DNA from: Guillardia theta CCMP2712
Lineage: Eukaryota > Protista > Cryptophyta
DNA: 64,000 bases
Assembly (NCBI RefSeq): GCF_000315625.1
Contig: NW_005434606.1
Coordinates: 185,154 to 249,153, forward strand
Direction of reading: 5' to 3'
Shown here: in pieces, positions 1 through 64,000 of the stretch
How the letters are laid out: the number at the start of each line of letters is the position of its first letter
How positions within the stretch are numbered: the first letter of the stretch is position 1
The notes under the pieces: model-generated
Databases searched by the model: none
What the model was told of the DNA's origin: nothing
What the model saw: the letters and a program-made list of their open reading frames with translations, nothing else
Made by a program: the position numbers and the translations under genes

Positions 1-970
1 TCCCCTTCAATGACGGGGTTGTGTCCCCGCAGGTGCCGCACTCATGACTAGCCGTTGGCTCGACCGTTTTGATCCTCGCGGTGCAGGTGAAGCACAATGG
101 AACCTACGTGCAGTGCTTCTTCGATACCACAGGGCTGGCAGGAGCAGCTCTGTCCCCAGACATCAACGTGGTGGACGCATGCATCGTCAAGGTAAGCGTC
201 GGGCACAAGGAGGAGCAGGTGGAGCAGGTGGAGGAGGAGGTGTGGTGGTAATGGTGGTGGTGGAGGAGGAGGAGGAGACGCCTTTGTGAGGGAGAACCCG
301 GTGCAGGTATCTGGCAGCTCAAGCTCGTCGGCTCGTGGGGCAGGACGGGAGGTGCTGTTGAGCAGGAGGGTGTCAAGCTTGACCAAGGACGACCTGTCGG
401 TGTCGATCAAAGCAAGCTTCACTCCTCCAGGTGCCTGTCAGCAATTGCGAGGGAGGCCTGTCTGACGAGTCTGGCAGACACAACCAACCTCCAGCACTGG
501 CTCAAGTTGGGGCCAATCCTTTGTGCTATTGTCGGAGTTGGGCTGCAGGTGATCTTCTTCATGATGAGCGTTTTCGGCCGGCGCAAGACCGGGGGAGGGA
601 GCAAAGAGGAGCCGAAGATGCAGGAGGATGAAATCGTGGAGATGCCAGACCAGCATGCGAGACCTCCGGAGCCAGACACCCCAGAGATCGCTGCTCTCAG
701 ACAGATGCAGGTGAGTTTCTCGCTCCCTCCTCCAGCTCCTCTCTCTCGTCTAAACGCTAGCTGTGCAGAGCAAGGGGTTGATCAGTGAGGAGCAAATGAA
801 GAGGGCGGTTGACATGATCCGAGACAAAAACGAGATGCTCCTCGGGGCTGTGGTAAGACACTCATACATTTGACAAGGGAGATTACTGAGATTGTTGATG
901 CAGGATTCGATCATGAAGCAGGAGAAGAACGTCTCGCGTTTGCTACAGCAAATGCTCAACGCACACTGAG
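1..970 (+). CDS. 3' part of a multi-exon single-pass membrane protein with C-terminal coiled coil
   Basis: Short GT-AG introns join VKHNGTYVQCFFDTT..., a TM segment LGPILCAIVGVGLQVIFFMMSVFG and a last exon DSIMKQEKNVSRLLQQMLNAH*. Confidence 0.6.
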
Positions 971-1012
971 TTGCCCTCATACAATTTTTACCGTCGACGA
1001 TATTCGTGCTGA

Positions 1013-2356
1013 TCAAATGAATGTCGAGTGTTTGAATCGTTCCAACTCTCTTTGAACCTCCTTGAGATTTTCCATCTCTGCTCGTAAGTTGGAGAGCTCG
1101 GTCTGCCTCCCTCTCAGGTGCCTCTCGAACAACCCCAAAGTCTTGTTGCAGAGCTGGTCGAACCCACTCGGAACAGCACTGCTTGCCCCGTCTATTTCCG
1201 TAGAGCGTGTAGTTGTTCTGTTCTTGAGATGGAACGCGACTTGCTCGAGGCTGTGTAGAATCAAGTCGGCCGTCCCTTCAAATGCACAGAGCTCCGTCAA
1301 GATCTGCAGGCAGGTATCATAGCACCTAGCACCTCCCCCAGCGAGGTCAACAGATGCCAACTGAAGCTCTTCGCCGCATCCCTCTCTTGCTGGCCCTGAG
1401 GGATCGAGCAGCTGAGAAGAGGAGCAACTTTCAATGGCACTGAAGCACTTCCTCATCAGAGACTTCCTCTGGTTCCTCTTGATAACGGACTCACGGCTGT
1501 AGAATACCTTGCGTCTGGTGGCGTACTCGTTCCAGGTGAAGATAGATTGAGCAAGGGACCTCTTGGAGCTGCTTCTGAGCATCAAGATACGGTTCTGATT
1601 CCTCCTCCTTGGCTCCCAAACTGCAAACATCCGCCAGAGGTTGAAGGAGGAATGAAGTGACTTAACTTCTGACCCTCCAACACCTCCAGCCCCTCCGTCT
1701 TCCTGCTGTTCCCCCTCACAAGCTTCATCCGCGAGTTCCTGATGGAGGCTGTTTTCTGTCACAGTGTTTATGTGATCATATATCGATGCTGCCATGGCAC
1801 AGCACTGCCTCCCCTTGATTCGCATGCTCACGAGCAATGCCGAGAGCTTTTCAGTCGCAGTGAGGGAAGGCAGCATTAACGCTGATAGGTTTCGAGAAAC
1901 ACAGGAAACCTCTCTTGACAGACTGTCTACCTCACGGTGTATCTGTTTCTCTGTGTCTGAGTCCGTCTCGAATTCTTCCTTGTCCTCTTCTGGTCGCAAC
2001 TCTACTACCTCACTCCGCGCTCGAGAGTCCTGTCGTTCACTAATCAGTCGTTTCATGTCGTTGAGGTCCGATGCTTGAAAGATGGAGATGAGCCGATCTT
2101 TCAACTCTGTCACCTCCCCTCGCACAGCAGCTTGTCTGTCGCGCATGAGCCCCAAGGCTGCTCGTAGACTCCTAGACTGATCTCTCTCTGCATCGAGGAG
2201 AGCCTGGACTCGCTGAAGCTCTGCTTCCATTCCTTGGATCTTCTTGTGCTGTGCGACTAACAGATCCTCGTTGGAGCATCGATGAGCCTTCACCTCCTCT
2301 AGCGTTGACCTCACTGTCTCCATGAACTTCAGTCTCTCCTCTTCTTCAGAACCCAT
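1013..2356 (-). CDS. Hypothetical coiled-coil protein, 447 aa, single exon
   Basis: Long ATG-started ORF with heptad-like E/L/R-rich N- and C-termini; converges tightly with the preceding gene. Confidence 0.7.
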   Translation of the reverse strand: MGSEEEERLKFMETVRSTLEEVKAHRCSNEDLLVAQHKKIQGMEAELQRVQALLDAERDQSRSLRAALGLMRDRQAAVRGEVTELKDRLISIFQASDLNDMKRLISERQDSRARSEVVELRPEEDKEEFETDSDTEKQIHREVDSLSREVSCVSRNLSALMLPSLTATEKLSALLVSMRIKGRQCCAMAASIYDHINTVTENSLHQELADEACEGEQQEDGGAGGVGGSEVKSLHSSFNLWRMFAVWEPRRRNQNRILMLRSSSKRSLAQSIFTWNEYATRRKVFYSRESVIKRNQRKSLMRKCFSAIESCSSSQLLDPSGPAREGCGEELQLASVDLAGGGARCYDTCLQILTELCAFEGTADLILHSLEQVAFHLKNRTTTRSTEIDGASSAVPSGFDQLCNKTLGLFERHLRGRQTELSNLRAEMENLKEVQRELERFKHSTFI

Positions 2357-2439
2357 GCTGATCAGTAGTATCTCACGCCTTCCCGTGACTGCCTGCTAGG
2401 CTCCTCAAGGCGGACTTTACAAGCCTCAATGAATTTCAA

Positions 2440-3620
2440 CGATAGAGCAGCAGCCCTCCGCCGAGCCTACTAGTCGTGAGCGGCGGCCCCGGCCCACTGG
2501 GCCAGATCCGGGACCCCGTGACGCCGTGACGGGCCGAGGCCGCCGCCGCGTCGGGTTCACCGGCGTACTCAACCGTTAGTTCAAAACTTATCATCCTGGC
2601 CTGACTGAGTACCGTAGCCCATCCGATGATCCGGGATCGAGTCAAGTCTCCGCCGGAGGCGGACAGTAACAGTGCACTGCACGGGAGTCGCACAGGCCAC
2701 TGACCGTGCCGTACGGTACAGTGGCCGCGCCATCATGATCCGACAATGACTGTTCATTGATACGACCCGCGGTCGGAGAAGAGACTTGTGACTGTAGTTA
2801 CTGTGCCAGACTGAGACTCTCGCCGCCAGGCAACCGTCGGAACCGCGGGCCGCCCGGCCCTCAGCCTGGCCGGGACTTCCGAGGCTGCCGGTTTCAAGGC
2901 GCGGTGAGTCCGCGGCCCCAGCAAACTTTGGAACTTTCAAAGTTTAACCGGCGCCGCTCAGCAGCACGGCGATATAAACGCTTATCTCAGTTAACTTGCC
3001 TCACTCAGTGCCGCCGCAGCGCGCGCACTGGACACCGCCGGGATCGGATCACACACGTCGCAAGACCGGGGGAGCCTTCAGCCCGGCCGGGGTCGGAGGA
3101 GTCCGTGGCACTCATCTGCGGATCCCGGAGTCCGCAGCCCGGCTGTCGGACCGTGCGAGTCAGACGCCGCATCATCTGAGTCCGATCCGGTACTTGTCCG
3201 ACGCCGACGGTCAACTTGACGGCGGTCCGAGGCCGACGACCGATCGGACGGTGCCAGACCCCGGCGGCGCCGCCCAGTGCCAGCCGGAGGCTGCGGGGCC
3301 GCTCAGTGCCCGGCCACGTTTCAAGTTTGGTTGCGGCCGGGCCGCCGCGGCGCCGCCCGGCCCGGACACCGTGACCGTACGGTTCCCGGGAGCCTCGGAG
3401 AGCGGAGGCTCCGGGCCGACGGCGGGCCGCCGTCAGCCTCCGTGCAGTGCGGCCGCGGGCCGGCAGGCGGGCACCTCGCCTCCGAGTCCGATGATCATCG
3501 GATCATTCACTGCGGCGCGCCGGGGGGCCTTCGTACTGAACTTGACTCGGTGACCCCCCGTGGCACGGCACGGTTAAGTTCAAGATCGGGACTGTCACGC
3601 TGGACCCCGTGACAGTATCC
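2440..3620. other. GC/CpG-rich intergenic island (palindrome-word class)
   Basis: Dense CCGG, GGCC, GATC, CGTACG, GTCACGG and ACTCAG words; ORFs here are low-complexity R/G/P/A. Confidence 0.7.
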
Positions 3621-4053
3621 TTTACTCAAGCTAAGTCAAAAATCTTTACTCAAAGTTAAGTTAAAAATCAGTACGAGGACAATCAGGAGAGTCGAGGAGG
3701 CTTGACCCTGACACTGTCGCACAGGCCAAACGGCGAGAAGAGAAAAGACAGCGAGAACCAAACCTAAACTTGAAACCGCTGTCCCCCAAACTTAACTGTC
3801 AAAAATCAGTACGAGGACAATCATCATTGCCTCCGTGTAGCTCGTATTGATATTTAACTTAACTTTGAGTAAAGCAGTCAGTAGTGTAACGGCGCTGTTG
3901 AGTTTTCTACTTGAGTTAATTAAAAGTTGATTTCAGCTATCTCGATAAAATTACTTATCAAAGTTGATCTTTTTTTTCTATACCAGATGTCCTTGGGGAC
4001 AACGACCGGGGCGCCTGTCCTCGTACTGATCTTTAACTTAACTTTGAGTAAAG
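3620..4053. repeat. Cluster of ~44-bp motif CTTTACTCAAAGTTAAGTTAAAAATCAGTACGAGGACAATCAGG in direct and inverted orientation (possible MITE/TIR)
   Basis: + copies at 3620-3644 (partial), 3644-3687 and 3801-3823 (partial); - copies at 3841-3874 and 4016-4053. Confidence 0.85.
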
Positions 4054-5030
4054 GGCGCCGTGCCGTTGACAGATGGGTGTGCGCCGTGACTGGTCGTTCC
4101 AAACCGTTACAGTTGCCGAAATGCCTCTCAATTCCTTGCCAGAATCGCACCCCCACCCCTCACTTTCCGGAGAATTTTAACCCCACCCTCTCCAACCCCC
4201 CGATTTCGTGATGTTCTTTTTTGAAGCAGGCTTCTGTGATGAACAACGGTCCGTGCAACGGAATCAGGCATCCCCATAAAATTCAGAAAAATTCTCTTTT
4301 TTTCGAAAGGTTGCGGTTTGAGTACCCCGTGACCCAGATATGTGCTGGTCGAAGGAGACAACACGCGTACCTATCATTGAGCTCCGCTACCTGACAACTG
4401 AGTGTATGAGCGTGCGCGGTACTGCGATCTGCTCTTCATGCGGCCCCGTTTCGACCTCACAAGGATCCTAGCTGGCAACACTGAATCTGTTTTCAACAAC
4501 ATGTTCAAAACGGTGATGATGATCAACAGCAAAGGGTCACGGTGAAAACAGAAGAGTGTGGTATTGGTCAGTCTTGGATGCATTGCATAATCCGAGACGA
4601 GAGACTCACACACAAGAGATGCCTTTTCAAGCTTGAAAGATCGCAATCAAGACACTTCACGCTCTGAGAGATTGCTTTTTGTTTGTGTTGACCTGCATTT
4701 GAGTGTGTTCTCAATTTTGCTCGGTGAGATAGGATGCCACCAATACAATCAATTTTATGACAGGTTGTGTTGTTTTTGGTATACCTTGGGCATTTTGCAC
4801 TTTGACCCTGTAGTTTACGTCATTACGTCACTTATCCTAATAAATCCCAAATGGTTGTGAACAGTGTAAAGATGTAAGAGAGATCTTAGAGTGCTGATGA
4901 AACCATACAGCAGTATAGCATTGTGTACACCAACTGCCCAAACAATCTCAGTTCACCCTTTGCATGTGATTTAGCTTTTCTTGGTCTGACAACTCAACCA
5001 GCAAAACAATGAAGTGTTTCATGAATGTAA

Positions 5031-5740
5031 TTATCGATCGTTCTCTACCAGCTCTAATGCCTCTAAGAAAAGCTGTGCAAATTGAGGATCACTCTGCAAT
5101 CTCTTGCAGAACGGGAAAAGCTCCAAAACCTCTTCGTATGAAGATCGGAATTCTAATATCTTCATATCATTGTCTTGTGAATGCGTATGCGAGCATCTGT
5201 GATGGGAGTCTTCGTTGAAGGCTGGTGACGGACGACGCCTCGATGAATCGCTGTTCACCTCCACCAATCCTGGTATTTGGCAATTCGTTGTAGTCGATCC
5301 TGTGACTGCAGTTTTGTCATGTTCTGTCCTATTTTCTGTTGCTGATCCTGCTGGCAATGTGGGCCTTACATAGGGCCATTTCATTATCCCAACATGTCTG
5401 CATGCTGACTTGAGCGCAGTGAGGGAAATGCCCTAAGATGACGTTAGAGGCGTGCATCATGATATCAATTGGGGATCACTCAAATTATAAATACAAAACG
5501 ACATCAAGAAGAAAAGAATTTCAGCCATAAAGCGTGAGGCTCTTCACACACAAAGAGAATGGGCATCGACATGTATGTGATGAGGTTTACCAGTTGTTGC
5601 GCTGCATCCGACTGCCGGAGATGAAAAAGCGCAGTCAGATCTTGATGCGACAAGGTGATTCCATTTCGTGTTCTCTCTACCTCGCCATTCTCTCCTCGTT
5701 TTCTCCGAGGAAACACGCGAGCGACACGAGGTTCCAGCAT
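5031..5740 (-). CDS. RWP-RK domain transcription factor
   Basis: Exons 5740-5591 and 5432-5031 (GT-AG intron 5590-5433) give ITLSHQDLTALFHLRQSDAAQQL|GISLTALKSACRHVGIMKWPYVR, an RWP-RK signature. Confidence 0.88.
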
Positions 5741-6699
5741 AGCGTCAGAGCGCGAGTGGGAGTAAAAGATGAGACGGGAGGAGACGTGGGTTATCTTTTA
5801 TACTACTGCTTCTCCTCCTACTCCTACCGGTGATTGAACACCTATACAGGGGTAGTGCTCATCCTCCTAGGTTGCTATGTACAGCTGCCTCTCAAACAGC
5901 TGGGTACATCAACTAAGTTGGGGGGGTACGTAATTGACCCCTTGAGTTTCAGAGGGTGGGGTGATTCTAAAGAGGGTGCATGTGCCTTTGACAGAGGTTC
6001 TTTCGATGCAGGGCACGCTGATATGCGGTCTTAGGAAAGTGATAGTAAGATACGATCGCCTAACATAGGAGAGATCTAGGCCGTGGTAGTAAAAGGAGTG
6101 TAAAAAAAGGACCACCCCCAGGTGTAAGTAAGACTTGGGGGTGTGAGGGTGTAGTAGCGGGTAAAGTGATTTAATATGTGGGGGTAGGGGTACTTGATCT
6201 GATGACTTGTCTTCGATGAGGGGTAGGGTGATTATTTCATGAAAGGCTTTGGTATCTAATTTTTGAAAAGAGAAGTATTGAATAAGGTTTCTGCTAAAAT
6301 AGTTGTAGTGAGATGGACACCCCCACCCACCTTTCTCTCAGCATTGGATACATGAGAGAGCCTGAGGAGTGTATTTCTTTTTAGGCTTCATCTCTGGGCG
6401 GTACTATTCATATTTCAAATAATATCAGAAAATTGATACCAGAATCTCAGAATTTCAAAGATTATAGCGAAATCATTAAAGTTACGACCCGCGTGGGGCT
6501 CGTGGAGGCGCCAGGATGAGTCATGGTCCGTTCATCTCACAACGTTTCCAGAGCTCCCGGCCTCCGTGACCGTCGAGCTTCGTGATCACGTCCCTCGGGC
6601 CCAACCTCCGAGTGAAAAAAAAAAGACGATGTTGCACCGGCAGACTAACTTTGAGTGAAACTTTACTTAATACCGACTATAAATTATTTATCACCACGG

Positions 6700-7810
6700 T
6701 CCAATCCGACTGAGCCGGCGGGCCGCTCGGAGATCGGGCTTCGCTGCCACATCTTTTACTTAAAGTTAAGTTAAAAATCAGTACGAGGACAATCAGGTAC
6801 CACTACTGTTCCGAAGTTCCGCCCGGCCGCGCCCAGGAACTCAGGGCCGGACTCCCGGTCACAGAACTTCGGAACTTGGCGAGCCTCCAAAAGCGGGCCG
6901 GCCCTAATGAAGTTAAGTTAGCTTGACAGACTCCGAGTACGGTCCGAGTCAGGGCCCGCGGTTGGAGGCCGGGCCCACTGTCCGATACCGTACCGGCGTA
7001 CGACGCCGGGCCCGGGGTCCGGGATCCGATGATCGAATCCGAGACTCGCGCCGGGACAGTCCGATCCGTCCGATCCCGTCGACCGACGGTGACGGTACGG
7101 TCCACCGGATGATCACTGAGACTCCGGTCTGGCGGCCCGGAGAGCCTCCGTCTGCGGTGACTCAGTTCAGGCTTTACTGACGGTAACTTGTAAGTTACTG
7201 CTGGGGCCCGGCCACTGAGCCAGGATTCTAGTACCATAACCGTATAATACTATGATCATACCTAAACCAGGTCCGGGCCGATCATCGGATGATCATGTGA
7301 TCCGGGACACCTGTGACCGCTGAGGCCCCCGGCTGAGAATCCGATGATCGCCGCCGAGGACTCGGAGGCTTGCAAGTTGACCGTTCATTGAAGCCGGTTG
7401 AACGGTTGCCTCGGACCCACAGACACTCAGTCACACTGGCAGCCTCCGGGCCCTTGCCGCTACGAAGAGAAAAGACGGTGCTGAGCTTGGTGCTGTCGGT
7501 CCCCCAACTTAGTGGCTGATACTAGGGCCCTGTAAACTTGAAGCCTGTCCGAGGCTTGCACTGCGGCAGACAGCCTGGCAGTGAGAGTCTGAAGCGGCCG
7601 CGCACCGTTGAACTTTCCGCTGACTCGGCCGCTGCCAGCCTGACCAAACGATCGACGGTACGGCAACTTTGAGTAACTTGGCAACTTTTCTGAGTCGACT
7701 GTTACTATGATGATGATGATTACTCCGCTCGGACGGCAGATGCCCCACAGCCGGCGCCGGTACGGGCAGTACTGCCGCACATACAAACTACCCGGCGTAC
7801 CCGGCGTTTC
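6700..7810. other. GC/CpG-rich intergenic island
   Basis: Same short-word vocabulary as 2440-3620. Confidence 0.7.
6755..6797 (+). repeat. Further copy of the 44-bp motif
   Basis: TTTACTTAAAGTTAAGTTAAAAATCAGTACGAGGACAATCAGG, one mismatch to 3645-3687. Confidence 0.9.
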
Positions 7811-7940
7811 ATAGTCACATGATACGGTTTCGAGCTCGGCGTGACCCTGCGGTGCCGAGTGTCAATCGAGGATGCCGGGTCCCTCGGATCAGATCCTCGC
7901 GTTCTTGGAGGAGCTCTGAGAGAAATTCAGACAAGAGCTA

Positions 7941-10900
7941 TCACATGAAACACCATGATGACACACCTGGAAGGCATACGATCGGAACACGGCGAACAAG
8001 GGAGACAACAGTGGAAGGAAGATGTAGCGGAGGAAGTGAATGGAGACCGTGAAGCTTCAGGACCAAGTCAGTCAGAGCAGAGGAGCCCTTCAACGAGCAC
8101 CTGAGCAAGCGAGGAGGGCGGTCGAACTCTTGGATGTAGTGGGCTGTATGCTGAAGAAGGCTCTGCAGTTGCCTGGCGTGATTGTTCCCGATATGCTGCG
8201 GGCTCGCAGCTCGCTGGTCCCATTGCCAGGACAAGGCTGATCCTGGGCCTCTTCCGTTCATACTTGGCCGGTCAGTGTCTAAGTCAAGGCGGTTGAAGGG
8301 CTGGGGGGGCTGGGGGGGCTGCATGGCACCGCCATAGAGGTTGTAAGGAGAGATGGGGTTGGTGTAGTCCGGCATGGGAGAGATAGACTTCCGCGTCTCG
8401 CCCTCCCTCCCGTATGGGTGGAAGGACTGCTGCACGTGCGAATCCTGCTCCCTGCGATAGACCTGCAAGCCAGGCATGCCTGCTGCCATGGGCGGGACCA
8501 GCAAGCCCTGGTTGGAACCCTCCTCCACCTCGTCCTCAAAGTATCTTCTCCTTGCAAAAGAGGCCTCAAACCGCTGCTGAGGAGGGTAGCCTCGACCTGG
8601 GCTCATCTCCCCGGAGCTTGTCATGTCGAATCCTTCTTCCACCGCCATGTCTGGCCGATGGTTCATGTACTCCCCTCCGCTCTCGTGGCACTCGCTGTCG
8701 TGCATGCTCGCGTAGTAGTACTCCTTGTGCAGGAGGTGGATATCGCTCTTCCTCAGATGATGAATGCTGGCAAAAGACAGTCAGGCTGATTGCCTTGCAT
8801 GAGGAGCTGAAGAGTATGAGAGCAAACCTCAGCTTCAGGTTCACAATGGCGAGGAGGAGGATGGAGAACACAAACACGTCGAATCTCGCACGGAGATCGA
8901 ACACGGACAGCTGACTTCCTCCGAAGTAGAGGAAGATGTAAGAGGCATACACCAGCACCGAGACGAGAAGGTATGACACGATGATGTCTCCCTGCTCACA
9001 GTCACGTCCAACCACACTGACCTCTTGCCCCTCACCTGCTTCGACTTGAAACCCGCGTACGATTCGGTAAGTAAGTGCCGGATGCGGCACCACAGCAGCA
9101 AGTCTGGCACCAGCAGGGGTGAGGGGGAGAGCAGGGAGGAGGAGGCGACTTGCCGTCCTTCTTCTGCAGGTTGAGGAACTGGAGGAACTCTCTCCTGCCG
9201 CGGTTGCGAAGCTCAGACTGCGCGCGGATCCACCTCGCCCTATAGCGGAGGAAGGGCTCTGCCTGGGTAGCCGCGCGGAAGAGAACGAGCTTGTAGTAGA
9301 AGTTCAAGTCGTTGTGAAACCCTTGAAGGAGGAGAGTTGTGAGATGAATCAAGGAGGGACGAGAGACTCAGAAGACAGCAGGGGAGGGGAAGGGAGGGGA
9401 GGGGAGGGGAGGGGAGGGGAGGGGAGGAAAACAGTAGACGAGAGAGGAGGGCGAGGAGAGGAGAGTGCATGGGAACTAAGAACCAAGACAGGAGAAACAA
9501 GGCAGGGGCGGGGACAAGGCCCGGGGGTTTACCAGAGAGAGTTGTGTAGAGGAGTCGATAGGTCAGGTATCCCGAGATCGCCATGGATGGGACGGAAACG
9601 AGAAAATGGACCCACTCCCTGCCTCCGCACACCCAGACGTAGAGCTTCTCATACCTAAAACCCCATCATTGCGATGCCAGCAACTCGCTCTCCTCCCATC
9701 TCCTCCCTCCTCTCCTTGCTCTGCTCCGTTCTACTCCCTCCCCGACTTTCTTCGCACCCTCGTCTTCCTCCTCTTCCTGCTGTCCAATTACCAGAGAAGT
9801 TCAATCTCCGCAATGCAGACGCCCGTAGCCTCGTTGGTGACCGTCCGTCTACAGGAAAGTGAGGAGGAGGAGGAGGAGGAGGAGGAGGAGGAGGAGGAGG
9901 AGGAGGAGGAGGAGGAGCGAGTACATGAAGATCCTGTGGAGGACGGGGATGATAGCGTGAAAGATGCCAGCCATGCCCGACACGACTGCACTGAACCAGC
10001 GGAAGCGAGAGGCAAAGAGGATGTCAGCAATAGCTCCGATCTGATCGACCGCGTGCCCTCGGGCGTGTGGGCCCGGAACGCAAAGACAGCCTGGAGCAGG
10101 AGGCGTCACAACTCCCGACTTGCTGAGGAGGAGGAGACCTGAAGCTCGTTGTGTTTGAGCTCAGAGGACATGGCAGGATTCAGCCTGAGGGGAAAGAGAG
10201 TCATCCCGTTGATCCCTCCAGACGTGCCCTTCCTACCTGCGTAGAACCAACTTGGGATGCTCGTAGCCTGAGATGGTGGCGATGTACATGCCGATGATGA
10301 TATAGTTGCCGATGGGAGACAAGACTTCCATGACCGAGACGTCTTGCATGTGCGATTGAAACATGATGTAGATGACCAGAGAGAATATGCAGGGAACCCA
10401 CTAAGACAAGGCAAGTCAAGCAAGCCAGAGACATCAATTTGTGAATTCAGCGTGAGGCATGACAAAGAGCCAGGACGAAGAGAAGCAAGAGCAAGAGCGG
10501 GAGCGGAAGCAGCTAACGGCCTGACCTGTGTCATGAGGTAGATCTGAAAAGAGTCGAAGGTCGTCTTCGGGGGAGGAAGCCACTGCACAAGGGGGTAAGG
10601 CAGAGTCAAGCCGAAGGTTAGAAACAGACCTGGGAATCTGTGAGGATATCGTACAAGGTTGCCTGCTCCTTCCTCTTGAGGCCCCCGATGCTTCCCCTCC
10701 TTGCTCGAGCCGTCCCGTGCTTCCATTCCACAAAGGATCTGACGGGCTCGTTATGAAACCTCGACCAGCCTCCTCCGCTCCCTACACTCCTTCTTACCGA
10801 TGCTTGTCGAGCACCTTGCAAAGGGGGAAGGCGATGAAGGCGAAGGACGCAGAGAAGAAACTTAACCAGAACTTGGACCATTGGAAATGATTCTGAATCC

Positions 10901-13900
10901 GCTCCATCCCAAACAGTTTGCCGATGCGACGATACTCGTTTGCTCTGTCAGAAGGTGAGAGAGGATTGAGGAACGAGGGACGGAAGGGGACGAAGGGAGA
11001 TGAGCGAAGAGAGGGAGGGTAAGAGAGAGCGCGAGGGTAAGGAGAGAGGGAGCGGGGGTATGGAGAGAGGGAGAGCGAGGGTAAGGAGAGAGGGAGTGAG
11101 GGTAAGGAAGGGGAGAGGGAGAAGGAGAACAGATAACAGCGGCTAAGAAGGGAGAAACGAGGTAGGGTCTTGAACCTTTTCTCTAGAACTTCCTCCATTC
11201 CATCTTCGGCTGAAATGCAGAGACAGCGAGCAAATGCGAGCATGAAGTCCTTGCAGCTGAGGGGTACCTGGACACTTGTCAGAGGGTTAGGTGGCTTGGC
11301 CCAAGGCATTTCAACTTCGTCGTCCTCCGCCACTTCCTGCAACGGATCTTCAGGCTCGAGCAGCGCAGAACGCGAGAAAGTCGTCATGGAATACGGAAAG
11401 ACAGAGAGAAAAGGATCAACGTCGAATATGACAACTAGAGACTCGGGCTTACCTGCATGGCCTCGATCAACTTGTTGATGAAGTCGGTGCCACTGAGCGA
11501 GAGGGTCAGCAGATCGAAGAGGTCAAGACCCTCATGTCTCTTTGCTTCTCCACCTGTCATCAGACGCCCAAGACGCGATGTCTCTCAAGTCCGTAAGGGT
11601 GATAGCCTTGCATTTCACACTTCAGCCTCACTTAGAGAATCTCACAGGAGGGCACCTTGTCCCCGTCTGCATCAATCAGGCAGAAAGCGTCATGAACCGC
11701 GCGGATCTGATCGGAGGTTGTGGTGCAGGCAGCATTGGGTGTGTCGCAAACGGGACACGTGAAAGCGTAGAGTAGAGTTTGACGCTCGAAGTCATCGAAC
11801 TCAAGGTCCTTGAAAGACGTGTCAGCTCATCGCATCGCAGACAGGAGCATCGTCTTCAGGTTCGGATGTTTGACAAGCATCACCAGAGCTCGCAGAAGTG
11901 AGTCAAGCTGCTCGAACGCAGAGTCGTTCTGCTTGTGCTGGAAGGGCCGGATGCCTGCAAGAGAGGAGGATGAGAAGGGAGGGGGAGAGGGGGGAGGGGG
12001 GGAAGGGCTGCAAAGATACATGGGATGATAGTGAGGACAGGAAGGAGTAGAGAGACGAGAAGCCGATGGCTACGGCGTGAAACCAGGGCAGAGGTAGGCG
12101 ATTGCGAGAGCAAGAGAGCAAGGAGTATCGCGAGGTGAGAGACAGGGGAGAGAGCGATGAAGGAGACAGGCACCTGAGTCCATCATGGGGACGAGGGTTG
12201 GGGTCGGAGGCTGGAGGGAGCCCTGGGCACTTGTTGAGCGTTGAGGAGGGAGGCAAGGAGGAGCTCACGGTGCGAAAGGAAGCCTGCGAGTGCGAGAAGG
12301 TGCGATTGAACATCATGTTTGGGTCGTCGCCTGACATTGTGGGAGATGGTGACGGTCTGATGAAGCCGTTGGCATACCCCAGCTGGTTCACAGGGTCGCT
12401 CGACCTTCGCTCCCAACCTCCTGGGGTCGTCAGGCTGACAGGATGGCCAGGGGCAGCTTAGAAAACCTTCTGAGCCAAACGATTGCATCGATCGGTACAT
12501 CCCAGCTGACTCGTATGCCGCGTACTCCCGCAGCCCGTGTGGTCTCTTGAGGTCCTCCTCCCCGTAGGGATCCCGAGGAGAGTTCTGCCGGGGACAACAA
12601 GTCATTTTGATTGCAGACCCTCTGAAGCAAAACCTCGTCCGAGTAAGCACGCCGAAAGCAATCTCTGACATACTCCGGGCTGAACTTTTGGTTTCCCCCG
12701 AACGATCCTGATCCTTGAGTCAGCCGGGGGTGATGAAAGTTGAATAGACCACCAGCTTGAGGAGAACGATGATCGTACCCCATGTACTCCGGACACCCTC
12801 GGTCGACTCCTTCCTCGCCGTCATCGTACACCCAGTCGTCCTCCATGTGGCGGTTGGGGATACTGCACCATCACGGGTCAGCCATGAACACGTCAAGCTT
12901 GCTTGAATCACTTGGACACATCCTCCTCGTTATATGACACACTGTGACACAGCACAGTTACAACACAAATCTTGTCGAGAGACGATCCTTTACCTCTCTT
13001 GCCATGCATTCTGCCACTGCACCGGGTCATATGAGTAGGTGTTACTGGGTGTCTCCTCCGCTAGAGCTCGTGCGTCGTGATGGTTCTCTTCAAACTCATC
13101 ATCCGAGTGCCCAGTGCCTGAAGGTTTACAGCTCACATCGTATCGCAGAGCAAAAGACAAGCCCTCCACCATTCTCTCGTACGGCACTCTGCCTCAACTC
13201 TCGTCTCGGTGACTTCAGCGATCTGTTCCAGTCCAACTCTGATTCCGGGACAGTCTCGTTCGATTCTGCACGCACCAACCATGAGCCATGAGCACCACGA
13301 AACAAAGAGCTCGACAAGTGGGTGAGTCCAAGGAGAGGCAAGAGGGAGCAGGAGGTTGGAAAGGGAGCAAGAGGTAAGAGCAGCATGAGGGAGCAGGAGA
13401 TTTGAGAGGGTGCAGGAAGAGGGAGCAGATGGTTGGAGAGGGCGAGGAGGTCGGGAGGTGGAAGAAGTGGGGAGAACCGGATGGCTTGCGATCACTTGGG
13501 AGGTCAGCTCGTGAGTCAGAGGGAACATCCGCAGGCTCTTCCACATCTCGCCCATTGGGCATGTGAGTCCTTGGCTCCTCTCCCCTCCTTGGCTCCTCTC
13601 CCCTCCTTGGCTCCTCTCCCCTCCTCGTCCCGTCCGCATCCTTCACGGCCTCTCGGATAGTCCCGAGATCTTGGAAGCCAGAGCTTCCTCGGGATCTAGC
13701 GAGCCGGTGAGAACCTTCTATAAGCAGCTCATTGTGACCTTTGCCGGGAGAGGAAGCGAGTAGGAGCCGGTGCGGGCTGCCCTTCCTCCTGCTGGGCGTC
13801 TTCAGCCTGCACATTCGGTTTCTGCGGGCAAGGTCAATATTTGGGGATAGGCAGAGCAAACAAGTCAAGGTCGCACGTTTGTCAGCCCATCGTCGCCATC

Positions 13901-14311
13901 AGCTTTCGAGGTAGAATATATCCCAATCTAGAAGGCTCAAAGTCAGAGTACAAGGCTGAACAGCTTCAGAGGACTGACCGGGGTTGAATCCGTCAGTGCT
14001 CTCGACTTGAACTGTTCTGAGAGCATCTGGTTCAACGATTGGATTTGTGAGCCTGTCTTCTCCACGAGAGCTCCTCGAGGATCAGGTGGTGCACTCATCT
14101 CTATCTCCTGCTCGTTTCTGGCCTCGTCATCAGGTCCTCGATCATGGAGCTCTTGTGCCTCAGCATCAAGCATAGTGTCGGCTTCGTCCATAGCTGTCAA
14201 AGAACTGCGCGTCCCAGGTTTGAATGCCCCTATCGCCTACTCGCTTTGCGAAAGCGTCATCTGTATCGAGCCAACGACTCTAGTTGATGATCTCTTCGGC
14301 TCCTGATTCAT
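7941..14311 (-). CDS. Large multi-exon membrane protein: disordered N-terminus, EF-hand-like loop, PHTF/7TM-ion-channel-like multipass domain
   Basis: Spliced segments: AFCLIDADGDK|AITLTDL (EF loop); several TM helices; FLNLQKKD|DLLLWCRIRHLL...GDIIVSYLLVSVL; C-terminal LLQHTAHYIQEFDRPPRLLSFTVSIHFLRYIFLPLL. The 3' end is approximate, and the locus could be two genes. Confidence 0.6.
9861..9917 (+). repeat. (GAG)n microsatellite in intron
   Basis: Direct observation. Confidence 0.95.
13569..13625 (+). repeat. 18-bp tandem repeat x3 (ccttggctcctctcccct)
   Basis: Direct observation; probably intronic. Confidence 0.9.
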
Positions 14312-15165
14312 TATGGTCAAACAGCACAGATTCGTTCAAGGAAGCAAACAGAGCTCTCCAAGATAATCTACAACCCAAACAATAGTTATACAATTGCATA
14401 CATCAACTACAATCTCTCTGAAAGAAACTGTACTCATCTACATTGTCACAATATCTTGACGTAGATTCTGAGAGGACAGGAGTTTATATCTTGTTTCTGT
14501 TTATGTCGTACACAGTGGCTTTTGTCTTTTTTTCATTCACCGTCCTCAACCTTTACCTTTACCTTTACCTGGGCATGCAGCAGTCTACTTTCACTTCATC
14601 AATGCTTCATCCTTCATATGATATCTATCTCCCTCTCCCTCCTCTCCCTCCTCTCCCTCCTCTCCCTCCTCTCCTCCTTCCACATTCCTGCCGCCCTGAA
14701 ATCAGCAACCATCAATTCCCTCGCTAGTTGTACGGAACACCACCCCTCCTTAACAACAACACCTTACCGCCTCCTACCAAGTACCCTGTCATTAGATCTT
14801 GAATGACCGGGTGGACTGACATTTTCCTTCTGCACCCCCTTTGTCATATCGATCTACTACCCCCCAACTTATGCGGAATTAGGATCCGCTAGGTGGTAGG
14901 GGTAGTGCAGGTTTACTCATTCCCCGGGCCCGGGCCCGAGACAGCCGGGATAAGTCCGGGGAACTAGTGAAGTTCATTGTTGATGGTACTGAGGCGGGCT
15001 ACTCCGGGTTGTCCTAGTACAGACGATGCCTCGCCTCTGGTCAGGTACCACCCCTACCCTTTTATTCAGTACTTTTTTCTATGAGACGACCCCACTGTTT
15101 CGATGATAGTTCCCTACCCTACCCCGCTTCAATTCTCCGACTCTTGAGGAGTCCCTCACAGTCGC

Positions 15166-16635
15166 ATGGCCCAAAACAGCGATACCGCCCCTCCCCTTGA
15201 AACCTCCGCCATGCAGTCTTCACCTCCTCCCACCGACCCAGCCATGGCAATGGATCCTGGGCCTTTGTCAGAGGCTGCTGAACCGGCTCCTCCTCCTCCT
15301 CCTTCGGATCCATCAGGCCCTGCTGCTCCAGCTATGCCCTCTGAACAGTCCGGACAAACTGAGTTAGTTGCGAAGAACCTCCTCCCCCTACCCGACTTTC
15401 AGGATGTTCCAACTTCTTCACCAACATCCGACTCTCCTCCTGTGCCTGTGGAGTCTGAGTCTCTTCCAGAAGACAAGGAAGCTCCCATTGAAACGCAGGA
15501 ACCCGTGACAGCAGCTGTTGCTCCTACGTCCTTGAACAGCTCCGAATCAGGTCACGACAACAAGCCCAAAGTCCCTCCTCTTCCTCTGCATGCTCCAACT
15601 CGAAGTGCAACCTCCCATCATCCTTTCCAGAACCTGGTCCCCAGCCCACCTCCTGTTCCTTCAGATTTGGGTACTGGTACCCTTTCGCAAGCTAGTGTAC
15701 ATTCTAGTACACTGCTGCAACCAGTAGCAGGCACGGCGAGCACGCTGAATCCCGAATCCGCACTTTCTCAGTATCTCCCTTCCGGCAATCTGGAACCAGG
15801 GCAGGATGCAAGCTCGAGCAAGGAGACTCGTCCTTTATTCTCAATGTTTCTGGAGGACTCAAGATCTGCTGAGAGGTTCTCATTGACTTGTTCACTGCCC
15901 TGCTTGACATCAATGGCGGCACTTGTGCAGATCTCAAGGAATTCCTCAGCTATACCAGCCAAAGGCTGCTCAGAATGCTGCGTATACTCAATCAACACGA
16001 CTGTTAGTTACTTGTCACGCTGAATCGTTGTACCTGAAAAATACTACAGGTGTCAGGCCAACTTTGACTACAAAGGGAACAGGAAATGCCTGCAATGGCA
16101 AGGACCAAACGATGGAGAAGCTTTGCTCCGAACCGTGAGCGAATGTAAAGAGCTCCTGCTATCGTAACACGTCGCAGGTTGCTCGTGCATACGGGGTCGG
16201 TTTGCGGTCCCCATCCAACCCCCACGGGAAGCTGATTTACTTGACCTCCAGAGACACTCATGAGGTGAAAAGATCGAGCGTTTTGTGTGCGGTTCTTGTT
16301 TGCTGTTCTCATCAAGTATGCAGATCATCGACGTTGATACCACGTTTGTACATGACAACAGTGATTTGATCGTGCACATTGAGCCTGAGGAAAGCGAGAA
16401 TGGTTTCTGCGGAGTTGTAAGCCTGCATGTGTTCCTTCTTGTATATTTTCTAAGAAAAGTGTTTCGTTTGCAGGGCAATGACGGTGGTCCCTTCAATGTG
16501 GTGATGACTCATCATCCGACTTCACCCCGCTGCCCCTTCCTGACTGCTGCCTCAGGTCCCTTGTATCGTTCGATTGTTCACTTGCGAGTATGCCGCTCCT
16601 TCGAGGCGCATCCTCGCGCAGAAGAACTCAGATGA
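15166..16635 (+). CDS. Hypothetical protein with Pro/Ser-rich N-terminus and a small globular C-terminal domain
   Basis: Long first exon, then short exons CQANFDYKGNRKCLQWQGPNDGEALLRT|VARAYGVG...|IIDVDTTFVHDNSDLIVHIEPEE. Confidence 0.5.
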
Positions 16636-16949
16636 ATCGTTTGTGATGTGAGCCCTGCGGTCAATGGGCTTGGCTTTGTAAGTGGACGAAACTCAGTTAG
16701 CCGTCAACGAAGCTCTACAGAATCAGGAGCTTGCGATTGATACACCACAAGTTGTGCAAAATTTGGCCGGTTGCATATTCAAGCAACTGTCTACTCCCGT
16801 CGCGGAATACTATTCGCAACAACCATTTTTTTCTTTTCGTTTATACTAGACTACACTTGTATTTTCGCACTCGCTCCACTTTCGGAGGTTTTCAATTGTT
16901 GTCCCTGAAAGCAAGATAAGTCGCGGATGAGAGTTCAAAATTGACACAA

Positions 16950-17837
16950 TAGCATGAAACCATCTCTCGAGGTGACATAAACCTTACTTGGAATTCTCAT
17001 CGAGACCTCGCAGTTTGTCGCTCTCCATCCTCATCACGTGATCGAGCTCTTGGATGAGCTGTTGTGGCAAACAACGGTCGCAATCAGTCCGCATGATCAA
17101 GCACAATCAAACAAACTACCGCGCAGGATTGGCAGCAGCAGTGAACTGCTACATCCTGACAAGAGTTCAGCTGCATGCCGTATCTGCAAATTTTCACATC
17201 ATCGACTGGAATGTAGATCCACAACCCACCTGACTCGTAACTTCGATCGCTGAGAAACCCCTAGTGCGCATGATGCTAAAGTACAGCACGCTGCTAAGAA
17301 ACATACTGATTCTAAACAAAGATTTTTTTTTTGTTGGTATGCATTGACTGTCTTGGAATAGACATACGCGTTCACACAACAACAACAACCAAGTTGTAAC
17401 GCCATGTAATGTGGGTAACGTTGGAATCCAGAAAACAATCCAGATGACCAACTAGAGCCTTGCTGCTCTTCTGTTGTCGGGCTGCTTTCACTGGGTCTCT
17501 GCGTGTTTGTGAGGGACGTGGATTCATCTTTAGGGTCGTGGACTGAGCCTTCGAAGTTGTCGAACTTAGTCGAGTCGAATGTAGACAGCTCGTTGTGTAT
17601 TGGTGCTTCCATCTCCGAACAGAGTATCTTCTATCCTCGGGCAATCTCCATCGGCCTACGAGATAGACATGTGTCAGACCAAACCGCTCAAACAGTCAAG
17701 AGAGTTTATGTGTTGCTATCGGTTACTTGTCCTCGAGCCCCTAGTGACCTGCTCGCCTGACCACAATGAACTTGCTCAACGTCAACTGCCCTCGGTATGA
17801 TTCTCTTCTCATTGTGGCTCTCATTCTCGCGTGCCAT
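16950..17837 (-). CDS. PLAC8 (Cys-rich, DUF614) family protein
   Basis: WSSGLFSGF...GCCCC...ALGVSQRSKLRVR|YGMQLNSCQDVAVHCCCQSCA|LIQELDHV matches the PLAC8 pattern; the 5' and 3' ends are approximate. Confidence 0.78.
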
Positions 17838-17942
17838 CATCCTTCTCGCCCCCGTCCCCGTCCCCACTCGCCCTAACGTTACCCACCCTCGTCAGTTGTC
17901 TCCCGCATACCACATGTAGCTAGTAAAGACACGAGTGGCATA

Positions 17943-18031
17943 GCAGACTATGAACAACTGACACGTCACGTCCTCTTACATGACCTGGCAGACTATGAAC
18001 AACTGACACGTCACGTCCTCTTACATGACCT
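17943..18031 (+). repeat. 45-bp tandem duplication
   Basis: gcagactatgaacaactgacacgtcacgtcctcttacatgacct occurs twice (starts 17943 and 17988). Confidence 0.95.
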
Positions 18032-18311
18032 TGAGCATTCCGTCACTCCATCGCCTCGTATGCACACCGCTTCCCTCAACGTCAATTGACCAAATTTTCA
18101 GCCAACCCCACCCCACCCCACCTCACCGTTGGAGTAAGTTACTTGTAGTGAAAACTTTTGCAGGGAGGTGGTAGGGTAGTCAACAGGGGTGCACATTACT
18201 ACCCTACCCCTTCAAATGAATTAAATATGGCATAAATGGACGGGTGTATGAACAGCCCTTCACCCTGCGTCTCCCGGGCCTTGCCAACGAATGGCGAGAG
18301 ATGTTGGACGG

Positions 18312-19700
18312 AATGGAGGAGAACCGGGGGGGTGGAGGAGGCGACAATGCGAGGGGAGGCAAGGGGCAGGTAGCTTCACGACAGGTTGTTAGCATGCCTG
18401 CATCTGAAAATCGCCGAGATGAACATGGCTTGATGCCGTTTGCTGCATTCTTATGCAGAGCGTGCAAAAATCGTACGAATTCCTCTGGAGCTCACAGGAG
18501 CGAAGTTGAAGTTGAAGACTTTGATTTCGCTCGTGACATATATCCTTCACTTGGATACCTTCCGTCATTAGAACGTTCTGCTGGTAGTTGAAATGTTTTG
18601 TGATGAGCAATGTGAAAGAATGGAAGTGAAGACCTTCATGCGGATTCGAACGCAGCTGTATAGTGGCAAAACAATCCAAGAAGTTAGGTTATATCGTGGT
18701 CAAGGTGACGCAGATCAACGATGTTATGGATGTGAAAATGGTCCTTAAGATAGAGCTTCGTGATGAACAAGAAATTTTCGCGCGAGCCGAAATGAAGCGG
18801 GCCCTGACCATTTGAACGCAGGAGCTCTTTCAGCCGTGTGAAATTCTACTTAAGTCAAGAGAAGATGTCAGGAACAGTCTCTAACAATGAAGAGGTCTGA
18901 TAGAATGAGAAACTCCAAGAGCAAATCCTCTGAACTTCTCTTTAATAGCCAGAATTCAAACCTTTCGGACTGCCAAAATTGTCCGAGTTCCCATGTAAGT
19001 GAAAACTGTTTCGAAGGACGAAGAAGGATTTACCATCGTTGGCAGCTGAAGCAAATGAGCGAGATGAGCACGTTGAAGAAGTTCTGAGGGTAATACCGCT
19101 GTGTATCTTCACTCGTAGAGGCTCACCGACCACGATAAGACTGTCAATACAGTGTTCAAGGCCTTCGCCGATTGGTAGGAGGCGAGGTGCATGCTTTCAG
19201 TGGGACTGAAGAGCTTCATGCTGCAGCGATCATGCTCTCTTCTCTAAGTTCGTGGACGACGAGTGTAGGTTCGTGCGGACCGGGGTTGCAGGTAGACTCC
19301 CTCCTAGAACACAATCGAAATGTTCACATGCCACGTGGCCGCAGAGACGGGGGAGCCGGATGTGACTGCGTTTCCCAAGGTTGCGCTCGTGATCGTCCTC
19401 TGTCTCTATGACTTATCATAGGCCTACTTCGTCAACACGCTTCAGAAGACGAAACCCGGAGTCCTGAGCGAAGAGCTCGAGCAGCCGTTCGTGCAGGTGA
19501 CCCTGCAGGAGGAAAACTACCGCTGACTGCTGCCAACAAGATGCGAGATAACTTGCTGGCGCATGTGTGGTGCCGGTACACACTTGCAGTGGCTGGAACT
19601 GTCAAGTACAAAGGTATGAAATATTGTTTCAAAGGGAGCAAAGGTACAGCCAGCTGGCAGCTCCCTTGACCTTCACGTAGGAGTCAAGTCGATCCAACTC
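18312..19700 (+). CDS. Possible multi-exon hypothetical protein
   Basis: Short coding-like segments (e.g. VVEMFCDEQCERMEVKTFMRIRTQL, INDVMDVKMVLKIELRDEQ) separated by intron-sized gaps; no recognisable domain. Confidence 0.3.
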
Positions 19701-20084
19701 CGAAACACTTCTTTGGGTTGGAGAGTACGACAAAATGTGCTGAATTATGACGTCACCTGACATGCGACTACTGCAGATCGTCAGCGTTTGTGATACCATT
19801 GATTCGTAAGGGAGTGAAAGAAGAGCGGAGCTGCTTCCCCCCAGTAATGAATGCAAATAGTCATGATGTATTTTAGAACAACGCTCTAGAGCTTGATTCA
19901 TGCATTGATGTATCAATGAAGACAAGTGATATCAGTTTGGGAGTCAAATTCACATTCGAAGCTGCAAATAGAGAAATTGAATCCAATTTCTTGAAACACA
20001 GAATCAACTTATCAACGCGCTGACATCTCAGTGAATCGAAAGCGAGCGTCAAGCTACAATAAATCGATGTAGGGAGCCTTCGCT

Positions 20085-20751
20085 TTAGGCTTCACCAGCG
20101 GCGAACTCCTTCAAGAGCTTGTTCTCCTGCTTCGCCTCGAGAATCGCCTCCTCAACCTTCACGAAGCAAAGTAAGACAATGAGGGCACCGGCGCATCAAA
20201 GTTCTACCTCAGTGATGGCCTTCTCTGTCTCCTCGGCCTCAGCGACCTCCTCGAACGCAGGGACGTAGTAATCCTCGCCAAGCACTTCCTTGAGGACTTC
20301 CTCTCCCTCGGTATCCTTCACGCCGTCGAAGGACTGCATCGACAGAAATGAGTGAACATTTCAGAATCACAGGCCGGTATTACTCCAAATGCAACAGCGT
20401 CCATGTTGGCAGCCTGATCCTCCTCGCCAGAGCCGAGCCCGTAAAGCATCTTTCCGGGGAAGACTGCAATGCGCCTGTTGAGGAAGGTGCCAGGAGCAAC
20501 CGAGAAGTAAGTCGGCTGGAAGAGCTCATTGCGATTGCCTAAGATCAAAAGGTAAGTTGGCTTAGAACGAGTGCTGGCGAAACTGTTGTACCTCGAAGGT
20601 TCGATGAAGCAATCAGAAGAACACAAAAAGTAAGAGCTGTGCAGGCAATGCCGGCAACATAAAGGAGCTGAACATTTGATGTCAGCCAAAGTGTCAAAGT
20701 AAGAGGTGAAGCACTTGGCAGGACACTAGTGTACTTTCTTATTGGTTCCAT
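20085..20751 (-). CDS. Small type II membrane protein with acidic C-terminus
   Basis: Signal-anchor LLYVAGIACTALTFCVLLIASS, then exons GNRNELFQPTYFSVAPG..., DTEGEEVLKEVLGEDYYVPAFEEV and VEEAILEAKQENKLLKEFAAGEA*. Confidence 0.6.
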
Positions 20752-20859
20752 TACAGCTTCTCAACTAGCTCATGCAATTGTTTGCTGATGAAACTCGAAC
20801 TTTGCTTTGTGCTCCGTAGGGGATCTGTTGTAACTACTGCACTAGAATTTCAAAGTGAA

Positions 20860-21620
20860 TACATCCACCTGCCAGCAGACTTTGCTCACTCAACATCTAT
20901 GTGTATCGCTCAGGTCCTACTCTTCTTATTCATGCTTCCGCATTCAATATTCAATTTTCAGCTTGCCAGAATCGCGTGCCCAAAAAGAAAGTTTGATACA
21001 GAACCTCTATCGCGAGCCTTCTCTCAAACAATTGCTTCTTGTTCATGCTTTGCCAAGCTTCGAGTTTTTCTAAACATAGTCTGTTGATAAAACTTGCAAC
21101 TGTCTAGGTGAAGAATACCACGTATTGAACTTTCTTACAACGGTTCAACATTCTTTGTTTAATTCTGTTGGAATCGCATGAAAGCAACCTCCCCAAAAGT
21201 TTCATCATCAAGGGGTTCCTGAACCTATTTGTAAATGCAAGCTTCGTTCTACTTCATTTATTGCTCACATGAAGCATCACCACTTCCGCTGGGATCCTCA
21301 TAATCACCAAAACACTGAAGATCATCACACACATTGCGAGCATCATCATGGGTGTCATCAACGTCTCCAAGAGATGATGATCGACAATTTCATCAATCTT
21401 CAACGGACTTTGTCACGATCATCAACCACAGCAACATCATTTCTCACAACCCTCAGCCCTCCCCCTCACCCTCCCCCTCACAGTCCTCATCTCCTTCCTC
21501 ACCCTCATCCTCATCGTTGTCAGTGTCTCTCAACCATTCGTCATCAGGTTCATCACTCTGCTTTCGCGCCTCACCTGTCTCTGCAGATTGCTGCGGGAAC
21601 CGTGAGCCGCCATGAGACCT
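20860..21620 (-). pseudogene. Degenerate acidic coding relic
   Basis: DDEWLRDTDNDEDEGEEGDEDC-type segments broken by stops or frame changes, next to an AT-rich tract at 21740-21890. Confidence 0.3.
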
Positions 21621-21889
21621 CAGCTACTACAGGTTGGAGTTGCCAGATTGGACTTTACGAAATGTCTAGTTGGCGTGAAAATGACGGTCAATTTCCGGTA
21701 AAAGCAAGCCAACTACTATGTGCCAACCACAATCATATAATATAATATAACTGGCGTTTTATATTGTTTGATACAATGAAATATTTTCTGTAATTTCAAC
21801 TCTAGGGAATTTTTTTCAATATTTTTCAATGATTATATGACAAAATTTTCGCCAACCTAGGATGCTTCTTTGAGCATTTTCTTTTTTGG

Positions 21890-22500
21890 CAAGGCTCCGA
21901 CGGTTCGCAGAGCAACCCGAAGAGTCACCGAACGGTTATTCTACGGTTACTACCAGCGGTCTCTCACTGTAGCAACCGGGGCGGACCGGGCGGGCCGCCG
22001 GTAGGTCCATCTGGGCTCCCATCATTCTACCGGCGTGACGGTCGGGTACGCAGCGCTTCAAGTTGGCTGCCGCGCCGACAGTCCGCAGCGCCAGGGCCGC
22101 GCGGGGGCCGCGCGCCCGGACTCCGAGTTGGGGGCCGCGCCGCAGGGCCGGCCGGGCGCACCCGCGCCCCCCCGCGCCGATCTCACTGAGTCAGGCTGCC
22201 ACGCCGTGATCATCGCGGGGGGCGGCGGGGGGGCGCCGCCTTCAAGCTGCCTCACCCGGGCCCGGGGCCCGGGGTGGGGCGTGGCCAGTCACGGCCCGGG
22301 CCGGGCACTGACCGCCGCCGGCAAGGCTCAGGGCCCGGGGCCCGGGGTCGCGGCTGCTGACTCGGTGCGGCCGGGCCGGGGGCGCCCCCGGGCCGGCCCC
22401 CCGGCGGGCCCCCGGGCCGGCGCCCGCCGCGGTGACCGGGTGCTAACTGAGGCCCGGCCCTCGGGAGAGGGCCCTAACTGGCTGAGCCGTTGACCCCCCA
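21890..22500. other. GC/CpG-rich intergenic island
   Basis: Very GC-rich CCGGGCCC/GGCCGG runs with the same vocabulary. Confidence 0.7.
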
Positions 22501-23150
22501 GGCTGTGATGGACCCCTGGTCATGCTCCAGGACCCGGGAGGACGGGCTACCCCTTCATCTCCCATTGTTGATCGGAGGACAGACGGGGTTCCGGCCCGTA
22601 CACCCCTCCACCCCTCAAAATTCACCCCTACCCCACTCAGCGTCCCCAAGTCCCCCGGTCTCAATTGACCATTGATCGTGATGCTGCCAACTGCCGCTGT
22701 CCGTCAACTCTACCCGATTCCCATCCTCCTCCCCTCGCTCCCGACCCCCTGCCTCCCCCCCCCCCCCCGCCCTTGTTGTGCTGTCTTCCTGCAGAGGCTC
22801 CTGAGATCTTTGTTGCATCGCAATCTTCTATGTTTGTGTAATGCTGTTGGAGGCTCTGGATTTGTAGATGGCAACGGTCATTGCCAAAGACGGCCATTGC
22901 TGCTCTATACCACCACCAACACTCCTGTGCACCACAGATGCGTTATTGGCTGATAGATGTGATCTGTTGGGAAGAGAGATCATGTAGCTGCTTTCCTCCT
23001 CCTCCAACATCCGCGGCCATGTTCACTTTGTCTGGACTCCCGATTTTCTAGTGCTGCCAAGTAGTAGTCAAGTCCAGTCTTGATTGCCGCTGGTCGATTG
23101 AATCTGATTACGCTGCAGAAAATCAATCGCTGAGAGAGGACTCTGCGAAC

Positions 23151-25370
23151 ATGGAGATAAAATTCAGGGAGCTAGTCTTTTTAATCCTTTCTCTGTCCCT
23201 ATGCGTTGTTCAAGGCCAAGATCAATATTTGATGAAAGATGGATACTGTAAAGACTTTTCTTTGATTCCAAATCCAAGCCAGCCAAGTCAGTGCCAGTTT
23301 CTTTGCGACCGGTGATTTAGTAGATCACGCATTGTATCAGGTAGTAACGATCGCCTTTCAGGTTCAAAAGCGTATACAATGGTGGAAATGATTGTATACC
23401 CTCTCTAGCCCTCATGAAGGAGATCATTGATTCTGTCCTCCACCCATCTCTTTCAAATGCTTCTTCGACCTTGGTGCGCATCTGATGCATCTTTTGGAAT
23501 GTTCAATATCGTGATTGAGATTGACTTCCAGGAGGCCAATGCAAAAACCATGTTCTCAGGGAATTTTCTAACAAAATCCTGCTATCTGAACATGTATCAA
23601 GATTGGCAAAACAGAGATTATGCTTGTTCTGATCTCACAAATGGCACGAGAGAGACATGCTCATTCAAAATCTAATTGTTACTTCAGCTGCTCAAGCAAA
23701 AGAGTCAGCTTTGCGAAGATTTATCATTCAGTTCCTGCCGAACAAATATCATGCAAGCGAAACGAGCGCAGATTTTTACTGCATTACAACTATGTCAGTA
23801 CCTGCATGCATGCTGCTCCCTACCACTGAAAACTTTTGTTCTTCAGGTTTCGAATTCGAAATCTCATGGACAATCAATTATTCCCTTCAAGCTCTTGCAC
23901 TCAAAACGTGTTTGCTTGTACTTTGCACGTGGGACTTGTCATGTTTCCTTTCAGGGCAAATCATTGACACCGCTGACCTATGATTTCTCCACGAGTTGTC
24001 CGTCGGCATGTTGGTAATATTTTCACCATCGCGCTGCTGGCAGAAGGTGATTCTGATCGTTTTGCTACAACAGGACTGCCACGTTGAAAAATTTGTTGTC
24101 CGCCACTGAAAACAAGGGTTACTGTTGTGCCTCGCTCTACTATCAGGAGATCATCAAGTTCTTGTAAGCTTGCATGCCTCGTGTTGTCTAATTCACATTA
24201 TCTTGATCATGTTTTATCATAGATACGCTGAGACCTCTCCATCAGACATTAACAGTCAATGTGAGGACAAGTTATCTGTGGTTTGGCAGCTCAGATTTTG
24301 AAATCTTTACTTGTACAGGTTCCTCTATCCCGTGCACATCATATGATAGCGTATGTTTGCTGGAAGAATAATCTACAGCTGATGGCTCTGTTGCGTAACA
24401 GGCCCTCACCGCGTGCAACACTGCAAACCCCGGCAACACAGATTACAAGACAGATATGCTTACATCGTCAGGTTGGGAAAAACAGTGGAAAGATGAGGTT
24501 TGTTGATTTTTGGTGGCAGGTAAATGTGAGCATGCTGTCCATGTATGAGACCCCTCGACGAAGATCATTTTGCTGAAACCAAAGTTATGAATCTGGAAGA
24601 TTGTGGGTCTAGATAGAAATGAAGGGAACTTGTGAAGAAAAAAAAACGATTGATATCTTCAATTCGGATGCAGCAGGTTTGTCTAATGTTGCGGTGTGTG
24701 TGCAACAATCGGAGTTAAGCAAGCAAATTACAAGCAATGCAAGTTGAGAGTCAAAGACCTTGTCAAAGTGGTCAGAATGAGTGCAAACTTAGATCACTTG
24801 AACTGCTTTATATGTCTAGCTTGACGTGTTTCGACAAACAGAGGGCGTCCTTGAATTCTGTTATTCTCTCGCTTGACGAAGTCTGCACAAGTATCACAGC
24901 AACCTCCGAGGTCAAGCTCTGCCACGCACCTCACTGTCAGGCTCATAGTCAGGGATATCATCCACGCTATCTGCAATTCAAACATCAGTCAGACAGACTC
25001 ACTCGTATGGCATCTCTCACCCGAGGAGAAAGTTGACCTGTTCGCGTCCCCATGCAACTGCAGCTTTGACAAGGCATTGATCCATTCGTTCAAGTTTGAA
25101 TAGTTTGACTTGATCGGGTCCAACGCTAGCGTCAGGTTACCCTTGACGCAAGTCACGACCGCGAAACTGTGTAATCAAGAGAAACATCGTTGCCTCACCA
25201 AGATTGTGTTGTTGGGGAACGATGTTGGGATAGGATACGGCTCTGGCCCATAGAGCTCCTCGGCCTTGGAGAAGTAAAAGTTGCCATGCGGCGCTGAAAA
25301 CATGGTCAGAAGAGGAGAGACAGTCGGGAAGTTTACTCACTCCTCAGCTTTGGTATCGATTTGAGATGAG
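23151..25370 (+). CDS. Secreted Cys-rich hypothetical protein with many short exons
   Basis: Signal peptide MEIKFRELVFLILSLSLCVVQG followed by Cys-containing exons separated by ~50-nt introns; the 3' end is uncertain. Confidence 0.5.
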
Positions 25371-25935
25371 AAAACATTGAAGACTTGTTTAGGAGCACCG
25401 ACTTCAAGGAATCTGGCATACATCTGCACTCTGTCGTATCACCCATCCTTGCAACTCGCACCACCTACTTGCCTTGGCGAGTTCAAGTCCCTATATGCCA
25501 TCAGCCTCCTGTTGGCGTCTTCGGAAGTAAGTGAGACCCAATCCCCTTGCGTCGTCTGCTCAAACAATGAGAGCCCAGAGAGAAGAATGTCCTCGCACCT
25601 CCTTCAGCTTCGCTTCAACCGCCGCCTCATGCTCAGGCGGGTAGTTCATCTCATAAGGTTTCGAGCACACTGGGCGGACGTGCACTTGTTCTCCGCAGAT
25701 GGAGAAGTCAAAGGGGGATGGGACACGTTTAAAGTACTGCAACGAATGTCAGCAAAACAAACACTCATTCAACTCTCGACTACCGCATCTCCACCTACAT
25801 AACATTCTTCCAGATCATCCCACAAGCTGCTGCCATCCGAGTTACTCTCATTGGCAACCGCCGAGTCCTCCAGCGCTTCTAATGCTGCGAGCGCTTGCGA
25901 TGCGTTGTAAACATTGTTGGTCTCCGACATCATGC
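25340..25935 (-). CDS. Small hypothetical protein (about 4 exons)
   Basis: MMSETNNVY...DDLEEC|YFKRVPSPFDFSICG...KLKE|TTQGDWVSLTSEDANRRLMAYRDLNSPRQ|MYARFLEVGAPK... Confidence 0.55.
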
Positions 25936-26145
25936 ACTTCTGTAAGAAACAAGGATGACAAGTCAGATACGAGAAGCACACGGTCAAGAAAAGGTCCACC
26001 CTAGCGATTGACACAAGGACAGGAAGAGAATGAATATACACAGAATTGCGGGAAGGAGAGTGGGGAAGAGGCAAACAGCACAAGGGTTACAGAGGAGGCA
26101 AATCAGGAGAAACAAGAGCACGACGGGCAGGAATGGAAGAAAGAT

Positions 26146-27315
26146 TCAGACCTCCCAATGACGGTAGGCCGTGTCAATCCTCTCAGCATCCAGGATCTCG
26201 TTGTTCCACTGGCACGTGGGGCACTGGCAGCAGCAATAGTTTCTCGCGCTCTCTACCTTTCGTCTCAGGAGGTTCGCATGCACTTTAGGATGCGCATTGT
26301 AGTCCTCCAGACCCCCCGGCCTGTCCGGAAAACCAACTTCCTTCATATGCCGCGCGATCCGGATTGAGACGTTCCTCCACTCCATGTGCGTCGGCCTCCT
26401 CTCGTTCAACCACACAGTCCCCACATTGCCGTGTATGACGCAGTCCTCCACGATCCAGATCACATTCTTGGTCGAGCAGGCACAATGCAGCGATGCGAAC
26501 CGGGACCCGACAAACTTACATCCACTCAGGAGGAGGCGGCCGGAGCCCTCGGCCGATATCGCGACGGAGTTGTGATAGAACTGACATGAGAGCATCTGTA
26601 CCCTCGCAGTGTCACGTACAGACAGTCCCTGCCCGACAAGGATGCCGCACATCTCGATCCTCGACCTCTCCACTTGTACTGAGCTCTCCATCAGACATCT
26701 CAGCCCTTCAGACGCCCTCATGTACTGCGAGTTCATTCCTCCCAGGCTGCAGTCACGAAACAAACTCTTGCTCCTCAGCACAGTTCGCACGGCAACACCT
26801 CCAATGCACCTCACGTCCGTCTCGAAGAACAGCCATGGCCCTCCCATTATCTCGACGCATTCGTCGCATTGGGTATAGCTGTGCAGGCCTATCCTCATCC
26901 TCCTCACCTCGCCCGACGTCTGCTGGTAGAACGAGAAGTTTCCCCAGATCTCCGGCCTCTCTTCTACGCTTGACGACGAACTTTCGCTGGTCATGCACAA
27001 CTTCACTCCCCAGTACGCTGAGACTTTTTCACGCATGATGTGCCTGCCCTGTTTGAAGACGAAGTTGCCATACGAGCCATATTCTAGCGAGGATATTTTA
27101 TCCGGGAAGGAGGTATCGTTGGTATCTATCAAGGTTGCTCCATGAAAGAGCTCATGGGAAGAGACGGCAGGGCTGCTCCCTCCGCGCAGGTTCAGTGTAC
27201 AAGGAAGACGAGCACATAGGCTGAAGCGAGGGACCAAAGAATAAGAGCCAAGGTGGGAGTCTAGCATTGTAAACATGCATGCGAGCATGGCAGTTGTCAA
27301 CTTCATTGTTATCAT
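26146..27315 (-). CDS. Signal-peptide protein with right-handed parallel beta-helix (pectin-lyase-like) region
   Basis: Hydrophobic N-terminus plus LRGG; GPWLFFETDVRC, FRDCSLGG, VERSRIEMCG and LLLSGCKF resemble beta-helix repeats. Confidence 0.65.
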   Translation of the reverse strand: MITMKLTTAMLACMFTMLDSHLGSYSLVPRFSLCARLPCTLNLRGGSSPAVSSHELFHGATLIDTNDTSFPDKISSLEYGSYGNFVFKQGRHIMREKVSAYWGVKLCMTSESSSSSVEERPEIWGNFSFYQQTSGEVRRMRIGLHSYTQCDECVEIMGGPWLFFETDVRCIGGVAVRTVLRSKSLFRDCSLGGMNSQYMRASEGLRCLMESSVQVERSRIEMCGILVGQGLSVRDTARVQMLSCQFYHNSVAISAEGSGRLLLSGCKFVGSRFASLHCACSTKNVIWIVEDCVIHGNVGTVWLNERRPTHMEWRNVSIRIARHMKEVGFPDRPGGLEDYNAHPKVHANLLRRKVESARNYCCCQCPTCQWNNEILDAERIDTAYRHWEV

Positions 27316-27911
27316 CGCAACATTCTCATCTTCTTCACGCCATCGCCTCCTCGATCCTTCAATGCGCCTAAATGCATTGGATCCCGGTACCCCTCATCCC
27401 CACACTTATAGTAGGTAATGTAACGGTCAATATAACGGCGTGAGATCAACGGTTCGAGTGCGACGGTCACCGTTTCCCGGCCCTACGTCACTGGGCTGCC
27501 CTAAAGGCTTCTCCCTCCTCCCTCTCCTTCTCCCCTCCCCTCCCTCCCCCCCTCTCCCTCCTTGCCCGAGACCGTGCTAGTAGGCTCGCTCTCTCTCTCC
27601 CGGGTCCTGGCGGCGAGGGCCTCAGCCTGTCTTGCTAAGTTGCGGCAAGTCACAAAGTTGGTTCCGGGGGGTTTGCGATCTAAGTTCCTTGCCGTCGCTT
27701 TCGGAGATCTTGAGGCTCTGCCAGTGAACAAGCCGACTTGAAAAGCAGCTCAACCGTTGAGCAACACTGCGGCACATCACACCGAATGGCAGCTTGACGG
27801 TCAGCTGAACTTGAACTCGGAACCGGCCCATCTCACGAAATCTTCTTGTTCCTGCATTGACTGAGTTTCGCCATCGATTGAGCTGCTTGGGAATGTAAAC
27901 TCTTCCTCATC

Positions 27912-30156
27912 ATGTACTGGCGCATATTCCTTTTCCTCTGCGCATACTTGCAAGCATGTCACGCATCTCCATCCTACTTCCTCACGCTGGTTGCGACTAC
28001 GTCCGACAACGCTGCCATCCAGCCCAATTCAGCAGCGTACACGAGCGATGGCAAGACGTTGCTATACGCTGAGGCAGGGATAGGGTTTGGGAGGATCATG
28101 GGCTTGGACGTGGCGACTAGCCGAGTGCAAGTGGTGGCCGGCTCGAGCAGCGGGGGCGAGAGCGATGGGATTGGCACTCAGGCTCAGTTCAACCAGCCAA
28201 GGACAGTGCGAGTCAACGGGACAGTAGCATACATCACAGACAGCATCTCCTGCTCCATCCGCCAGTTGGACTTGCTCACGCTACAGGTCACCACCCTCTA
28301 CAGGTACCCCTACCCGCTCGTGTCGCAGCAGATCCAAGGCAAGTGCTACTGGGGTTTGGCAGTCGACTCGGCGAACAACAGACTGTACGTGTCTTGCGCG
28401 TACAACAGCACGATCATGCAGTTGGACCTGACGACCAGGACCATGTCTGTGCTGGCCGGGGATGGAAATGTTGGAAGCAAGAACGGAAGAGGTACAGCAG
28501 CTACATTCTACACACCACAAGGAATCGCGTACTCCTCAAAGCAGTCAGCAATTTATGTGAGTTGCGCGTTTACTGCACTTGATGATGTTCAGAAGAACTG
28601 AATGGTTTATGGTGAAGGTGTCAGATTATCAAAACTCTCTCATCAGGAAGATTGAAGTCAACACCAGGGTGATGAAAGACATTGACTTGATCATCCTTCG
28701 CTTCTGATGTGCTTTCACAGGAGGTGACGACAGCAGCGGGCAGTCTGAGCGTTGGCTGTGCGGATGGGCCAGCGACAAGCGCGCAGTTTCTGTATCCGAA
28801 GGGGCTAGTGATGGACCTGCAGGAATCAAAGATATACGTCGCTCAGGAGGGATCCAATGGTACGGTCAGACAACTTGACCTGCTCACTAACCAGGTCTCC
28901 ACCATCGCCGGGTCTTGTGTTGGAGGTGTTTCCTACACGTCGTCAAACAGCTCCTTGTTTCTCAATGCGATTCTGAGCGCCAAGGTCAAGATACTCACAG
29001 CCGTGGACGTCGCTGTGGACCCGGCAGGGAACGCAGTCGTGGTGGTAGATCACAACTACCGGGCCCTGTACGCCACCACCCTCTGCAACTTTGTGGCCTG
29101 CGATCTCGGGTACTGGAGGACAAAATGCGACCTCAAGGCCGGTGGGGGCTGCAAGGCCTGCACCAAGGCAGAGTACAGCAGCATCACAAGGCAGGCAGAG
29201 CCGTTCGACACAGATACCTGTCTGTGGGCGTGCAACGTGGGCTACTGGCAGAGCGGACCTCTGACGTGCAGCAAGTGCAACAACTCGATCCCGCAGTTCT
29301 CCAGCTACTCGGGCACGAGCTCGTCCAACATCTGCCCCTATGCGTGCGACACCGGCTACGAGCTCTACGACTCTTGTGCCGGCACCTCAGTCTGCATCGA
29401 GCCGAGGATGCGGTGCCGGGTCATCCCCGACCGCTTCTGCTTCCTCTCCTCCCAGGTCGCAAGCCCCAAGTGCGCGCAGACTCCCTTCCAGATCCGGGGC
29501 TGCGCCAAGGACGTGAAAACGTTGGACGCGGCTGCTGGGGCTCTGTCCAAGGTGTTCGACGAGTTCATGAGCTCGAGCTCAGACCTCAACGACTTCTTCA
29601 CCCGCGGGGCCTCGACTCTCAAGAGCCGGCTCGTGCAGGCGGCCTCGACGGTGAGCGGGTACGTGTACCAGACAGGTCTCTCCAACCCCTTCGACAACAC
29701 GGGCCCTTGCGGCCTCATCGACGCGAAGTCTGCGGCGAGTTCGGGGGTGAGCAGGAGGGGAGCTGGAGAGGGTCTGACGTGAGTTGACAGTCGCTTGAGA
29801 ACTACTTCTGCACCATGCGCTCGTTGCTGACGGAGCAGCTGCTGGGGACCTGTCAGTCCGAGTCTCAGTGTCCCAGCGGGGCCCCGAGCCCTGTGCTTCC
29901 CTGCTGCTACCTCTTTCAGAAGCTGCTCAAGGACTCTTGCCATAATTTCAACTACACCTTGTACTACAAGTACACACAGCCGGTGAGGAGGATGAGGGTC
30001 TTTCTTGGTGTGATGGTTGGGTAGGTGGAAGGGATCTGCAACTTTGCAAACAACTGTTACATCGGCAGCAGTTGGCGACTAGATGCACGGGGCGGAACTT
30101 GTGTTGCCCTCGCTCTGGTGCTGGTCGTTGTGACAGGGCGGATGTTTGCTGTTTGA
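27912..30156 (+). CDS. Secreted/surface NHL-repeat protein with Cys-rich repeats and hydrophobic C-terminal tail
   Basis: Signal peptide; NHL motifs DGIGTQAQFNQP, NGRGTAATFYTPQGIA and DGPATSAQFLYPKGL; CxWACNVGYW and CPYACDTGY modules; ends GTCVALALVLVVVTGRMFAV*. Confidence 0.85.
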
Positions 30157-30173
30157 CAACACAGTCAAGTGAA

Positions 30174-30281
30174 GGAGGAGGAGGAGGAGGAGGAGGAGGA
30201 GGTGGTGGTGGTGGTGGTGGAGGAGGAGGGGGAAGAGGAAGAGGAGGAGGAGGAGGAGGAGGAGGAGGAGGAGGAGGAGGA
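30174..30281 (+). repeat. (GGA/GGT)n microsatellite between convergent genes
   Basis: Direct observation. Confidence 0.95.
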
Positions 30282-30418
30282 GCATTGATAGACAATGAAT
30301 GCGCCAATACATCAACGAGGTGCACACAGAAAGGCTCTGCTGTTGGATATTTACAAACACTCAATCGACACATATACAGCCTCATGCTTCCTCCCATGGT
30401 CCCATGGTACAACCTCCG

Positions 30419-33400
30419 TTACGTTAAGAGCTTCTTTGAGATGGCAAAATCAACAAAAGGAGCGAACAGCTGCTGAATCTTTGCAGTCAGCTGCTGAGTA
30501 TGTTGCAACCCCTGCCAACCAGCAATTGTCAAGTCGCGTCCTCCCAGCTCCTCCAAGTTCCTCTCGATGATCTCTCCTCCTCTCTGCTCTACCTGTACGC
30601 TCTCATTCAGCGTCATGAAGCTCTGGGTGAAGAGCGAGTCATAGTTGGCTGTCTCAAGGAGCTCCTCTCCTCCTCGAGCGTCGCCGATGGCATCCATGAG
30701 CGGCCGGCAGGTCTCGGGCTCGTTTCTGTGGGGAAGAAGATAAGGATTGAAAGAGGAGAATGCGGACTTGTTGAGGATCATAACGAGTGAGAAGGAGGAG
30801 GAGGGCGAGGAGGAGGAGGAGGAGGACGATGAGAAGGAAGGGGAGAGTAGGAGATTGAGGATGAAACGGGCAGGTTGGCAGGCTGGGAAAGTGGAGAAGG
30901 AGAATGACAAGATGAGGAGATGAGGGAAACAGGAGCTTACATGCATGCCAAGTCGTACTCCTCGGGGGTAAGTCGCTGCAAGACGTGCATGGCACGAGTG
31001 ACCCTGCTCAGCCGTTATTCCAACATCCCTTCGATACCTTCCGACACTCCTCCTCACCCCTCCCCTCTACTGTTTCCTCTGCATCCCCCCGTTCCCTTCC
31101 TCTTTCTCCTGCTCCTTCTTGTCTTGCTCCCGTCTTACTTCTTCTGCATCTCCTCCTGTTCCTCTCTTCTTCTCTTACCGTCCATATGCGTCCCGTTCCT
31201 TCATCGAGGTGAGCCGGACGAGGAAGGGGTCGATCAGTTTTCCACTCTAGAGCAAAAGTCGTCATTATCTCCCTTCATCGCGCCTGCTCCTTACCCGCGG
31301 ACATCTCCTAAGAATGCGGAGGTTGCGAACGATCCTCGAGTCCAGCAGCTTCACGGTCTCATCTGCATCGCAATCCTCGTCATCGACCTGCTCCCTTCCC
31401 CCTCTCCTCTCTCCTCTCCCTCCTCCCCCGCGACTTCTGACTGACATGCCATGCTGCCGAAAAACTCGAGCTCGGAGTGAGGCAGCCAGTTGTCGCAGTT
31501 GCCGAGGCGCGCGAGCATCTCGTCCGGGTGCATGTTGAGGAAGGTGGCAATGCCTGAGCTGATCTGGAGGAGGAAGAAGCAAGGAACAGCAGCGACAGAA
31601 AGGGTACACAAGGAAGGGAAGGATAGGAGGAAAGAAAGGAGGATGAGTGCAGGGTAGCAGATGCTCAACAAGGATTGTCAACCTCTAATTTGGTCCGAAC
31701 CATCGTATTCGGATCTATCTCCATGATCCAGTACCTGATGGGATGATATCAATATCTTCGATATCCAATGGTCATGTTGTGTTGAAGTTCGAAAGGGTCG
31801 GCCATTTTCTCTCATCTTATCCAAAGCATCATCATCATCATCATTACAGCAATCTTTTTGTTTTGCCACCGCAATCGATGGTGAAATTTCATCATCACAA
31901 CCCCGGCAGAAACAAACTTCAACAAAGTCAACAACTTTGGTATCATCTACATCCACATATCATCATCATCAATTCGTCGTGATCAACATCGACCCACAAA
32001 CAAGAGAAAAGCTTTTCACCCTAAGTTTGCTTGCGATGACACCGACTCTCTCAGGTCGTCAATGTTAAATATGCTGTGACCTGAAACACGTACAAGTTCA
32101 CAAACGAGTTGCCAGCACAAGCTTGTCCTCACCGTTTGCGGCCGATTGTTGGCATCTCATCGCTGCAAACTCTCCCATATTTGCGCTACAACAAGACAAT
32201 CGGCATCCACCACCTCTACTCCATTCTAGCCATTCTGTACCTGGTTGCTATCCGTTCTATCGCATGCAAACCATTGAAGAAGGCTGTTCGTACGGGTGAA
32301 GGCATATCGTGGAACATCTTTACCATCCTGTCGACATCTAGTCATTTGCTATGGGATGCAAGGGGGGCTGTTACAGAGTCTTGTTGTACCCAGCCTGCCA
32401 AAACGCTTTCACCAGCAGCTGAGGGAGCTGCAGCCGTTCAACACGTTCATCAACATTCTTCAGGAACCCGTTAGTGCGTCATAACAACCAAGTGATCGCA
32501 AGAGCACACTTGTCCTGATATCGGATCTCGGAGGTACAAGTGCATGGCCGTCTGCAGGGGTCTCAGCACGTAGAGCTGCTCGGAAGAATGTGCTGCAAAG
32601 GATTCGAAGCTTTCGCTGGCACTGCAAGACAAGTTCACAACACTCATCTAGGTACTTGAGGTCGATCACGGGAGATCGTAGAAAGTTTCCGAGGTGTCCG
32701 GCGTCCTTCGTTTCTGGGGCAGCACAATCTGCAGGACACAGAAGAAAACATCAGCAATACGCGCCCCTGACTGCAGCCATGAGGCTTCACCTCTCCATCT
32801 TGCTCTTCAGAGATGTCAACGAGCTCGTCCTCTGCTACAAACACTTGAGACCACAGCACAACAAGCGCAGAGGGCCCTCACGTTGCAGATCTGTCAGATC
32901 TGATCCCATGCACTCCAAGTGACGCCCGCTTGACACACATCTCGAGCCTACGATGGAGCATAAGGAGGATGAGAAGGAAGAAAGTCTCCTCGCACATGGC
33001 CGCATTTTGTCGCACTTCACTTTCCGCCTTCTGCAGAACGAGCATGATTCCTGTCAACCCGTGCTGGTCAAGCTGCCTTCGAGGGGACATGCATCTCTAA
33101 CAACACCTTCTGCTCCGTCTTCGTGCACGCATGGGCTTGTCCTGTTCAACCTCACAGTGAATGCGAGGAGTTCAAACACTTTGAACACACCTCTGATTTG
33201 GCAGTTTAGACAGGGGGTCATCCCATCGCATTTCTTCTTCTGTTGTCGAAGTGAGGAGATGTACTTCTATATTCTCTCTTCCTGCTATTCCTCTTCGTCT
33301 AGTGCCTCTTCCCAGGCTCTCTTCTCTTTCCCCGAGCCCATCTGCCTACAGTTTTCTGAGGGTTTAAGATGCAGTTGTCCTCCGCTCGACCATCACCGAT

Positions 33401-33689
33401 CAAAATTCTAGTCATGGGCTAGCTTGCCGTGCTTGCCCTTTCTCCGTCTTCGCCTCCTCCTCCACTTCCGCTCCGTCCCTCTCCCATCCACCCCTCCTCC
33501 TGTTTTCCTCCTCCCCGAGTTCCTCCCCCTCTTCGTCCTTGCCATTCACCTCGTCCTCTGTTTCTTTCCCTCCCCCCTTCTCTCTCCTCTTCCTCTCCTC
33601 TATCATGACCGTGCATGCCCCTGCCTCGTTTCGTCTTCTCTCGTCGTTCTTACCAGTTTCCGGCATGGGAGACAAGCTTGCCCTCGCAT
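30419..33689 (-). CDS. Transcription factor with two tandem Zn(II)2Cys6 clusters
   Basis: MRGQACLPCRKL|KKKCDGMTPCLNCQIR|GQAHAC and ESCSFCRRRKVKCDKMRPCAR|CVSSGRHLEC; downstream exons include ATFLNMHPDEMLARLG. Confidence 0.82.
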
Positions 33690-34089
33690 TTCGTTTCGAC
33701 GTCTAGTAGTGTACCCTCCTTCTATCGGGATGTACATCAAAAAACTTGTGTTGTGGGGTAGTCTCAGAGAAGGACTCAAAACCAGGGGTACGCCAGTAAG
33801 TCGACCATTACCCCAGGGGTCATTTTCCTCAATTATTGGCTATCAATAGTGGGTAGGGTTATCCAACGCACGGGTGGACGAAAGCTGCTGCTGGTTGAAG
33901 GAGTACCGGTAGTGATTTCCATTGGGAAACGAGGGGTGGCTGAGACCAATTCTTTTTCTTTACTGAGATATGAACACAGGGGAATGCAGGGGGGAAGGGT
34001 CCTGTGCGAAGTTAAGTGAAGATATCAGTTAAGTTCGGGAGGCAGCAGTCGGCAGGATGAGGGTTGGTTCTCAATGTCTTTCTCTTCTG

Positions 34090-34390
34090 ACGGTCCGCAC
34101 TGGCCAGGTCAAAACTGAAAGCCGCTCCCGGGCCGGAGTCTCGGACGGGCGGCCAGTGTCCCTCCGGGAGACCGGCGAGTCGGACGGTCCCGGTCCGAGT
34201 CCGAGCAAATTCTTCCGTCGGGGCGCCGGGCCGGGCCCGGGCCGCCGGGCACGGTTTCGTTGAACGGTTAGTGAGCGCCTCCGTCACAGTGTCCGATCCC
34301 GGACGGCCCTTTCAAGTCTGAGGCTCTGGCCCGGGCAGCCGGGCTGAGTCAGTTTACTACCGGCGTAGTACTGCCAAGTTACGGTTACAT
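34090..34390. other. GC/CpG-rich intergenic island
   Basis: Same vocabulary as the other islands. Confidence 0.65.
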
Positions 34391-34619
34391 TCCGTTCCAA
34401 TTCCCTTCTGGAATTTTTCACGTATCGAAAGGGGTTCTTATTCTCAAATATTTTGATTTCACGGTTCTCAAATTTTGTACTGCGATTGAAAAAGGTTCTG
34501 AAATATTATTGTCTAACAAAAAGAATCCTTTTCGCACAATTTTGGGCCATCTCCCCGCTCAGGCCCACCGTAATTCCCCGGCGCGCGCCGTGCCTGTGAA
34601 AATTTTTGCAATGGTCATG

Positions 34620-36270
34620 CTTCAGAGAAGCACGAATGAGGGTTCCATCTCTTACAAACAACATGTTTCTAAGCCATGGTTGCTTTTCAGAGAATGGTTT
34701 TGATCAAGGTTAGCTTATTCCAAATCAGTATTTGATGCATGGTGTAGGTTTGTCTATGAAATCGGTGTATACAGAAGTGATTTGATGTTGGTTGTTCAAT
34801 TTTGCCACTTATTGCTCCTTGCGATGATGGGGCAAAATCGTTATTATTGTAGCGTCATTACTCATGCACAATTATGGAGTGTGTTGGATGTGAATGTATT
34901 TGAGTCGAGCCAGTGACTTGTCAACCTGTTCTCATGTCCACCAACAACTTGTAAATCAACAAGATGTAAATCCTCGGTGAGCTTTGATTGCTGCAAGATT
35001 TCAAAGACTCGAATACATTCCTAGCACAGTATTTCAGCTTTAGAGTTTTTCTTCAGAGCAGGCTGTCTGATGCACTATGTAGAAGGGAGAAAACTTTTCG
35101 CAGTGATTAACAGCAAAGAATTCAAGCCAGATGCGTTTTCAATTAGGAGAGCAGTGCTGATGCATTGCTCTGAGGCTGTCAAATTTGTTACGGTGCAGAT
35201 GAATTCCTTGTAAACTTTCAATTGCCGAAATTTTCAGATGAAGATGTTCCGTGAGTAGAGTTGAGATCATGTATGAAGTCTCGATGAAATGAATATGAGT
35301 TTTGACAAAATCAGGCTTTTCGAACATGTGTTAAAATTTCCAGGGCCTCAGTGTTGGCAAGGCTTTGACATGATGCCAAACATTCATATGTCTTGGGACA
35401 CACATGTGCGGCATATGCGTGCTTGTACTAAAAGACTTGCATGTTTCTGTTGAAAGTCGATCAACAGAGGAGAAACCTTGTCACCGCGCATGCTAGTTCG
35501 AATCTTTTATTGAAAATAGACATGTTCATTACTGGACTGCATCTACACGATCAATAAGCCCATCCTTCCTTGTGCATTTGAACTCCGATGTTCAAGTATG
35601 TGATCATTGCCACCTGGGTGACACCGCAAAAAATACAAGAAGTTTTCTTGCTTCTTGGATATCAGTCTTGGATTGCTTCAAAATAGGGCGGAAGGGACGG
35701 GCAGTAGATAATTGAATGACCTCAAACTCATCTTTTGTTGCTACATTGTGTACATGCATGCCTGTTAACAAACAGACGAGGCGAATGCTCACTTGCAGCT
35801 TCGCGATTCGACAAATAAGGGCATCAGTGCATGGGCCAGGATATCCACAATGACACGGCAACAATCCAAGAACTTTTGGATTGACAAACATTCCAGACAT
35901 GTAGTCATGCATTAGAATCAGTAACTTGCCTAACACAGCTTGTTGATGCAACTGCTTTCTTTCTGATAATAACATTGATGGCTGTCATTCAAGTCTAAAG
36001 TTGATGGGCCATATCCCCCAGTTCCTCTGACAGCAGTTGACTTAGATATTGGCTGAGATGAATCAAGATCTCGCTAACGATCAACATGTTCCCTGACTTC
36101 GAAAAGCGTTGACATACATCGAAGTTTGAATCCATTGCACTTGGTTCATCACCACAACAGAGCTGCATTCATGCAAGGTAGGTTCTTTTCAAGACCCTTC
36201 TTGTATATATGCAACAATACAACATGATTCGAAGCATACACGCATGAAAATTCGATTGCAACACGTCCTC
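34620..36270 (-). pseudogene. Fragmented Cys-containing gene or relic, lower GC
   Basis: Coding-like pieces (RGTGGYGPSTLDLNDSHQCYYQKESSCINKLC; LLPCHCGYPGPCTDALIC) that I could not splice into a full model. Confidence 0.3.
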
Positions 36271-36959
36271 ATGGTATCATGGCCATCGCTCCTTGTCGTG
36301 GCTCAAGCAGAAGGCGTGTGGGGTTGAGGAATTGACCCACCCCTACCTTCCGATTTCCATCTACTCAGGCTTTTTCAAAGGTAGGGGGTACTAGCTTTGG
36401 TCAAAGTAATTTGATTCAAATTTCCCTTGCGAGAGGGTCATTGAGCTATGGACCACAGGGGTGGGTGCTGTTTGACCACTTACCGGTAATCGAACATGAT
36501 ACTTTTCGACGCCAATTCCAGTACGGAGAGCCCATACTTTTAAGATTTCATCCTTCCTCCCTTGAATCCGATCCACCCCACCCTGACTCTGACGGAGGGA
36601 AACGTACGGGTTCTCTAAACTATCTGAAACCACCCATGCGAACCTCACAGAAAATGAGGGACTTTTGTGGTACAACCTCATGTATGGGGAGCCCTGAGGA
36701 CCTCCGTACAAATACCACAACGCTTTGGAACAAGTATTTTAAAGGCAGTACAAACAAAACGCCCTGGTACTAAAGATTCCAGAAGGGGATTGGAACGGAA
36801 TGGGCACACCCGGAGCAGATGCCATGATGGCCGGGCAGCGGCACCCGGCCGTCCCGGCACACCCGGGCCGGTCAGGGTTGAACCATCCTTGTTTGGGCCC
36901 GGTGATTAAGGGTTCGGGGGCGCTACGGCATCCCAGGCCTGCACTCTGAGCTCGTCTTG

Positions 36960-39072
36960 GCGGTACACACGCTTGTCGACCGCCGTCCCTGCCGCGCCCT
37001 GGCGTCAGGAGTAGAACATCATTCGTGGTCTGTTGCTCACCGACAGTAACGTAGCCGTTGATGTCAAGCTTGCCGTCTACTCCCGTGAACACTTCTAGCA
37101 GACAAGAAGTGAAAGGGGCTGTCAGGAGCCGAGACTGAACCTCACCCTCCTTGCGGTTGCCAGTAAGCAAAACGTCACCCACGAGCCACACCACAGAGCC
37201 TGGTGGGGGTCAGCTGAGGATTCGCAACCCTCAGCCTTCTTACCTTGGTCCATCACTGTGACTCCGATGCTGCAACGAAGAAGGTTGTCATCAGATCACG
37301 TGAGCATGCTCTACAGCTGGAGAGAATTCGGGCCAAAACGGAGTGGTACTCACTCGTTTTGCTGAAACTTGCCGCCATGCACATTAGCAAGAGCTCTTCA
37401 CAAGTGACGAAATCATGATTCCGAGGGCATAGCAAGGAAATAAACAAACCTGTCCGCTACAAACAGGCCATGCTCTCCATTGTTGCAAACCACATTCTCC
37501 CTTAGCTTCCCCCAGGAATGCTTATTTGCCTTGCAATGGATGAGCACAGCCCCGGCAGCAATTCAACTCTGAAATCTTACCAAGCTGATACCACACTTCT
37601 TGAATCCCCTCACTTCATTTCCCTTTTTCACCATTTTCATTGTCATCCAAACTCATCCTCTGCTTTCACCTCAGCAACCAGTTTTCCTCCAAGTGTAACG
37701 CAGATGCCAGCGCTTGATCCTGTTGCAAAATGAGTATGTGTCTGTTTTTTGTTGGGTTTAAAACTCACCTTCACCACCTTCCACTTCATTATTCTCAAGT
37801 TCACACAGTGTTCTATTCCCAACCACAACAAAGGCAGACTGAAGAACGTCAAGGACAGGCACAGTCTTTGTAACAGGGAATACCATAGATATGTTGCTGA
37901 GCGAGGATCCATCGCAGCATAACCATGCTCCTGAGCTGCAGATGATGCCTGCACAATATAAATCAACTCCAGCAACTGTTTATGAGAAAGACCTGTAAAC
38001 TTACCCATCTTGCAATCTTGCAGAACACATCGACTAATGATGCCTCTCGAGTCTTCTCCACTTATCCCCACGCAACTTCCATTGATCGCCTGTATGCTGC
38101 AACAAAAGACTGAGTGTCAAACCGCCCACATGCACGCTTGCTCTCCACCTGCAGCTCTCTAGTTGAAGAGTTCCTCCTTCAACTCCGATGCAGCAACAGT
38201 CTCCATTATCGTCCGACACATTCACGCCAGCAATTTGTTGTGTGCCATTGCCCGATTGACCTTCAAAGCCTGTTTGCTGCGTAAGAGAGCAATAGCAGAG
38301 CATCCTTTCCATCTTCAAATTACCACCCACAAAGTAGACACCCCCAGGATGATAGAATCGGATTCCTCGAGACAAAAATGTCTCGTTCTGCCGTGCGCAA
38401 CATTAAAACCGCTTCAGTCTCTCTCCCTCCTGCCTTCGTTCTCCCTTCACCCCCTCTGTCCCTCCATCCCTCCTCCATGTCATTCTTTCCTGTACTTGTC
38501 TCGTCATCACACGGCTAAAACTTGAGCTACATTGTCCCCTACTCTGAGCATGTTACCTTTGCCATCTCGACTTCCACTAAGGAGGCATGTGACGGGTTGG
38601 CACGTAGCATGGGTGCATCCTGTGACAATCTTCATCGTCTCGCTCAAAGAAAGTGTCCACATACCTCATCCAAACTCAAAGGCCGCGACGAGTTCTCATC
38701 GTCCTGGACGATTCTGACAGATTTTCTCAGCAACAGGGAAGCATTGCCGATCTCCGTGCGAAGGCCCAAGGATATGCTACTGTCTGATAAAGACAACCAT
38801 CATGAGGTCGACATACTGTCTCATATCCTTACGATCCACAACCACCCTGCGCAGCAACTCAATCCCGACCTCCTCCTTTACACGTTGGATCTCCTCCTTG
38901 TCAAGAAGGTAAGGGAAAAGCGTAGGCGGGAGAAAATCCTTCTTACAAGAGTCGCACGGTCAAGATGTATCTGATTGTTGACTGGAGCCAACACCGATCC
39001 ATTTGATGATCTCATCACGCACAGGAGCAGCAGGGTAAGGGTGAGAGCCAAAGGTCTCCTGCATCCCGCCAT
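36960..39072 (-). CDS. Signal-peptide protein with parallel beta-helix repeats, multi-exon
   Basis: MAGCRRPLALTLTLLLLCVMRSSNG; CCCIGVEGGTLQLESC, GSCVGISGEDSRGIISRCVLQDC and LRCSIGVTVMDQ. Confidence 0.55.
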
Positions 39073-39699
39073 TGCAGGATCTGACGTCCCTGCACCTTCC
39101 TTGAATGCCATATCTTCACCTGACCTGTCTAGCTGCTCTACACTCGGGATTGAGCTGAGAGCAGCAGCATCAGAGCAAGCAGGCGCAAGCTGTGTTTTCT
39201 GCTCCAAAGTTCCTCCTCCCTTCAGCCATATTAGTATGGCACCAGCCACACCGGGCCATGGACAAGCCGCATCTAGGTTTCAAAGAATTTTCAATCTAGG
39301 TTGAAACACGGTACAGATTTGAACAATGTTGAGCACTGACATTTGAAATTCTCACACAAGTTTCGTCTTTGTAATACTTTTTTCCGAGTCTTGTTATTTC
39401 AGCGAGCTGCCGGGCCTGCCCGGGCCGCCGGAGACCTGTATGACCGTCGCTCGGTCTAAGCACTGAGGGGGTGGGGGTAGTCACAGTCAGATGTGTCTGC
39501 CGACGACTCGCGCGACTCAAATAGATGTACCTTTTCACAAAACGTTTTAAATGACGGTCGAGTCTGTTTTTAAACAATGCTGAAATTATTCTAAATTATT
39601 CTCTAATATTTCAAACATACGAGATAGTATTCATCTGTAGGTCCTAAAATCTCGATATGAGATCTGCTGCTACCCAGAGATTTCATTCCGAAAAGGTAT

Positions 39700-41070
39700 C
39701 TTTTCAGTTCCCTAGGGACTCTCATTTCCGTTAACCGATAGCCCCTAGATTTTCTCCCCTATGCTGACGATCTCACATAAAGGCTGCGGGACTAAAATAA
39801 GGCTTCCCACAGGGGGTCGGGTGATAGATCCGGCATGACTGTGATCACCCCATGAATCAATAATAATTTGCAGCGAAGATATATGGTGGGGTCATAGGGG
39901 TCGTACGAGCAATTGGCCTGGGGGTACAAGGGGCGTTTAAGTGCTTGGCTCATAAAAGATGTTGGGGTGTATCTGAGATGTTACCATGGAAGGGGTGGGT
40001 GAAATGCTATTTGATGTAGTCCACCCGTGATACACACGTGAAGATGACGGGTGGGCTATAGGGTGATTGAATTTGTGGGGTCCAAATGCTTGGAAGAAGG
40101 GGGGTTGACTGAAGCAGTCAGGAACACCTACAGGGGGGTGGTAGGGGCGAAAAACAAAAGTTCTAGAATCTGCTAGAAGATTGAGCGGAGGGGGTAGGGA
40201 ACAGGATTGCGTGTGAGATGGAGGGACTGCCTCGTCCTCTTGCTTATCGATGCCAGACTCGATAAAAGGATGACCATGGGGTGGGAGAAGATCGAGTTGA
40301 GCCCGCACAGTGTACACAGATTTCAGCAGGGTAGGGTGGGGTAGCTGTTTGAGATTTCTAAAAATAAGTTTTAGATGGTCATAAAGAGAACCGCCCAACC
40401 ATTAAAATACATATAAGTTTAATATACTTTTGATTTTTACATATATATTAAAGACACTGATTTCGTTTTAGGAAGTGTACAAGTTATTTAAAACCTACCC
40501 CCCGAGATGGATCTAGAGTGTTTGATGTTATCACATTGCATAGGGGTAGGTACTTCCGAAGTACCCCTGGGTACACCTTTGCCTTGGTTTTGTTTCAAAG
40601 TACTGTGAGAATCCCTAGACATGACTTTGTTTTTTAATAGCTAACTTCTTATGAAAGTTTATGTAGTCGCTGACCCTAACACTCCCCTCTAGATGTGGGT
40701 ACAGACTACAGATTAAAGTTCTTATATGGTAGGGTACTATACCCTACCCTATGTGGCATGAAGACATCCCGTGGGCCCCCCATGCGGGATTGAAATCTCC
40801 TCCGAAAATAATTGTATAAAGTGAAACCCTGTGATTTGGATCTTGTCTTACCTAGACCAGTACCCCTCAGGGCAAAACATGACCCCTATAGGGCGGGGTG
40901 AAAATTGAATCTCGATTGCTGTAATGGGGGTACTGCTAGGACACAAACCGGTCTTTTAGATGTCAAAATGAGGGGTAAAAAACCTGAATTATCTGGAATG
41001 AATACAGGTGGGTACTTTCTGAGGGGTAGGGGTATGTTCAATGAGGGGTAGGGGTGAGCAGGGGTGTTGA
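39700..41070. promoter_or_regulatory. GGGGT/ACCCC-rich tract between divergent genes
   Basis: Many GGGGT, GGGTA, TACCC and ACCCC words with no credible ORF; a regulatory role is inferred from position only. Confidence 0.35.
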
Positions 41071-41726
41071 GGTCCCCACCGCGCTAATGGGAGGTTGCGA
41101 AACAGCGTGGAGAGAGGTAGGAGAGGAAGAAGGAGGAGAAGTCAGGGATGAAGGAGGTGGAATAATGAGATATCATGGCATTGGCACAGGGTTTGACCTT
41201 GCTTTAAGATGTGCAGATAGAATTTACTGGTGTTGAGAAAGATCCGCTGTCCAGCGAACAAAGTTTTCGTAGAGACATTTTCTTTTTGGAATGTTTTGAC
41301 TGAACGAACCTTCAGTATCAAGCGCTTGGAAGCATATGATGGAGATGGTTTTGCATGATTGAAAAAATATGTTTGAACTCTTTACTCTCACCGAATTGAG
41401 TGGATCGCATTGTAATTGGATCTAATATCACATGATACGGATTGGCTTCGAATTCGCCCCTCTCTGATGATAATTACAAACAGGCCACTGTTGCGATCTT
41501 TTTTTATATTCTGCAAATACCTTTCAAAACTTTGAAATCCATTCTTGTTTCTTTTCATATCATTTATTCGGTAGAAAGATGGTAGACATGCGTAACTCGT
41601 GAAAATTGTGCAACCCGCCTGCTCACGCAAAGACTTGTACCGTATCAGCTTCTTCTCTGATCCTTGCCCCGCAGAATTCTACCGTCATCATATGAAAAGA
41701 TCAACATCCATCCTTGTATAAGAAAT

Positions 41727-43700
41727 ATGCAGAGGGACAGTGGAGGGAAGACGGCTCCCGTTTTACCAAAACTGAAAAGCCCGCAAATGTACCAAGCGAG
41801 CAAATCATCATCGTCAACAACTGGGCACAGTGGAACAGAAAGCGAAAGTTCTGGTAAGTTGACCTGTTGAAGTGCAACCCGACATCTGACGCTGGGTTTG
41901 TTCAGTCCTTGGAAAGCGCAACAGCTCGGAGTTGGACATTGACAGCATAGAGCCTGATGAGCTGAAACGGCAGATCTACCGCCTGGCGCAAGACAACAGC
42001 AATCTGAAACAAGCTCTGACCAAGTCTCAAGAGGAAGTGAAGAAGCTCAAAGCCGTGATTGAGCTTCATGAAAGCCAAAAGAAGTCCAAGGAGGACAAAT
42101 CTCAGTCCAGGTGCCGTGCAGATGAACGAGATCGAGCAGTGGTGCTGACTATGGTCTATGTGCAGGTATTGGACTGAAGCCGAGCATCAGAGATTCCTCG
42201 ATGCTCTTCAAACTGTGGGACCGAAAGATGTTAAGGCTATCGCACAGTTTGTAGGGACCCGTTCAGCGACGCAAGTACGAACTCATGCGCAGAAGTACTT
42301 CATCAAGCTTGTGAGACCAAGAGCAGTCGATGCGCCTCTTTGTGTTTAATTGTCTCTTGACTAGGCGAGGATGAAGAAATCAGCAGAGGAGGCAGCTAAG
42401 ACTGGAGGCCCCGACGCTGCGCAGGCATGGTGGTTGAAGGTACTTGAGAGGAGCAATCCTATGACAGCGAGGTCACGCTATGTGTTAGGCCATGCAAAGC
42501 AAATCATCCTCGTCATCCTCATCCTCCTCCTCAAGTTCAGAGAGAGAGAAGTCTGATCGGTGAGTGGTAAGAAGCGTTGGTCACATGACACTGATAAGGT
42601 TGTGTAGCAAATCTAAGAAGGATGCGAAGAAGCACGGCAGCCGACACCTGGACATCAACGAGATGGACTCGAGCAGCATTCAGGTCCAGCTGTCCTCCAA
42701 GAGAGGATAGGCTTTCTCTGACGTGAATGCAGGCGCTTGCTGAGATGGTCTGCGCGTCGGCATCCGCCCTTGAAGCCTCGTCCACTGGCACGAAGAACTC
42801 ACCGGAGAAGAAATCAGAGAAGAGGTAAAAACCTGATTCCCTGCTCCTTCACACTCCTCCATCCCTCCTTGCCTTCGCTTCTTCTCTCTTCTTGGCTGTT
42901 TCTCCACCATCTGCCCCACTTTCCGTTTCTATGCTCCTCTCTTTTCTGGCGCTCGTGAAATCATTGCACCATTTTCCTTGGTCTGCTGTTTTCCCTTCTC
43001 CGCAGTCCTTTTTCCTCACTCCTTACCCCTCTTCCTGTAGGTCAAGACATGCGGAGGCAGGGACCACAGACGAGCCCTCGTCCTCGAGGAGAACGTCTAA
43101 TGCCACGTCTACGAAGAGCAAGGCCTCAACCCTCGAGCTCGGGGGACTGCAGGCGACTCGGACGGGCAAAGGAAACAACCTAACGTCTTCCTCCAATGAG
43201 GTACGCGGCGGCGGCGGCGGCAGTGGCAGGAGGAGGAGGAGGAGGAGGAGTATCTCTTTGCGTGCTTGGCTGACATGACGAGTAGGAGTCGGGGGCGACG
43301 GACGGGAGCTCTACCCATGGGAACGGTACCTCGAATGGCAGCTGGAACGAGTCGGGATCAAACAACAGCATGAGCCTCAACTCGGAGGGGTCGTCAAATA
43401 ATGCAAGTTCGCACAACTCCGATGGTAAGAATGATGAAGATGAGACGAGATGGATGATGTGGTTGTCTGGAGCGGTTGCAGCCAGGGCCTTTGTTCCTGT
43501 CCCTTGCTCTCTGTTGCGTTGTGATCTGCCGACAAGACCTGCATGTTCCTGCGTCGCTGATGATGAGGTGCAGGGGGTTCGAACAACTCCAATAACGACA
43601 GCGGAGGAGTCTCGGACGGTGGAGGATCGGACGGAGAGCCGAGCACGAGATGGTACGTGCCACGTGGCGGTTTTTTGTAAGCTAAGATGGTTGTGCATGG
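41727..43700 (+). CDS. SHAQKYF-class MYB transcription factor with N-terminal coiled coil
   Basis: RYWTEAEHQRFLDALQTVGPKDVKAIAQFVGTRSATQVRTHAQKYFIKL; the 3' end is approximate. Confidence 0.9.
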
Positions 43701-43879
43701 GGGGAACAGAGACACGCGAGCATGCGGGGAAGGAAGTCGTCACTCGGCCCAGCTCTTTCCCAGCAGCAGTGGGGGAGGGGGGGAGGAGTGACGTCATGGT
43801 TGGTTGTGCTCGCGTGTCCGATGGTGTTTTTTTTGTCTATCAGTGTACATAGAGATGAAGAGATTAAAAAAGGATCTTG

Positions 43880-44670
43880 TCCCGTCAGTGGCACTGCAGC
43901 ACCGACCGGCGCCGCACACGCAGGGCGTGTTTGAGTGAGAGTCACTAACACGGTAGACTCAGTGCAGCCGCTGAGTACTGATCAAGCACTTCCAGTGCAT
44001 GATGGTGGTGATAACTTGCGGGCCAAGCCTGGCCGACTCGCCATATCGCCGCGGTGGCCAAACGTTGAACAAGCCTGGCGGTCCGATCACGGTGCCTGGC
44101 TTCTGAAGCCACGGTTGAATCGACGGTCAACCGTGACCGTACCGTCATCGGGGGGGGCGTCGCCGCTGAGCCAGCCGGGCCAGTGCCACTGTGACGCGCA
44201 GCCGAGGGCTTGTGACGCGCAGCCGAGGGCTTGCCACTGTGACGCGCAGCCGAGGGCTTGCCACCGCCGGACGCACTGGCACCGCGCCGCGGCACGGCAC
44301 TGCAGGGCGCGGCTCCGGGTCGTGTACGGTACCCCGCGAGGACGGGCCTCCGAGTCGGGGGGGACCCGGTACCCGCGGCCGCCTACCGGCGGATCGGACT
44401 CGTGACCGCCGCGACGCCGGGCGGGGCCCGTGGGCGGCGGCGGGTCACTAGTACGGTAGTACCATCGTGCCGTGGCCTTGGCGTCCGACAGGCTCGGTGA
44501 CTAGGCTAGCCGGTGAGTGGCAGCCTAGTACTTCACTTTGAGTAAACTCGGAGTACTGTACGGGGTCACGGTGGCGGCCGTGTCCGTCCGATCACTGAGG
44601 CCGCGGCTCAGTTCCTGGCCCGGCCCGGGCCTGGCCCGGCCCGGCCGGAACTTCCGAGGCCTGCCATAGT
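43880..44670. other. GC/CpG-rich island with an internal 21-27-bp tandem repeat (44184-44264)
   Basis: tgtgacgcgcagccgagggct x3; partial 44-bp-motif core actttgagtaaa near 44535. Confidence 0.7.
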
Positions 44671-44818
44671 CGGAAAAACCAGGGAAAGAAACATGGGGAG
44701 AGAAAGAAGAGAGGGAGGAAAGTGAAGAGGAGGAAAGAGAAGAGGAGGAGGGTAAGAGATTAGTAGAGGAAAGACAAGTTTCAGCAAGGTTGCCGCTTTT
44801 TTGAGTCAGCTCGATGCG

Positions 44819-47800
44819 ATGATGAATGTTGCTGTTTTCCTTCCGGCTATCTTCCTGTTTGTGATCAGTCCATCCTTGGGTTTCCGATTGTGCGGTACCC
44901 GCCCATGGCTCGCGCCGAAACGAACGAGCGCCATGCTCGAGCTGCGATCGCACGGACTCATCTGCGTCTTGAGGGAGAGCAGGAGGAGCAGATGTGTCTT
45001 CACTTGTTCGCACAAGGAGCAAGGAGCACAAAACGGGGGACAACAAATTCCTTCCTTGACAGAGGCGGAAGAGCAGGATGACGCTGAGAACAAGCTTCCA
45101 TCGCTACATCGGTTTCATGACATGGAGGATATCTCTGCTTCCCTTCGCTCTGTCTTGCTCAGGCGCCAGCAGGGACACCTGGACGATTCTTCCCTGCCGT
45201 CGTGCTCTTCGTGGGAGGAACTCGTTTCTCTTTTGCAGCCATGGGAGGCGTGCATCGTGATGAATCAGATAGCAAGAGTCTGTCCGAAGAGAGGAGGAGG
45301 AGGAGGAGGAGGAGGAGGAGGAGGAGGAGGAGGAGGAGGAGGAGGAGGAGGAGGAGGAGGAGGAGGAGGAAGCTTCGTTTGGTGGAAGCAGAACGACTGA
45401 TGACATGCTTGTCGGCGCGTCTTGCTCCAAGCATGCACGGGCTCTCGTCTAAGAATGTCGCGTGGGCTCTGAATGCAGCGAAGAAAGTTCCTCACTCTGA
45501 CGGCTCCTCTCTCTTCCTCGCAGCCGCCACCTACCTCCCTCAGACCCTTCCCGCCGACTTTGGAGCTCAGAACCTTGCGCTCGTAGCTAACGCCATGGCA
45601 TGGATGAGCCAGAGGATGGAGGAGGCAGAGGAGGAGGGCGGGGAAGGAAACTTGAAAGAGAGGATGAAGGATTCCGGGTGTGCTGGGTTCCTGCAAGAGG
45701 CAGCAAGGAACATCTCAGTGGAGGAGTGGAAGAAGAGGCCGCGGGCTCTGTCCATGTTCGTGCAGGCGGCGGGGAAGCTTGAGATGAGGGGGGAAGAGTT
45801 CAGCAAGCACATGATGAGAGTCCTGCAAGACAAGGAGATGCTTCATGGTGAGAAAGAGACGGGGGAAGACAAGGGGGAGGAGGGATGGGAGGGATGGGAG
45901 GGATGGGAGGGATGGGAGGGATGGGAGGGATGGGAGGGATGGGGAAAGGAAATGAGAGAGTACAGGAGGGAGAGGAAAGGGCACATGAATTAGGGGAAAG
46001 GAGGGGAGAGGAAGTGAGAGGATGAGGTGAGGCGACAGTTCAGGGGGAAGGAGAGATGGGATGGAGGTTGGATCAAATGGCTCGGAGGTGGAGGTGCGGG
46101 ATGACTAACACGGCATGCAGGGCTGGTGGCCGGAGGAGGAGGACAGTCTGTCGCGCTGGTGGTGCATGCGGTGGACATGATGGAGCTAGAGGAGAGCGAG
46201 AAAGAAGAGCTCAAGCAAAGCTTGGAGGAGGCTGTACTGCTGGTGCAGGAGGAAGGAGGGACGGGGAGGGAGGGAGGGAGGGAGGGAGGGATGGATGGAG
46301 GGAGGGAAGGGTGCGGAATATGAAGGAGGCAGGGCGTTCACTTTGCTGGCAGGTTCCTCCCTCCAAGTTTGGCTCGCAGGAGACAAGCATGATACTGCGA
46401 GGGCTGCTGACGTCAAGAGACTGCAAAGCAGAAGTCGTAGATCATCTGCAGGAGGCAGCCTTGCTAATCCCTTCTAAGCTGTGGTCCCCTCAGGTTTCTT
46501 GCTCCTCCTCCTCCTCCTTCTCCGCCTCCTCCTCCTTCTCCGCCTCCTCCTCCTCCTCCTCCTCCTCCTCCTCCTCCTCCTCCTCCTGCACTAAAAACAG
46601 TCCCCTCCCTCTTCCCTTTTTCTTTTCTCTTTCTCATCCTCGTGCTGCTCGTGCTCCTCTAGATCCCTCTCTTGCTCTTCTTTCAGCTCCTCTTGCCGCA
46701 GCCTCTACCGCGCACATCTCCTGACCTCTTGTTCCTGCTTCTTAACTCCTGTACCTTCTCCATCTCCCGTCTCTCTCCTCTCTCTCTGACTATATCCAGG
46801 CTGTAGCCCACACTCTCAACGCGCTTGCCACCTCCTTCTCCTCTTCCTCCTCCTCCTCATCATCATCATCTGAGCGCGTCTTTCGCCACCTGCTCAGCGT
46901 CATCAGCAGCTGGGACCTCCTGCGCGCAGATTTTCTTCCTCAGCATCTCGCTCTCATCCTTGCTGCTTGCGCTCGAGCGAGGGTAAGTTCTCCAACCCCT
47001 GCCCCTTCCCCTCCTCCCACTGTACTGTACCTTCTCTCCCTTCTCTCTCTGTATCTTCTCCCCCTCTTAATCCTTTGCTCTTCTTTTACTTCCCTTGCAG
47101 CTTGCAATCCTGCTTTCTCTGCTTCATGTGTTGTGTGTTTCTTTACCCTCACTGTTCCCTCCCTTCCTTCAAATGTTCCCTTCCTTTCTTTCCCCTCTGC
47201 TTCTACTCCCCTCGCCATGTTCTCCTCCTCTCTCCTCACTCCTCTCCTGTCTCGTCCCATCGCATCTCAACCTCCTCTGGCTCTTCTTCCCTGACTAGCA
47301 TCAGTTCAACAGCAGATTTCTTTTACAGCTCGTCCATGACACGCTCGAGAAGAGGAAAGACTGGATGCCTATCGAACAAGGCCAGGACCTCTCTCGCTTC
47401 CCTCCTCCCGGCAAGGGGGAAGGAAGGGGGAGAGGAGGAAGGAGGACGAGGACGAGGTCAAGCGCGTTCAAGGACGTGGAGCTTGCAGCCATTGCCAACG
47501 CGTGCACCAAGATCTACTCTGATCTCAAGGAGCCGCACGGGGAGCTGGACGCGTCCTCCAGCTCTCGAGGCTTTCCCTCAGAAGTCTGGAGAATCTTCGA
47601 GCAGCTCTGTGTCCTCTCCACCTCCTCTCTCTCCTCTCCCTACCCTCCTTCCTCCTCCAACTCCTCGGCCATAAGTCCAGCTGCTAGCCTGGTCGCCTCA
47701 TTTGCACGAGCTGAATTTCGGTGCCTCCCCTTCCTCCGGACCATGACGACCAACCTGCTGGCTGCAGATGATCTCCCGCTTGACTCCATCGCTCAGGTCT

Positions 47801-49366
47801 TGCATGCCTTCGCCGTCCTCGGCTGGGAGGAGGAGAGAGTAGTTCAGCACCTTCTTTCCCTCCTCCTCCTCCATCCTCCGGCAGACTTCAACGCCATGAC
47901 ACTGGGCAAGCTCTCCTGGGCATGCGCCGTCCTCAATGTTCGGGACGAACGGGTTGTTTCTCTCCTCCTGCAAGCCATAGATCGTCTCTTCTACGAGCTC
48001 CTTGAAGGCAGAGAAGCGGAAGTGACCTCGAGAAGGGCAGGAGGAGGAACAGGAACAGGAGCAGGAGAAGGAACAGGAGCAGGAGCAGGAGCAGGAGATG
48101 GAAGGACTGTCATGATGAAGTATCAAGATCTGCGAGAGGTTCGTCAGGTCCATCAGTTCCTTCTCAACTGCAGGCTGGAGAAGGTCATGGAGACTTGGAA
48201 AGAGGAGGAAGAAGAAGTTTGGAGGGTTCGTGAAAACATCTCCAAGAAGATCTTTGAAGCAAGATCCCGTGAGCTACTTCTCCTTTCCTTCCGATGCTAA
48301 ACCTGTCCTCGCTCTTCCTCCTTGCTCCTAGTTGCCCTCTCCTGTCTCATCGTCTTTCCATCCCAGGCAACCGAGCTATGCTCTCCTCGCTACAGGCAGA
48401 AATCCAGAGGAAATTGAAAGAGATGAGCTACAAAATCAAAACTGAGGTCATCGACGAAAAATCTGGATACAGGTCATTCTCCTCCTCTTTCCTCCACTCT
48501 CTTTCTCCCGTCTTCGCTCTCTTTCTGTTCCCTTTTCCCTGCCTCCCGCTTCTCTCCTTCCATCAGATTCTCGTTCCCCTCCCTCCCTCCCTCTCCATCC
48601 TTCAAGATCTCTTAGTAACAGACTTGAAGTGACTCCCGTTGTCGCAGCATCGACATTGTCATCCGGTCTGGCGAAGGTTCCTCCTCCTCCTCCACCACCA
48701 CCACCACCACCACCTCCTCCTCCTCCTCCTCCTCCTCCTCCGCCTCCTCTCACTCGCCCCTCCCTCACTCTTCGATTCCCTCCAATCTGCCAGATACCTG
48801 CTTTCCCCTTTCCTCTCTCTCTCCCCTCCTCCCCTTCCTCTTCTTCTGCTCCGCCTCCTCCTCCCCTTTCTCCTCATCCTGTCAGTGATCTCTTCCCATC
48901 CTCCTACAGGAGTCGACGAAGAGCATCCGATTGCCGTGGAGGTTGATGGGCCCGGTGCTGCCTCCCTTCGCCTGTGCTGGAAGTGACTGGCAGCAGGTCA
49001 CTACATGCGACCAGGCCTACGAGAGCTGGTTGGGGGAACTAAGATGAAGACAAGGCACTTGTGCCGGCTCGGATGGAAGGTGAGGATGAGACAGAAGCAT
49101 GAAGGATGCTGTGTAGGAGCAGAAGGGTGGGGAGGAGTGGAGGGAGAGGGGAGAAGGACGAGAAACGGCCGAAGGAACAGATGCGGGAGAAGAGGAGCAA
49201 GGGGCGGTGGAGTGGAGGACGGGGAGGAGCTCCATGGGGGGTTCACCTTCATTGCATAACGCAGGTGGTTGCGATACCCTACTGGGAGTGGAACGAGGCG
49301 AGAGATGCGGGGGAGGAGGAGCGATACCTTTCCCAGAGGATCGCAGCGGCAGCATCGTCACCATGA
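44819..49366 (+). CDS. RAP-domain protein with OPR/FASTK-like helical repeats, probably plastid-targeted
   Basis: Repeats QNLALVANAMAW, FLPQHLALILAACARA and FNAMTLGKLSWACAVL; RAP motifs SSLQAEI...GYSIDI...IAVEVDGP...TKMKTRHLCRLGWKVVAIPYWEW; signal peptide ending SLG-F. Confidence 0.85.
45291..45370 (+). repeat. (GAG)n microsatellite filling an intron
   Basis: Direct observation. Confidence 0.95.
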
Positions 49367-49422
49367 CAACAAGCGTATCCACTACAATTTTAAACACAAA
49401 CTACAAGAATCTCCCTGGTCGC

Positions 49423-51790
49423 CTACTGCTCCGCCTTCTCCAACTTGGTCACCGTCCACGATGGCTTCATGAACTCTCCCCTGTGGTCCTTGCCGATCGT
49501 CTCGAACGTGTCGACCTGGATGATTTTCTCCCTCAGCTCCTCAGCCGCGTTGATGAGCTTCTGCTCCTCCTCCGTCGGCTCGCGCTTCTCCTTGCGGCAC
49601 GCGCTCAAGACCTTGTCCGCATCGAACGCCAGCGTCACGGCCCTGGCGATCTGGTTGACCCTGTCGCTCTCCTTCTTGGACACAAACACGTTGTCAGTGA
49701 GCAGAGCGCGAACTTCAGTTGGGCAGGTGATCAGGTTCGACACGTCCCTCCTCAACGAGTCCTTGGCCGGGAAGTACTCACGGCCCCGGGGGAACGTCAG
49801 CACCCGCATCATCGGCCCGAGGCCAGGGATGGGGAAGTTAGAGAAGATCCCAAAGAAAGCCTCCTGGATCTTGTGGCAGCAATCCGCCATCGCGATGTCC
49901 AGAACCTTGCTGAGCCCCTTGACGTTCTTGTTGTTCTGATAGTACCACAGGCAGGCATACCCAATGTAGAGGTTGCTGAGAATGTCAGCATATCGCCCGG
50001 AGATGTACTCTGCTGTCTTCAGGCCTCCTCCCATCGTCATTCCAACATCTGAGCAGAAGGCGAAGTTTGCCGCGAGCCTGCTCATCTGAGCTTCGTAGTA
50101 CCCGGCGACATCATTTCCCTTGGGCTGGAACTGGACGGCAAGTCCACGAGAGATGCTGCTGCCCAAGTTGCTCATGGCGTGAACAATGATGTTCTTGAGC
50201 TCCTGGTTGAAACCGATGATGTCATCGCCCTTCTGGATGGACTCAATCAGCTTGAGGAGGTGGGGATGGGAGCGGTTCAGGCCCTGGCCGAAGATGATCA
50301 GAGATCGAGTCAAAGCATTGGCTCCCTCCACAGTGATAGCAATCGGCATAGCGCAGTAGGCAGTGGCCAAGTAGTTGGATGGTCCCTTGATGATTCCGGC
50401 GCCCCCAATAACGTCCATGGCCTCGTTGACAGCCTCTCGACCTCGCTCAGTGCAGTAAGCCTTCATGATGGCAGACAGCACGGGGGGCTTGTCTCCTTCA
50501 GCAAGGATCGCATCGAACAAGTGCTGGCCAGCAACGCACTGATACGTGTTCCTAGCGATGACTGCAAGCTTCTCCTGGACGCCTTCCATATTGGCGATTG
50601 GCACCTTGAATTGCTTTCGGACTCGCGCGTATCCACCGACCTGACAGCGAAGTCATTCTCCTCCTTAGACCACAGTCATCAAGAGGTACCGCAAGGCATG
50701 ACAAACGGCCGCTAGAAACTGCCATGGCAGGCAGAGAAATACCACGTCCCTCTCCGAGGCATTCCACGAGCATGTTCCATCCATAACCTACCAAACTTGT
50801 CAAATCGCCTGATTTTAAAGGCTCAGCTTGCACGCTCACCAGTCTTGGCTTCTCCTCCAATGACGCAGGACATCGGGATGAAGACGTTGTCGCCCTGGAC
50901 GGTGCCGTTCATGAAAGCAGCGTTGAGCGGGTTGTGGCGAGCTCCAACTCTCAACCCCTTGATCCCTTCAGGAGCAAACTGGTTGGGCTCAGTGGGAAGA
51001 AGCGCGACTGTGATTCCCTCCTTGCCCTTCGTGAGGAGCTTGTTGGGATCCCTCAACTTGAACGCGAGTCCAACCACTGTAGCGACAGGTGCCAAGGTAA
51101 TGTAGCGTTTGCTGAAGCTTACACGCATTCCGAGCACACCGTTCTCCTGCACAACAACGCCTTCATCCTGCATAGAGCCAGCTGCATCAGATCCGTTGGG
51201 TGCTCCAGTAAGACCAAAGCATGGGATGTCAATGCCATGCGCAAGTCGGGGAAGGTAAAAATTCTGCTGCTCGGGAGTACCATAATGGTACAAAAGTTCA
51301 CCAGGACCGAGGGAGTTTGGCACCATGACAGTGACAGCAGCAGCTCCATTCCTTCCAGCAATCTTCTCAACAACGCGAGCATGGCCGTGACCGCTGAAAC
51401 CCAAACCACCGTATTTCTTTGGGATGATCATACCCATGAACTTGTTCTCCCTGATGTAATTCCACACCTCCGGGGGAAGATTCTGGTCCTTGTCAATCTG
51501 GTGGCTATCCAGCATTTCACACAGGGCCTCGGTCTCGTTTTCAATGAAGGCTTGCTCCTCCGGGCTGATCTTGATCTTGTACTTCTCCATGAGCTTCTTG
51601 GTCGAAGGGTTTCCTTCAAAAAGCTCGCGGTCGAAGCAAACACTGCCGGAGTTCAACGCTGCTGCCTCCGTCTCTGAGATCTTTGGCATGACACTCTTTG
51701 CCAGAGTGTATGCAGGACCAATAAATCCTCTCTTCTGGAGTTTAGCAATGGCGTTGGCATAGAACACTTTCGCTCCCTGGAGCCAGAGTA
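49423..51790 (-). CDS. fadE: Long bacterial-type acyl-CoA dehydrogenase (FadE-like, with DUF1974-like C-terminus); 5' exon(s) probably extend to ~52120
   Basis: VMPKISETEAAALNSG, VMVPNSLGPGELL, CFGLTGAPNGSDAA, KRYITLAPVAT, GWNMLVECLGEGRGISLP and PIAITVEGANALTRSLIIFGQG; two short introns at ~50790-50835 and ~50640-50690. Confidence 0.92.
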
Positions 51791-51796
51791 TTAGGC

Positions 51797-51865
51797 ATAG
51801 GCAAAACAACCACAAACACCTATAATCACACATAGGCAAAACAACCACAAACACCTATAATCACA
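51797..51865 (+). repeat. ~34-bp tandem duplication in intron
   Basis: cataggcaaaacaaccacaaacacctataatcaca occurs twice. Confidence 0.9.
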
Positions 51866-53384
51866 ATGGATTGATCTTCTTACCATTGGAGAGAATCACA
51901 AGATATATCAAGACAACTTCTTTCCATCATATTTCCATGTTCATTTCACCGCCATAACGTCACATTGCTCTTCTCCTCTCACAGCAGAGCAGCAGGCGTG
52001 CGGGCACGCAGGTTTGACCAGCAACGTAGAGCAGCAAGACAAGAAAACACGGGCATTCACAGCATCGCATCAGAGGAGCAGGAAGCTAGCCGACAGAAAC
52101 ATGGACAGCGCTGTCGCTCATTCTCACCCGCGCTGATAGGGCGGCCGCGCCCTTCCTCGGTCCCTGCAGCATTCCCTCTCTTGCGCCCCGCCCCAACTCC
52201 TCCTCTCAAATAGGCGCACAGTATCCCTCCCAAAAGTTCTCATATTCATTAAAAGTTCATGATGTTCACCTGCAGCCGTAGACGATAGAGGAGGCATACC
52301 TCGATTCATTTATTCCTTTACTTATGAGATATCCCATCTATGAGGTAGAACCACCCAAGGGGTTCCATCCGGCCCTCGGAAAGTTCCTTGAGATTTATAG
52401 CTGAGGGGTTTTTTTTAAACCTGTTGGCCCCGGCCTTGTTAAAAACAAATCACTACGAGCATCCCTCTTCAACCTCTAAAGGCTCCTGCAAAAAAGTGTC
52501 CAAGCTGTATGTTGTTCTTTTTTTAATCTAAAAGTAGTTTATTAGTTACGTTGGGTGGCCGACAAACCTGGTACTGCCCCCCCGGTTCTTGTGCTTAAAA
52601 TATAATTTTCTGTCCCTACCAGCAGGCGTATAAAACAGATAAATTGTTTTATAAAGTATTTATAGAAATTATAAAAATCTAAAAATCATGTTATAACACA
52701 TGTAGATGTCCAACTACGGCAGGGAGTGGGGCCCAACGACCCCTCATAGCTATCCAGGGCTGGAGGCTGAAGTATTTCAAAACGTTTCATTAAATTTCCC
52801 ATATGCAAGGTAATTTTTGAAAATATCTCGTGCAAATCTGAACTGGAAGTGAACCCATAATGCCACACAGCCCGCCCCAGGTGGGTTTCTTCCAGGGGTA
52901 GTTCCTCTTTGACTTTGGGGGGTATGGAAGTCGGGTGGGTCAAAATTTTGGTTTGGCGTGGTAGAGCACCATGGCAGGAGGAGAGTTGATCATCGTGTCG
53001 ATGCGACAGATGAAGGGAACATGATGGTTACGACAGAAGTCTTTCAGCTTGTATGGCCACAAGATTGCAGATTGTAGATATTCTTTGTTGATCCTATTCC
53101 ATTTTGAATCGCTGCCTGTCATAGCCAATCAGTGGGCCCACATTTATTTTTAAAATCACATATAGCATAGTACCGGTATTTTTGTGTGATATCTTCGGGG
53201 TACCTTTTCAGGAGGGGGTGGGTGAGTTTGCAGGAAATCGCAGTGGCAGCAAGGCGGCGACCAGGTTTAAGGATGATTAACTCAGCCTGTGCAATGATGA
53301 CAATCGTGAAACCACCATAGCCTATCAGGAAATTGTAAAATCTATATCATGGTATCAATCATTTGAATGTCATCGTAGCAGTGT

Positions 53385-53903
53385 TTAATATTTTCTACAA
53401 TACGTATTCTCTTTTTTCTGCTTGCAGCCAGCAATGCTACGCAATCCCCGGAACCGTTGCATATTACCTGTTAATCCTTCATCCCATTGCCCTGCTTTAG
53501 CATATACTCGCTTTCGATTGTTCTTCTGCGTACTACTGTCTGGCTCCACATCATTATCAGATCCATCCCGTGCATTGAAAGCTTCACTGGCGTGCGGTTT
53601 GCTCAGGACAATTCGCTTCTTCGAGTGCTCGTATACAGAAGGCAGGTGTGGATCCACCTTTTTAGATAATTCCATGCATGCCTGATTGAATTTTCTCAGA
53701 AAATCCTTCTTGTTCAGATGGCCGATCAAGGACCACAGATTCTCTACACTATCTGTGCACAGAGTTCGTGAATTGAAGTCAAACCCTAAACCCTCTCCGA
53801 GGGTAGCCAAGCCGCCTGGATCGTACGGTCTCTCAGCCCTTGTCATAATTGTGCACCCTGAAGCTGCAAGCTCTGAGAACTGATGGTGAGAGGCATCCGA
53901 CAT
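53385..53903 (-). CDS. Small hypothetical protein, weakly HSF/winged-helix-like, with basic tail
   Basis: ORF from MSDASHHQF; GFDFNSRTLC...LWSLIGHLNKKDFLRKFNQ...VYEH; KNNRKR NLS-like. Confidence 0.45.
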   Translation of the reverse strand: MSDASHHQFSELAASGCTIMTRAERPYDPGGLATLGEGLGFDFNSRTLCTDSVENLWSLIGHLNKKDFLRKFNQACMELSKKVDPHLPSVYEHSKKRIVLSKPHASEAFNARDGSDNDVEPDSSTQKNNRKRVYAKAGQWDEGLTGNMQRFRGLRSIAGCKQKKENTYCRKY

Positions 53904-54713
53904 CCTTGCTATGAGACTGAGAGGACGAGGGAGAAGGAGAAGGAGAAAGGGAGGGAGGGAGGGAGAGGGAGGGAGAGGGAGAGAGAGAGGTGGGGCTTGG
54001 GGGGAGGCGGGGTGGCGGGGGCTATCAACGGCACAGTGGCAGGACGATCTTGTGCTTGACTGCGGCTCGACTACGGCTGCCACACCGAGAACTTGTCAAC
54101 GTACACTACAAGACGTTGGAACAGCGGGCTGTCTGCTGTATGTACAACTCAACGAACATCCAGATCGAGACCACGACGAGAGCAGATGAAAGGGATCAAG
54201 GGCAAACCTGTCACACGGCTTGCTGGTGGTATTAAGGTTACAACAAGGGGGATGCATCAAGCTTCAAGTTGTCCTGGTTCTTCCCTGATTCGAGGTACCA
54301 GGGCGTTGAGGTCGTTGTCTTACCTCTCTGAGCGTTATTCTGCTTTCGACTTCACAACTCCCTCCTTGTGACAGCTCCGGCGGCTAAGCACCCTTTCCTC
54401 CTCCCTTTCTCCCCCTCCCGGCCGTCCTCGCTCTCACCAACCGCCTTGCTTCAGAGTCTATCGTGGCAAGAGCGTGTTCGCTTCCTGGCCCATTCTCAGG
54501 CTGCGGCAAGCAGTAGACTTCTCACCCTGCTATGGTCCAGGCTTTCGAGCTTCATTATGAGACGAGACCAGCACAAACCAAGCTCTCAAGTCCTCATAAT
54601 CGTTTCGTCATCGACCCAACGTTTCTCCTTCTCTCACCGGGATCTGCTTCTCCTCTAACGAGTCTAGCATCCCTCAGTTGCCTGCGTCTCTCAGCGATGA
54701 TCTCCCGGTTGCT

Positions 54714-57700
54714 TCATGGGTCCTCGTCACCCATATCGTCTTGCTGCATCGACGGTTCACTAAAAGGTTTTGTTGCCAGCCCGACCTCCATAAGTATCAG
54801 TATCCTGTGTCTTCGGCACTCCTTCTCTCCGCCTGACACCACAGTGTGCCATCCTGAGTATTTCACTAGGTCCATCGTCCAATGCAGAACCAACCACCTG
54901 TCACCTGCACGTTTCGGTAGGATATCCTCGGCATTGTACTCTGCCAGCGCCGGAGCCATGAACAACAGGAGGTCGTGCCCGCCGATGGCTAGTTTGTTCA
55001 CAAACTTCTTCAGCCGCGATTGACCAACTGCCTGTCTCCAGTTCTTAAACTCCGCTGCACCCCTCATGCTTCTCTGGCCTTCAGGACCGTGGACGGGGCC
55101 CGCAAACTGTCCGTCCCGTCTCCGCTTATCCATACATCGAATGTAGTACCCGAAAGCTTGATGGTTAGGTATCTCACCTTCACTGTCGCGTAAGGGGATC
55201 AGATTACAGAAGCACTGAGTCAAGACTTTACGGAACTCCTCCGCCGATGTTTCGTCCTTCACGGAACCAAGCACTTCCTTCACTTTGCTTCCCACTTCCC
55301 TTCCGCAATGATGGCTGAGGGTCGAAAGTATGTCCTCGGGTTCGGCCCAGCTCGCCAACATCACGACGACTGCTCCAAACGACTCCAGCAGGTTCCCGTC
55401 TTGCCGCAGCGCATCCACTGCTGTCGGATCATCCATGGGCTTGAGAGCGTCTCGGTGAATTCTCCTCAACACCTCAAGGCTCGAGATTCTTCCGAAAGGC
55501 CTCCCACCGCCAGCACAGATCGCGACAGTGATAGGATCTACCCAGCCTGGCGGGAACTTGCTGGTCAAATCGTTCAGTTCGATCCCATTCATCTCAATCT
55601 TGTCCTCGATCCGATGAAGTCGAATGATTGACTCAGAGCTGCCGCGTGCAGGTACTTGGCTCCTCGGCCAAGCATTGAGAAGACCAAAACCCTGCAAGAT
55701 GTGCGCCTGACACATGCTTTCGTGCGTTGCTATCTGAAACATACAGTACAACGATGCGTCCTTCAGATTTTTCTTGTCAGCTCGTACCATGGCCAACACT
55801 GGATTCGCTAGATCTCGAAACAAGGTCGCGCTGTCTTTTCCTTGTCCACCACACCCATACTTGAAGAATAGATGGCAAAGCAATGGGTTGACATTGTCGA
55901 GCAGCCCCCCAATCATCTCTTCCCCAAACACCTGCTTCAGGATATCACGCTGCTCATCAGACTGAAGGATCATCGGAGGAAGAGCTCGGTGGGTGATGCA
56001 CTTGATAGTCTCTTGGTTCTTCCCTCGGCTATTTGTCGTCTGCTGCAAAGCATTGTTGAAATTCATCACCAGAGTGTTGGTACCCAACATGATACAATGA
56101 AAGCCTGCATTACGAAGAATCCTCTTGAGGAACAACAACCTCCATATGGCGTTGGCCCGGCAGGGAATACCTTGATACCTCGGGATTGCTTCATCGACAA
56201 ACACCCACAGGTCCCCCTTCTGGGTCCACAGCTTTGCTTCCCCCACGCTCACCTTTCCTGGACCTTTCGTCTTGCCAAACAGGTATCCCAGAACCCCAAG
56301 GACATTCCAGCTCGGGGCCAGCACGTCGATCGTCAAGACTTGCTGCTCACATTTTGTTGGGTCAAGGAAATCGATCCTGCGATCACACGCCTGGAGATCG
56401 AGATCGATGGCTACATTCAAAAGATGCGAGATGCCTTGTACATTCAGATATAAGTCCTGTTCCTGGACGTATCCGAACAAGCAATAAAGTGAAGTCTTTG
56501 GATTTCGTACAAAGTAGTCTGCAGCACACAGCGACTTCCCGCTCCCCGAGCATGCCTCGATCATACAAGTAACAATCCCGGCTTCTTGTGTCGCGTTTGC
56601 TACTACTTTGTCGATGGGGTTCCTTTCGCTGAATGTACCAGTTCTTGATCCCAGCACTTGGTCTAAGTATTTCTTCAGGCTGTCAACCACTCCTTCCAGC
56701 GCAAAGCTATACTTGAGAGAGATCGCATCCAACACTGCAAAACACCCTTCAGAGCTTTGCCTTTTCAAACCACCTCAACGCTCAGCACGGCAGCACACAA
56801 TCTCAGCAAGTACAGGTTACCTGCCGTATCCGACCGCCAAGGCAAAGATGCACGAAACTCTGCAAGCTTGGATTCATTGACGCACACCGAGCGCTGCAAA
56901 TCATCTATCAAATGGGTCTGATTCTGGGTTTGCGCATGATGCAGCTTCGCCTTCGCGACCTCTACCTCCCCCCTCAGCTTCGCCTCCACGACCTCTACCT
57001 CCCCCTCATGCTTCGCCTCCGCGACCTCGACCTCCGCCGCCGCGATCCCCTCCCCAGCCTTTTTTGCTGCTGCAAGCTTCGCCTTCGCGACCCCTACTGC
57101 CCCCTTCTTCTTCGCCTCAGCCAGGTCTATCTCCCCATTCTTCATCTTCTCCGCAACCTCGACCTCCGCCGCCGCGATCCCCCATGCGTCCCCAGCCTTG
57201 TTCGCTGCTGCAAGCTTCGCCTTCGCGACCTCTACTCCCGCTGTCTTCTTCGCCTCCGCGACCTTTACTCCCCCCTCCTGCTTCGCCTCAGCCAGCTCGA
57301 CCTCCGCCTCCGCTATCAACATCACGTCCCCAGCCTTGTTCGCTGCTGCAAGCTTCGCCTTCGCGACCTCTACTCCCGCTGTCTTCTTCGCCTCCGCGAC
57401 CTTTACTCCCCCCTCCTGCTTCGCCTCAGCCAGCTCGACCTCCGCCTCCGCTATCAACATCACGTCCCCAGCCTTGTTCGCTGCTGCAAGCTTCGCCTTC
57501 GCGACCTCTACCCCCCGGTTCTGCTTCGCCTCCGCCAGCTTTACCTCCGCCGCTGCTATCACCCTCTGGTTCCCAGCCTCATTCGCCGCCTTCAGCTTAG
57601 CCTCTGCAACATCAATTTCTGCATACGCTATCTGCACGCTGTTTCCGCTTTTGCGCGCTTCTTCTAGTCTCGCCTTCGCCAGGTCTTCCTCTGACGCGGG

Positions 57701-57793
57701 GAGGTCCCTCCGGTTCCCACGAGCATTCAACGGGTTCAGCTCCGCCGTCAGCTCCGCTTCTTCTTGTTCAGCTGGGCTTTCAAACCCTTCCAA
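54714..57793 (-). CDS. Crinkler-like protein: helical-repeat header + P-loop NTPase + PD-(D/E)xK nuclease (~1020 aa, 2 exons)
   Basis: A 47-nt GT-AG intron at 56820-56774 joins the two ORFs in frame; Walker A ACSGSGKS, Walker B WVFVDE, IMLGTN, DGNLLE, RRDGQF...GAAEFKNW. No in-frame ATG at the 5' end. Confidence 0.72.
57187..57512 (+). repeat. 138-bp near-perfect coding tandem repeat (~2.4 copies)
   Basis: Units start at 57187, 57325 and 57463 and encode a 46-aa unit on the minus strand. Confidence 0.92.
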
Positions 57794-58269
57794 GCAACTT
57801 CCCTCAGCTTCCGAAATGATTTCAAGTTTCTTACAAAAGTTGGTTCAAGGGTCCCGCTCTTTTGGGCAATTAAAGATTAGAGTAAGGTGGGTCCGGTATA
57901 CTGTTTTAACAGTTAGGGCTCTGGTACAAATTTCATGTTAACAGTTAACCGTTTTTCAACGGTTTTCGTCTTCCTGTTAAAATCAGTTTTAATGGTTAAG
58001 TCTTTTAAACTTCAAATCCGATCAAATTTTTAAAAGCACCGCGATTGTTTCATCGCGGTTAGTTAAATTTAAAAGTCAGATTTTTAAACTCCCCTGGTGA
58101 GCCCCCCCCCGACCCGCCTTGGCTCCATGCTGCCCCTCCCGCACTGCGGCGGCACAAGTCGCCCCCAACGCGCTGATCATCAAGAGCAATGCTCCTCTTA
58201 CTGGGTTATGCTATGATACACATCGATAGCATCCAATCCACCGTAAAGTGCACTTTCTCAATGCATCAC

Positions 58270-59290
58270 GTTGAAAGATTTCACGTCAAGAGCCGATGTA
58301 TTGCTGCTGTCAATCGACTTGGATCATAGCTATCCAAGTTTATTCAGAAGCTAGCACTGATGATTCCAGGGATAGCAACAGGTCTCTCAGACGCGATGTC
58401 CTTCCGAGTTCGGAAATGTCGGCTCAAGGTGAACACCATTTTGCAGATGTGAAGCTGATGATGTCGCAAATTCTAATTTCCCAGTCGGTGTATTCAAACT
58501 TGGTATGTTTGTCTGACTTTACATCGTCAACGATGTGCATTGGTCATGGTTTTGAAAGCTATAGTTTGTCTGTAATAAAGTCATTCTTACCGAGCTCTTA
58601 TCATCGTTTAAACCCATGCCAGCTCACTTGTTTCAACTTAGAGATCTGTTCTGGTTGCCCTTGTGTTCGACATTGGCATCGGAAGCACCTTGATCTGCGT
58701 TCGGACTGCTATTTAAACTTGGAGCTTTCAATTCATACAAGCTGAAATTCCACACAAAATCGAGTTGTTCATGCTCATTCGCTGTAAACATCCGACTGAA
58801 GCATTCGAGTGAGCGATTGATGATTGTTTGGGCATTTTTGTTTCCGCTGAGCTCGACGCAGATTCAAAAAGTTGCGGTGCAGATTGATAGAATTAGCTAT
58901 GCCTACTGCATCAGAGCATGGTTCTTTTGATGACGAGTCATCACCTACACTGTGCAAGTCTTGCTTGACGAAAAGGTAGGATGTCGTGTTAAGATGTAGA
59001 GGAGGATGAGATGAAGATTGAGACTTGTCTCGACAAACTCTGATGCTTCTGAAGCCATTTCGAGTAAAGTACCGTTGAACTGTGCATTGTTTCGCACGCT
59101 TGCTCTTTGGTTTCTTGACGGGATCACTTTGTGTGACAACACTGGATCGAGAGATACTTGTAGGAAGTTTCCTAACAAAGGTGTGGGACCACACAGGCAG
59201 TTTCGAGGTCACGGTAGGAAGAGCACGAAACTTGTTCGTGGGAACGAATTTTGCTGGTGGGGGCCAGTTGTGTCCGACATTTTGCATGTT
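58270..59290 (-). CDS. Possible hypothetical basic protein
   Basis: ORF segment MQNVGHNWPPPAKF...YFTRNGFRSIRVCRD with downstream exon-like pieces. Confidence 0.3.
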
Positions 59291-59429
59291 CAGATCGGTA
59301 AGACTGAGATGCAGTGCGGTGCCAGTGACGCCTGGCACGTCGGATGAACTCGGTGACCGTGACGGTTTGGGCCCACTGCCGCTGGCAGGACGAGGTGCAG
59401 TGCATCTGATGACTTGAATCTTCAAGGCT

Positions 59430-60080
59430 TCGACCAGGCGTACAGTGTAGTACCGCAGGCTTCCTGGCGGCCTGGGCCTGGACTTGGGACTGGGAATCAT
59501 AGCGGCCTTCAACTACTTACCGTGTACTTCTGGCACTGCCGCAGTTTGATCGGCGCGGCCCGGGCGGCCACGGCCGCACTGCCGGCTGCTGGCGTCACTG
59601 ACTCGTGTCTCTGTGATCTGACTCAGTGACTCCATCCGATCATGACTCACTCAGCCGGCACGCCGGCGGCGCCGGGCAGTCACTAGTATGACCCGCCGGG
59701 GAGCCGGGAGCCTCGGTCAGTTCGGTCACGGTTCCGATCGGATCATCTGATCATCATGTGACTGGCGGGCCAGGCTGGCAAGCTGCCAGCCGGGCTGCCC
59801 TCAGAGGCCCCGGCGGGGCCCGGGGCCCGGGGGGGTCACCCGGCACGGTTCCGAACCGTTCAGGCTGCCGGCGGCCAACGGCGGCGGGGCCCAGGCAAGC
59901 GTGGCCTCGCCGCCGGGGCCGCCGCGGCGTCCGAGCCGGTGCCTCCGAGCCTACGGTCACCGGGCCGGGTCTTGCTCGCCGGGATCGGACTCGGGACTCG
60001 GACTACCGTGTGACTGGGCTCGGAGTCGGGGCGGTCGGGCCCGCGCGATTGGACTGTGACTGAACATAGAAAAGTTGACA
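59430..60080. other. GC/CpG-rich island between divergent genes
   Basis: Same vocabulary as the other islands. Confidence 0.7.
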
Positions 60081-60135
60081 GCACTGCCGGGTTCCAGGTC
60101 CGCCTCGTGTGTCTCTTCGCAACTGCGGCTCTCCA

Positions 60136-61895
60136 TGCAGAGGATGCCGCGCGCCCTGGCAGGCGCCATGGTGGCGTCAGTGCTTCTCGCAGGAGCGACT
60201 CTGCTGATCATTGTTCCTTCCTCCTTTGCTCCTGAGCAGGATGAGACAGAGCTGCTGCTGAAGGTTGACCTCGAAGCACACGAACCCTACTCTCCTCCCC
60301 CGAACATGTACCTGTGGTGGGGGCCCTCCACCAACCACAGGTTTGTGGGCAGCGGAGAGCACATTAGGCATCTTCTGCACATGGGCCAGGTTGAAGGAGG
60401 AGAATGGAGGGACCCCATGTTCCTGGGCAACAACGGAGTGGCTACTTTCCGCTCGCAGCGTTTCCGTAAGATCAGCGAGACCTGCTGCAGTACCATTGTT
60501 GTCCCGCCCATGGAGTGGGACTTTCCGGTCTACAACACGCACAAGATGATTGGGCAGAGGATCAGGAACTTCGTTGCCAACGGCAACATGCTTGTCCTCA
60601 CGGGTGGCATCCTGGCTGTTGAGTTCATCAACTCCTACTTCTTCTACAACATCGAACTCGCGGACGGCAACTACAGCCCTGGTCCTTATCGCAGGCTCAA
60701 GGACATCCCAGAGTGCATGATGCAAGGGCCGGAAGTTCTCCCGCAGAAGGGCATCTCAGTGACCGCTGTGAAGAAGGACTCCTTGCCTTCGGGGACTGAG
60801 GTGCTGTGGGGAACCCCCCGGTCAAGCCCTGTCTTCATGATCAAGTTCTGTGAAGCGCAGAGCCCCGACGAGGGCATGCCGCCCACCAAGGTGCTCCCTC
60901 GTGACTGCCCACTGGCGGAGAAAGACGGCAGGCCATGCTCTTGCGGTTACATCATGTACATCGGGTACAACTACCAGGAGCAGTACCCCACTCGATGGGA
61001 CCGAGTCCTCAGGGGAGCCGTTGAGATCATGAGCCCTTCATACAGAACCCCCGCAGGAGGATACAAGGCGAACAAGGAGGTGGTGATCCCGGGGACCCCT
61101 CCCTGCCTGCAGAAGGGCAACAAGAAGTTCGACTGGCCCAACACCGGTGCCTACAGCAGCAGCAAGGTGTCCCAGGAGAACCTGGCTTCCAAGGCCGAGG
61201 AGAAGAAGGGCTCGCGCGGAAGGTGCGGCCGCTGCGACTTGTGTGAGAGGAGCTGAGTTGTCTTGCAGAGTTTCGAAGGCTCTGGTGCAGGCCGATCAGA
61301 AGATCGATGCCCAACAGCAGGAGATTGACGCTCTTGAAAATCAGGTGCTACACCATGTTGTGGATGCATACTTGTTTTTTTGAGGGGTGGAGGGATCATG
61401 GACTGTGCAGTGGTTGTCTCAATTTCTCCTCTATTTCGATGCGATTACTTGTCTTTTGTGAGCGAGCGGTTTCTGACTTTTCTCCCGTCAGGTTCGAACT
61501 TTGTCTCAGCAGCGGGACGAGGCTGCCATGCGACGCAGTGGGAGGGCTTCGAGTGAGAGTCTGCATCAGCTCAAGAGCCAGGCTCATCAGCTCCTTCATG
61601 AAGTCCATGAGCGAGAGGCCAGACGCAGCCGCAAGGACAACACTGAAGCCTCCTTGGTCAAGGCAGTGTCAACCCTTTCAGAGGTGAGAAGTGAAAGCAG
61701 TGACCCGATTGGCTGACGGTAAGCAGGACGTGAAGAGCATTGATACCAAGATGAATCATCTCACTAAGATCGTTTCTTCCCGACACAAGAAGGTTGTTGA
61801 CAAGTATGGGATCCCCAATGGGAACGCATAGACTGCTGGAGGGAGAGGCAAGAACCGAGTTCGACGTGCAGCATCTTGTACAGTACAAAGAATGA
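60136..61895 (+). CDS. Type II membrane/secreted protein with alpha/beta (GATase-like) domain and C-terminal coiled coil
   Basis: Signal-anchor MVASVLLAGATLLIIVP; TIVVP...IRNFVANGNMLVLTGG; short 3' exons encode a coiled coil. Confidence 0.7.
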
Positions 61896-62139
61896 TGCGG
61901 CGGGCGAATGGGCAGTTTGTCACATTTTTTTACCATTCAATTTCATTAATTAACTTGCATCCGAGGACCTGCTAGTAAACTCTTACGCCATGGAAGCTAC
62001 CGTGCTCTTCATTTTTCAAGTGGCCAAGTCATCACGATCTACATCCTTGAAGCCTGCCAGAGGCCTCAGCCGTCTCGCATTTCGCTCGTACGGTCGGGCT
62101 CACTGGATGAGCATAGTTGAAACATTGCGGATACCATTT

Positions 62140-63030
62140 CTATGTATCTACGATCACCACATCGTCCTCAGAGCCATTGTCATCTTGGTTCTCTCTTCCG
62201 TCCACCCCCGCCTGTTTGTCCTGCAGCATCTTCAGCACTGACTTCTTCCGCGGCTCATCTTTGCAGCCTGCCGAAGGGCAGCATGCCCTGACAGGACAAA
62301 CGTCGCAGCTCGGGCGGAGGGGAGTACACACAGTCTGCCCGAAGCTGATGAGAACAAGAGTGAAGTCCACCCGCTCGCTCTCAGGCACCCATTCTTCCAG
62401 CATCCTTCTGCTGTCCTCCGCCTTCCCCCCGTCTGCGCTCTTCACCGCCCACCCCAGCCTGCCCGCCACCCTGTGAACGTGGGTGTCCACTACTAGCCCA
62501 GCTGACTCGTCGCCGAGGCCCACGGAGAGCACAAGGTTTGCGATCTTGGGCCCGACCCCCTCCAGCTGGACAAGGGAGGAAAAGGAGGCAGGGACTCTGC
62601 CGCCATGCCTCTTCTTCAGGCTGACAGCACAGGCATGGATGCTCTTGGCCTTGGTCTTATAGTAGTTGCATGACTTGATGTACGGCTCTAGCTCCGCGGC
62701 CGTCATCGAGCTCACCCGATCGACCGTCAGCTGCCCTCCGAGCCCCTCACGGAGACTCTCGAAGGCCTTGAGAGCAACTGAGTCCAGGCACTGGACGCTG
62801 AGCAGCGCAGCGACAAGGCAGAGGAAGCCTCCTCCCTCCTCGCTCCTGATCCTCATGAGGCAGCGGTGAAAATCCCTGACGGACCCGTTGGGCCGCGACT
62901 CAGAGATGAGACGGAGCACATGCCGCCGATGGCGAACGACAGCATCGCACTCCTCGATGTCCTCAACTTCCTTCCTCTCCTCCTTTATGTCCCTCGATGT
63001 CCCCACCTGCCGCCCGGAGGGTCGTAGCAT
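62140..63030 (-). CDS. nth: Endonuclease III-like HhH-GPD DNA glycosylase with 4Fe-4S motif
   Basis: LVAALLSVQ, LVQLEGVGPKIAN, VVDTHVHRVAGRLGW, FGQTVCTPLRPSCDVCPVRACC; likely start MLRPSG at 63030. Confidence 0.92.
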   Translation of the reverse strand: MLRPSGRQVGTSRDIKEERKEVEDIEECDAVVRHRRHVLRLISESRPNGSVRDFHRCLMRIRSEEGGGFLCLVAALLSVQCLDSVALKAFESLREGLGGQLTVDRVSSMTAAELEPYIKSCNYYKTKAKSIHACAVSLKKRHGGRVPASFSSLVQLEGVGPKIANLVLSVGLGDESAGLVVDTHVHRVAGRLGWAVKSADGGKAEDSRRMLEEWVPESERVDFTLVLISFGQTVCTPLRPSCDVCPVRACCPSAGCKDEPRKKSVLKMLQDKQAGVDGRENQDDNGSEDDVVIVDT

Positions 63031-63119
63031 CTCGACAGCACCGTCTCTGCTCCTTCGGTGAGCAGGAGGTCCTAGAGGCGCCTGAGAGGAGCTGTGCTCT
63101 AGAGCCTCCGACTCACGCC

Positions 63120-63840
63120 CTACATGAGGCTCAACAACGCGAGAGTGAAGCAGGCGGCAACAACCAGCAGCAGCTCCTGGGTCCCGAGCTGCCTTGGCGA
63201 GCTTGCAAGGCCTGTACGTCATGATGGTGAGTGCCCGCTGTTGATATGCTGGCGCAGTGCTGGCTCTCCCACCTGTGATCTGCAGACTCTGATCGCAAGC
63301 TTGCCTTGACTGCATCACCTGGTGGAAGTCAGAGCAAGAGTGAGGAATCAAGAGCCGACTTGTCTTTGGGAGGGGCACGGAGGGTCGCCTGGCTGCCGGA
63401 GCTCTCAGGTCTTTCTTCGGCTGAGCAAAGTGCAAGTCAGAGGGCAGATAGTTCTCAGCATGACTGCAGCAGCTACCTGATACCGGAAAGAGTCCAGATC
63501 TAGCAAGACCTTCTGCATATCAGATCAATCCCCTCGCTCCCTCCAGCAACCCCCCCCCCCCCCACAACTCTCGTGGGGGGGGAGCCGCCTTCCCCTTCAG
63601 CGCCTCCTTCGCTGCTGCTGATGTGCCATAGATCCACTTTTCGAACAAGGTAGTGTTGCTCTCCTTGCCAGCCTCGTCGATGGGCTGCGATCCGGCGCTT
63701 CGCAGGACCTCCCCTGCCACCTGCGCAGGAGCGGATCAGTCATGAATGTGTTGGAGGGAGCAGGGGCAAACCTTCTCTGCTATGTGATCCTCCTTCGACC
63801 CACCGATACCTTTGGCGAAAGACTCTCAGATGCTCCTCCT
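63120..63840 (-). CDS. 3' part of a tail-anchored hypothetical protein
   Basis: Last exon LASSPRQLGTQELLLVVAACFTLALLSLM* (TAG at 63122-63120); upstream exons run into the gap. Confidence 0.4.
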
Positions 63841-63843
63841 CCT

Positions 63844-63943
63844 NNNNNNNNNNNNNNNNNNNNNNNNNNNNNNNNNNNNNNNNNNNNNNNNNNNNNNNNN
63901 NNNNNNNNNNNNNNNNNNNNNNNNNNNNNNNNNNNNNNNNNNN
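63844..63943. other. Assembly gap (100 N)
   Basis: Run of N. Confidence 1.
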
Positions 63944-64000
63944 CCCCCCGCCGGTTTGTTCCCCCTCCCCTCCAGCACAAGCATGTCACTTATCACAAAT

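Follow-up and report, generated by a model that had tools for sequence, protein, structure and literature searches.

A putative EF-hand-containing membrane protein family with a predicted 7TMIC fold in the cryptophyte Guillardia theta

The insect OR and GR channels belong to the 7TMIC superfamily, the hallmarks of which are a TM0 helix, long TM4-TM6 helices and a split TM7 (bioRxiv 10.1101/2023.08.30.555482; PMC9998090), and across which absent sequence similarity is usual (PMC9998090). The superfamily is not confined to animals. Plant DUF3537 proteins and the GRLs of unicellular eukaryotes are, in the part of PMC9998090 that cites Benton et al. 2020, non-animal members of the same fold superfamily, and PHTF proteins are widespread in eukaryotes, protists included (PMC9998090, bioRxiv 10.1101/2023.08.30.555482). 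In insects, Orco is regulated via a calmodulin-binding site in the intracellular loop IL2 (PMC7881240, PMC5043534).

Here, we analyze a window of 64,000 nucleotides of the Guillardia theta CCMP2712 genome (contig NW_005434606.1, positions 185,154 to 249,153). We think it probable that the window encodes one of at least five G. theta paralogues that combine an EF-hand, a TM0-like helix and a membrane domain of the 7TMIC fold, and for which we infer channel activity and coupling to Ca2+.

Exon structure of the window gene

Using an exon table built from coordinates with splice sites and reading phase, the gene can be resolved into 17 exons with support from homology, which run from 11954 to 7889 on the minus strand. 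All 17 have an AG acceptor, the donors are GT with one GC, there is a single phase mismatch, and every junction is bridged by homologues in tblastn. The extent proposed in the preliminary description, 7941-14311, is plausible: homology supports the 3' end and every exon from 11954 on, while the 5' third (14191-11955) is an ab initio chain of exons based on codon-usage and splice scores only. This chain includes a tentative first coding exon at 13979-14191 (minus strand; ATG at 14191, GT donor after 13979), likewise predicted ab initio and from reading of the sequence.

The homology-supported part begins with exon 11884-11954, which encodes a helix before the EF-hand region, has AG/GT sites and a consistent phase, and can be aligned over the junction with both P0045 and the contig-16 paralogue; the 75-nt intron that follows takes out an in-frame TGA. 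Exon 11656-11808 (55-72% identity to P0045, P0014 and P0015) encodes a conserved CxxC motif, the entering helix of the EF-hand and the first half of its Ca2+ loop (DADGDK). The loop is split by a 49-nt intron, and exon 11554-11606 opens with its second half (AITLTD) and continues with the exiting helix; 16-17 of its residues are 100% identical to P0014/P0015, and its splice sites and phase agree. A short helix after the EF-hand is encoded by exon 11453-11492, which aligns to P0014/P0015 and has an equally small counterpart with the same donor upstream of the homologue in L004. This exon joins in frame, in phase 0, to exon 11176-11336, which was located by tblastn with P0003, P0008, P0010, P0014 and P0015 and encodes an acidic linker and the conserved helix that opens the membrane-domain region.

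Exon 10798-10944 (64% identity to P0003) encodes a basic stretch and a hydrophobic, TM0-like helix with a conserved Pro (hydropathy 1.3-2.0), and sits just N-terminal of the portion that aligns to OR/GR structures. The TM0-TM1 linker (10630-10690, with an alternative in-frame acceptor 6 nt upstream, at 10696), the segment just before TM1 (10526-10582) and the start of IL1 (10139-10184) are each placed by tblastn, splice sites and phase. Between the last two, exon 10237-10400 encodes TM1, a short EL1 and TM2, for which the P0008 model has helices 139-162 and 173-197. Exon 9925-10090, with a weak and hypothetical donor at 9924, encodes the IL1 motif, which is highly conserved, and TM3. The end of EL2 and TM4 lie in exon 9533-9654 (72% identity to P0010). 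Exon 9154-9321, which has the GC donor, encodes the cytoplasmic extension of TM4 and IL2, is 78% identical to P0003 and is the family's most conserved stretch. It is followed by exon 9036-9103 with the cytoplasmic part of TM5 (tblastn, splice sites and phase) and by exon 8828-8991 with TM5, EL3 and TM6 (63% identity to P0010). Exon 8101-8766, placed by homology, splice sites and phase, encodes the part of TM6 that extends into the cytoplasm, then ~190 residues of disordered IL3, and TM7a; its open frame shares 92% identity with P0001, which comes from an environmental contig. Finally, after a 46-nt intron with AG/GT sites and correct phase, exon 7889-8054 (75% identity to P0003/P0008) encodes TM7b, presumably the helix of the pore, and ends after a short C-terminal tail with the stop codon at 7891-7889.

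The three peptide strings quoted in the preliminary description were all recovered on the minus strand. The first runs across exons 9321-9154, 9103-9036 and 8991-8828, with the GC-AG intron at its first junction, and the second across exons 8766-8101 and 8054-7889. The splices made there by hand are the same as those obtained by tblastn with five independent homologous sequences that read through these junctions.

The sole phase mismatch lies in exon 10090-9925. By DNA comparison with five homologous loci (L003-L007), this exon is one base short at ~10054-10057, and in tblastn homologues match its first and second half in different frames. As a consequence, the assembled reading frame is broken, and the window copy contains an error of the assembly or else is a recent pseudogene. 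In the latter case, a real deletion would have destroyed the protein from TM3 onwards, and the paralogues on contigs 16, 172, 45 and 5 would be the working genes. In favour of a recently inactivated gene, the base is missing from a fully conserved motif, and the mismatch is the only one among the exons. Nevertheless, we consider inactivation unlikely because the other 16 exons retain open frames, splice sites and conserved residues, because the environmental contig that is 92% identical over the long loop exon is open, and because a single homopolymer-type assembly error is at least as likely.

The EF-hand and its association with the membrane domain

The proposed fusion of the EF-hand with the multi-pass membrane domain in one protein is supported by a single frame in a paralogue from the same genome, by single open reading frames in the sister alga Hanusia phi and by the in-frame splicing of the window gene. 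In the contig-16 paralogue, a single open frame of 1140 codons without interruption spans the EF-hand and TM0-TM6, and in the contig-172 paralogue, one ORF joins the EF-hand to the start of the membrane region. In the H. phi transcriptome, P0014 (1162 aa) and P0015 (1040 aa) have both parts; P0014 and the contig-16 ORF are 89% identical overall, with the EF-hand and membrane core almost invariant. Both parts are also present in P0045 and P0070. The EF-hand is strongly conserved, along with the anchor and TM7. Some homologues have a Met start just before the membrane region, and we dropped the reading of these as proteins lacking the EF-hand because at L003 and L004 EF-hand exons lie directly upstream and in frame. 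An EF-hand/LRR ORF on contig 13 is unrelated.

So far, the family is found almost only in cryptophyte algae. A distant member, P0103, is homologous to it by hhalign (probability 97%, E 7e-11) and has 608 residues with a pair of EF-hands and no long loops. No description of an EF-hand-fused 7TMIC protein was found in the literature searched, in agreement with the initial impression that this architecture had not been described.

The EF-hand loop lies inside the range first assigned to it (~11590-11695). Read directly, it has Asp at positions 1, 3, 5 and 12 and Ile at position 8, i.e. acidic or oxygen ligands and a hydrophobic residue where these are expected, and it deviates by Lys instead of Gly at position 6 and by Asp instead of Glu at position 12. 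The window protein has this single EF-hand. Pfam EF-hand_1/5/6 score 26.1-26.7 bits on L003, above the gathering cut-offs, and 15-20 bits, below the cut-offs, on the G. theta and Hanusia paralogues. In P0103, a canonical EF-hand pair at the same place scores 42.7 and 41.7 bits, with Ser at loop position 5 in both loops. Because of Lys at position 6, Asp at position 12, the single EF-hand and the paralogue scores below cut-off, Ca2+ binding by the predicted EF-hand may be weak, or the loop may prefer Mg2+.

These deviations can be read further, namely that the membrane domain has the 7TMIC fold while the EF-hand is a structural or dimerization module that no longer senses calcium, and that gating depends on another signal, be it voltage, a ligand from outside or phosphorylation of the long loop. 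The single motif, Asp at position 12, the Lys or Met that some members have at position 6 and the sub-threshold Pfam scores of the G. theta paralogues are compatible with such a loss. By contrast, the window and all five of the main-clade cryptophyte relatives compared have acidic residues at positions 1, 3 and 5, and P0070 has the same three together with Glu at position 12. Moreover, the loop is invariant between Guillardia and Hanusia although its flanks drift, and the distant branch represented by P0103 retains its fully canonical pair. We therefore regard loss of calcium sensing as rather improbable, yet as an explanation to be taken seriously.

Predicted fold of the membrane domain and the question of PHTF kinship

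The 7TMIC fold proposed for the membrane domain was assessed by structure comparison using predicted models of homologues, among them P0008 and P0003, rather than a model of the window protein; these homologues share 45-75% identity with the window exons. In Foldseek searches, two independent models place all eight cluster representatives of OR/GR, and nothing else, at ranks 1-8, albeit with weak E-values (the best is 0.03) and TM-scores of ~0.4. The OR/GR matches cover nearly the whole target chain, while unrelated matches cover at most half as many residues. A first AlphaFold run with nine sequences gave a pLDDT of 43 and served as a replicate only, and a shape search of the ESM atlas was uninformative (TM 0.43 or less).

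The predicted models contain seven transmembrane helices with the characteristic 7TMIC packing. In the P0008 model, TM4-TM6 are long (305-348, 44 residues; 386-403 plus 406-431; 440-518, 79 residues; pLDDT 80-92), and their extensions form the cytoplasmic anchor typical of 7TMICs. In the models, the N-terminal helices TM0-TM3 have a pLDDT of 50-70 only. TM7 is split into TM7a and TM7b (575-595 and 608-633 in P0008; 649-667 and 674-703 in P0003) by a conserved Pro-rich break, and in the window this break coincides with the position of the last intron. In P0008 and P0003, all intracellular loops (IL1 58-64, IL2 80-85 and IL3 133-273 residues) are longer than the extracellular ones (EL1 ~10, EL2 36-43 and EL3 17-20 residues), as in 7TMICs. 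For the 7TMIC orientation, with the N-terminus inside and the C-terminus outside, the positive-inside rule gives a mixed picture: IL2 contains 13-17 Lys+Arg and a basic stretch precedes TM0, but the TM0-TM1 linker is acidic.

Directly before TM1 and outside the aligned core, there is a conserved hydrophobic helix with a central Pro (pLDDT ~60). If this TM0 truly spanned the membrane, the EF-hand would be on the other side of the membrane. We consider such an eight-TM topology with an external EF-hand unlikely because the N-terminus of 400-500 residues has no signal peptide and TM0 is re-entrant in known 7TMICs.

The OR/GR likeness might reflect a generic bundle of long helices, in which case the protein would be an unrelated multi-pass membrane protein such as a transporter, scaffold or enzyme with an EF-hand. 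This is very unlikely, since two independent models both rank the eight OR/GR representatives alone at the top with near-full coverage and reproduce the unusual split TM7 and the long TM4-TM6. In addition, sequence-embedding neighbours independently name DUF3537, 7tm_7 and Trehalose_recp, with DUF3537 clusters among the nearest named ones (0.90-0.92) and no PHTF. The 7TMIC fold is thus the preferred reading of the membrane domain.

Sequence comparisons give no link to a named family. Pfam 7tm_6, 7tm_7, Trehalose_recp and DUF3537 (PF12056) match none of the 38 members at E up to 10, and Pfam finds nothing but the EF-hand in the window exon ORFs and homologues. A sequence profile search of the PDB gave no match to the family, and the 96 matches of a profile search of 1.84 billion proteins contain no link to a named 7TMIC family. 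Because dissimilar sequences are common within the superfamily (PMC9998090), the lack of a Pfam 7TMIC match does not exclude membership of the fold.

The preliminary description had seen parallels to PHTF motifs, and this specific kinship is not supported. If the family were a group of PHTF orthologues (Class-B 7TMIC), it would share their fold class, and PHTF1-2_N (PF12129) does give a faint, positionally sensible match over TM1-TM2 in two of the 38 members. However, at 9.5 bits (E 0.89-1) this best match is far below the cut-off of 25 bits, and PF12129 is silent across the whole genome, although this is a weak result as the controls are silent too. IL1 has ~58-64 residues rather than >300, and the long disordered loop is IL3, between TM6 and TM7a. 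Finally, there is no protein of PHTF length among the 96 profile-search matches, and the language-model neighbours are DUF3537 and 7tm_7. PHTF orthology is, therefore, hardly probable.

Proposed mechanism and comparison with known systems

The proteins of the family consist of a long, poorly conserved and probably cytosolic N-terminus, one EF-hand (a pair in the distant branch), a TM0-like helix and a seven-helix domain that is predicted to have the 7TMIC fold. In the predicted fold, TM4-TM6 form a cytoplasmic anchor, and the long disordered loop separates TM6 from the split TM7a/TM7b. By analogy with OR/GR channels, the protein may assemble into a tetramer with TM7b lining a cation pore. The EF-hand would face the cytoplasm close to TM0 and the anchor, and could couple gating or assembly to intracellular Ca2+ (or Mg2+). 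In other words, an EF-hand in cis might be the counterpart of the calmodulin that acts in trans on insect Orco. A Ca2+-regulated channel is thus what we infer, and a 7TMIC channel family that is gated or tuned from inside by calcium via a built-in EF-hand is a tentative idea, possible rather than probable. If true, algae would use the fold of the insect chemoreceptors for a signalling channel coupled to Ca2+, in place of or in addition to an external chemoreceptor.

To our knowledge, OR/GR-fold proteins outside insects have no known function, those of plants (DUF3537), PHTF and those of protists all being orphans. A predicted calcium sensor that is strongly conserved and covalently attached provides a first concrete and directly testable regulatory hypothesis, i.e. 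Ca2+-dependent currents or assembly, and the combination of an EF-hand with a 7TMIC domain hints at how such proteins may be controlled outside animals. The compact form of P0103 makes it convenient for expression. Cryptophytes retain several paralogues, with no fewer than five in G. theta, and this is suggestive of a genuine function in the physiology of these algae, perhaps in phototaxis, in chemotaxis or in signalling by ejectisomes and flagella.

Compared with the insect OR/Orco and GR proteins of 7TMIC Class A (PDB 8z9z, 8jm9, 8vc1, 6c70), the family has no detectable sequence similarity, occurs in cryptophytes, has an N-terminal extension of 400-500 residues with an EF-hand and has a disordered IL3 of 130-270 residues. 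DUF3537 is close by language model, although PF12056 matches no family member, and no EF-hand in DUF3537 or GRL proteins is reported in the literature searched. With PHTF, the family has in common a 7TMIC-type core, a long extra intracellular sequence and an N-terminal extension (PMC9998090, bioRxiv 10.1101/2023.08.30.555482). However, the long insertion of PHTF is in IL1 (between TM2 and TM3) while that of the cryptophyte family is in IL3, and no EF-hand is described in PHTF in the literature searched.

A protist precedent for a fused soluble signalling or interaction domain is trypanosome GRL1, in which a 7TMIC core is combined with WD40 repeats (bioRxiv 10.1101/2023.08.30.555482). In GRL1, the fused domain is WD40 and not an EF-hand, and the lineage is a different one; thus, the cryptophyte family would add a further protist lineage in which the 7TMIC fold is combined with signalling domains. 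The regulatory likeness is to Orco and calmodulin, where Ca2+ information reaches a 7TMIC protein through EF-hands on the cytoplasmic side, as we propose for the cryptophyte family. In the case of Orco, the EF-hands are on a separate calmodulin that binds IL2, while the proteins of the cryptophyte family carry one EF-hand of their own, at the N-terminus.

The window gene and its exon structure

Translation of the three minus frames and reading of the DNA show that the window holds a minus-strand, intron-rich, eukaryotic gene. All the peptides quoted in the preliminary description are present in the window, as is the EF-hand loop, which is split by a short intron such that DADGDK ends one exon and AITLTD begins the next. 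The window was analyzed exon by exon or through natural homologues. In a word search, the long loop exon matched two proteins: the environmental ORF P0001 with 92% identity, and P0002, a homologue of 411 residues that runs uninterrupted across four splice junctions proposed earlier by hand.

Based on tblastn of homologues against the window followed by a coordinate-only check, we placed 17 exons on the minus strand from 11954 down to 7889. Acceptors are AG throughout, and donors are GT in 15 cases and GC in one. Introns span 44-270 nt, and exon-to-exon phases are consistent throughout except at exon 10090-9925. The single GC-AG intron has its donor at 9153-9152, and five introns are very short (44-49 nt; 11655-11607, 10629-10583, 10138-10091, 9035-8992 and 8100-8055). 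The intron of 270 nt that separates exon 10090-9925 from exon 9654-9533 carries a long CTC/GAG trinucleotide run (~9858-9915), which on the plus strand gives a poly-Glu ORF that could mislead gene callers. Conservation is absent from the gene's 5' third (14191-11955), for which the exon model is ab initio only and therefore tentative. In this third, an 18-nt unit occurs three times in tandem (~13560-13620) and would, if coding as in the ab initio chain, give a repeated Arg/Gly/Glu-rich peptide. On the plus strand, a Pro/Ser-rich ORF of 285 codons (15166-16023) begins ~1 kb away from the gene's tentative start, which suggests a divergent promoter region common to both at ~14250-15100.

In exon 10090-9925, the invariant motif before TM3 is matched in two different frames, and DNA comparison revealed that the window has one base fewer at ~10054-10057 (minus strand) than five homologous loci. 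The missing base falls within the fully conserved motif and causes a frameshift in a gene that is otherwise intact over its 17 exons. There is either an assembly error at ~10054-10057 or a very recent inactivation of the window copy, i.e. a pseudogene.

EF-hand and membrane domain in a single protein

Five lines of evidence show that the EF-hand and the membrane domain are parts of a single protein, as the preliminary description had supposed. First, window exons 11808-11656, 11606-11554, 11492-11453 and 11336-11176 join in frame by coordinate check, and the last of these is the start of the conserved membrane-domain region. Second, a search of the genome (assembly of 87.1 Mb in 669 contigs, with the window at contig 68:185154-249153) identified paralogues on contigs 16, 172, 45 and 5. 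In the contig-16 copy (L005), one unbroken frame of 1140 codons runs from the N-terminal region through the EF-hand and TM0, the helix before TM1, to TM6; in the contig-172 copy, one ORF spans the EF-hand and the beginning of the membrane region; and the contig-45 copy has exons of the EF-hand region upstream. Third, the closest transcript-derived proteins are from the sister genus Hanusia, and both parts are present in P0014 (1162 aa, complete) and P0015 (1040 aa) from H. phi. P0014 shares 89% identity with the contig-16 frame, with a nearly invariant EF-hand and membrane core and a divergent N-terminus and long loop. Fourth, two homologues called from just before the membrane region have EF-hand exons directly upstream, in frame over a GT-AG intron; the EF-hand piece of L003, the environmental contig of P0003, lies above the Pfam EF-hand gathering scores, and the homologues P0045 and P0070 contain both parts. 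Fifth, P0103, a compact protein of 608 aa, carries a canonical pair of EF-hands (41.7-42.7 bits) at the same N-terminal position, and profile comparison shows it to be a distant homologue of the family (probability 97%, E 7e-11, 271 columns).

The contig-16 paralogue has the same coding sequence with a single intron seen, before TM7b, and intron density thus differs widely between it and the window gene. At L003:1-30, the start of the contig, plant-type telomere heptamer repeats adjoin the EF-hand coding sequence, which points either to a gene cut short by the end of a chromosome or to a chimeric contig. Locus L014 (contig 13 of the same genome, 644394-647672), a 689-codon ORF with an EF-hand pair at both ends and leucine-rich repeats in the middle, was picked up through its EF-hands alone and was rejected as unrelated.

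The cryptophyte EF-hand is single, has Asp at loop position 12 and lies ~70-90 residues N-terminal of TM0; in the window copy, loop position 6 is Lys. Asp at position 12 often goes with lower Ca2+ affinity or a preference for Mg2+. A CxxC motif ~25 residues before the loop is conserved in all members examined (window 11808-11656, paralogue L005, locus L006, P0045 and P0070) and may be a metal or redox site adding such sensitivity.

Family relationships and predicted fold

A search with P0002 gave a small family, and wherever a source is named it is a cryptophyte (Hemiselmis andersenii, Rhodomonas salina or Teleaulax). A nine-member profile searched against 1.84 billion representative proteins had only 96 matches at E <=0.001; almost all were fragments belonging to this family, and none was a PHTF, GR or DUF3537 protein by length or name. 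No Pfam family matched the exon-sized ORFs of the window gene, and sequence search of PDB chains gave no match. The proposed membership of the PHTF family is not supported by the Pfam model or by loop lengths. Pfam PHTF1-2_N scored no higher than 9.5 bits, short of its 25-bit cut-off, and did so in two of the 38 members; it had no match in the whole genome, where controls were equally silent. PHTF-like proteins are defined by an intracellular loop 1 (IL1) of >300 residues (PMC9998090; bioRxiv 10.1101/2023.08.30.555482). By contrast, IL1 of the cryptophyte family has ~60 residues, and its long, disordered loop is IL3.

The evidence for the fold comes from predicted models of the homologues P0003 and P0008. 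With nine sequences, the AlphaFold model of P0003 was poor (pLDDT 43); with 38, including same-genome paralogues and window exons, that of P0008 had pLDDT 67.8 and pTM 0.63, with pLDDT 80-92 from TM3 to TM6. In Foldseek against the PDB, ranks 1-13 were insect gustatory or odorant receptors, with probabilities up to 1.0, weak E-values and TM-scores of ~0.4. At this level, the predicted models agree with the earlier assignment to the seven-TM ion-channel (7TMIC) superfamily. Specialists recognize 7TMICs by long TM4-TM6, a split TM7, short outer and long inner loops, and TM0 (PMC9998090; bioRxiv 10.1101/2023.08.30.555482). In the models, TM4, TM5 and TM6 have 44, 46 and 79 residues, TM7 is split into TM7a and TM7b at a conserved, Pro-rich break, outer loops are short and inner loops long, and a hydrophobic helix precedes TM1 at the place of the re-entrant TM0 of OR/GR. 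Independently, DUF3537, 7tm_7 and Trehalose_recp clusters are among the language-model neighbours of two distant members; we regard them as leads only. A shape search of the atlas gave nothing informative.

A candidate Ca2+-responsive channel

Conservation is highest in the EF-hand and, within the membrane domain, in TM7a, TM7b and the cytoplasmic extensions of TM4-TM6. The latter, membrane-domain parts make up the pore and the tetramer-forming anchor of insect receptors. Because of this correspondence, we propose that the protein may be a tetrameric cation channel. In this model, the N-terminal EF-hand would lie on the cytoplasmic side and couple Ca2+ to gating or assembly. Were TM0 a membrane-spanning helix, however, the EF-hand would face the opposite side.

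The texts of key 7TMIC surveys (PMC9998090; bioRxiv 10.1101/2023.08.30.555482) mention neither EF-hands nor Guillardia nor cryptophytes, and we found no literature pairing Guillardia with DUF3537 or gustatory receptor-like proteins, in line with the earlier suggestion that the architecture has not been described. Two known systems offer comparisons. Orco has a calmodulin site in IL2 (PMC7881240, PMC5043534), and the EF-hand of the cryptophyte family would be a parallel to it that acts in cis rather than in trans. Similarly, trypanosome GRL1 is a domain-fused 7TMIC (bioRxiv 10.1101/2023.08.30.555482), in which the fused domain consists of WD40 repeats, whereas it is an EF-hand in the cryptophyte family.

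Follow-up and report, generated by a model that had tools for sequence, protein, structure and literature searches.

NTPase-nuclease "conflict" modules have been studied in depth in bacteria and in the form of pathogen effectors, and, to our knowledge, the role of such modules within free-living eukaryotes is essentially untested. In Crinkler/RHS-type (CR) proteins, the C-terminal module consists of NTPase, HTH, and REase parts behind a variable header (Zhang et al. 2016, as cited in PMC5289972), and the same review reports the proposal that these modules are transposon-derived. In the prokaryotic defense protein Avs4 (8dgf), a STAND-type ATPase is combined with a variable repeat part and an Mrr-like PD-(D/E)xK nuclease. 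Here, we analyzed a gene of Guillardia theta CCMP2712 that has in common with CR proteins a variable N-terminal header, a P-loop NTPase, a helical region, and a domain predicted to have the restriction-endonuclease fold (PMC5289972). The NTPase and REase parts of the CR module are supported here by folds and motifs, and the region between them is modeled as helical, with no distinct HTH discernible in it. Unlike the Ubl or LxLFLAK domain of CR proteins, the header is an array of 11- and 24-residue modules. Our best explanation, to which we assign a probability of about 0.6, is that the gene is genuine, nuclear, and probably functional and that it encodes an intracellular, ATP-controlled nuclease composed of a variable header, an AAA+/STAND-like NTPase, a helical region, and a PD-(D/E)xK domain.

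The gene, GUITHDRAFT_113579, bears the public label "hypothetical protein" (public model P0001) and lies in a 64,000-nt stretch of G. theta CCMP2712 nuclear DNA (the window). Two ORFs, both intact, were found on the minus strand at 57793-56765 (342 codons) and 56768-54714 (684 codons). The features are collected in Table 1, where residue numbers of the core (the Walker motifs and D547-K575) are those of the 684-aa ORF.

Table 1. Features of GUITHDRAFT_113579 and their positions in the window.
Feature	Position	Strand	Basis
Predicted 5′ exon of the public model (MISALGATCAAAVREGQHGAKA), doubtful	58114..58180	-	P0001 sequence mapped to the window
Header exon, ~324 codons	56821..57793	-	ORF list, TRF, motif spacing
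Two adjoining 138-nt units, 100% identical	57227..57502 (57502-57365 and 57364-57227)	-	Scripted unit comparison
Candidate header/core intron GTAACC...TTTTGCAG, 86 nt, phase 1	56735..56820	-	Sequence, P0001 junction, L002 conservation
P-loop NTPase domain, residues ~60-262 (predicted)	55983..56591	-	Invariant columns, model, structural matches
Walker A ACSGSGKS, residues 72-79	56532-56555	-	Invariant columns
Walker B VFVDEA (LWVFVDEA), residues 189-194	56187-56210	-	Invariant columns
Conserved GTN	56076-56084	-	Invariant columns
Helical middle region, residues ~263-520 (predicted)	55209..55982	-	Secondary structure of both models; STAND/ORC matches to ~370
PD-(D/E)xK domain, residues ~521-684 (predicted)	54717..55208	-	Model, VIA-align, atlas shape search, conserved columns
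Codons of D547, D552, E573, K575	within 55044-55130	-	Conserved columns
Stop codon of the uninterrupted ORF	54714..54716	-	ORF; paralogs retain the final strand

The two ORFs are likely to be spliced into one protein of ~1000 residues, as an earlier note on this DNA had proposed from the letters alone; an in-frame GT..AG intron, the public model, and the closest paralog agree on this. The 86-nt intron has its GT at 56820-56819 and its AG at 56736-56735, yielding an in-frame product in which ...SDTA is joined to VLDAISL, and the same junction is used by P0001. The two-frame layout, the donor, and the CAG acceptor recur in the paralog at L002, and conservation across the entire stretch is unusually high. 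Alternative in-frame acceptors were found at AG 56775-56774 (exon 2 from 56773, intron of 47 nt) and at AG 56748-56747 (exon 2 from 56746, intron of 74 nt), and the header is predicted to be fused to the ATPase whichever of the three in-frame acceptors is used. The gene had also been described as nearly intronless among intron-rich neighbors, and this description does not hold: in the public annotation, it carries ~510 nt of intron compared with 0 to ~240 nt per flanking gene, one small flanking gene falling outside that range.

The two ends of the public model were also evaluated. No in-frame ATG precedes the repeats in the header exon, whereas the L002 paralog has one. The 5′ exon predicted in the public model sits within 57885-58392, where the reads and contigs diverge from the window at both ends, and the segment holding it is also present at another locus; we regard this exon as doubtful. 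At the 3′ end, the public model excises DRWLVLHWTMDLVKYS via an intron and ends at 54674. This intron and this end are probably wrong, because the paralogs keep the removed strand (W226, L227, and L229 are nearly invariant in alignment A2) and because the strand is modeled as a confident beta-strand. The public gene model is thereby corrected, with a 3′ intron that is probably spurious, a 5′ exon in doubt, and a header/core acceptor that has alternatives.

Expression was evaluated using ~6% of one raw RNA run. No read in this sample crossed the header/core junction, and the gene body received a handful of SNP-bearing reads, with coverage near nil. As there was no junction read and the few reads present were SNP-bearing, the splicing and expression of GUITHDRAFT_113579 rest on homology. 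The G. theta proteins in MMETSP, which are transcriptome-derived, contain the header and the core within a single ORF. As a separate observation on the public data, older G. theta RNA runs resemble low-coverage DNA.

The Walker A and Walker B motifs named in the earlier note are present in the core, and their key residues (S74, G75, G77, K78, D192, and E193) are invariant in 43 sequences of cryptophyte, chytrid, aphelid, and metagenomic origin. The model of the ATPase domain (mdce6ad4d5542; pLDDT 79.9, pTM 0.86) matched NLRs, ORC/Cdc6, TnsC, MuB, and MalT with VIA Z values of 8.0-9.9, and Foldseek of the same model gave an E value of 5e-4 to Apaf-1, ORC, and CED-4. The Pfam scan showed weak matches to AAA_22 in 25 of the 43 family members and to TniB in three. 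The Walker motifs, VIA, and Foldseek support a predicted AAA+/STAND-like ASCE P-loop fold with a helical lid, and the best STAND, ORC/Cdc6, and TnsC/TniB matches are tied within 1 Z unit. A role as sensor or finger is possible for the conserved residues T230 and R248. In the models, the middle region begins with a lid or winged-helix-like part and continues as a helical linker; no other part of the protein is as constrained (dN/dS 0.22).

The C-terminal D...ExK motif reported earlier was confirmed as D552 and E573-x-K575. Within the cryptophyte family, D547, D552, and K575 do not vary and most members have E573, a few paralogs being without the Glu of ExK; in distant relatives, the catalytic Asp is invariant and the Glu and Lys of ExK are nearly so. 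The model of this domain (m8444a6961e1c; pLDDT 77.7, pTM 0.83) has an alpha-beta-beta-beta-alpha-beta core with the element order H107-121, E141-145, E154-157, E170-175, H184-195, and E201-206. In this model, D552 lies just ahead of strand 154-157 and E573-x-K575 on strand 170-175 (D153, E174, and K176 in model numbering). More than 30 of the best 50 rows in VIA-align were PD-(D/E)xK nucleases with Z values of 5.0-6.2, a middling range for VIA, and the nuclease matches included AF1548, Can2, AspBHI, LlaBIII, FokI, MspJI, NucS, Cap4, and HamA. The atlas shape search returned Mrr_cat nuclease clusters (TM 0.60, measured by target), and Foldseek of the nuclease model against the PDB returned nothing significant. 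A restriction-endonuclease fold, on which the earlier note had made its reading depend, is thus found in the model as a core fold whose matches are mostly PD-(D/E)xK, and the fold and the catalytic residues together support a predicted PD-(D/E)xK nuclease. This domain evolves fast (dN/dS 0.82).

The family, which is expanded in cryptophytes, includes at least 13 G. theta gene models. Some copies are headerless, and three near-identical copies (dS 0.002) form a tandem array. The dN/dS of GUITHDRAFT_113579 against its nearest paralog is 0.40, and the gene is therefore considered to be under selection. An exhaustive profile search returned 75 matches at E ≤ 0.001 among 1.84 billion representative proteins, with a patchy distribution. 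Uncharacterized proteins of chytrids (Rhizoclosmatium, Obelidium, Terramyces, and Gorgonomyces) and of the aphelid Paraphelidium are homologous over the whole core and have the same invariant residues, but their identity is 15-20%, and they carry other N-termini or none, without the A/E/K module array. The hhalign comparison of the cryptophyte family with this chytrid/aphelid group gave a probability of 100% and an E value of 1.6e-40 over 508 columns, spanning Walker A to beyond ExK.

The designation "Crinkler-type" given in the earlier note is consistent with the architecture and with language-model similarity, but no Crinkler/RHSP profile match accompanies it. Crinkler (PF20147), RHSP (PF07999), and RHS_N (PF20445) had no match in the 43 family members even at E ≤ 10, and Pfam scans of the longer relatives revealed no Crinkler header. 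The exhaustive (A1) and word-based (A4, A5) profile searches returned cryptophyte, chytrid, aphelid, and unnamed proteins only, with no named Crinkler/RHS protein among them. The best named language-model neighbors were Crinkler-headed clusters (0.90, 0.87, and 0.85) and RHS clusters (0.83 and 0.80), which are taken as a lead only. The link to Crinkler/RHS consists of shared architecture and this similarity. Sequence searches of Pfam, PADLOC, and the PDB with the core and family profiles gave weak generic P-loop matches and nothing else, and literature searches for the gene names, and for Guillardia with Crinkler, returned nothing.

The header is rich in Ala, Glu, Lys, Val, and Gly and is built from 11-residue (e.g., GVEVAKAKL) and 24-residue (e.g., AAANKAGDVMLIAEAEVELAEAKQ) modules, which form 46-residue super-repeats. 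TRF detected a 138-nt period (4.3 copies) and a 33-nt sub-period (15 copies), and the motifs are spaced by 11 or 24 residues. The TRF periods and the identical 138-nt units show that the proposed Ala/Glu/Lys repeat array is real. The third 138-nt unit has an identity of 0.78 to units 1 and 2, and the identical pair arose either by recent duplication or through the assembly. Modules of these types are also present in the paralogs P0123/P0122 and in copy 1 at L002, and loosely in P0013, P0016, and P0140. In adjoining genes whose cores are identical at 669 of 673 positions, the headers have 336 and 258 residues. The number of modules thus differs between near-identical cores, and the header that the earlier note called "actively expanding" is better termed unstable in copy number. 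A canonical coiled coil was ruled out for the header, which has no 3.5-residue hydrophobic periodicity (weak peaks at 2.7, 9.1, and 2.2), and no header neighbors were found in the PDB or Atlas. Headers of other kinds are seen in relatives: the distant relative P0072 bears a plain ubiquitin domain, and P0063 a coiled coil. Homology to the ~500-residue N-terminal extension of paralog model P0113 is absent within the window, and a ubiquitin-like hint in that extension is sub-threshold (E 0.12).

In the mechanism proposed for this nuclease, the ATPase would bind ATP and assemble into oligomers or on DNA, like the ORC, TnsC, MuB, and STAND ATPases, and this assembly would license the C-terminal domain to cleave DNA in a Mg-dependent manner. 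The header would be a fast-evolving part for oligomerization or target recognition. The family may serve genetic conflict, as defense against viruses or mobile DNA or through selfish behavior, and would then be a conflict module of the same kind as the NTPase-HTH-REase core of CR proteins. The behavior of the family is most plausibly read as pointing to a conflict-type role, and this reading is favored because of the lineage-specific expansion, the tandem arrays, the variable headers, and the patchy eukaryotic distribution. To this extent, the earlier suggestion of a conflict module in a non-pathogenic alga remains reasonable for the free-living G. theta, detached from the transposon link made with it.

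A further reading, speculative and in our judgment unlikely, takes the family as a eukaryotic counterpart of bacterial Avs/STAND-nuclease immunity. The hypervariable header would then act as a sensor or bait in the role of an LRR or TPR array; a viral or foreign-DNA cue would induce ATP-dependent oligomerization and DNA destruction by the PD-(D/E)xK domain, similar to abortive infection, and gain and loss of modules would provide diversification. Both models have Avs4 in their lists of structural matches, with Z values of 8.4 and 4.4. In Avs4, however, the domain order differs, the nuclease being N-terminal and the sensor C-terminal. PADLOC gave no match for the cryptophyte proteins, and the resemblance is treated as an analogy of build.

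Other origins of the same architecture were weighed against the ATP-controlled nuclease. If the gene were part of a mobile element or recently domesticated from one, a TnsC/MuB-like ATPase and a TnsA-like nuclease would serve to move it. TnsC and MuB are among the best matches of the ATPase model (Z 8.3-9.0), weak TniB matches occur in three relatives, the family is multi-copy, and a transposon origin has been proposed for CR modules (PMC5289972). The TnsC and MuB matches are, however, tied with those to NLRs and ORC, so the structural signal does not discriminate, and TnsA is absent from the best nuclease matches. Similarity of this locus to its closest paralogs breaks off 2 nt beyond the stop codon at one end and within the header at the other, no terminal repeats are shared, and the copies lie in a local tandem array, not as dispersed identical insertions. 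Unlike in TnsC/TniB/MuB systems, neither a transposase partner nor element ends were detected, and the public annotation has no transposase or integrase nearby. When the locus was compared by blastn with three paralog loci, no common flanks appeared, on which ground the transposon link of the earlier note was rejected, and we consider a mobile-element origin improbable. An equally low probability is given to a housekeeping enzyme of DNA metabolism (repair, replication, or recombination) duplicated by chance: the ORC/Cdc6-like ATPase fold beside a nuclease domain and the purifying selection on the middle region are in line with it, but the rarity and patchiness of the 75 profile matches, the many paralogs with variable headers or none, and the fast evolution of the nuclease domain are not.

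It is also quite unlikely that the protein is a Crinkler-like delivered toxin, secreted or injected into prey, competitors, or grazers, in which the nuclease damages DNA and the header is used for trafficking. G. theta is, as far as we know, a phototroph without a known delivery apparatus. The core architecture is that of CR effectors (PMC5289972), Crinkler-headed proteins are the best named language-model neighbors, and the paralog model P0013 begins with a hydrophobic, signal-peptide-like stretch. Nevertheless, GUITHDRAFT_113579 has no evident signal peptide by eye, no Crinkler/LxLFLAK header, and no Pfam Crinkler match, and the basic KRRR that opens the header of the L002 paralog and the KKRK-like inserts of several paralogs point to the alga's own nucleus. 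Little credence is likewise given to the view that GUITHDRAFT_113579 is a decaying paralog, unexpressed or untranslated, with the function carried by other members. The missing in-frame ATG, the doubtful 5′ exon, and the near-absent, SNP-bearing RNA reads would fit such decay, but neither ORF is disrupted, none of the catalytic residues has been lost, the dN/dS against the nearest paralog is 0.40, and the RNA sample covers only ~6% of one run.

For the conflict-type nuclease favored here, the cryptophyte family offers a useful case, with many paralogs, tandem arrays, natural headerless copies, and mutable catalytic residues, and the variation in header module number between copies with 99% identical cores provides a handy comparison. 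The family would test whether the Crinkler/RHS architecture reaches cryptophytes, and it could reveal whether such modules serve free-living eukaryotes in innate immunity or are instead selfish elements or toxins.

The best protein match of the 684-codon core ORF was P0001 (GUITHDRAFT_113579; 997 aa), a hypothetical protein of G. theta CCMP2712; a public model of the gene exists already, with no function assigned. Its locus maps back onto the window (gene start 58180, minus strand), which identifies the window as G. theta nuclear DNA. Removal of the header/core intron brings the core in frame (...SDTA joined to VLDAISL), as the earlier note had proposed in splicing two minus-strand ORFs into one protein. 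The claim is supported by the identical junction in P0001 and by the same two-frame layout in the closest paralog locus, L002 (scaffold JH993119.1), where the donor and a pyrimidine-rich CAG acceptor are conserved. With two more in-frame acceptors, exon 2 would begin at 56773 after a 47-nt intron, or at 56746 after a 74-nt intron, and gain EGCF, which resembles EGxF at that place in more distant paralogs; judged by reading frame, header and core are fused whichever of the three is used. The intron is ~90% or more conserved relative to its L002 counterpart (~3295-3380) and the flanking exons ~85%; alternative splicing or gene conversion may lie behind this.

Some 6% of a single RNA run yielded 110 reads; few fall in the gene body, some with SNPs, and none of the 110 lies at the header/core junction. 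The 2011 runs behave as low-coverage DNA. Two transcriptome-derived (MMETSP) G. theta proteins of another subfamily, P0016 and P0133, carry a helical-repeat header and core in one ORF.

Features of the header and core region (window coordinates)
Feature	Position	Strand	Details
Header ORF	57793-56765	-	342 codons, ORF list
Core ORF	56768-54714	-	684 codons, ORF list
Header/core intron	56820-56735 (GT at 56820, AG at 56736-56735)	-	86 nt, phase 1
Three ORFs overlapping header	56912-57941	+	178-251 codons

Within 54674-54830 the public model takes out DRWLVLHWTMDLVKYS by means of a 3' intron and ends ...MGN. Paralogs keep a conserved strand in this stretch and the uninterrupted ORF stops at 54714; the 3' intron is probably spurious. 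Upstream, reads and contigs from four runs match a ~0.5-kb segment (57885-58392) but depart from the window sequence on either side of it, running on beyond 58392 into sequence that is not in the window. This divergence, together with a depth of ~198 in one contig, indicates that the segment is common to another, abundant locus, and the predicted 5' exon within it (58180-58114) is therefore doubtful. The plus-strand ORFs over the header were rejected as genes; the repeat, with its strong GC/AT skew, produces them incidentally, and paralogs keep the minus-strand frame open.

The core contains the Walker A (ACSGSGKS) and Walker B (LWVFVDEA) motifs claimed from the sequence, and S74, G75, G77, K78, D192 and E193 stay invariant after distant relatives are added. 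Pfam and PDB sequence searches with the window protein gave no matches. The AlphaFold model of core residues 1-400 (pLDDT 79.9, pTM 0.86) matched the ATPases of NLR, ORC/Cdc6, TnsC, MuB, MalT and Apaf-1/CED-4 (VIA-align Z 8-9.9; Foldseek E 5e-4), and its closest Atlas shapes were an oomycete cluster of 676 residues (TM 0.60), so far uncharacterised, together with bacterial AAA_22/TniB ATPases.

In the model of residues 400-684 (pLDDT 77.7, pTM 0.83), helices lead into an alpha-beta-beta-beta-alpha-beta unit; D552 immediately precedes its second strand and E573-x-K575 lies on its third. For this domain, a Foldseek search of the PDB returned nothing significant. An all-against-all structural scan placed PD-(D/E)xK nucleases in nearly all top rows, including AF1548, Can2, AspBHI, LlaBIII, FokI, PaqCI, MspJI, NucS, Cap4, LmuA and HamA, at Z 5.0-6.2, values that the tool itself rates as middling; an Atlas shape search led to Mrr_cat nucleases. 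The consistent match list and the placement of conserved catalytic residues where the fold requires them make a restriction-endonuclease fold the well-supported reading of the modelled domain, in agreement with the predicted C-terminal D...ExK nuclease.

The header consists of modules of 11 residues (33 nt, ~15 copies) and 24 residues, arranged as 46-residue super-repeats; two neighbouring 138-nt units are identical. In the L002 header, ~31 such 33-nt modules are arranged differently; it has an ATG and opens with the basic stretch KRRR. The adjacent genes GUITHDRAFT_104016 (P0123) and GUITHDRAFT_104018 (P0122), on the same 1-Mb scaffold, have cores identical at 669 of 673 positions, whereas their headers measure 336 and 258 residues with 6 and 4 long modules; both module types recur there, Arg replacing Lys. 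Unless the assembly collapsed repeats, a caveat for all header module counts, this pair directly shows a change in module number between duplicates of very recent origin. Shared module types with differing counts make the header a whole-family trait whose module number changes fast. Instability of module number, whether by expansion or by contraction, is the better wording for the "actively expanding" of the earlier note. PDB and Atlas searches detected no header relatives outside the family, and heptad periodicity was not found; "helical repeat" is plausible as a putative fold. In run X9, one contig passes from 56969 to 57325 through 19 letters that replace 355 nt of the window; it represents a repeat-number variant, a paralog or an artefact of the graph within the header array.

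Searched exhaustively with a profile, 1.84 billion representative proteins gave only 75 at E <= 0.001. The 25 strong matches are cryptophyte proteins or fragments; the tail comprises proteins of 650-800 residues aligned mainly over the ATPase, its named members belonging to Rhizoclosmatium (a chytrid) and Paraphelidium (an aphelid), and follow-up searches added the chytrids Obelidium, Terramyces and Gorgonomyces. Profile-profile comparison of the cryptophyte set with the chytrid/aphelid group (probability 100%, E 1.6e-40) covers 508 columns, beginning at Walker A and running past ExK, so the whole core is an ancient unit. Headers of relatives vary, from a ubiquitin domain (P0072) to a coiled-coil-like start (P0063), and many lack one. 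G. theta has at least 13 gene models of the family on several scaffolds, with relatives in Hanusia and Rhodomonas. The dN/dS of the window gene, measured with its nearest paralog, is 0.40 overall (ATPase 0.40, middle 0.22, nuclease 0.82), which indicates selection on the gene and a fast-evolving nuclease domain. Basic KKRK/KRKR-like inserts occur near the C-terminus of P0006, P0007, P0010, P0012, P0014 and P0016, either in the loop that precedes the last strand or in the tail, and are absent from the window copy; with the KRRR start of L002, they look like nuclear localisation signals. Four environmental contigs of one sample (L005-L008; metagenome Ga0172373) encode members at 38-62% identity, and a frame change within the ATPase domain of L005 suggests an intron where G. 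theta has none.

L002, the last 9.8 kb of JH993119.1 (1-9792), is a tandem array of three nearly identical paralogs (dS 0.002) that reaches the scaffold end and may continue beyond. Copy 1 joins a 517-codon header ORF to a core; the other two copies lack a header and are ORFs of 628 codons with their own ATG just ahead of Walker A, a motif that the public 569-aa models of copies 2 and 3 leave out. P0113 (GUITHDRAFT_119726), the public model of an L002 paralog, has ~500 upstream residues fused to the header, with a weak ubiquitin-like match at residues 63-94 (Sde2_N_Ubi, E 0.12); no counterpart of residues 1-500 was found upstream of the window gene. The window locus resembles the paralog loci from within the header (57747) to 2 nt past the stop codon (54712), with no shared flanks or terminal repeats, which speaks against the supposed transposon link. 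The genes that flank the window gene (HhH-GPD glycosylase, acyl-CoA dehydrogenase and RAP-domain protein) are ordinary and not intron-rich, contrary to the earlier picture of a nearly intronless gene among intron-rich neighbours.

In Crinkler-RHS-type (CR) proteins, toxin modules follow variable headers (Ubl or various alpha-helical domains); of these modules, NTPase + HTH + REase is the most frequent in Phytophthora and forms over a quarter of CR C-termini overall (PMC5289972, summarising Zhang et al. 2016). The window protein shares this build of header, NTPase and REase, and among its named language-model neighbours, Crinkler-headed Mucoromycota clusters (0.90, 0.87, 0.85) and RHS clusters (0.83, 0.80) rank best. 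However, none of the 43 family members matched the Crinkler or RHSP profiles, and no alignment-based link to Crinkler/RHS proteins was obtained. "Crinkler-type" thus fits as architecture: the protein is built like, and by analogy would work like, a CR NTPase-REase protein, and may belong to that class. Avs4-like prokaryotic STAND-nuclease defence proteins offer a further analogy, although their domain order differs.

Overall, the observations of the earlier note were largely confirmed and its interpretation partly supported. Folds, motifs, homology, expansion of the family and instability of the header are established here; what is inferred is activity, regulation and biological role. The putative ATPase would most likely form an ATP-dependent assembly switch controlling a Mg-dependent nuclease, in a protein with a rapidly diversifying header that would act in genetic conflict.
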